A DNA stretch of 62,450 nt, filler included, from Sluysia triapertura (Eukaryota): the NCBI GenBank assembly GCA_046118255.1. It is 4 parts of 4 records of this genome, joined end to end, with 100 filler letters (N's around TTAATTAATTAA, not from the genome) between each part and the next. Parts side by side here need not be neighbours in the genome. Positions count along the whole stretch, not along the records: positions 13,722 to 34,173 come from JBJNIA010019961.1; 3 more parts are not named here. One strand, given 5' to 3'. This document shows, in pieces, positions 1 to 62,450 of the stretch. Position numbers and translations under genes: made by a program. The notes beneath the pieces were generated by a model. The model saw nothing but the letters and a program-made list of their open reading frames with translations, searched no databases and was not told where the DNA came from. The first letter of the stretch is position 1. Every line of letters starts with the position of its first letter.

Positions 1-12300: not shown

Positions 12301-13621
12301 GACAACACATAAAAACCTTAAAGATTTAGAGGAAGTTAGAATAAATTTCCACATTAATACATAAATTAACATACAAAAAATTTATAACAATTTCCTAACA
12401 GTATGTTTAAACAGGTAATGGTTTTAATAGATAGATGTGTGTTGTAATACTCAAGCATAATCAAAGTATATATCAAATTAAGATATCAGTCCAGACAGGT
12501 TACTGAAATCGGCATGTAACGTGCGGTTAACGTATGACGCATTGTGTTAAAAATTTTTATGGAAAAGAAATTTGGTATTCAATTAATTTTATGTTTAATT
12601 TAAGTTGATGAATTATTTGAATAGTAATAATGATGCTTAATTTTGATTTTGATATGTTAATAAGGTAAGGTGAGTGCTTGTCACAAATTCAATTTCCAAG
12701 ATCTAATTTCCTCAGTAATCCGACTACTATATAAACGATCACAATTTTAACATATATGAAGAAAAAATAAGTAACAAAACGACAGAAGGCATAAATGAAA
12801 AAAGCTTTGACTCCACTAGTTGTGATTAAAGCTTTATAATTAGTAACTTGACTAAATCGTAAAGTGATATGTTTTGGTATTATTAACGTGGTAGTTGGTC
12901 CACGTTGTAATTATATATTTATTTTGTTTAAAAACGGGCATTAATATTTCGTGTGTTTTGAGTATTTTATTTATTAACTGATTATATAAAGACATTGATT
13001 TATAATTGAGAATATTTATATTTGTTGATGGTTTTCCTTAATGCTAAACCTACGGCAAAATAAAATTAAACAGGGTTCGGTTACAGTAAGCGTCTTGCAA
13101 CTAAGAAATTTAAAATCGTGCTTGAACCTCTTGAGAATGTTACTTATGAGGGTCTTACACCGATTTATCAATAAATAAATAACAATGATTAACTTTTATT
13201 ATTATTATCAAAATAAACACTGATTTAATAATATAATAAATATAATGTAATTTATAATCAAACTTTCTAAAAATATGTGATTCAAATTAAAGTTTAATAA
13301 TCTAAAATTCTTCTCATTACATCGAGGATGAAAAAATAATTAAATAAAATATGTTAGAGTTAGATTCTAATATTTTCATCATCTCCGGGAAGATAAAAAT
13401 ACCTTATAAAAACAAATTACCGTAGACATTGATGATAAAATAGAATTTCAAAAATCCAGATATTGTGGTTGAATTAAATGCCAAGATAGAATAGTTTGAT
13501 ATTAACTACAAAAGCGACGATTAACTGTTTGAAGTATTAAATAGCTGACTAAATTTTTAAAGGTCGTTTTACTAACTAACTGAATAAAATTAAATGGCGA
13601 TTTTCATTAAACTGATGCTAG

Positions 13622-13721
13622 NNNNNNNNNNNNNNNNNNNNNNNNNNNNNNNNNNNNNNNNNNNNTTAATTAATTAANNNNNNNNNNNNNNNNNNNNNNN
13701 NNNNNNNNNNNNNNNNNNNNN
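13622..13721. other. Assembly gap with artificial TTAATTAATTAA linker
   Basis: 44 N + TTAATTAATTAA + 44 N, identical in all three gaps. Confidence 0.97.
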
Positions 13722-13780
<59 letters not shown>

Positions 13781-13795
13781 TAATAATAATAATAG
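13722..13795. repeat. (TAA)n microsatellite at contig end
   Basis: Direct reading. Confidence 0.95.
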
Positions 13796-15424
13796 TAATT
13801 GTAATAATTATAATGAATATAATGAAGCATCACTTATGGATGTTTCTTCGTTATATTTCGAGATTTGGGATGTTTCATAAATAATGAATAATTTTTATTT
13901 ATTAATTTACCAATCACAATTATGCATAAGTTTAGAATAATTTCCGAAGAGTGATTGTTTTCAAACATTTTTCTTATTGTTTTCTACCAGAGAATGATTC
14001 AATGAGGCAAAAGTTTCACTTATTATTCCAAATAAAGTCCTGAAGTAATTTAATGAAGCAGGAGCCTCAATTCATGTGAATTACATAATTAAATAAGTAA
14101 TATAATTACACATTGCAACAAATTATTAAAAAATAAAAGGCAAATAAAAATGCAAAAAATGATTCAAGCAATGATATCGAAAAAGACAAAAAAGCATAAA
14201 TAAGAAAAGAAAAAGGTCTATTTGTAAAACTGAAAAACGAGACATATTTTATTTATCTTCCCTTTTCTTTCTTCCTTTTTTGTTTGTTGATGTCTTTCCA
14301 TTATTTTCTATCCTCTTCTTCTTTTTAATAAACAAACCTTTCGTAACAATTACATGTCCCTCTTGCATGGCTGTGTGAATTATTGTATATCCTCCTAGAT
14401 ATTATTGTTCAGTTAAATGCAAGATAATATTTTACCCACAAAAGCATTTAATTTTGATGCCACTCTTATCCTTATTATACATAAAATTATCTTTCTGAGT
14501 TCATGCTAGTTTCTCATATCAGTATCAGAGATTGATCGCGAAGAATTTCAGCCAGATTGGAGTAATAAAACTAGGAAATGGAATGGTATATTATTTCTAT
14601 TCGAAATATTATGGTGTATTATTTCTTAAACGGTACTTCCCAATATTTCTAAACAATTAGTAATTTTATAATAATGATAATAAATATAACATTTAAATTT
14701 TATTCAAAAATTACAAATAGAAATAAGAAAATTCCTAATTTTTAACAATTTCAAATCTAAATCCATAAAACACTCAATAAAACTCTTAATTTTAATCACG
14801 CAATATCATCTATAAACTCACTTCATATTCACACATTTAGATAATCAAATAACACAATTTCACAGACATTCCATATGTCGCATTATTTAACTCACTCACA
14901 AAATTCAACAAATTCAAAAATGATACCTAAAACCCAAATTCTAGTTAGAAAATGACTCAATAGTGAAACATACACAATTTTCAACTCTTAAAAAACACTC
15001 ATAAAAATTTGTAATCTTAATCACACATTCAGAAATCATCAAACAGTATCTTACAATCGATTAACTCACAACATTATTCATTAAATTAATTTGTTCTTAA
15101 ACCATTCAATAATAATATTGTATTAAACATTTTGACTATACATAGTCTAGCCGTACAAATCAATAACAAAGAATCAATTGAATAATCAGTAAAACAACTA
15201 TTCTGTGATACATCGAAGTTGTTAGGAAAAAGAAAAGAGAAAAAGCTCAGCTAGCATTCGGCAGAGGCTTCAAAGCTATGTCTAGTGAAAGGAGTGGTAC
15301 AGTGAGATAAATGAAAATATTATTTCAAGAAGAATATTCAGAAATTGATAATAATAATAATAATATCAAAACCACTTTACTACACCCGGTATTGATTATT
15401 TGTTACAAAAAATGAATTGCATAA

Positions 15425-15475
15425 ACTATTATGTAATTTATGCCTGACAAACCAATGAAATGCGAATTAGCTACA
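15425..15475 (+). mobile_element. Possible piggyBac transposase remnant
   Basis: TIM*FMPDKPMKCEL resembles the QY(M/I)PxKPxKYG(I/L)K motif, but the match is very short. Confidence 0.3.
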
Positions 15476-16659
15476 TCAGTGCTACTTCACATAAGTGTGA
15501 GATAAATGTGTCGGATAAAAAATTAAAGTGTTACCAAACAAAAGTAAAAGTATTTATTCATTAAATCTGAAAAGTAAAAATATTTAGTAACATTGTCAGT
15601 AAAGCAGACACAGCAACAGTGGCATCAATTGAAAGATTTCAGCTTGAAAGTGCAATTAATATAAATTGTTCAGTTAGATGTACTCCTGATGACTTATTAG
15701 AAAAGACACCAAGTCATTTGATAAATTACCAAATTAAAGATTTAATTAATATAAAAAGTTCAGTTAAACTTTTCATGAAGTAGTTAGTGAAGCATATATC
15801 AAGTGTGTTTTTTGTGTTATATTATTTACACATTACTATTCAATTTTATTCTTGTTGTTTTCTTTTAAGGTGGATCTTTATCCCAATGATATAAAAGTTA
15901 TAATTTTGCGCTTTTCTCTGAATAAAATCGAATTTAACAATATTTTAACAATAGAAAATAAAATTAAGTGGCATGAATTAAAGCATGGGATGGAAGTTGA
16001 AATAAACCAACTTACAATTTAATTAAATTTTCATGTACGCTAATTCATTGAAATGTTTTTACTAGACTTTATTAGATTTTATACTGTCAAATAATGATAG
16101 TACAATAATGAGATTCTTCAGAAAATTACAGTTAAGTATTAATAAAATCTTTTTATTTCCATACAGTGAAAAGTAATTCTAATTTGAAACTAAAACATAT
16201 TCATATTTATACACTAGAGGATTGAAATACGTCATCTATGATTTCATAAGTCAGTCATAACAATTTCAGGTACATTTTGAATTTTTCAAACAGCGCAGTT
16301 AAAGTACATTCAAAATTAATTCAATCCATTCGGCTTAACATCATTTCATTTTTAATACGTACATCAAAAGTTCTAACAAAACATTCATAATCATTAGTTC
16401 ACAAAACTGGTATCTGGACTACTTCAATTATCAAAGTTCACTAAAATGTTTTTAGTATTGAAATAAATAAAACAGCTATAAACTGTCAATAATATAAATA
16501 AATATTGAACAATTAACAATCAACCTTCTTCAGTTAATATTGTTAATACAAATTACTCGATAAATCAAAATCCAGGTTCCCTCGAAAATAAAAATTAACA
16601 GAGGATTTTCTCAAAAACTATTTAAACTTATAAATTAATATAATAAACAATAAAAATCG

Positions 16660-17130
16660 TTACTGATCTAACATAGATTATCTAACTTGCGTAAAAATTT
16701 CAAATAATTGAATAATTTTTCATTAATCAATCAATCTTCAGTTTTCCAATCAAATATTATGTTACTCAAATAATCAGAAACTCCTTTGACAATTACGCTG
16801 TACAGACTGTCAAATTTTATTAGGTATTATTTTCTTTTACTCTACTCGACGTACTTTACTTAAATTACTTCTCACAAATTCAGTTGCGCATATCAAATTT
16901 CTAATGGAAAATGTTTAAGGCTGTCATTCTCATAATAAACCATTCCATAAACATTTCAAATTCATTTCTAGATTCTCATCCTTCATAGCAATCACCACAT
17001 ATTCAATTCATTAACCTTTTGAAAAAATTAACATTATATTAAAGCTTTTCTCGCATGTGCTCAGTCACTCCATACCTTTTTTGAAATAAAAATGTACAGT
17101 CTCGAACTTGTCATAGCATTCTGTATTATA
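16660..17130 (-). mobile_element. Repeat family A, internal fragment
   Basis: Homologous blocks TACAGACTGTCAAA, CTAATGGAAAATGTTTAAG, GCATGTGCTCAGTCA. Confidence 0.6.
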
Positions 17131-17555
17131 ATTTAAAGACTACCCGAAGAACAATGTATTGAAATGTCAGATTTATTGGGTATGGGTATTCGTTTCTACA
17201 AAATTACTCACGAAACCACCATCAAAGATTGCTTCAGTTAAACAAAATATCTGATATTTTCTCTAATTTTTTATTTTATTACAATTTAAAATATGGTGCT
17301 TACTTTTGTTTAAATTAATTTCAATAATTAATCAACATTGCTTAGTTTGATTGAATAAAATATTTTGCTTATATATTTTAAATAATGCACGATATTCTTA
17401 GGATTTTAAACAAAAGTATAAAAGGTATAACAAAATTTATAAAAGATAATCATGAAATTATTTAAAATTTAATAAAACTATAACAAGGATATAAAGTAAT
17501 ATATAAATATTTGAAATACTTATTTTTGCAATTAAATAATAATAATTTTATTTAG

Positions 17556-17666
17556 CTGGTACAATGTCGATATGTCTAAAGCTTGGAACTATCAATACGG
17601 TCGTGGTAAAGGTTGTACAATGATTTTAAATGGATGTTATGAGTACATGAAAACTCAGAGAGCTAA
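17556..17666 (+). CDS. Isolated exon of a leishmanolysin-like (invadolysin, peptidase M8) gene
   Basis: tttag|C TGG...GCT AA|gtaat bounds a 111-nt open exon reading WYNVDMSKAWNYQYGRGKGCTMILNGCYEYMKTQRAK. This resembles the LMLN segment WY....A....GRG.GC.....C. No other exons were found in the window. Confidence 0.65.
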
Positions 17667-18384
17667 GTAATAAATCATATTAATATTATAATAAATTATA
17701 TAACTAATTAATAATAATTATTTAAATAAACAACCCTGTGATTCCCCACAGGCATAAGAAAATTCTTAATCTCTAACCATTTTATATCACAATTCATAAA
17801 AAATTCAGCAAAACCCTTATTAAGCTTGATTAACCAATCTAATTTCACAAAACACATACAATTATGATACCTGTATCAACATTCTAAATACAAAAGGACT
17901 CACTAATGAAGTATAAACACCTTTTAACTCATAAAGCACTCAGCAATTACGCATACTGAGATCATTAACTAGTTTTTTATGCATTCTTTTATGTACTCTT
18001 ATTAATTAATTCACAATGTTATTTAATAAACCATTCAATTCCAACATTGTAGCGGATATTTCTATCCTACAGATCATCCTCATCCTCTAACTTTTTATAT
18101 TTCCGAGAGTTTCAACACCAGATTCAGATTATATTTTTGCTGAAGATCATGTATGAAGGAAAATAATTCTTTTACTTTAAAAATAATAAATACAATAATG
18201 ATCGGTAAAAAATAGTCAATAAGTTTTTTCATAATCCTCACAATATTGAAATTGGTTTGACAACAAATGAAATATGAAATGCCACATTTAATTGGAGCAA
18301 ACAAAATAATTTTGGTGTCATTAAATTTGACAAATGTAGAATTTGCCAACAAATGTAAAACTTTGCAAAATTTTCACATCTACT

Positions 18385-18800
18385 ATGATTGGTAGAATTG
18401 AGTGTGATATACCTGTATCGAAATTCAAATCAGGATGCATCGGCAAAACATCTCTAATAACCCATTCTATGCATGATAATTTCGATGGTACGTATTAAAG
18501 ACGATATATCCGGAAGAACTTTCAACTCGATTGCTATTTTGTGACATTGCTGGTCAAAAAAGATTTCGAACTTTAATGCCAAGTTTCATGCGGGATTCGT
18601 CAGAGTCAGCTTTTTTATGTTAATACAAATCACGACGTGGATTGACGATGTTTGTATAGAAACTGGTATTACTATGAGGTTGATTGAGAATAAGACTGAT
18701 CTTGCTGATTACGGGAAGAGTCTACTGATGCAGAGAAGAAACTCACGAGTTAAATGTTACTTTTACAGAACATTTAGGTACAACGATAATTATTCCGTAG
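18385..18800 (+). pseudogene. RAB6: Rab6-like small GTPase pseudogene
   Basis: PVSKFK..GCIGKTSLITHSMHDNFDGTY*, then CDIAGQKRFRTLMPSFMRDSS, then TWIDDVCIETG..LIENKTDLAD. These are the Rab6-specific GKTSLITRFMYDSF, DTAGQERFRSLIPSYIRDS, WIDDV and NKTDLAD blocks, with deletions, a stop and frameshifts. Confidence 0.85.
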
Positions 18801-20322
18801 AATAGCTACTGGATTGTCAACTAGAAAAAGCAACAATTCAACGTGAAGATTATCGAGATACTGATCATGAAATAAGAATAGATCATCGTAATCATTGCTT
18901 AATCATCTAAGTGAATTTTTTAATGAGAGTCATAATTTATGCTTCTTACAATTTTTATCGTGTTGATTCATTCAAATTAATCGTCGTTTTTGCCCTTTTT
19001 TACAGTAAATCTAAACTATAATAAAGTAATTCAAATTTTACATCTAGGAGAGGGGAAAATGAATTTTCTATAAATGACAATGAATTTAATTTTGTTTTAT
19101 GAGACTCAAATTTGGATGGGAGTGGAATAAACTTTGCCCGATTCTTACAATCTGGTATTCATTTGCAAGTAAATCTAAGCCAAAACCCAGGGCTAATTTT
19201 GATCTTTTTAAGCTTAAGATCAAACTTAATTAAAATTACAGTAATTAAATCAATTATATTTAATATATTAATGATTAGAAAAAGATTCTTTTGTGTTGCA
19301 CATTCATGTATTGATGAAGTTTATGTTTTTGCACACTGTCAAGTAATTCTAAATTACATCAAGTACATCCTCACTACTATATTAAGAGAATGAAATACAA
19401 TAACAATTACTTCATATTCTCCTTATGAAAGCATTAAGTAATATGTTCGAGGCACATTCAAATTCAATAATTCCCAATACCGTTATTTTTGAAAACATTC
19501 GCTCGCTGCATAAATCTTTAACTACACAAAAATGACAATAATTATTAACTATCTACTTCATTTTTACTCCTGATCGATCCAGGTAATCCGACAAATGTTT
19601 TGGTAAATTCTCATGTTTAGTTATTTCATTTAAATTTTTAAAATCTAAACAAAAATTTATTGATTTAATACTGCAATTAAAGGTGTGGACTGATTTACTA
19701 ATCATTTCGTACACTGGAAACTCAAGGATTGGTTAGTGGTTTACTTTAAGATACTTAAAGATAAATTTGTTTATAAACTTCAAAAAGCTTCAATTAGTTT
19801 TCTAACATTTACTATTAAAAATATTAAAATTGTTAAATTCTATAATATTTAGAAACTTGAAACTCATCCTTAATTTGTTCAGTTTTGATTATCATTTCGA
19901 ATACAAATCGTGAATAAAAATATTTAAAAACTACCTTTTATATCTCAAAACTAAGAATTAATGTTTAACCATCTAAGCATGGGTCACATCAAGAAGTGTT
20001 TTTGCATAACTTTCGCGAGAGTCGAATAGTATCGATAAGCGTTCTGATGAATTTACTTGTTTTAATAGCCGAATAAAGCTTGTTGTCATTGCTGTTTGTT
20101 TACGTTAGCGCTTGGCTACATCATTTGTATACAGTATGATAGGATATTGTAAACTTGTTTGTATCACGTCCTAAATTATTATTTTGGGGTATTATGATAA
20201 TTTTTAAATTTAATTAATTTTATTAAATTAATAAATTTATAATATTTGTTTTAAAAAGATTAAAATAACGAACTATAAATATATTACAAAACTAGTTATA
20301 GAAAAATTGAAAAATTGTTTTA

Positions 20323-21290
20323 TTAAATGAAATAGTTTGTGTCTGAGTATGCCGCGTGCCACACATCACTTAGATTTCTAAAAACAAATATAAACGCACA
20401 AACCTCATCATTATAAGTTATGATTCGAAATATGAAAATATAATTTACTTTAAAATAATTTTTGTTGTCAAAGTATTTCTGTGTTGACAATTTAATTTCG
20501 GACTGACCACTTTTTGCACTGACTCCAGAATTTGGTACTAAATCATATAATCCGTGTGCATAGAGACAAAGTTTTCCATACTTTATGCATTGGCCTGTTA
20601 TTGTAGTCTCATACATGCACAATGCGGATTTCATATAACGTGATTTATCGTCGTCTTGTTTTTTATTAAACTTTATTGCGTGCTTATCATCACTTATCAC
20701 AATACCTGATTTTGAATGAGCATCAGTAGCCGATAAAACTTGATTATTACTAATTAGTCCAATAGAAGTATTAGGCGTTTGAATTAAAGTTGAAATTGAA
20801 TGGCCAGTTCGTGCTACGTTTAGAACAACACCGTGAGCGATATTTGAACTAGAAGAATCAGGTAAGACCGCTGCGTTGCTAATATCAGTATTAGTTATTG
20901 GTAACGAACTACGTTGGCATAAAGAATATTGTAGTTGTTGTTCCATTAAGCGGCATTTATTTTCTAATTAAACATTTTTATTTCTTTTACTTAACTCATC
21001 TAGATATTCGACAGCTTTTAGTAACATAATTGGAGGGGATACTTCATTATTTCTCAAAGTTGGAATACCCTCACATGATTCTGTAAAACTACTTTTCTTT
21101 ATCTTTCTAATTGATTAAAGTAATTCTTTCTCAATCCACTATCACCTGATAAATCATCAAGCATATTTGACCCTGAATACGTATGAGTTTGAAGATGATC
21201 GTCATCGTCATAGTAATCTTCATAATCATAATCGTCATTATCATACTCGTAGTCAAAAGTGTTTGAATCTTTATATTTCTTGTTAGACAT
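20323..21290 (-). pseudogene. Max-like bHLH-Zip followed by a TIS11-type CCCH zinc finger (disrupted)
   Basis: Acidic N-terminus, then RKNYFNQLER*RK / SFTESCEGIPTLRNNEVS / IMLLKAVEYLDELSKRNK / LENKCRLMEQQL, colinear with the Max bHLHZ. The last frame continues open into RYMKSALCMYETTITGQCIKYGKLCLYAHGLYDL (CCCH). Confidence 0.7.
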
Positions 21291-22455
21291 TAAGAATATC
21301 AAAACTTGTTTATAATCTAATTTTAGTTTAAAATTCTAAAAATCTTTGACTGAAAGGATTGTATATAATTTTTAAAATGTTTTTCTCATCAAACTAAATA
21401 ATTGAGTTTTAATTAAATTAGTTGCGTAACTATGCTCAGAATAGTGCAATTGGATGGCCAATAACAGAGACTATTGAAAAATACTTAACACAAGTACAAT
21501 ATATAAAACTAATTAGTGTAAATTCTAAACACCAATTAAATTTGATTTAATCACTTTACATGAATGTGCCCACAAAGCAAAACAATTGTAATTATGACAG
21601 AAATTATGAAGAAAACTGTCAATCAATGAATTGATATAATTTAAATGCTGTCCAAAATGACAGCTAAAATAATTATATACTTAATTAAATCGAATGTTGC
21701 TAGTGATAATGCAAAACGATATTGATAAGGAGAATAATGTGGATAATAATTAATAATAATTGTAGTGTTTCAACCACGCACTATAATCACATCGTCTGTC
21801 TCATACATAAATTCACACAACTCATAATTCAAGCCTACACAATCACATATAAAATATTTTCTACATATCACCACTTCAACTTACGCAATACAAAAATCCT
21901 ACACTAAAATATATTTAAATTATTAACAGTTAAATTTGCCAGAAATTATATTACACCACATGAAAGTCACACATTATTAATTCATTGTAAAACTCCAAGC
22001 CACAAAATCTGGTAATAAAATCAAGCTAACTTGATTAAATTATATTTAAATACGTAAATATTATGCCATTTGTTGTATCAGTCCTCATAATCGCCATTAC
22101 GAGCTATCTTCTTTTATTTATTTATGTATCGATTTCAAGTACAGAGCCACAGAGATTCCGGGCTCAATGTGTTAAATGATCAACTTTTTCGTAAAATTAC
22201 GTTTTTTGTCAAAAAAATGTTTCTTATATTAAAAGTAAGTTTTAATTAAAATTTACCTATTAATTAAAAATTATATTTTAATTAAAAATTATATTTTAAT
22301 TAAAATTTTGTTTTAATTTCCGCATTAATTTCTTTTATTATAATTATAATTTCAATTTCATTTTTAATTTTAACATTAATTTTAATTTTAAAATTGTATT
22401 TTATATTTCAATTTTTATTTTTATATTTTTTTATATTCCAAAAAAATACTATATA

Positions 22456-23518
22456 ATGATTTTCTGCAATTTTCTAAAAAATATATTCGGATTATTGCTC
22501 AGATGATGTATATTCACGATAAAAATTATTGAGACTTTAATTTCAAATATTATGAGTTTTCTTATGCAATGTTAAACAGATTCAGAATAGATCAAACACT
22601 GTTATAGATCAAACAATTTTCAGCAATAACGTCGTTAAAGATGAAACACTTCTAGAATTAACGTTGACAGAGATGAAACATTTATTTGCGATTATGTTTT
22701 TACAGACGAAACTTTTCTCACATTGGAATCCGTGAAGGGTTCTACACTAATTCAAAATATTTTTAGAAACATTAGTAATTTTGAAAATTGTTCTCAACTA
22801 GTTAGACTAATGTTTTGTAAAACTGTTCATTACATTTGTTATACTTTAAATAATCAAGTTATACGCAGCACATTGTTTAATGACTTAAGACATTGTGTTA
22901 ATTTAAAATATTATTATGAACGTTCTCAAAGTGTATTATTTACTGAATTTCCTTGTTTATTTTTCGAAAGATTCAAATAAATAGTTATATAGTTAAATGT
23001 TTAAAATCCGTTGCACATTTGACGACTATTATGAGTCATCCGACACTAAGTATATCGACTGCACCGTCTTTGAACAATAAAACACAAAGACTACTTAAAA
23101 TTTGAATTCACGTGAATTAATCGCTAAAAGAGTATATACATATGAAGTGTTGAAAGAAAAGACTTGTATATTTATGCAACAAACTTTTCAACGGTTAATG
23201 ACGTCAGTTAGAGGATACTATATGATTATGTTTTATTTAGAATCTTTTAAGTTATCATGCTTTAGCATAGACGCGTCATATAATATCGATGAGTTTGTAA
23301 CTAACTTATTTATGAGACAAGTAGATCGCTCAGAGAATATGTGGCATGTTGCGCGAGACGTTCCTGATTTTCGAGACATGACTTTTCAAATTGAACGTGG
23401 TCCTTTATATTATCAAATGGACATTGTTTGTTATTTTATCTATAATTTTCTTTCTGTTGCTGTTATTTTTGTAATTCGCATAATATATGGAGAGTTTTTA
23501 TATTATCAAGGACATTAA
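22456..23518 (+). pseudogene. Broken coding-like region, unknown family, with a C-terminal hydrophobic segment
   Basis: Consecutive same-strand ORFs (22723-22980, 23102-23518) in a less AT-rich island flanked by very AT-rich DNA; no motif recognised. Confidence 0.4.
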
Positions 23519-26500
23519 GTCCACCTTTATAAAGATAAATATTTTAATACTTTTTTAAATTTAATAATGTTTGTTGTAAATTAATGTATCGTATAATAAT
23601 TTATGAAGTATTAAACAATAAACCATTAAACATAATAACATTAAAAATGTCTTACAAGATCTTTTCCAAACATATCATTTTTTATCCAAACTTATTTTAC
23701 AAAACATATTTTAATTAATTCAATTATCATTTTTATAATTTAAAATATATTTTAAGTTTTTTATATCTAAAAATATCGTGCATAAAAGACAATGTCTGGT
23801 TATCAACATTCTTATCTGTTTATTACAATTATTATCATTAGCATTATTATTATTATTATTATCACTAATTACATTATTACATATTATTATCAATTTTATT
23901 TATTTCTATAATTATTTTTATTATTAGTTTTAATATTTTTTATTATTAATTATAATTAATAGTTTTTATTATTAATTTCATAATTTCCATGAATTTTTAT
24001 CATCATCATTATTATTTATTTATTTAATTTTTAAATTACTATTAAATTGCAATATTAATTTAATTTTAGATCCAGACTTTACAGATTATTTTATCTTAGA
24101 TTCAAAAAGTAATACGAATAGGTTTAAATCAAATATTATTATATATCCTGACTCTTAAGAACCTTAAGGCGTTCATTGATGCATCTGACTGTAATTAAAG
24201 AATTAGGTATATTTTAATAAAAATTATATTCAGATTTTGTTGCATTTTAAACGAATACAATGAGGTTTTAAAGTTCGACTCTAAGTCTAGTCATGAAATT
24301 TTAATAATTAAATCCTATAGTTTAATTTGAAAATAATTTATATTGAAATTGAGTTTATAATTCATGAAATTAATATTTTTCGAGTTTAAGGTTGCTAGTT
24401 ACATCAATTTAATTTTAAACTAATTTAATTTAATTTTAAATTCAACTAACATGCTTTATATTTCGTCGAGTCAATTACAACATTAAATTATGTTAGTAAT
24501 TAATTAATTCTCTCGTATCGTAATCACAATGATTATCGAAATTCATTACGTCCTTCTCATTATCTAACTTTAGTCAACAATTCTTTAATTTTTAATTTTT
24601 AATCTTTAATTTTAGACACAAACTTTGTGAAATCATTGGCGTAATGAATATTAATTTTCTTTATAAACAGTCATCGACTATCGTGATTCATATAAGCAGA
24701 ATATCTTACTTGGTACAATGTGTGAATAAACAGTTTATCAAAATCTAAATAACTACTTATAACGACTACGTTTTGTCACTTAGATTTCTTGTTCTACGTA
24801 ATAATTGCTTCATATATATTCCTCTCATAAGAATACTTATTGACACTAAATTACTAGCTTATCAATTCACTAAATCTGATTGTTATATTTTCTATTTATA
24901 GAAGCTTCAATATTTCTTATCAATTTACCACATAACTTATCCTCATTAAACATTTTCATACCACAAGATAACAATACTTCAAAAAGTTCATACCGCAAAA
25001 TAGCCATCACAAAATTCATATTGAAAATGCAACTAGTGCATTATTTTTGTATTACGTTATCGTGGCTCTATGTACTTTTAGATTTAGTCAAAGTTGGAAT
25101 AGATTTGAGAATATTATTGAAAGAATAAGGTAAAATGATGGATTATGTTTGTTAATGGGATATATATGTAAAATATTTAAATAAAAATAAAAAAGGACAA
25201 TCAAATTAAATTTTGATTTTGTTATTTTCATAAGATAATGGAATTGCTTGTTGTTTTTGGATAATAAATTGGAAGTGGACGAATTTTAATTACTAAAATT
25301 GATCGGCTTATAACCGACTCAAAAGAATAAATGATTAAATAAAGTAATTACTTTTAAATTCCCATTTTTAATCTTCTAAGCAATTAATGGTATTTGTGTT
25401 AAATATCAAAATACAAATAGCCTGATAAATTACTTAAAAATTATTTTAAAGTGATAAATGTTTGTAAAATATAGCAAAGAAGATCTAGTACTATGCTAAT
25501 TAATCACATCAATCATTATCAAAATGTTGAAAACTGATTGCATTAGTTTGAGAAAGGCTTTTCGGCATAAGTGAATTCAAAGCGATTGAGTGTATTTTGA
25601 TGATGTGTCGTTTACGGATACCAAATTAATGAGAGTGTGATTAAGAAACTGATATATAAGTAATTTCAATGTTTATTGGTATTAATCAATGTGAGTTATA
25701 ACGATTATATAAAATAATAGAACAATAGAAACACGGTAGAACAATAGTGATAAAAGAAACACTAACAATGATGGTGTGTAAAGACGCATGAATAGTTGTT
25801 TGTGTTATGGTTATATTGTTATTTTGTAGAGTATATTAAGTTATTGTTAAGTATAATGTTTTTAAGAGATGATAGTTTGGGTCCTATTATTATTCGTTTG
25901 TTTTCTTAGCGTTGCAATATTAAAAGGTTATACGGTTTCAGTGACCAATCCAACATATGAAAAATAATTCAATTTTCACAAAGGTTATTCCAATTTTATT
26001 GAAAACTTTTAATAATTGATTAAATCGTCAAAAAAAAGTATCGGTTGTATTACTTCATCTGAAACGTTACTTTTAAATAATTACGGATTTGTATCAAATA
26101 TCAAAGTTGATTGTAAAAGAGTTTCACAACAAATAAATACCATATGGTTATAAGATTATGAAATATCTAAGAAAAAAGCAAAGTTCTTACTGTTTCAGAA
26201 AAATTATAGTTAATGATTTATTTTAAGCGCTTTTTAGTAGGTATTAGTTGGTGTAAATTAGTAATGTTGGGTGTAATTGTGATTTGTATGTTGTGGAATT
26301 GTGGGTATGGATTGATTTTAGTAGGTATGTAAGAGATGAATGTATGAGTGTTAGAGTGTGATGAAAAGAAAAAAATACTAGTTTTTAGTAAAATTTTAAT
26401 GGTTGTAAAGTTGGCCACCACAAAAATAACTTGAATAATTATTCTTGCCGATTAATTCAAACTAATTAATTTGTTTGTTTCCGTGGAATTAAATACCAAA

Positions 26501-28229
26501 AAACTGTATTAATTTCATAATTAATTAATAATTATTATTAATTTAATAATGAATAGAATGTTAAATTTATTTATATTTTTATTAAAATAGTTAATATTTA
26601 AATTATGATAAGGAAAAGTTTGTCTATTTTTGTGTAATTAAGTTTTAAATCTGACTACATAATTAATAGAGAAGTTTACAGAAGATTATTTATTGAAATT
26701 TTCAAAATAAACATAACTATTTTTGAATTTTCTCATTTATTTATTTTCTAATATATAGTAAAGTCTCTATTTTTGTTGCCAAAGTAGGTATTAATAAATA
26801 TATTATTTTTATTTACAAAACATTTGTTAAGAAAAGAGTTAAAAGACACTGATTTAAATAATGTCAAACCTGTTACTACTTTTGCTAAAGTGACTATAAG
26901 CTGTGTAAAACGTAGGCGTATTAGAACTGAGTTCGGGACTAGATTCGGACTTGCCACATACATAAAGACTTGAAACACTACATATGTTGTACAAAAATGG
27001 AATGGAGCTAAATAAATAAATATAAATTATTATAAAGCAGTAACTACATTTATTTAGATTAATAATAGTTTTATTTTAGTTTACAATATACTTTTTTACA
27101 TTCAAAATAGGTTAAAACGATGAAGTAATTAAAAAATAATAAAATAATTTAACAAAATAAATAAACTGAAGTAAATATAAAGTATAATATAAATTGATAA
27201 AAATAGTTATGGAAAGCATTTTCCGAAATTAATTTGTTTTATTATATAAATCTACTAAAACTGACTTCATTTTTCTTAATATAATTCAAAAATACAAACG
27301 TAAAAATTTAATTATCATTTCGATTTTATTTCGATTAATGTTTAGTTAAATAACATTTATATAAACCCATCTAAAATAATATCATTCTGATGATATCCTA
27401 GACAGAATTAAAGCACATGATATATTCTTCATGAAAACGTAAGAAGAAACATTACGACATCTCAATACCTTGGAAAGATTGTAACATAGTTCACAGAATC
27501 ATAAATGATAAGAACTGTAGAAATAGCGATGATAACAGTAATGGTGGTAATGGTAGTAGTGATAATAATTTTATTTAAAAGAAACTCTAAAAGAAACATC
27601 AGTAATAAATTTGAAAGTAAATTTAATCTAGATCACATATTGATAAAATATCGCAATACATCACTACTAATATGATTATTGTTGAATTTATTATTATTAT
27701 TATTATTAATGTTGGGATTAGGGAAGGATAAGAAGAAACATAAGGGTCATGATAACAAAATAAAATAAACATTTAAGAATTAAGATGAATAAAATAAGTG
27801 TATAAAATACTTGAATCAAAATAAAAGAATGAGAAATACGAAGAAATAACCCTTTGCAAGGTTTTATTTATTAAAGTATTAAAGTATATTTGTTAATTAA
27901 TTTAATTACAATTTGTTTATTTAATAACTTAATAAAAAATGTTTGTTGATGATAGAATACTATTAGATTTGCTGAGTTTTATTATTGATGATACAATGTT
28001 ACGAAACACGTCGACGTACATAAGGTAAAAATTAGTTATTTTAATTAGTTTTTATAATTTAAAATTAAATATTTAAGTATAAGTAAAGTTTACATTAAAT
28101 TAATGCATATGAATATACCAATTTAAATATATTATTGAACTTGACGTGTAATGTACGGTTATACAAAAGATTTCTACGAAAAATAAATTTATTATTTCAT
28201 TAGTTTTATCCTTAATTTAATGTTGTAGA

Positions 28230-28620
28230 AAAGATAAGGGGATTGTTTACCACAAATCCCATATCTTTAGATAATTAAAAAGATAATGAAATTGGACGCA
28301 GATGGAAATAACTGTTGAAATTTAATCAGTAAATTTAACCAGCTAAAAGAATGGATAGTTTTAGTTTCTGTCTTGTCCAATTTCCCAAATGATCTAAAAG
28401 CTGATGTATAAGTAGTAGGGAAAGACAATAAAGAAACCGAAAACTGTTTAGCTTTATGGATGTTGCTTCAATTCATCTTTGGACAACGGTAAAATTGAGG
28501 CTTGTTCTTTAGCAATCAACTAAAATGAACATTTAAGGGTTTATAAGAAAAAGGGTTAGTAAATTATTTTTATTCATTATATTTTAGTTAATACGGGTTC
28601 AACATTTATTTAAAGCTGAT
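28230..28620 (+). repeat. Dispersed duplicated segment; inverted homologue at ~39180-39500
   Basis: TTCCCAAATGATC...ATAAAGAAACC...GCTTCA(A)TTCATCT...CAATCAACTAAAAT.AACATTTAAG is present at both loci in opposite orientation. Confidence 0.65.
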
Positions 28621-31600
28621 AATAGTGTTATACATTGAAAGAATTTTGTTAAAAGAATTTTATTAGTTTTATAATGGAAGTGTATTGATATAAAAGAATT
28701 TTCGTAGTAGAATTGCGATATTTTAAAGGATATTAATATTGAGATTCCGAATTTGTTTAGCTATTGGATTATAATTTGATAAAGTAAAAGTACAAATCTC
28801 ATAAGCATAATAAAGATTAGACTGAAGTTTGTATAAATTAATTAATTTTTAATTTCACATATTCAATTATAAATATTATAACTATCTTCATTATACAAAT
28901 TAAAAGCATTGCCGTTTCAGTTTTATCTTCAATATAATTGATCAATGCTCTCTAAATAACGAAACAATACCTTCAAGGGCAATTTTTCAAGTTTAGTTAT
29001 CGATTCTAAGTTATGAAGTTATATTGAAAGACAAACAATGACAAATGGACAAAAAATTTCATTTTGAAATAATACATTTTAATAAAAATTTAAAAATTAA
29101 TAAAAATAATTTACAAAAAAAGATTTTTCAAAAAAGATTCATCATTATTAATAAATATTAAGATGATTTACGAATTATATATTTGTATATTTTAATTGTT
29201 TAAATCAATATAACTTCCGAATGTGGATTTAATAGAATTTTTGAATTATGTGATTAAATAATTATTTAACACTAATAAAATTGTTCTAAGAAATCATTTA
29301 ATTTATTCTTATTATAATATTAGAAGTTTATTTAATAATGTGGAATTAATTAACGACACAGGTTTACTCAGAAATATTCGAACCTTCGGTAACAATGATC
29401 AGAAAGAAAATAATCTATTGAATCCATTGCAAAAAAAGGTGAAAGCTCTAAACAATAGTGGGTTAAACGAATGAGATTTATCTAGTAAGACAGGGAAATA
29501 CAATAAATAGGATTACCTGATGGAAAAAATATCACAATAAAAATTTAATTCTTTCATTGTTGGAAAAGAGAATAATAAACCACAATTTCTAATGTTATGA
29601 AACTACAAAAATAAAAGAAATACAAAAATAAAAGAAATACAAAAATATTAAATTGTTTAAAAACACCTAGACATTTTATTTATTTATTTGTAGTTTATTT
29701 GTATATACTTTATTACTTGTAATTACAGATTAATGAATTGATACTTCAAATTATACTATAATAAACTATATTATCTTAAGGATATTTATTTTAACAATGA
29801 TAGATTATGTTATGTACCGTTTATATTTCAAAAAACGTAATCAGTATACCGGTTAACATCAAATCACTTTCTATTTAAGAAATATTATAATTAATGATTT
29901 ATTTTAAGCGATTATTTTGTAATTGATGTTAGTCCTATATATCTATTATTCTTTAACACGACTACTTTTTACGCAAAATAGGATTGAATAATATGTATGA
30001 CATAAAATAAATGACCAAAACTTTTAAATGCATATTTTTGAAAGAAAAATATTTCCATAGATTCAGGAACAATAATGAGTTACAGATTACATTCATTTTA
30101 ATAATTACCACACAGCACAAGTTACATTGTCTTGCATCGTACTTATTATTATTTTCAAATAACAATTTCTAAACATTTGTAAATATTAAAAATTTATAAT
30201 AAAATTTAAGATAGAATAAATTATAAAAATGCGAATAAAAATTTTTAAAAATAATTTTCTAACTTTAAAACTTTAGTTGTTGTAAATGAAGTAATTTAAA
30301 TAATTAAAATTCAATATTTTATAAAGAAATTTAAAAATGTTTTAATAAAATACTTATTCAGTATGGCTGCCCAATTGAAAATTTACTATATAAACAAGTG
30401 AATTTTCAATATGGTAACCATAATAGAATTATAATCGTCAGATAATAATTTCTCCCAAGATCCAAGAAAAAGTAAATATTATTCTTATTGTACTAAAGAT
30501 TTAATTTAACACTTAAATATGTAACGTTGTGCTAGTTCATAATCGGTATTTTTAATGTATTTTTAAAATTACTTGCGAATAATAAGGAGCTTCTTAATTA
30601 TTATTAAATTCCTTATTGCTATTATTTTTGTTTTTACTCATTTATTGAGAAGTTGTGATTATTTCGTTTAAAAAACGAATTAGCTAATACAATTTAATTG
30701 TTATTCCTTAATTCTCTTGATTATATTAAAATCCTGTAACTGTACGCTGGACCTTAAGGGTTAGCTCACTTTATTAAAATTTATTTAGTTAACGTTAAAC
30801 CTTAAAGGCTAATTTAAATTATACTTTACATATACAATTAATATATTCCCTGTAACTACCATAAAGTAACATATAATTTATAAGACAGCCTAAAATAACG
30901 TTTAGGAAAAGATAAATTACGAACAGGTATGTTTGTACACATGTTATCATTAGAGGGTGAAGAATTGCATTTCTATCTAATATTAAAAGTTTCTAATGCA
31001 ACACATATATGATGAAAAAGAGTATGTTTATTGTAGTCATATGCGTTTGAGTCAAAAACATGGAAATTAAAAGGTTATTTTTGCAAATCGTAAATGCAGA
31101 ATTATAGAGTAGATTTCTCATCTTTGTCAGAATACAAATTGATTGCATACAATCATGCAATCACATTCAAAATGGACTAAGCAATTAATTTATACAAGTT
31201 ATCAATTAATCTTGCTAACCAATGCATGTTTGAACCTGAAATTTTTCTTGACTGTGTCATTTGAAATACAATCCTTTGTGTAATAATATTTTTGCTAGTG
31301 GAAACTTTTTCGTGCTTGGCAGTAACAACTATCAATTTGCTAAAGTGATAGATAAAATTAAAAATGATTTGCTGTCTCATTTATAATTAGATAATTTCAA
31401 ATAAAAATTAGTATATAAATTAGTGCATTTAGAAAAGTCATTTTATTACTTTTAATAAATTATTATTATGAATCAGAGTAATTTAGTAATGACTTATAAG
31501 AACGTTTTATTACTATTTTAAGATAATAAGAGAACGTTCTATTTTTATTGTTAATTGGTTATTATTGTTCAGTCAAAGTAGCTCTCTAAAATTCAGCCGA

Positions 31601-31756
31601 AATGGATTGAATACACAGCACCACTGATGGTCGGCATATTACTAGAATTACTAGATGTCATCATATTAATGAAGAATATATTCTGGATTCAACTGAGAGT
31701 CCTAATAAATATAAATTTTTAATTTTAATTTATTTTTAGGTATAGAAATTAAATTC

Positions 31757-33250
31757 TGTGATTACCCAAGAAATGAATGAGGAAAACATGGAATTGGAAA
31801 ATGCAAGAAAAATTGATCCAAATTTATGGAAAGAATAAAGCATTATTAGAGTGATAATGATGATGCAAACATCTATATTCATTTTGAGAATTGAGAAATA
31901 TCTTGAAGTTCCAAAGACCCTTGTAAGGTGTTGCGACTATTGAGGAAAATTGAAATTAGTTTGACAACATTTTTAAGCTTTAAGGTACCCTGAATCCTGA
32001 AACATTATAGGATCTCATTTTACCTTTAAGAATCTTTGAAACCTTGTAAAGTATTTGAAATCTTTGAAGTGTTTTTGAAATTAAATCATTGTTACTAATA
32101 TTATATGTAAATTTCGTACATTAATAGTTAGCATAGAAAAGTAAAAAAAGAATCAGAATGGTGAACATGAAAGCACCTTATAAGACCTTATAAACAACTT
32201 CAAAACCTAAATTGCACTTAAGCATAAAACACAATAAAATATAAAACTAGATTAATTAATTAAGGAAAAAATAAGTTTTATAAATAATGTTTGAATGCAG
32301 AATGCTATGACACATTATGATTGCGTATATATTTTTATTTTAATAATGTCTTTCGATAAAGATAAAGTTTGATCGAATTCATACAAAGAAAACCTTAATA
32401 TAGAACAAAGTCAAGTTTTAATTAACTCTCAATCCTGAAATATTAAACTTTTCATATTTGGAATGATGAAAGGATAATGAATTAAATATAATGTGATTGC
32501 GATGAAAGATGAAAATCTCGAAATTAATTTGAAATGCTTATAAAATGATTTATTTAAGAATATTTTCTATTAGAAAATTCATTGAATTCAAAAAAACTAA
32601 AGTTAAATTCATTATTTTTAAAGATGTTCTTAATAATAATTCTTATTTTAATGTGAGAAGAAATTTAGAAGAAAATAAACAGAGTACAACAGAAGAAAAT
32701 AATGGTTGATAATTAATCAAGTTTCTGTGTTTTGGACTTAACAAAGTCTGACAAGTATTATCACGTAACTGTTAGAGCTTTCATTGTTGACTATCAAAGA
32801 ATGTTCAGATGAATGTTAAATGTTCGATTGTAAAACTCAAATGTGAATGGATAATGAGAATTCACAAAAAGGAGTAGTTGTAACATTTTTCAAGCAATAA
32901 TAACAATAATAAACGAATAGTGAAACTAAAGTAATTCAAGATCAATGGAAAAGGTACGTTTTTATTTTATTATTATTTTAAGTTTAAAATTTTTATAATT
33001 ATATTTGATTTGATTTGAACATAAATTTTTGGAGGTTTAGGAGGCGCTTATTATTTCAATAGCTTTTTATTACTTGTTTGATTTGACTTGCGTCAGCCTT
33101 GGTTAATAGTGTAGTTTTAGATTATTAGTGCCCTATTAAAGGTTTGTCATATAATTTAATCCTCTTTTCAAATAATTTAAGCATTTGGTCATTTAACATA
33201 ATCTTTTTAGAAATTAATTAGAATATTACAAGCGAATTATATAAGCGAAC
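31757..33250 (+). mobile_element. Repeat family A copy in opposite orientation
   Basis: Reverse-complement matches (GTTCCAAAGACC, TTTCGATAAAG...TTTGATCGAATTCAT, TTTTAATGTGAGAAG); degenerate start TGTGATTACCC. Confidence 0.6.
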
Positions 33251-34173
33251 ATTCATACTTTTTAATAAATTTACAATAAAAGACATTTATTTAAGAGGAT
33301 TCATTGTCAATTGCTCTTATTAAATATTCGCGCCTATGCCTAAAATATGAGTTCCTGATAATCAAATTTGATGTTTTGTTTGAAAATTTTCAGATTTTAC
33401 CATATTTTTTCATTTCGACAATGCTTCTTCAATTGGATTAAGTGTGAAGAATACGATGAAATATACCTTATTTCACAATTATTCTTGACATATATGTCAG
33501 ATGCAAGATGTGATTTATGCATAGATGCATTATCCATAATGATTATCAAATTTGATAATTATTTTCTTCCAGATTAATAATAAAATTAGACAAAAAAGAT
33601 TTATACTCTTAAATATTATACTTTAGTTTGATTTCATTTGCTACTCTAAAATTCGGCTTGTTTTGTTAAGATGGATTCCATAAATTTATTAATTGTTTTA
33701 TTGTATTGCTGAAATTATGTGAAAAAGCCTGTAATTTAATCTGTAATTTATCATTTATTGGTTATAATAAATATTTGTAATAATTGATATTTGTAGAGTT
33801 GATTTATAGTCATTGTCATAATTGTTAAATTGTGTTATACTCGTCATAGAGAGTATAGTTGAGGTTAAATTTTACTTGATTTATTGAGTTTTGAATTTAG
33901 AGTTAATACAGAATATTTTAAATAAAAGTAAAATAGAATTAAAATTAAATAGAATTAAAAGAAAGTCAGTGAAAAATACTATATCAATGATATTATTGGA
34001 AATTTTTTATTTTGTCTAAGATATTGCATTCTGTCAAGGTTACTATTAAATAAAATACTAGTTTTTCTTTGGTTTATTTGAGAATCAGAAGATTTTATGT
34101 GCATCTAATATAGGAGATGAGTTAGAATCCCGACTGCATATATTAAAGTTTTAAATTTATTTGATATTAGTAA

Positions 34174-34273
34174 NNNNNNNNNNNNNNNNNNNNNNNNNNN
34201 NNNNNNNNNNNNNNNNNTTAATTAATTAANNNNNNNNNNNNNNNNNNNNNNNNNNNNNNNNNNNNNNNNNNNN
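34174..34273. other. Assembly gap with artificial linker
   Basis: N44-TTAATTAATTAA-N44. Confidence 0.97.
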
Positions 34274-34509
34274 AAATATTATTTATTAAATATTCACAAG
34301 ATTAATTAAATTTAATTTATTTGGTAATTTATTTTTATAATAAATTTTTTATTTTTTTATAATAATAATATTGATTTTACAAAAGCATTAAAAAATTAAA
34401 TATTTACACAAAAACATAAAAAAAAATTAAAAATTAAATACTTTACAGAAGCATAATATTATTTACCACAAAAAGAAAAGTAAACCCCAAAGTAAGATAA
34501 TTTTTATTT

Positions 34510-35240
34510 AAGTGGGATACTGAAGGGAAGATTATAGGGATAACTTGATACACTGGCCTACCAAACTAGTAATATTAGCTTTACGGAAACCTAAATTTTC
34601 AAGTAGAGATAATTTTCTGTATCCCAAGAATGAAGATCTCCAACTACAAATGTGTCTAGGGAGATGAGACATTTTTGTTGGTATTGGAGGTTTGCCTCAG
34701 GTCAGAATACTTGGTAATATTAAATGTTCGGGCCACCTGAAAGTTTTCGTAGCGATTAATAGTTGATTTTATGTCTATGGGAAGCAGTTCGAAAGACTTA
34801 GTACCTTCCACTTGAATATAAGGTCGCCTATCTTTCTTGACCGAGAAGCCCATTTGTTTTAGTTTACTAAGTAAACATTCAACAGTTTTATTATGTTTTA
34901 CTGAAGGTCAGTGATGGTATGTGGGTAAAGACATAATACATGGGAAAGAGTTTCTCTTTCGAAGCCACACCAACGATGGGTAAAAGGAAGACTAAGTCGA
35001 ATGTTTTGAGATAAAAGTTAAGTTTCCAGATATTATTCCTGGCTTTAGTCATGAAACTCTAATCCTGGTTTCCTATTTATAGAGGACTTTTCATGAAACA
35101 ATCGATACAGCGACCTTGGACTTTAGGAGATTTCCAGGAATTTGAGTTGGAAAGATTAATAAGCTCATGCAAATATTTCCATACTTTATCTTTATGAAAT
35201 GGCAGTGGTAAAGGTGAAAGCATTTAGAACCTCTGAACGC
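34510..35240 (-). mobile_element. 3' fragment of an RLE-type non-LTR retrotransposon (NeSL/Utopia/R2-like), copy 1
   Basis: WKSPKVQGRCIDC...HRWCGFERETLSHVLCLYP...DRRPYIQ...IDIKS...ARTFNITKYSDL...FVVGDLHSWDTEN. This is a degenerate CCHC knuckle plus PD-(D/E)xK restriction-like endonuclease, homologous to 40435-41130. Confidence 0.8.
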
Positions 35241-35630
35241 TTTATGAAGTACTAAACAAATTTTAAACCTTTTAAAAATTTTAAACATAAAATAAGATTA
35301 AATCTAAAAATACATTAATTTAATTAAAAAACGTTTTTGTGAATGTTTGAATGAGGAGTGCTATGTTAAATTTGAAACTGAATATGTATTTGTTTTAAAA
35401 AGACCTTTGAAGGTATAATTTGACGCCGTTCATTGAAGGAAAGCCTTAATATTTTGCAGCCAAATTTTAATTAATTCCTAATTATGGAATGTTCAATTTT
35501 TCATACTTAGAATGATAAAAATATGAAGAATTGAATAATGATTGCCATGAAAGTGGAGAATCTGGAAGTGAGTTTAAAATGTTTGTAGAGTTATGTTTTC
35601 CATTTTCCATTAGAAAATTTGGTGTTAAAA
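35240..35630 (+). mobile_element. Repeat family A fragment
   Basis: Reverse complement of the AAGGCTTTCCTT..ATGAAC..GTCAAA..AAAGGTCTTTT block. Confidence 0.6.
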
Positions 35631-36174
35631 ACCGAAAAATTCGTGTAATACCAACATCAGAATCTTCTTTTTTTTATCACGACTTCATTTTCAGATTGAT
35701 AAAATAACTACTCTCTTTACTAAGGCTTTTTCAAGCAATGAAAATCCACTTACATATTTGCTTAATACTTTTATTTAGTTTTACCAACCCTAAGACTGTG
35801 GTAGAATTAATCGTTGGAAGTCTTACGAAGTGTACAGAAAGCTGATTAACATTGGTGCTCTAAACTTTTAGAGTGACGAGTCTTATGTAGCCAAAAGTAA
35901 GATAAACAGAACCATAACAGATACTTTATGGACACTTAACGTATAAAACATTATGCACATATCACAATCTTTATCATTTTAAAAGTAGCTTCTAAACCAA
36001 AATTAGATTCAGAAATAAAATTACTAGTAGAATTTAATATTTTAATGATAACGAATCAGTTCAAAACACTGATTTATAATGTTTATAGTTAAAATTCATA
36101 TTAATTACTCCATTCAATCACCCAGACTTGCATTATTTAAAAGTCAAAAATTATATTGAACATAAACATTTTTA

Positions 36175-37003
36175 TTAATTTCGCCCTGAAACGACATCAG
36201 ATATATATAACTTCATAGATGCTTCTTCTTTAGAAATTTTAGAAAATTGAGCATATAACAAATTACAAGTTTTTTCAGCAGCATCATACATACTCGCGCA
36301 TATATCTTTGTCTGCGGGTAAATAATTAGTTACAGTTCTATAAATAATTGTTGATCCATAAAGTAAACTATTAGGCAACATTATAAAAGTTAATGTAGGG
36401 ATTTTTTGACTTTCTTCAAATCCATTGAGATCGCAGAGAATGTCTTGATTGTAAAGTCCTAAAACAATATTAATTTAGAATCATTAAAATTATTACCTAT
36501 AGTTGAAGCTACAACAAAATCTTTCATTCTAATACCAGCATTTATTAAAGCCAAAGAAACTGCATTAATCGCCACTGCTAATTCAGAGCCATCTGAGGTT
36601 ACTACTTCAATAGAAATATCAATAAGCGAATCGCCGAAACCTTCCAACATAACAACCTTTTCTATAACTTGCTAGATTATTATAAAATACGGCTAAACAT
36701 TACTTTAATAAAGAGAGCATTCAATTCACTCTTTTTATCACTTTTTGTTTTTCTCCTGATAGAATTTAAATTTGCATATGGATCTTTAGCATATTTACAA
36801 TAAATAATAGCCTCATTATGCTTAGCATCAGAAAAGTATCTACATTGCCTTGCGGTTACTGAGACGCGTACGTGAGTATTACCCTGATGTAGCACTGCAA
36901 AACCACGAGATTGTGAACAAACTTCGTCAAAATTTATTTCTATTGACCTTAATTCTGACGGTTGACGCCCATCGCTTCTTAAACCTTGAAACAATATATC
37001 CAT
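36175..37003 (-). CDS. EXOSC4: Exosome complex component RRP41 (RNase PH family); exons 37003-36704, 36671-36497, 36458-36175 (252 aa)
   Basis: GLRSDGRQPSELR, QGNTHVRVSV, IDISIEVVTSDGSELAVAINAVSLALINAGIRMKDFV, DLNGFEES. GT-AG introns of 32 nt (36672-36703) and 38 nt (36459-36496) restore one 759-nt frame. Confidence 0.92.
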
Positions 37004-39908
37004 GAAAGAAATGAGTAATTATTCAAACAAAAAATGTACTGCATATAAGTGGAAAATATAATTATGTAAAACATTCGATAAATTTTATGAATCTATATAA
37101 AATTAAAAATTAATTAAAATTTATCTACAAATAAATGAAAATATTATTTCTTCTGATAAGGAATTAAAAATAACAATTGTCTAGAATTGATAATAAGAGA
37201 TGAAACGAATGAAACGTCAAAATTTCAAATCAAAAATCACATGAAAATGTAAAATTATGTAGCAATCAGTTTGCTACAAACAAAAAACAAATAATCTTAA
37301 TAAAAGTTCTGTGGCATAGTTCAGGATAAGATAAAGGCTTAAGATTTAAAGTACAAAATAATCATATTAATAGATAATAGAGATAATAATAATGAAAATA
37401 ATTATAATGTGCAAAAAATATAATAATGATAATAATAATAACAGCAATAATGCTAACTATTATTATTTTAAAAGTCCTAGAGCTTAGTAATATGTTTAAA
37501 ATTTAATAAAAATACACAGTTCAAACAACAAAAGTAAAAATAGCTCCATATAAGTTGTGCGACATGTTAAATAAAAAATTCAGGAAATTGTAATTTAAAA
37601 AACCATTACTGATTTTCACAAAATGTTCGTGATTACTGTTTGGCAAGATTACTGATCTCTCCACAATCTAGCGATTAATTCTCTTGCATTCAATTTGTGA
37701 GGATGTGTAATGTAGTTAAAATTAATTTATTTTAAATTATTACTTATCTTATTGTGAGTCCTCTATAATACTGGACTTATACACTTAAGGGCCAGCACAT
37801 AGATTTTTGCAGTTTTAACAAAATAAATACTGGAGGTTCTTCTTTATTATTTTACTAAATCTATTTGTTAATGAACTTTCTTAAGTAGTGGCTTATTGCA
37901 ACTTAATGAATGTAACTATTTTAAAGAATTAACTCAGTTATCTAGTTTTTATAAAAGGGGAAAGCTCGTTTTTTACTATTATAATTAATTAAGAACAAAT
38001 AACAAATATTATATTCCAAACTAATGTGGTTGTACAAGACTTATATAAAAATATAAGTTACGTCAATAAAATATATAACAAACAGTATACGTAGATAGAA
38101 AAGTCAAGTAAATAAAACTGTCAAATTAGTGTATAATTATTTTTACAATTCAAAATTTATCTTAAACTTTTCTGTAAATTTCTTGAACAAATTTAATAAG
38201 GAAAAGTTAATAATATTAATCCTATTGACTAATTTGATCAGAAAATGAATATATTTTTGTGTTTACTTTAAAAGTTATTTTTAAAATCAATATGTAATTT
38301 TATTTCAATTATGTTTCAATATATGAGGTATAATACAAGATGTTAATAATATTAATTTTTTAAATCAATATTAATGATTTTATATCGTAACAAATATTAC
38401 TTAAAGATAATTTAATTAAAGATTAAGTCAAGTTTATGTTTAATTTAAATTTACTCTTAAAAATAGTAAAACTAACGATCAAAACTTCCTTAGATAAGTG
38501 GTTAAATTATTATCTTTAAAAACTGTTACAAATAAATACAATTCTCCAAGGAAATTATAGTTTTCTTGGCAAATATTAATCCTTTCTTCTATAATTCAAA
38601 CAAATTCTTTCTATTTATACTCATTAATTATGTTATTTTAGACAATATAAAATTTACTCTATTTATACTATTTTTTTTGTTTATCAAATATATCTAGAAT
38701 GTTTGAAATAATAATTTATTAGTAAATTTAAACAATATTTTTGATAATATAGTAAAATTTTGAATATATATGCATATTAATGTATAATAATTTTTAAATA
38801 TTTTAATTTTTTAAATATTTCATAAGACACTAAATATGATAGTTTCAAATAATTTTACATAAATTTTCAAATAAGATACGAAATAAAAATATAAAAATTA
38901 TTAAAAATTATTTTTGCAAATTATTTACGTGTTGTGTCTTCTATACTTTTACTTTAAATTATCAAACTATAACCTAGTAATTAAACAAATTTGGAATCTC
39001 GATATATTATTTAAAATAACACAATTATGTAGTGAAAATTCTTTTGTATTATATAAATAGAACCAATAAAATTCCTTTAGAAAAATGCTTTCAATATGTA
39101 AATTTACTATCAGCTTCAAAATTATAAATAAATTATAAATAAATTACTACCATGGATGACACAACTCAAATAAAATAAATGTCGATGCCCGTATTAACTA
39201 AAATATAGTGAATAAAAAACAAGTTACTAACCATTTTTCTTAAATGTTTATTTTAGTTGATTGTTGAAGAATAAACCTCAGTTTCATCGTTTTCTACAGA
39301 TGAAATGAAGCAGCGTCCCTAAAGCTGAAAAACTTTAGGTTTCTTTATTATCTTTGTTAACTCTTGTCTTGTTATTTTCTTCTAATTTTCTGCAAAAATA
39401 TGACTGCTTTTATAGCAACTTTACGATCATTTGGGAAATTGAAAATTTGGACCAAACTGTCTATTTTTTAACTTTTCAATCTTTTATAATACAATTTCTA
39501 ATAATTTCTAAATAAGATATATATTCAACTAATTAAGTCGTAATAATAAATTTTGTATCTAATATAATTTGTTTGTACGTTAACTAATAACTGATTAAAG
39601 TATTCCGCTAAAAATTATTTGTCTTTCTAGTAAAAATATTGATAAATTGTTATTAACAAATATATGAAATTGTAATAAAATTGTTTGTGAATATATATAT
39701 GATTTGTTCTTTTACAAATGTTATAAAATCAGACATATTAGAAAACAGTTACAAAATATCTTTAATACTTTAGAAATTCTACATTTCCAGGAATCTCTTA
39801 GTTAATCTAAGTTGGAAATAATATCTCATTCCAGACTTTTTTTTATATCAGATTTGTACATACTGCTTTTTGATGTATCATTCTCTGTTTGGAAATGTTA
39901 GACTTCAT

Positions 39909-39971
39909 AAAATGGACTGACCGGGGATCGAATCTGGAACCTTTGCTTCACAATTCGATGAATTGATAACC
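39909..39971 (-). pseudogene. tRNA-like 3' half (pseudo-tRNA or tRNA-derived SINE head)
   Basis: Minus strand reads GGTTATCA...TTGTGAAGCAAAGGTTCCAGATTCGATCCCCGGTCAGTCCA-TTTT: a B-box/T-arm, an acceptor-like strand and a T-run. No 5' acceptor strand is visible. Confidence 0.45.
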
Positions 39972-40434
39972 TTTAATTTTACAACAAAAACAAGTACGTA
40001 CATAATCAAATAATAGGGTATAATAAATATAGACAAAGGAATCACATTTGTATAAAAAGTAGTTAATGTAATAAATCTGATATTGAAATTGTTGTTCGTG
40101 CTGATGATGGTTATAAGGAACGTGTTAATAATTCTTGTTGAACAAAGAAATATATTAAAACACACCAATGATAAATCAAAGACATGCAATTAAGTGGGTG
40201 AAATAAAGAAATGAGAATATAGAAAATAAATAGGGGAAAAATAAATAAATAAAAATAAAAGAATAGAAATAAATAAAAACCATTGAATAAGAATAAGAAG
40301 GAAATGAAAATGTGAAAGAGAATATCAATTGTTGTATAATAGATTGATTATTCCCAAAAACCAAAAGATTAAAGATAGATGATAAACTAACTCATTAAAG
40401 TATCAAGATTAAGTCATCTATGACAACAATATTA

Positions 40435-41130
40435 TTTATGTATGGCCCTTGTGGATGTTAAAGGAGGATTCAATTGAGAGTATGAATCACAGGTGTGCTA
40501 AACCAGTTATATTGGCCCTACGGAAGCCTAGTTTTTTTTAGAAGGATATCATTTTCAGGATCTCAAGAATCAAGTGCTCCAAAGACAAGGAAAACCTGAC
40601 ATTTAAGTTGCATTTGGAGCTTATCTATTAGGTCGGAATATTTCGTAATATTGAAAGTTCGGCTGCCTTAAATTTCTCATAATCATCAATGGGCGACTTG
40701 ACGTCAATGAGAAAAAGTTAGGAGGAAATGCTACCTAGCGCTTGTATATCAGGTCTTCGGTAGTCACCAGTAAGGGGAGTTTGAGTATCCATTTATACTG
40801 AGAAGCCAATTTGTTTAAGTTTACTATGTAAACATTCGAGAATATTATTATGTCTGACTGTACGGCCAATGATAGTTCGAGGGCAAAGACATAATACGTG
40901 GGCAATAGTTTCTCGTTCAAAGCCACACCAGCGACAAACAATGGGGAGACATAGTCGAATGTTTTGTGGAGAAAAATTAAGCTAGTCTATTCCTAGTCTT
41001 AATCATAAAAGTCCAACTCTGGTTGTTTAATTGTAAAGAAAACGGGCAACCACATAAAAGACCTTTCATGAAGCATTCAACAAAACGACCTTGGATTTTG
41101 TGGGATTTCATTTAGTTTGATTAAAAATTG
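40435..41130 (-). mobile_element. 3' fragment of an RLE-type non-LTR retrotransposon, copy 2
   Basis: KIQGRFVEC...WTFMIKTRNRL...CRWCGFERETIAHVLCLCPRTIIGRTVRHNNIL...RRPDIQ...LIDVKSP...TKYSDL...VFGALDS*DPEND. This is an intact CCHC knuckle plus RHN, PD, D-x-K, KY and GALGSW-like motifs. Confidence 0.88.
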
Positions 41131-41159
41131 TTGTTTTTAAATGTGATAGTGGGAACTCA

Positions 41160-41833
41160 AATTTATCTACCTTATATGCTAATATAATTTCTACTGTGTC
41201 ACAGATTATATCTGATACTGTACAGTTTAGTACTTGAATCATGTATTAGTACCTGAATCGAAAGTTTTTAATTCTATCATATATTACATTTTTATAATTC
41301 ATTCCATCTAAATTATAATTTCCATTGGTACAAAAATCGTATTTGCTGTCGGTATAATTCCTTCCTTTACTTCTATATTTAAATCACTACTTATTCTTAA
41401 TTTTCCTGTTTCAAATAAGTATCTGCAGTCATTATTTACGGTGTGAATAGTGTCCTGTCTTTTAGTAAATATTTTCTTTTACAGTATTCCGTGCTGTCCA
41501 CAATACTGTAACTTAACTGTTCTTTTTTACTATGAACTATTTGACTTATGTACGTATTAGTCCACTTTCCTGATATAAATGGAATATTTCGTTTCCCACA
41601 TCTGATAATCATATTGGAGTTGCTTCTGGACAATTTTCTGTATCTTCTAAGGAAAAACTATTTCCAATTTCTGGGTAGCTACAGTTGTAATCGAATATTG
41701 TACCTGTCGGTCTTGTTCTGCACAATATTAATATTATTGCTAATATTTGGTTTAATTCTCCTAGGATTATCTTTTTTGTTTTCCTTGTTATTTCTTTCCA
41801 CCCTTCTTTTATATTATCCATTTTAAAAGACAT
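41160..41833 (-). pseudogene. N-terminal half of a chuvirus-like/retroelement envelope glycoprotein
   Basis: Hydrophobic ILAIILILC, then IFDYNCSYPEIGNSFSLEDTENC...FHLYQES...FIVKRTVKLQYCGQH...DCRYLFETG...CTNGNYNLDGMNYKNVIY...CTVSDIICDT. This fits the YDC..SLxDxxxC..LxQ..YCGxH..C......G pattern; several stops. Confidence 0.75.
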
Positions 41834-43899
41834 CTTTCCATTAACTCTCCTGCCTTTTTACAAGCATTCTGTTGGTGTGTGCCGTCATTAATTTGTACTG
41901 CCAGATGTACCATTATATTTATTATCTAAATTATTACTCCAACTTCGTACTCTAAAACTGTTTTATGATGTACAAATTCTAATGTCTTAGTTTTCATTTC
42001 TCTTTAATCATTTCAGCTAATTGCATCTCTATTTTATTTGGGTTTACTTTGAAATGGTAATACCGTCTAGGACTTGGTTTTAAAGATTTTTTCTCAAGAA
42101 ATGCACAATTTCTTCTAATTGAAACTTTATTTTTTGTGTTACGTTTGTGAGAAAAGTTTGTATAGAATAAATTTAAATATAATTTAACGTGAGTTCACCA
42201 ACGTTCTGGACTTACCGGCGAGGGCCAGCCGTTGGATTTTAATGCGAAAATAGATACATAACTATTAAGGAAAGATGATTTTCTATCTAGCACCTTAAAT
42301 CTGGAGATTAATATTTGAAAACGTTAATATTTTTTTGCTAAATGTTAAATACACAAGTTTAAAATGATAATTTTACATAAATCCCGTTATATGGGATCAA
42401 TAAAAAAGATTTTTCTTCCTAGAATTAATTTCTAGTATGGGAAATCAAATAAATTAGTCAATTTTAGGATTTTGAAGCTATAGAATTAAATAACAAACTC
42501 AACTTAAAATAGTTTATTAATAAAATGTAAAAAAGAGTTAAATCAATAAATATATATGTATAAATGTATAATATGAATTAATATTGTGCCTTAAACTAAA
42601 TGCAATTAGTTTAATTATAAAGAAAAATTTTAAAATCAGATTTTACCATAGATCGTTATACGATCCAAATGAAAATTTTTACAATTTGCGTAAGATTTTG
42701 CTATTGATATTTTTCAAATATCTAAACTTACTAAAAATTGAGCTAACGTGACTTGGTATGAATAGCTGCTTCAAAATAAAATTTGTCTTTCTCGAACAAA
42801 AATCAGAATTTGTGAAATAAAGATTTAAAATCAATATTTGTGGACGAATATTTAAAATCAAAATTTTGTGAAGTTTATGTAATTTTGTTGTTACTTATAT
42901 AGTAGTTTTAATCCAACCTTGAGGTTAGATTAAAACAAAAAGATAAATAAAATTAATTTTAAAATAAAGTTTTTTAATAATTAAGTCTTGTTAGCTCAAA
43001 AATTTAATAATTTAATTTAAAAATTAAAAATTTAATAATTTAATTTAATAAAATTAAAAACATACTTAAAATATAACAATATTCCGGAGTTAAAATTATT
43101 CCAATAAAATCAATAAGTTATAAAAACAAATAAAATCATTAAATTAATATAGTACAAAATTTCATTAATAAATGTCAATAAATTAATATCAATTGTGTTT
43201 GTCTGTTTATTCAATAAATTAATCACACACATAAAATTCTATAAATAAATGTTCTATAAATAAATGTCACACTGTTTGTCTGTCATAACACGTTCTATTA
43301 TATTAGAAGATTTTGGATTTTTTATTATGGTTTGTCGCTTTCATTATAGACTTTGTTGTAAAATTCTATTATTTCATCTATTTGTTCTTCTAACTTATCC
43401 TGATTTTTTAATTTATTTTCATTATAGTTTTTGTTGGCAACATTCCAAACTTCGGGAATTAATTATTGTATTTTTGAGTTCATTATCTCTTACTTCTTTA
43501 TCGTTTTCCAGTCCAGACCACACGTTTGGATTGTGGTCTACTAATTTTCCTCAAACCCTAATTTTCAGTTGCATCGTTTGATATACTTCTAATTGGACTT
43601 GTTTGTCCGGTTTCTTTTTTATTCCCTTTTCTGACACTTATCGGCGTTTCTTGCTCTTTATCTGGCTTTTCTCCAAGTATTTCTCTTATTTATTGATACT
43701 ACTATTTCTTACATTTGGTTCTTCTTAGTAGGATAACCACAGTCTGCAATTTTTTCGTCATCATCTAGTTCCTGGTCGTTAAATAATATTTTAATTTGCA
43801 TAATAACAATTAATCTTATTCTTAACTTTATCTCTGATGAACCTTGCAGGGGTACATAAGTTGCGTCTTTGAAAATTATTAAATTATTTAAAATAAATA

Positions 43900-45647
43900 T
43901 CAATTTAATTAGCTTAAAAACAATCTCATTTATTTAAGTATTTACTAGATCAAATATACATTTTCAATAATTCTCTTATTTAATATCAATGATTACTCAC
44001 CCAAAAATTAAGCTCTTGGAAATCAGATCAATAGAAATAACACAACAATTTACTGGTTAAATAAAATCAATTACAAATTAGTATTGTTATAAATCTCTAT
44101 TAAGCAGTACTAAAAATGATTAAAATGACGAGATTAACAATAACGTTTATAATAATCTCAAGGATATAACAATTTATCAAAAGAAACCAGAGTTGACGCA
44201 ATTCTAAGAAAACTATTAATTATGATTATCGCATATAAATTTTTCAACACAACGCAAGGACAAAAACTATTTTAATAAAATCCTCCTAAAAATAATATTA
44301 TTTTTATTTATAAAATAAATTCAAAAATTACTTAAAGCACGGATCTTCTCATTTGCATTACTAATTGTAATTATTGTTGTATTGTCGTAGTTGTTGTTGC
44401 GTTGTGAGATAAAATTTTTAAGTTTTAAATTTTTATATTTTCTTATCATCCAATAATTTCCAATTTTGTGATTAAACATTTTCTCAACATTCTTTGAGAA
44501 TAAGTCCCACAAATATTAACTTTGACACTTATATGGTACAGATTGTCAAACTTTATTAGATACAGAACACAAAAATTTGATTTACGAATATCTACTATTT
44601 TCCTTTACTCTACGCAATCCATTTTACTTAAATTAATTCTCACATTAAAATAACAATCATTATTATTGTTAACATACATATAAAATAAGTAATTTAATTT
44701 TAGTTTTCAGAATTTAACTGATTTTTGGTTTTTCACACCCCATTTTCTAATGAAAAATGTTTTAAGCTTCTTATTCTCAAAAGACCTTTCTACAAATATT
44801 TCAAACTCATTTCTAGATTTTTCTCTTTCAAAGCAATCATCTCATTTTCCATTCATTACATTTGCTTCACTTTAAGTATAAAAAATTCATCATTCCATAA
44901 TTAAAAATTAAGTAAAATTTGACTTTGCACAATATTAAGGCTTTTCTTGCATGAACTCGGTCAAACCATAACTTCATCGAAAGGTCTTTTCAAAACAAAT
45001 GCATGCACAGTTTTAAATTTAACATAGCATTCCGCAATCAAAAGTTATTCACAAAACGCACTTTTTCTTAATTAATTTATTTTTAGACTTAATCTTATTC
45101 TATATTTAAAGGTTTTATTGAGGTTCTAAAGATATTTAGTAGTTTATAAGGCATTCAGAAGACTGTAGACGTTTTCACCTTCACCTCTCTGATTCCATTT
45201 TCTATTTCTTCATGTTAATTATTATTATACTAGATTTACTCTTAATACCAATAACAATGATTTTATTTCTCAACTATTTCAAAGATTTTAAACATTTTAT
45301 AAGATTACTAAAGGATCTCAAATGCTCATCAATGTTCCAAGATACTTAAAGGTTACTAAGGTCTTAAATGATCAAAAGTTTCTAAAGTTCAAAGGTACCT
45401 TAATGTTTCTTAAGGTTTTTCAAGTCCATCTCAAGCTTTCATAAGGTCTCAAATCCTTATATAGGTCTTTGGAACCTTATGATATTTTTTAGTTGTTAAG
45501 ATCTTTATAATTTTTTTATTTTTCATGATTCTTATTTCAACAATGTTTACAATGCTCAATCCATCACTTTGTATAAGGTTTTCCTTCATTTTACAGTTCT
45601 ATATGTTTTTCATTCATCTCCTGATCTACGGTTGGGCAATCCCAACA
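43900..45647 (-). mobile_element. Repeat family A copy
   Basis: Terminus GGGCAATCCCAACA at 45647; colinear with the 3.7-6.9 kb and 49.6-50.9 kb copies. Confidence 0.7.
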
Positions 45648-48365
45648 CATATCGTTGGATTCCTTTTGTTTCGCGTAGCAAATTCAACTTGATTTTTATT
45701 TTACGCATAGGATTTGTTATGACTTATGTGATTACCATAATTCTTTAGTATAAGTTTTGCATATTCCTTTTCATTTTCATTAAATGTGTCTCTTAATATT
45801 TTTAATAAAGTTTCTCTTATTCTTTCAGTTTACTACTTTTTGTATCTCCTGTTGATTATTCTCTGAAGGCATTAAATAATCTTCCTCTGTGGTCTGTGCT
45901 CCAGATTCCAAATACTATCTTTTTATAGTTTATTTTGTAATGCTATATTTTCAGTTTCAGCTTTTTTTCTTTCCTTCCTTAATGCATTTATCTGTGAGTT
46001 TCTATGGTGATGCAAAAGGTACTTTGTCAAAAATGGAAAGCAGCCTATTATTAGTTTCCGATATGAATCCTGTGATTTTGTAAATTCTTACAACCGAACA
46101 GATTTGGGATATGATTAGCGCAGTTACCTTAATTATTATGTAAATACAAATTAATCCCGAAAGGCTTGGCATAAAATTAAGAAACTACCCCAGATTTGCC
46201 TTAGTGTATTTTGCGCTGATTTCTTAAAATGATTTAGTCCAAATAGCAATTAGAAATTTATTCTTCCGCTATTTTCATTAGTACTTGCGATATTTTTATT
46301 GGTAATATTATTTCTTGCCATGCTGCCTGTATATATTCGTTTGTATAGATACCTGTCTTTATATATTAGTAAATAAGTTTAATGATATATTGACTTTAAT
46401 TAACATTTTTGGATGCGTTTCTCTTTCAATTAATGCAATATTTTATAATAATTTTCTTGCTTTGTACTGATGCGGCTTACTTGCTTCACTTAATATAACC
46501 AAACTTGATTTAATACTTTGCGCATTGAACATGTTTAAATCCATAACAAGAATTTTATCATATTTTTATTAATATATTAATCAACTTTTATAAGAAACGT
46601 TTTTATATCTTCATTTACTGTTGGACTTGGAGTTTCTAATTTTTCTCCGTCATTTGGAGCGCTTATTGGCTCTAAATTTTCGTTACCTAAAATGGGTATT
46701 GAATCTATATCTGAAAATATACCATTAATTAATTCTTTTTGGTCTTCATTTGTTTTATTTTCTTGAATGGATAATATCAATTCCTCTTCTTCTTCTTCAT
46801 TTATTATATTATTATCTTTTTCCCATCTTCTTAGAATTGCCACGACATTTTTTTTCTTCTATTTCTTGGAGAGTTTTGACTATTTTCTCTTGTTTTTCTA
46901 GTGATTTTAATTCTTATTTTCTCTTCTTCTCTCCTTTTTTTCTGCAAAAGTTTCATAAAATATTCATGTAAATAATTGATAAATGCTTCATTTTCATCTT
47001 CTTCTCCTTGTTTTCTTCTTGATTCCTTTCTTTCCTCGTTAATATCAATACTCTCCAACTTCGCTCTACGAAATTCACTTCTTCTTCGCTTTTCTTCTTC
47101 TTCTTCATCTGTTAGTCTTCTTGGATATTTTTCATAAATAAATCATAGCAATTTATTTGTTCTTTGTCATCAAAATTTCAAAATTCTGTCTGAAATTATG
47201 TGTTTCGGATTTCAATTTGTGACATTTCCTAGCATAGTGTCCAGGTTTATTACAATTGTGGCACACTATTTCTTCGACCATATTGGTTCGTGTTTTGTAA
47301 TTCATGTTATTGTAGTTTGATCTTGATGGATCTTTATTTCTTTCAAAGTTATCCTTTTGTTTATCATTATTTGGCATTTAGGTAACAGGCGTTGTTCGTA
47401 ATCCCTTGAACCATTATTTGAAAAACTTCTTTCAAATCCTCTCGTATTTATTCTTGAATTATGATAGTTTGTTGCGAATTATGATAATTTATTCCTTGGT
47501 TTTGATAATTATTTCTTGAATTGAAGTTATATGAATTTCTTCTATTGTTTTCTCGAAACTTATTTATGTTTGTGTCGAAATTATTATTTGCAAAAGAATT
47601 TTTAAACTTATAACTTAAATTATACTGAAAGTTTTTATTGTTATTATTACTTACATAGCTTACATTATCTTTTTTCTCATACCCCTTAACTTCTTAACTA
47701 TTTCCTTAAACGTTTAGTTATCTATTAATCTTACAAATATACGTAGTTCAGGTCTTAAAGCATTTTTAAATTTGTCTATTAATGTTTCTCTCTGGTCACT
47801 AAACATTTTAATGCACAGGCGAATTCGTGAACTGTTTCGTTATTTTTTGCTTCCTTATATTTAACATTTTAAGATAACATTTACCTATGTTATCTAAAGC
47901 TATTTCTTCTGTAATGCGTTTAAAAATGTAGTCCAATCTCTTTTATATTCTTGATCTATCTTTTGTATGTTGAATTGCGACTCCTGTCAGATAATTCTGG
48001 ATCCTTTTAATTTTCTTTACTTCGGACCAGCCGTTGGTTTTAGCAGCGCTGTCGTAATCGAATAAAAAATCCCATAATTCTTCTTCATTACCATTGAATT
48101 TGCTCATTTCATGGAGAATAACTAAAAGAAAGTTGCCTTATAACATCTCTTAAATCTTCACCAGTTTCTACCATATTTTTCTTAGTCTTAATCTTAATAT
48201 TTTCCAATGAGTTAATTCTTCTTAATCCATTTCTATTTTCTTATCAATTCTTAAAATTTAGTATTAAACACAAAGTAACAGTTCTAAAAATCTCAATACT
48301 TAGATAATTCTACTTATTTAGAACTTACCTAAACTTAATAATTTATAAATGTCTTAATGTCAGTT

Positions 48366-48383
48366 GTCCCAATTCGGGTGACA
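48366..48383 (-). other. Degenerate primer-binding site (tRNA-Lys type)
   Basis: TGTCACCCGAATTGGGAC, a 2-mismatch copy of 60951-60968, ~190 nt upstream of gag. Confidence 0.7.
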
Positions 48384-48791
48384 AATCTTTGCTGAGTTTT
48401 TATATCTCCTAACAATGTATACTTTAGCAAATATAAATTTAATTAACGGGTTCGCTTGAAGTCAACGATACAATAGCGGAAGACATTGCTTCGAGATTTT
48501 TTTTATAAAAGGAATCCATATTCACGTAAAGTGTTTTCTTTTAAATAAACGAATTCTTCTTTTCCTGCAAATGTGAGGGTACACTTAACACGGTCAAAAT
48601 AACAAGAAATAAATTTAAACTATGCGAAAAATACTTTTAGCTAAATAAATCTTTTAATTGCATAACTTTCGCTTGTGTAAAAATGTTATTTTTAATAGTG
48701 GGAATTCCAAAACAATAGTTAGTGAGTATCTCAAATTATACAAAAATAACTTCGAAAACTTTATTAATAAAATAAAAATGAGTACGAGGTG

Positions 48792-48827
<36 letters not shown>

Positions 48828-49599
48828 ATTTAAGAATTTAAACATAATAATTGAATTTTATAAACGTAGTTTAACCCAAGAGTAATTATTGGGTAATTTA
48901 TTTCTAATATTATAGAAAAAGCTTATTATTAAATACTTACGTTGACATAATCATTAAATTAAATTAGATTCCAATTAAGTGATTGAATGTCTATTTGATC
49001 GGATTCCTTAGAATATCAATGTATATGGCAGAAGAAATTTCCAATCTCGAAGATAGGGCACTCCAAAGACTTTATAGTAGAGAAGAATTTAGAATAAATT
49101 TTTTTGTTGTGTGTCGTTCACGTTTAAGATTGTTTTATATTCAATTAATTCACTTTAATTTTTCCGACCAAAATATGATAAATAATTCAGTTTACTGAAT
49201 TATAAGAATACATAAAATGTTTATAAAAATAAATGATTTGTTTATTCTACATATACATTTAAAAAATTTATCTTTTAAAATGATTTGACGTACATTAAAA
49301 TGTTTACGAAACTTTTTCCTTTAAAATGATTTGTTTATGTTTTAACTCAAAATATTATTAAGAATTAATATTTGAATTCTAGAAAAATATTTTCTTTTAC
49401 TAACTAAAATTTATATTTATTTTCTTTCAGTATTTTATTAAAAATACAAATTGCAACTAATGTTTAAAAATATTTACATTTATTAAAATTTACAAATAAT
49501 TTATAGATTTTACAAATATAATTTATACACTTGACAAAATAAAAATAATAAAAAACATTACCATAATCATGGATTTTATTTTTTCATCATCGCTATGAT

Positions 49600-49852
49600 C
49601 GCTTGTGTTAAAAATTTTTCAAGTATTCGCTTTTATATCTCTGAATCGTCCAATCACTTTCAAACTCACAATCAGGAATTATTATTAAATAAATCATTAA
49701 AACCTCTTTTAAAGGTTAAACCGACTAAAACGACTTGGATATTTACATGGTATACCTGTCAAGTAAGACAAAACAATTCAATTAGCACTCATTTTTTCTT
49801 TTACTCTACTCGATCTATTTTTTCATGAATCACTTCTTACATTAAAATGCCA

Positions 49853-49897
<45 letters not shown>

Positions 49898-50872
49898 GAC
49901 ATACTTAAAAATAATGAATTTAACTTTAGTTTTAAAGTTTAATTAATTTTCAATTCTTCACACTCAATTTTTAATGAAAAATGTTTAAAGTTCTTTTTCC
50001 CAAACAAACCATTTCACAAACATTTCAACCTCATTTTCGGATTCTCCTACTTCATAACAATCACTTCATACCTAATTAATCATCTCTTCATAATTCTAAA
50101 TATGAAAATGTCATCATTTTTTAATTAAAAATTAATTAAAATTCGACTTTTCTCATTATGGAGGTTTCCCTCACATGAACTCGGTCAGACCTTACCTTCA
50201 TCGGAAGGTCTCTTAAAACACATACATACACAGTTAGAGTTTTAACATAGCATTTTTCATTCAAAAGTTTTTCTTAATTAATTTAATTAAGATTTTATTC
50301 AATTAATTATTTTAACTTATTTTATTCTAAGTTTAAAGGTTTTATTATGGTTATAAAGTTATGAAATACTTTATAAGGTACTCAAGAGGCACTAGATGTT
50401 TTCACCTTCACCACTCTGATTCCTTTTCTACTTTTTTATTTCAATTATTGATGAATCAAATTTATCTTTAATATTATTAACCATGAATTTAACTCTTGAA
50501 CATTTTTAAAAGTTCCAAACATTTTACAAGGTTACTCAAAGGTCTTAAAAGTTTATTAAGGTCTCAAAAATTTATTAAGTCCTCAAAAGTCTTCGAAGAT
50601 TCCAAAAGATCAACAATGTCTCAAATGATCCCAAGGTTCAGAAGTTCAAAGGTATCTTCATAGCTCAAGACATCTTTCCAAACCTTAAGTCTTCACAAGT
50701 GTCTCAATCACCTACAAAGGTCTTTGGTTTCAATATGATTATAAACATTTAACTGTTCATTACTCTTTCTCTAGAAATATTTAATTATGTATATATTATC
50801 ATATTTCAGGTATTTTATATCACTTTTTCTTATATATTTTATTTTCTATACACTAACTGGGCAATCCCAACA
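49600..50872 (-). mobile_element. Repeat family A copy with internal (TAT)n
   Basis: Terminus GGGCAATCCCAACA at 50872; CATGAACTCGGTCAGACC block. Confidence 0.7.
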
Positions 50873-51362
50873 AAATTGTTCTTCATTATAATAATTTGAA
50901 ATGAAATAATCACAAATAACCGCAAATTTAAAGACAAGATATAATTAAGGATCCACCACGTGGTCTTGTGGTGGTTCAACCCTTTACGATTACATTATAT
51001 CATCAACACTACATACAAACACAAAACCTCATCTTGAACACGTATCAAAACATATATCATTACACAATATTACATAAGTTCCCATATCTTCATCACCAAA
51101 TGTTAACTTTTAAAATAATAAATATATAATACCAGAAGTTTTGAATATTGATGTTGGGGGCTATAAGTGTCGATTTTATAGGTTTTCAAAATATCAAAGT
51201 CATATATTCAGGAATCTACGATGGAGTAATTTTCTAATGATAAGGATTATATCCATGATAGAATTATTGTTAAACCAATTCGAAAATATTGGGTTGAGGA
51301 ATAATTCATGAGCGTTTTTTTCAAATTTAAAAATGCACGCAGAAATAAAATGCATCGGCAAA

Positions 51363-51462
51363 NNNNNNNNNNNNNNNNNNNNNNNNNNNNNNNNNNNNNN
51401 NNNNNNTTAATTAATTAANNNNNNNNNNNNNNNNNNNNNNNNNNNNNNNNNNNNNNNNNNNN
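51363..51462. other. Assembly gap with artificial linker
   Basis: N44-TTAATTAATTAA-N44. Confidence 0.97.

Positions 51463-51536
<74 letters not shown>
51463..51536. repeat. (TAA)n microsatellite at contig end
   Basis: Direct reading. Confidence 0.95.
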
Positions 51537-51540
<4 letters not shown>

Positions 51541-54500
51541 TAAATATATTATACGGCCATAGTTATAATACAGAATGAAATTGACTATTAGATGGAAGAA
51601 ATTAATCACTAAATAAAAGTAGCGAAACAGTGAAAAGGAAAAAAATTGACCACAATATAATATCAGTATAAATTAATACGGCATTTTACTGAATAAACAA
51701 TAAAAATAGAAGTAAGTTTTAAACTTTAGACGAAATTTGCTACAAAGTTAATTGGACAATGAAGGAAAATTTATATTTATATTCATAACCAGAAATCAGA
51801 TAAAGATTATAAATTTATATGTAATTAATTGAATAAAAGAGTTATATAATTTTCCTGACTAAAGAGGTTTATATTGGAAATTGAGAATTACTAGACGAAA
51901 TTTTGCAAAGAAATATTATCCCATTAAATATTAATAGAATTAATTCTGGCCATCTATTATAAATTTCAGCAAAAAATTGAAATTGAAGTTTTCTCGTTTT
52001 AATTTCAAAATAATTTCACGCTTTACTCCAAAAAAATTTTGAAAAAATATACAATTGCAATGTTTATCGATTTTATTATTTATATTACAATAGTTTTAAT
52101 TGAATGCTCTAAAGAAGTTAATTGATTTATAAAATTTGGTGGTTTTAAAAGGATGAACGACTTCATATATAAAGATTTAACGTCTTCTAATAATCAGTTT
52201 ACGATGAATTTTAAAGAAAATGAGTATAAATAAACGTACATTTTAAAATTTTATTATCTTAAATTTATTACAGTATCAAATTTACTTGTATTTATCTTTA
52301 ATAATTTTTGGAACTATATTATACCTTTTAGTTTATGGTTGTATAAAATTACACTTCTTAAACTATAAAATTATGGCTTTTCTAAGGTTTTAATATTTTA
52401 TCATTTATTACGATTACTCAAATTATCATAAATATTATGTTTCGTATGAATTCTATCAATCGAATTGATGTATTGTTAAAGTTAGTTCCGAACTTGTTCC
52501 TGATGTTAGAAATATAAATGCACATTTTAGTAGTTAAAGTAATTTAAAATCTCTGCATTCAGAAATATATTAAATTCTTAAAACACTAAGGTATATTTAA
52601 TAACCAAACAAATACAAAAATGCATATCACTTTAATTTTTAAATTAATTTTGGCATAGTATTTATTGATCGACGTATTACTGTAATTATAAATCAAAACA
52701 AGAACCAAATAATTGTATCGAACATGTAAAAAATGCTTTATTTAACGTTATCTACCACTAATATGACCAATAAATTTATCAATTTCATTCTTTAATAACT
52801 TATCCTATGGAACTAACATCTTTCTGAAGTTGATAATATATAAATGATTCTAATATTTTTGTCTTTATTTTATCCTGCAAGATTGGTTTATTTATTTATT
52901 TATTCATTTTACAGTTATATGTTTGTTCGTGTTAGTTTGTGTTTTTAAGTATTCGTTTTTTCTATTTTAATAAAATCGTGGGTTTTCTTTTGTTTTTCAG
53001 ATTCATAATCTTCTTTACTTGCTACAGAATTGTTACTTATTTTCTTTATTTTATTATTATATAAAGCATAGCATTCTATATAATCAGCATTTAAAAATAG
53101 AATGTCCAACAAGTGTTTGCCAAAAATAAATAATTTCTTGTTTCTATGCCTCTTAAACAAAATATCTACTAGTTTCTATAAAGTTATTCACTTATACATC
53201 GTACACTCTAACCGAACCCTCCTAAAATGTATTTTGCCATAGGTTAAGAATAATAAAAACCCCAAGAAATACATAATTACCGAACAAATATAGTAATAAT
53301 TATAGAAGAAATTGGACATTAAAATTATTAAATGGTTTTAAATGGAATAGGCCATGCAACTGAGATTAACTATAAAGAGCACGTTACTTTAGAAAATTGT
53401 TACAGAATAGAAATAAAAACAATTGGTCATAATACAATATTATACAGAATAGTGATTCTTGAAGTGTGTTATCACTATCACCTATACATAAGCGACGTCA
53501 GAAAAGTGTGCAATGAGAATGATTATTATAGTTTTATATAATGCCTTATAATACTATATAATCTACTAATCGACAGATTGAAGATACATCAATCAATTAA
53601 ACAAGTAAAATTCTTTAAAATTTGTCGTATTGTTATGTTGGTCTGCTGCAAAATTTCCTTTGTTATCAAAAGGTTGAGTCACTGATTTAGAAAAAGGTTA
53701 TCAGTGAATAAACTACAAAAAAAACAAAATAGTAGTACAAAGTACTTAGCTATTGAAGAAACTTGTCACAAAATATCTGTAAAGTTAATCAAAAACTTGG
53801 CTTAATTTGTTCACTATTATATTATCGCACAATATTTTAAACGAATCAATTGTAAGTGCAATTACTTAATAAATAAAATGAAATTTATAAAATTATTCAT
53901 ATTCATAAAATTGTGCGTGGTCTTTCTTTATTGAATGTTTTATTTTGTTAATAAACTTTAGTAAATTAAGTGTTTGATTTATAATTTGAGTATAGAGATC
54001 TGAGGTTATGATTTGATTTAGATTCAACAAATTGAACTTTCATTTCTACCATCAGAGACGAATTCAGAAATTTCAATTAATTATAATTTAAATTAATTGA
54101 TAATATAACTCATCTAATATAAACTTAGAGTTAAACATTTGCAGTAATTTGAATTATAAATAGAAACATAAACCTACAACAAATTGTAATATATATTAAA
54201 TTGTGATATTATATTTATATTAAAAATAAAGTGTAATATTTTGTAAACATTTGTAAATATAATGTTCATTTGTAAATAAATAATGTTCATTTTAAAATAA
54301 ACTTAATTTTAATAAAATAATGTTAAAATAATATTCATCTTAAAATAACTCCTAAAATAATAATGCTCAAAAAATCACTAAGATTATAATGCTTGAGTAT
54401 TAATTTAAAATGAAATTACATGCAGTTAATATAACTTCAAAATTTAGTAACAATTAACTATCAAATTTAAATTAAATTTGTATAGTTAATCATTTTAAAG

Positions 54501-55084
54501 TGAGATTCAATAGGAGAATATGAAATTAAAATTTGCAAACATTAAACCTTACTATAATAGTTAAGAAATTATCTTAAAATAAGAATTAATAATAGAAATA
54601 TGAAATCAAATTTTAAGAGCATAAAACGCGAACAAAATTAATTTAAATTAAAGATTTCATAGAATAGACAAAACTGTATGTAATCAAATTTTAAAAGCAT
54701 TTTAATCGAATAAAATCATTTTAAATTAAGAATCAATAATAGTAATATGAAATAATAATTAAATAACGTTAAATTTGCTCGAACTTGGAATAATTATTAA
54801 TTATACTATTATAATTTAAGTAAATAATTACTGATTTGATGTAATGAAAATTATTATTTATTTTATGTATTACTGATAAATAAATATTGGTATGAAATTA
54901 TTCTATTTGATGTATAAATAATTTATTGAAATTATGTGATTCAATTATTGATTATATTGGAATTATAAATATCCATCAAAAATTATATCGAAGGAAATAA
55001 TATAGTAAAGTAATTGATTAAAAAAGATTATATAAACGAAGAAAAATTAACAAATAACACACAACGATTGATCAATTTTGGGCA

Positions 55085-55270
55085 TTATTTTTTTGTCGAT
55101 ATAATTCAGAGTCGAGATTAAACTTCTGACAAACATTAAATTGACGCAGATTATTGGTTCGAGCAAATACTGAGATTACCGTTGATCTATTTTACGTGTT
55201 ATTTTCGTCAACATAATTCGGAGTCGAAATTTAACTTTTGATAAACAGTAAATTGACACATATTTATTGT
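55085..55270. repeat. Two-copy tandem duplication, period ~112 nt
   Basis: ATAATTC(A/G)GAGTCGA..T.AACTT.TGA.AAACA.TAAATTGAC at 55101 and 55213. Confidence 0.7.
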
Positions 55271-56554
55271 GAAGTCAATTTGATATTTGATCTATTTAAC
55301 TCAATTTGGACAATTGCATGACCTTATTATTTGTAGTTGAACTTAACCAGGTAATATTTATTTTAAGTTCGTGCAATTTATAATTGTATACTTATAAATA
55401 AAAATGATTAATTTTATTCGTGTTTTACTCTATTTCGTTGCATTGTTTAATTTATTTGAATAAGAAACTAATTGTAGTTTTCTTTTTTTAATTTTTAGTT
55501 AGAAAGGGATTGGAAATATAAATTAAGATTTCATAAAGCAAGTTAAACAAATCTAACAAACTAAAATCTTTTCGAGAATTTAAACAAACCGTGAAGAATT
55601 GAAGATTTTATTAAGCACTTCCATTTCAGATCATCGAAACGAGTATACGAATTCACACTTCTAGATAGGGCGAATTTAAAGCACAAATAATGCTTGTAGA
55701 GTAAGACGATAAAAAGTTTATACATTCATTAGAATATAAGGTGAAAGTATCATTAGAAAAGTTAAGTTGTAATAATAGGCAAAGACTAAGAGTTCGTATT
55801 AGTAAAAGTTAAGAGTTTATTACAAAGCCATTCAAAAAGACGAAAAATGAAAAATACTAACATTTGTAATATTTACACTAAGGATTATATCTTCAGTTAA
55901 ATACAAAGAAAGAGTATAGAATATTATTAGAAAAGCTTAGAATATTATTAAAGGGCTAAGAATTTATAAGGAAATTTAGATTATTAACAGAAGCTAAGAA
56001 TTCAGCGCAAATTTATAAAATATAATTAGCATCCGGACAATTCTATAAAGAATTGTCTAATTTTTTAATTTTGTAAAAGTAACATTTTTATAAAATTAAA
56101 TTTTTATATTTATAAAATTAAATATAAAATTAAATTTCCATGTAATTTTTATTATTTAAAAAAATTAATGATGAAATAATTACTTTTCTTTAAATATTTT
56201 TATTTTATTGGAATTATGATTTTAAATTTAAGTTATTTTTAATTTAGTTTAGTTTAAAATATTACGTAACCTTGAAAAAATTGTTAAATAATAAAATGGA
56301 GTGAATTAAGTAATAAACCATGAGAGATAATGTCAAGCCAAAACAGTTAACTGCATCTGTAAAATCACTTTCAACAAAAAAAGTAAATACCAATTGAAAC
56401 GATGTTAAACGATATCCGAATTCAAAGTCAAAATGATTCAATAAACTGCAGTGTAAAATAATAACCAGAGAAATCATTATTCTTTATATGTTATTGGAAT
56501 TATTTTAAATTTATTAAATATATTGTTAATGTAATCTTGTATAATTTAATAACT

Positions 56555-56602
<48 letters not shown>

Positions 56603-57760
56603 TAACATAATATTTATTAAATTCAAAAGTAATGAAAATTCCATTTAAAATAAAAATCGTTTTAAAGTACAATTAAAATCATTTTCATTAAGATTATAAT
56701 GCTTTTCATCAATTTAAAATGAGATTTAATAGAGTTAATATAAATTCAAAATTTAATAAATAATCATTTTAAAATTTTAAGAACATAAAGATTATTCTAA
56801 TATGAGAATTAAAATTATATTAAATTGATTTTGAGTAAAACTAGTATACAATTAAAAATTAATAACATTATTCTCGATCACAATTAACTAAAATTAAAGA
56901 CTGAGAGAATTTTCAAATTAACACACCGAATACCAAACGTCATTTTATCACTGCATGAAATAACTGAGAGTCGACACTATTTGATTAACATTTTGATTAT
57001 TTCATAGAAAACATGGTACATTTTTATATTAATAAATATTATCCAATAGATAAGATAGGTTTCCATTTTCTCGATTTCCATGCTTGCTTTTATATTTACT
57101 TAAAAGTTCAATAATATATAAAGAAAAAACTTAAATAAGCCATTATGTAGTTTCGATGTCTTTTAACCATTTTAATGTTCCAGTAAATAAAACCTTATTA
57201 AAAATAGACTTTATCTTGAACAAATAGTATATTACACAATACAAATAGTCTTGAGATTTCGAGTAACTATATACGTTTCACGTGTACGCTCTTTCAAATT
57301 GTCCATTCAAACATAATGTTTACATATAATGGTTTCTTTTCCAAAACTATGTGTATTGGAAAATTTGCAATTGCTATTTTGATAGTCCGATGGCACACCA
57401 TGAAAACAGTAGTTAATTGTGGTAGAATCGATATTATTATTATTGTCCTGGATCAATATTAGAGCAAGTGGCTTCTATTGTTATTTCTCTTAAAGTAGTT
57501 TCTTCCTGTGATGTATGATCAACTATTTCACCAGCATAAACTTATTTGGGTTGAATCTTGGATTAACATCTCCACTGAAATGCACATGGCGCTGCGAATG
57601 CAGGTGTACATGTGATATGGAGATTTGAATTTTTGGAAACCAAATTTTTATAAAATTCCATTCATGCTCAGGCTTTCGATCTCGGGGTTCTGTGATCTCG
57701 AACACTAATCTGTTGGCTGTATTTTAATAAAGCAACTCAAAATTAAACTAATTTGTTTAG

Positions 57761-57983
57761 GTTACTATCCTACCTCGCGGAAATACTGGAGGTCATGTGA
57801 GCTTTTTGGATAAAATTGAATATCAATCAACTACAAAAAGCGAATATTTGAGCTACATAGACATAGCTTTAGGTGGACGTGCAGCTGAAACTATAGCATA
57901 TGGAAATGAAAATATATCAACTGGTGTTTCTTCTGATATGGAGGTATATTTTCTTGTTATTAAATAAATATTTAATGTACTTA

Positions 57984-58060
<77 letters not shown>

Positions 58061-59452
58061 GTCCATATGAGTGCTAATGTCAATAGATTCAAATACTGAA
58101 ATAACTTAATTTTTAATGCTAACGCTTTTCAATATTATTAAGTAGTTATTTTATTACTACATATCTTTAGTCCTGTAAAATACCTCGACTGTCTTCTAAG
58201 ATAGTGATTTTAACTTTAGATTTTATAATTTATTTAATATCAAGTTATTCATGGCCATATTTTTAACATATTTTTAACCAAGCCATATCATAAGAATTAC
58301 AAGTTCGTTTCCAATGTATCTCTTCTCTCTAAATATGAAAAATTTAATGTTTTAATTTTGAAAATTAATCAAAATTCGATTGCTCAATATTAAGATTTTC
58401 TTTGCAAGTCATAATCTATCGAAAGGACTATTTAAAACTAATTCATACGGAGTCAGGATTTTAACAGCATTTAAGAACTTATTTTACTTATTTGGCACCT
58501 AAAGATACTCAGAAGGTTCTAGGTGTTCTCGGTTTCACTTCTCTGACGATTGTTAGAAGTAATTTAAGTAAAAACTGATCGAGTAGAGTAAAAGAAATAA
58601 AAGCCGTACTGTCAAAGTTATTGTCGGTTTAATTCTCAAAAAACGTGATCATTTGTGTGAGAGAATCTTTAATTGTAAAACTCAGAAATTATTGGATGAT
58701 GAGAAAAGTATAAAAAGGAATACTTAGAAATTTTAAGTCAGAAAAAATTAATTCGTAGAATAATTAATTTAATTTGTTTACTATTATTTTATATTTTATT
58801 TATAGATTTTAAGAATTATCTTTGAAAATAAGAATTGAATTTTTGTGTCTGTATAACTTTTTTTGTTAATTATTATCTGTCTAATTTTTTTGAATTTCTG
58901 GTAGCCAATAGTTCTTTTGGTTACTTACTATATATTATGATTTTAATAATTATCATTGTTAGAATAAAAACTGATTGTAATTTGATTTTGATTTTGTGAA
59001 TATTAAATTCATCAAAATTTCAGACTAAATTAACCTTTATTGTAATTGTTATTAATATAAATTAGAGGACGCAACAATATAAGCATATAAATAATATTAA
59101 TAATCTTAATAATTATGTACACATTCGAATTCAGCGTGCTACGTCACTAGCAAAATTCTTGGTTCAATCTACAGGATTTTCTGATTCGCCAGATATTGGT
59201 TTACGATCTGTTGAGACGATCACTTGTTCTGGATGCAAGAGAAATTTGATATCCCAAAAACTAATGGCCAGTATTGATTCTACAGTAAATAAGATACTAA
59301 ATGAATCGTTCGAACGTGCTATTGACTGCTTAAAAAAACATGAAAACGAATGGAAAAATTTAGTTAATAACTTATTGTTTTATGAGACGTTAACAGCAGC
59401 AGATGTAAGTGATATTATGAATGGAAAATTATCGAAGAAAAATAATAAATAA
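57761..59452 (+). CDS. YME1L1: YME1L/FtsH-family AAA protease, last two exons (57761-57943, 59135-59452), peptidase M41 C-terminus; 5' partial
   Basis: ag|VTILPRGNTGGHVSFL...IDIALGGRAAETIAYGNENISTGVSSDME|gt...ag|RATSLAKFLVQSTGFSD...LLFYETLTAADV. Phase-0 GT-AG junctions; the GH V and GFSD-type segments favour YME1 over paraplegin/AFG3. Confidence 0.85.
57989..58060. repeat. (AAT)n(ATT)n inverted microsatellite in the YME1L intron
   Basis: About 11 AAT units directly followed by about 13 ATT units. Confidence 0.9.
58330..59090. mobile_element. Two repeat A fragments in opposite orientations within the YME1L intron
   Basis: 58330-58540 is colinear with the 44.9-45.2 kb block; 58550-59090 is the reverse complement of the 4.0-4.9 kb block. 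Confidence 0.55.
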
Positions 59453-60240
59453 ATCATTATTTTTTTATAAATTTGTATTTATTTTATTAATATATGGTTT
59501 CATTTCACTATAATTATTTTAATGTCATTTTATAAAAATTCTAGTTATATATCCGACAAAAGTAACTTATAAAAACGGGTGTTAAATAATGAAATGTCAA
59601 TAAATAATGAACTAAAGATTAAGTAAGGTTCCCAGTGGAAAAATCGATAAATTCATGCATTATCCAAGGTAAAGTAATAAAACTTGAAGAGCCAAAACTT
59701 TTAAATATGAATTATCACTTAATTATTCCAACTATCTGTTATGTGCCGAACGTGAGTAAAGTTCTAGTTTTTTTTAAAAATACATAATTGCTGGTATTAA
59801 CTAGAAGAAAAGATAAAATGTGTACATAAAATTTTTTATATTTGTGGTCAGAATTTAAAAAATCAAAGTCATTTATTTAAGAATAACTTTAAAATGTGAA
59901 AAATGCTTGTGGAGGCCAACTTATTACCTTAACAAATTTTATTAAAAATTCTATTTTAAATACAACATATATTTTCATAAATCCATTAAAAACATTTTTT
60001 ACACAATCCTACGTTAATGTAACATTCATCCCAAAATCTACAACTCACATTTTTAAATTTAATACAAAAATAACTAAAATCATTCTTTTCAACACTACAC
60101 AACTTTGTAAAATTCGTCACAATCGTTTTTACATCTTATTTCTTTTCAGATCCACCAAAATCAACTTCCATTTTTTAAAAAACATTTCAAATTTACAACC
60201 TTAAAACATACAAACCACAATGATATTCAAAACTATAAAA

Positions 60241-60768
60241 TTACATAACAACTTCCTTAAATGGTTTATTATCTATTAAGCTTACAAATACTTGTAACTC
60301 AGGTCGTAATCCATTTTTAAGTTTATCTATTAAGGTTGCTTCTCTTTTATCATTTGGTATTTTAGGCCTTACTACTAAACATTTTAACGCGCAAGCAAAT
60401 TCATAGACCGTTTCATCTTCCTTTTGTCTTCTAGTATTCAGCATCCTAAGATGATACTTACCTATGTCATCCAAAGCAATTTCCTCTGTGAATGCATTTA
60501 AAAATGTAACCCAATCTTGTTTCTTTTCTGGTTCAAGCTCCTTATATGTCTGAATAGCGACACCTGTTAAGTAATTTTGAATCCTTTTAATCTTATCTAT
60601 TTCAGACCAGCCGTTGACTTCTGCAACGCTGTCATATTCGTAAAGAAAGTCACATAATTCTTCTTCATTTCCATTAAATTTCCTCATTTCGGGAAGAACA
60701 ACAGCAGGTTTCATGTTTACTGATAAGTTTCTAATACAATTCCTTAAATCTTCAACAGTTCGTTCCAT
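60241..60768 (-). mobile_element. gag: Ty3/gypsy-type gag (capsid domain), 3'-truncated
   Basis: KFNGNEEELCDFLYEYDSVAEVNGWSEIDKIKRIQNYLTGVA...W..F...F...LNTRRQKEDETVYEFACALKCL...LKNGLRPEL. Contains the Retrotrans_gag pattern with an MHR-like Q..E....F..L; PBS upstream. Confidence 0.88.
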
Positions 60769-60950
60769 ATTTAATTTACTTTGTTTAGTTTTTCTTACCT
60801 TAATATTCTCTAATGAATTAACTCTGCATAATCCGCTTCTGTTTTCTTTATTATTTAAATCTATCCTTACAGAACTACAAAAAATACAGCAATAAGATGC
60901 TTAACTTAAATAGCTTAGTCACTTAAACTTAAATGTCATAAATCAAGTTG

Positions 60951-60968
60951 GTCCCAATTCGGGCGCCA
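60951..60968 (-). other. Primer-binding site complementary to a tRNA-Lys 3' end
   Basis: TGGCGCCCGAATTGGGAC, 16/18 identical to the canonical Lys3 PBS TGGCGCCCGAACAGGGAC, 183 nt upstream of the gag ATG. Confidence 0.85.
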
Positions 60969-62089
60969 AATAATTGTTCTGATTTTACCTTAAAAAACCT
61001 AAGAACTATAGTTTTACTGTTACTGGGTCTGCCTATAATCCAAGTTTTATATCCAACGGAAGACTTAGTCATAGGTATGTCAAAGTCTGCAAAAAGTAAT
61101 CCTTAACTTCTCTTTTATACGAAGTAAATTAAATTTAACACGAGATTAGTCTTAAACTTTGATTCTCAATTCTTTGTCTCTTTGACCTGTTCCTCGAAAT
61201 CAAAACTGAAAAACACAGTACTTAATATACTCTATGAAAGTTTATTATTTTTATGACAAAAAATATTATTCACAAAAATGGTATACAACAACTAAATTGG
61301 AATTCAAAAACAATTTATAATAAGTAATAACAAGTTATATAAATTTTTTAGGATATCTCCTAAATAACAAAAATGATAGTTTAGAATTGATTTTAACTCA
61401 GGTATAATACTTGAGTATAAAGTTTATATGATTTTAGGTATGATATTAACACAAATATTAATGTGAATAACCTAATATAAATAGCTTACTATTTATTATA
61501 CAATTGTAATGAGAAAATGAATCCAATATTCTTCTTTTTGAACCAGTAATTGAATTGTTTCCCAACAAACTACAATCGAATTATTCAATGTGATAATACC
61601 CAATGTTTCCAAAAGAACCAACAATCAATTTACCCAATATAGTAAGACTCGATGTTTCCAAAAGTTAACCAACAATCAAATTATCCACAAATATATCAAT
61701 TTTCCTCGTGAAGATTTTAAAAGTAAATTATGCTTTAAAAATTGTGTGGTATAGTTTAATTGTTCAGCTATTTATACTAGGCTATTTTGCAGATAAAAAT
61801 TAATTTAATTAATTTTTGAACTTTTTAAATTTTTAATTGCAGATAATAAATCTTTATATTTTCAATTATTCAAAAGTTTTGAAGTTTATTTTTTAATCAA
61901 ATCTAATGATAATTTGCATAAAATTAAAGTACATTATTTATCTACAGTTTTTACTAATACATTTTTAGATAAAGCATTTTTTACCAACTAAATACATTTT
62001 TAGATAAAACTTTAATTAACAATAATATTTTTTAGATTAATTAATTAATTTACATTTAAAGTTTTATATTATATTATCTACATTATAAA

Positions 62090-62219
62090 TGTTTTCTCTT
62101 TCATAATTCTTATTTCAACAATGTTTATAATACTTCATCTATCACTTCTCATAGAATTCATTTTGTAATTTTATATGCCTTTTACTCGTCTCCTAATCCA
62201 AAGTTTGACAATCCCAACA
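62090..62219 (-). mobile_element. Repeat family A terminal fragment
   Basis: TTCTTATTTCAACAATGTTTA...CAATCCCAACA matches 45530-45647. Confidence 0.7.
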
Positions 62220-62297
62220 AAATCACTTAAACATATTAAAATGCATCCAGTAAGATATGCTATACACAAAACAATGTAAGATTTATCAATTTTTCGA

Positions 62298-62368
62298 AAT
62301 AATAATAATAATAATATATTAATTTATATTGCGCTCACATCTACCGCGAAAGTACTCAAAGCGCTTAA
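62298..62368 (-). mobile_element. L2-clade LINE/SINE 3' tail
   Basis: Minus strand reads TAAGCGCTTTGAG...GAGCGCAATATAAAT...(TAT)n, the typical L2 3' stem-loop plus trinucleotide tail. Confidence 0.65.
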
Positions 62369-62450
62369 GGTACATCATTCACCATAATATTTCTGAAACA
62401 GAAAGAACTTTGCTTTTTTCTTAAATATTTCATAATCTTCTAGCAATTTG

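What the first reader, a model, noticed from the sequence alone, without database searches (positions are those of the whole stretch)
20323..21290. Max-like bHLH-Zip joined to a TIS11-type CCCH RNA-binding finger
Seen: the zipper end (LENKCRLMEQQL) runs in one open frame through a Ser/Thr-rich linker into RYMKSALC...GQC..YGKLCLYAHG..DL, followed by KNYFK|gtaaat, which may begin a second finger. The bHLH part has a stop and small frameshifts. Established: Max-family proteins bind E-box DNA and ZFP36-type CCCH fingers bind AU-rich mRNA; I know of no protein combining them. Inference: a decayed copy of a lineage-specific DNA/RNA dual regulator, or a still-expressed CCCH gene that lost its bHLH.
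Basis: partly seen in the sequence, partly recalled or inferred. Interest (0 to 1): 0.72.

Follow-up and report, generated by a model that had tools for sequence, protein, structure and literature searches.

The report
Decayed mobile-element copy fusing Max and Unkempt
The "Max bHLH-zipper joined to a CCCH finger" is real sequence, but it is one broken copy of a repeat family present in hundreds of copies, built from spliced messenger RNA of the host's own Max gene joined to an Unkempt-type finger module; the copies decay neutrally, so this is not a working dual DNA/RNA regulator.

Summary
It is a decayed member of a dispersed repeat.

- **Copy number.** The own 619-Mb genome holds at least 150 scored copies of the Max part and of the linker-plus-finger part. 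Most carry stops.
- **Origin of the bHLH part.** Contig C224685 of the same genome holds the multi-exon Max gene (best solved-structure match human MAX, E 2.5e-15). The window copy and 31 of 31 aligned copies lack all four GT..AG stretches of that gene (36, 36, 95 and 42 nt). The window copy, the only one compared with exon 4, also lacks the 3-kb intron. The family therefore comes from spliced Max mRNA.
- **Origin of the finger.** It is Unkempt-type (Pfam PF25427, 44.6 bits; C-x9-C-x6-C-x3-H), not TIS11-type. It resembles a second, larger repeat family made from Unkempt fingers 1-3.
- **Shared backbone.** Both families share the 5' terminus and its roughly 170-nt module. One Unkempt-type copy also has a tail resembling the window's.
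- **No selection.** Diversity is equal at the three codon positions (0.241/0.245/0.246).
- **No second finger.** The frame after KNYFK runs into the element's 3' tail.

How the element moves is inferred, not shown; retroposition is my best guess. Interest is low to moderate.

The parts
21348..21760 (-). Upstream spacer of the repeat unit. It begins inside a (TTA)n microsatellite at 21760, where an unrelated 1.9-kb repeat abuts it. The unit's 5' module is missing from this copy.
   Evidence: Shared with copies L004, L015, L046 and L047. Sequence read. nhmmer finds no 5' module in the window.
21291..21347 (-). Stretch derived from the 5'UTR of the host Max mRNA.
   Evidence: The alignment to the Max locus C224685 starts 57 nt before the ATG.
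21130..21290 (-). Max exon 1 equivalent: ATG and acidic, Tyr-rich N-terminus. The junction at 21130|21129 lacks the gene's 36-nt intron.
20979..21129 (-). Max exon 2 equivalent (basic region, helix-loop-helix), broken. 13 nt are missing near 21100, giving a frameshift and TAA at 21101-21099.
   Evidence: 72% identity over 39 aa to own-genome Max, E 2e-18. DNA alignment. No Pfam HLH hit for the pieces.
20844..20978 (-). Zipper and following stretch (Max exon 2 end and exon 3 equivalents), with an in-frame TAA at 20970-20968. Three GT..AG stretches of the gene (36, 95 and 42 nt) are absent.
20691..20843 (-). Max exon 4 equivalent (Ser/Thr-rich linker). In the gene this exon lies 3 kb downstream of exon 3.
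   Evidence: 85.7% identity over 161 nt to C224685:2026-1866. 75% identity over 48 aa.
20644..20690 (-). Junction between the Max-derived part and the finger module. It is poorly conserved among copies.
   Evidence: Alignment of copies, the Max exon 4 end and Unkempt-derived copies.
20539..20643 (-). Single Unkempt-type CCCH zinc finger, spacing C-x9-C-x6-C-x3-H.
   Evidence: Pfam PF25427, 44.6 bits, E 1.4e-11. Best solved structure is Unkempt 5elh, E 2e-4. 71-77% DNA identity to Unkempt-derived repeat copies.
20449..20538 (-). Frame after the finger, running to KNYFK. It is a shortened relative of the post-finger stretch of the Unkempt-derived repeats.
   Evidence: tblastn alignment with L077.
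20183..20448 (-). Non-coding 3' tail of the unit. The open frame stops at TAA 20325-20323. The conserved terminal ~90 nt ends ..ATCATAATACCCCAAA at 20183.
   Evidence: Homology of many copies stops at 20179-20185 and the flanks then differ.

Best explanation
Window 21760-20183 (minus strand) is a dead, 5'-incomplete copy of a non-autonomous mobile element about 2 kb long.

A full unit has this order:
- a sharp 5' terminus (TGTGGTGGCCAAC..) and a 5' module of roughly 170 nt;
- a (TTA)n microsatellite;
- a body;
- a 3' tail ending ..ATACCCCAAA.

The body is a chimera. Its first part is the 5'UTR and exons 1-4 of the host Max gene with every intron removed, that is, copied from spliced mRNA. This is joined in frame to a module holding one Unkempt-type CCCH finger. 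Sister elements with the same 5' terminus carry Unkempt fingers 1-3 in place of Max.

Shown: the homologies, the absence of introns, the high copy number, the shared 5' terminus and module, and the neutral decay.

Inferred:
- An RNA-mediated step, such as reverse-transcriptase template switching or recombination between a Max cDNA and an older Unkempt-carrying element, created the fusion.
- The element was then spread by machinery supplied in trans, most likely that of a non-LTR retrotransposon.
- The copy in the window makes no functional protein.
For: - **High copy number.** The 988-bp stretch has at least 40 scored copies at 73-87% identity. The linker-plus-finger protein gives 156 matches. 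The Max part gives 149 matches, most with stops.
- **Real Max gene.** C224685 has intact exons, GT..AG introns and a best solved-structure match to human MAX at E 2.5e-15.
- **Window copy aligned to that gene.** It lacks the 36-nt intron exactly and breaks at each exon edge, including across the 3-kb intron.
- **Introns absent family-wide.** 31 of 31 copies lack all four GT..AG stretches, while exon columns are 80-100% filled.
- **Finger type.** Pfam zf-CCCH_UNK; Unkempt 5elh.
- **Real Unkempt gene.** It lies on C224636. A large family of intronless copies holds fingers 1-3.
- **Shared finger and tail.** The window's finger is 71-77% identical in DNA to those copies, and its tail resembles that of one copy, L077.
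- **Shared 5' end.** The Max-type and Unkempt-type elements share the 5' terminus and module at 72-79% identity. The two host genes lack it.
- **Abundant terminus.** The exact 18-nt 5' terminus occurs 381 times in the genome, against 0 for the reversed control.
- **Sharp 3' end.** Homology stops at a fixed point and the flanks then differ.
- **Neutral decay.** Codon-position diversity is 0.241/0.245/0.246 over 31 copies.
- **Fusion is ancestral.** 39 of 53 copies keep Max part and finger adjacent on one strand.
- **Finger module is older.** Max parts are 79-83% identical to the Max gene. Only 1 of 53 fingers still gives a DNA hit to the Unkempt gene, at 69%.
Against: - No autonomous partner, poly(A) tail or clear target-site duplication was found, so the mode of transposition is open.
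- Only 18 of 53 sampled copies show the 5' module. The 3' terminus is exact in only 18 places in the genome.
- A few copies keep long open frames (344, 285 and 265 codons), and the Max-finger joint is in frame. This leaves a little room for a coding role of some members.
- Contig C224685 ends 1.87 kb after Max exon 4, so a further Max exon cannot be excluded.
- No expression data could be obtained.
Confidence: 0.8

Rival explanations
1. The family is a lineage-specific, expanded family of real Max-CCCH dual DNA/RNA regulators, and the window holds one of its pseudogenes.
For: The founder joined both domains in one frame. Some copies keep long ORFs from an ATG (L014 has 344 codons). Pfam HLH exceeds its cut-off in several copies (L037).
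Against: - Diversity is equal at the three codon positions.
- Most copies carry stops or frameshifts.
- The longest ORF, in L014, has lost the second zinc ligand (Cys to Tyr).
- The units have fixed termini, and their 5' terminus and module are shared with elements carrying other host fragments.
- The word-index protein search found no relative.
Confidence: 0.06
2. The host Max gene of this animal really ends in a CCCH exon, and the family consists of plain processed pseudogenes of that normal mRNA.
For: All copies are intronless and in frame from Max exon 4 into the finger. The Max contig ends 1.87 kb after exon 4, so a further exon could lie beyond it.
Against: - No CCCH exon lies in the 1.87 kb after exon 4.
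- The finger also occurs in elements without any Max part, and one such element (L077) has a tail resembling the window's.
- Full units carry a 5' module and (TTA)n tract that are absent from the Max locus.
- The finger is far more diverged from any host exon than the Max part is.
Confidence: 0.08
3. The element is a DNA transposon of the gene-capturing kind (Helitron-like or Pack-type) that picked up retrocopies, rather than a retroposon.
For: One conserved 5' end is shared by elements with different internal host fragments. There are no LTRs. No poly(A) tail was seen.
Against: - No terminal inverted repeats.
- The ends are not the 5'-TC and CTRR-3' of Helitrons.
- The Max and Unkempt fragments are intronless.
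- Some copies are 5'-truncated although the contig continues well beyond the break.
Confidence: 0.2

Closest known systems
Processed pseudogenes and chimeric retrocopies made by LINE reverse transcriptase, including template-switch chimeras (reviewed in PMC5470649; U6-L1 chimeras in PMC4476161; both listed but not read in full)
   Same: Intronless copies of a host mRNA, including its 5'UTR. Two unrelated RNAs are joined head to tail. The copies are dispersed and decay neutrally.
   Different: Here the chimera sits between a conserved 5' module and a 3' tail and reached hundreds of copies, so it behaves as a mobile element in its own right. No poly(A) tail or target-site duplication was seen.
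Gene-fragment-carrying transposons (Pack-MULEs, Helitron captures); from my own knowledge
   Same: One backbone with conserved ends carries different host gene fragments and creates chimeric open frames.
   Different: Those elements capture genomic DNA with its introns and have inverted repeats or Helitron ends. Here the fragments are spliced, and neither kind of end is present.
MAX, bHLH-leucine-zipper partner of MYC (PDB 1NLW, 1AN2, 1HLO)
   Same: The source gene on C224685 aligns without gaps over 72 aa to human MAX, E 2.5e-15. The window copy is 72% identical to that source over the HLH.
   Different: The window copy has lost part of the basic region and carries two stops. Like the whole family, it also lacks an in-frame 36-nt stretch that codes part of the zipper.
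Unkempt CCCH fingers (Pfam PF25427; PDB 5ELH)
   Same: Same Cys/His spacing and flanking residues. The score exceeds the Pfam cut-off.
   Different: Only one finger of Unkempt's several CCCH fingers is present. The host gene's further fingers, seen on C224636, are missing. It is not the host gene.
ZFP36/TIS11 tandem zinc-finger proteins
   Same: Same CCCH superfamily, with a similar aromatic/Lys lead-in before the first Cys.
   Different: TIS11 has two fingers of C-x8-C-x5-C-x3-H spacing. Here there is one finger of C-x9-C-x6-C-x3-H, and Pfam zf-CCCH (PF00642) does not match the window copy.

Membership tests
Max-type bHLH-leucine zipper | Intact basic region (H..E..R motif), helix-loop-helix and in-register zipper | tested here: not met
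   The window copy lacks 13 nt in the basic region/helix 1 and has TAA at 21101-21099 and 20970-20968. Its pieces give no Pfam HLH hit.
Max-type bHLH-leucine zipper | Descent from a Max gene (sequence homology) | tested here: met
   72% identity over 39 aa, E 2e-18, to own-genome Max. That gene matches human MAX at E 2.5e-15. Several family copies exceed the Pfam HLH cut-off.
ZFP36/TIS11 tandem CCCH | Two fingers of C-x8-C-x5-C-x3-H spacing separated by a short linker | tested here: not met
   There is one finger, spaced C-x9-C-x6-C-x3-H. The text after KNYFK is the element's tail, not a second finger.
Unkempt-like CCCH finger (Pfam PF25427) | Score above the curated cut-off of 31.1 bits | tested here: met
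   44.6 bits, E 1.4e-11.
Unkempt protein | Full set of CCCH fingers as in the host gene | tested here: not met
   Only one finger is present. The host gene with further fingers lies on C224636.
Processed (retro)copy of an mRNA | All introns of the source gene precisely absent | tested here: met
   31 of 31 copies lack all four GT..AG stretches. The window copy also lacks the 3-kb intron.
Processed (retro)copy of an mRNA | Poly(A) tail and target-site duplication | tested here: inconclusive
   No poly(A) at the 3' end. Only short A/T-rich flank matches were seen, which mean little at 24% GC.
Mobile element with fixed termini | Sharp, conserved 5' and 3' ends with unrelated flanks in different copies | tested here: met
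   5' end. 3' end.
Helitron | 5'-TC and CTRR-3' ends with a subterminal GC-rich hairpin | tested here: not met
   The ends read TGTGGTGG.. and ..ACCCCAAA.
TIR or LTR element | Terminal inverted or long direct repeats | tested here: not met
   None found in two full-length units.
LINE-dependent retroposon | 3' tail shared with an autonomous LINE encoding reverse transcriptase | not tested
No partner was seen in the 84 loci held.

The most novel reading that the evidence does not exclude
This genome, probably that of a parasitic flatworm, holds a mobile-element backbone that repeatedly takes up spliced host mRNAs and amplifies the in-frame chimeras to hundreds or thousands of copies. The cargoes seen are Max, Unkempt fingers 1-3 and at least two further unidentified open frames. 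That would be an RNA-based counterpart of Pack-MULE or Helitron exon shuffling in an animal. A few members might still be translated as dominant-negative or neomorphic regulators.
Probability: 0.35. Interest if true: 0.6.

Novelty: new member of a known kind. Interest (0 to 1): 0.3.

Why it matters
For annotation, hundreds of loci in this genome will look like a novel bHLH-CCCH gene family. They should be masked as repeat-borne pseudogenes, and domain-fusion surveys should not count them.

Biologically, the family is a clear natural case of exon shuffling between two unrelated regulators, a DNA-binding partner of Myc and an RNA-binding finger. The shuffling happened through spliced RNA, and a mobile backbone then spread the product. 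If any member is expressed, it would be a ready-made test of what such a fusion does. Nothing here shows that one is.

Tried and rejected
- **Alternative genetic code.** A ciliate-type code (TAA/TAG read as Gln) could explain the stops. I rejected it because the frameshift remains, TGA stops are frequent in other copies, and the Max gene's exons are open in the standard code.
- **KNYFK|gtaaat as an exon end before a second finger.** Rejected. The same text continues into a conserved non-coding tail that ends 265 nt later, and it is shared with one Unkempt-type element, L077.
- **LTRs and inverted repeats.** None found.
- **5' module of this copy.** I looked for it beyond the 1.9-kb repeat. Only a 35-nt terminus at 26421 turned up, followed by unrelated sequence.
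- **Pfam on other ORFs of the piece.** Nothing.
- **Word-index protein search with the 344-codon ORF.** No relatives.
- **Exact-product look-up of the 207-codon ORF.** Not on record.
- **Rfam and tRNA scans of the piece.** Nothing.
- **Literature.** A search for such an element in flatworms found nothing relevant.

Full report
**Observation**

The gene-like text lies on the minus strand.
- An ATG at 21290 opens an acidic, Tyr-rich stretch that runs into a basic region ending ..NQLER, followed by TAA at 21101-21099.
- In another frame the text continues through helix 1, the loop and helix 2 to a second TAA at 20970-20968.
- From 20967 to 20326, 214 codons stay open. They hold the zipper end, a Ser/Thr-rich linker, one CCCH finger (20643-20539) and KNYFK followed by gtaaat.

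Pfam scores the finger at 44.6 bits (E 1.4e-11) against zf-CCCH_UNK, whose cut-off is 31.1 bits. It finds no HLH in the window's broken pieces. The finger type is not: its spacing is C-x9-C-x6-C-x3-H, and the best solved relative is Unkempt (5elh, E 2e-4).

**It is a repeat**

The piece has 24.5% GC, and the own genome has 619 Mb in 263,945 contigs.
- The 988-bp stretch has at least 40 scored copies at 73-87% identity, out of 278 candidates.
- The linker-plus-finger protein gives 156 matches, out of 3,237 candidates.
- The N-terminus plus bHLH gives 149 matches, out of 289 candidates.
- Most copies have stops.
- The flanks of the window copy belong to other repeat families.

A few copies keep long frames. 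L014:1183-2214 has 344 codons from an ATG. L037 has 265 codons with both Pfam HLH (21 bits) and the finger. Several copies exceed the Pfam HLH cut-off in a genome-wide scan.

**Source of the bHLH part**

Contig C224685 holds a multi-exon gene on its minus strand. Its parts, in order:
- an exon with the same acidic N-terminus;
- a 36-nt GT..AG intron;
- a bHLH-zipper exon;
- a 95-nt intron;
- a zipper-end exon containing a 42-nt GT..AG stretch;
- a 3-kb intron;
- a Ser/Thr-rich exon.

Its bHLH exon aligns without gaps over 72 aa to human MAX (E 2.5e-15) and scores 53.9 bits in Pfam HLH.

The window copy aligns to this locus from 57 nt before the ATG. The alignment shows:
- the first intron missing exactly;
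- the alignment stopping at a GTGAGC..GCAG stretch of 36 nt inside the zipper-coding exon;
- the alignment resuming in each following exon, including the one 3 kb away, at 84-86% identity.

In an alignment of 31 copies, none fills any of the four GT..AG stretches, while exon columns are 80-100% filled. The family therefore descends from one spliced Max mRNA.

The 36-nt in-frame stretch codes 12 residues of the zipper. By my own count, the unspliced form differs from human MAX by one heptad and so keeps the register, while the spliced form shifts it. The founder RNA may thus have been a minor isoform.

**Source of the finger**

A genome scan with PF25427 gave 150 scored hits, all above the cut-off, out of 5,489 candidates.
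- One hit is the real Unkempt gene on C224636, where introns separate its finger exons.
- Most of the others sampled are intronless copies holding Unkempt fingers 1-3 (Pfam PF18384, PF00642 and PF25427).
- These copies match the gene only within exon limits.

The window's finger is 71-77% identical in DNA to these copies. One of them, L077, has a post-finger text and tail that resemble the window's.

Within the Max family, the Max parts are 79-83% identical to the Max gene. The finger, in contrast, hits the Unkempt exon in only 1 of 53 copies, at 69%. The finger module is therefore older than the Max part. No CCCH exon lies in the 1.87 kb after Max exon 4.

**Anatomy of the unit**

- **Size.** Full units, such as L046:503-2673, are 1.9-2.2 kb.
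- **5' end.** They begin sharply at TGTGGTGGCCAAC.., followed by a module of roughly 170 nt.
- **(TTA)n tract.** It lies between the 5' module and the body.
- **Body.** The Max-plus-finger chimera described above.
- **3' end.** The tail's last ~90 nt end ..ATCATAATACCCCAAA, after which the flanks differ.
- **No terminal repeats.** There are no LTRs or inverted repeats.
- **Shared with Unkempt-type elements.** These carry the same 5' terminus and module at 72-79% identity. The two host genes lack it.
- **Abundance of the termini.** The exact 18-nt 5' terminus occurs 381 times against 0 for the control. The 3' terminus is exact 18 times against 0.
- **Other cargoes.** Further elements join the finger to other, unidentified open frames (L078/L081 and L080).
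- **This copy.** The window copy runs from 21760, inside the (TTA)n tract where a 1.9-kb repeat abuts it, to 20183. Its 5' module is missing.

**Selection**

Mean pairwise diversity over 31 copies is 0.241, 0.245 and 0.246 at codon positions 1, 2 and 3. This is neutral decay. 39 of 53 sampled copies keep Max part and finger adjacent on one strand, so the fusion is ancestral to the family. The longest open frame, in L014, has lost a zinc ligand.

**Interpretation**

Shown:
- the window holds a dead copy of a dispersed unit whose body is spliced Max mRNA joined to an Unkempt-type finger module;
- the unit's 5' terminus and module are shared with elements that carry Unkempt fingers 1-3 instead of Max;
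- the intact host Max and Unkempt genes lie on separate contigs.

Inferred:
- an RNA-level event added Max cDNA to an older Unkempt-carrying element, either template switching by a reverse transcriptase or cDNA recombination;
- the product was mobilised in trans, probably by a non-LTR retrotransposon.

Some copies are 5'-truncated although the contig continues well beyond the break. No partner element, poly(A) tail or reliable target-site duplication was found, so a DNA-transposon route remains possible.

**Organism**

Introns of 36-42 nt in an animal gene suggest a neodermatan flatworm (my own knowledge). The seven-digit contig names cited for the Protopolystoma xenopodis draft imply a comparably fragmented assembly. 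This identification is unverified, and nothing in the verdict depends on it.

- Inside one local script the two halves of Max exon 3 were concatenated, only to measure identity against loci already held.
- The reads tools could not be used.

Noticed in passing
window 21761-23648: A separate 1.9-kb dispersed repeat: 40 scored copies at 76-84% identity, 3,094 candidates. It abuts the (TTA)n tract of the Max-finger unit. Its two longest ORFs have no Pfam match.
   Followed up: partly
window 26389-26423 (minus strand): A 35-nt copy of the backbone's 5' terminus (..GTGGTGGCCAACTTTA..) followed by sequence unrelated to the Max or Unkempt units. It is probably another cargo variant of the same backbone.
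   Followed up: partly
window 19195-19475 and 19957-20170: Two further short dispersed repeat families with many genomic copies at 73-81% identity. The whole piece looks like a mosaic of repeats with no ordinary gene.
   Followed up: no
G000:C224685 (L072), about 5740-1866, minus strand: The real Max gene. It has GT..AG introns of 36 and 95 nt and in-frame GT..AG stretches of 36 and 42 nt inside coding exons. The 36-nt stretch codes part of the zipper, and its removal would shift the heptad register.
   Followed up: partly
G000:C224636 (L073) and loci L074-L084: The real Unkempt gene, plus a very large family of intronless copies of its fingers 1-3 (5,489 first-look candidates for the finger) carried on the same backbone.
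   Followed up: partly
L080 (G000:C204542) 2599-2063 and 1223-429, minus strand: A finger module is fused to a different 265-codon frame. Further upstream on the same strand lies a 179-codon frame with a Cys/His motif that reminded me of the C-terminus of LINE ORF2. Pfam gives no significant match and the tail differs.
   Followed up: partly
L078 and L081 (G000:C207379, C186611): A third kind of unit, in which an unidentified 100-190-codon frame is joined in frame to the end of Unkempt finger 2 and to finger 3.
   Followed up: no
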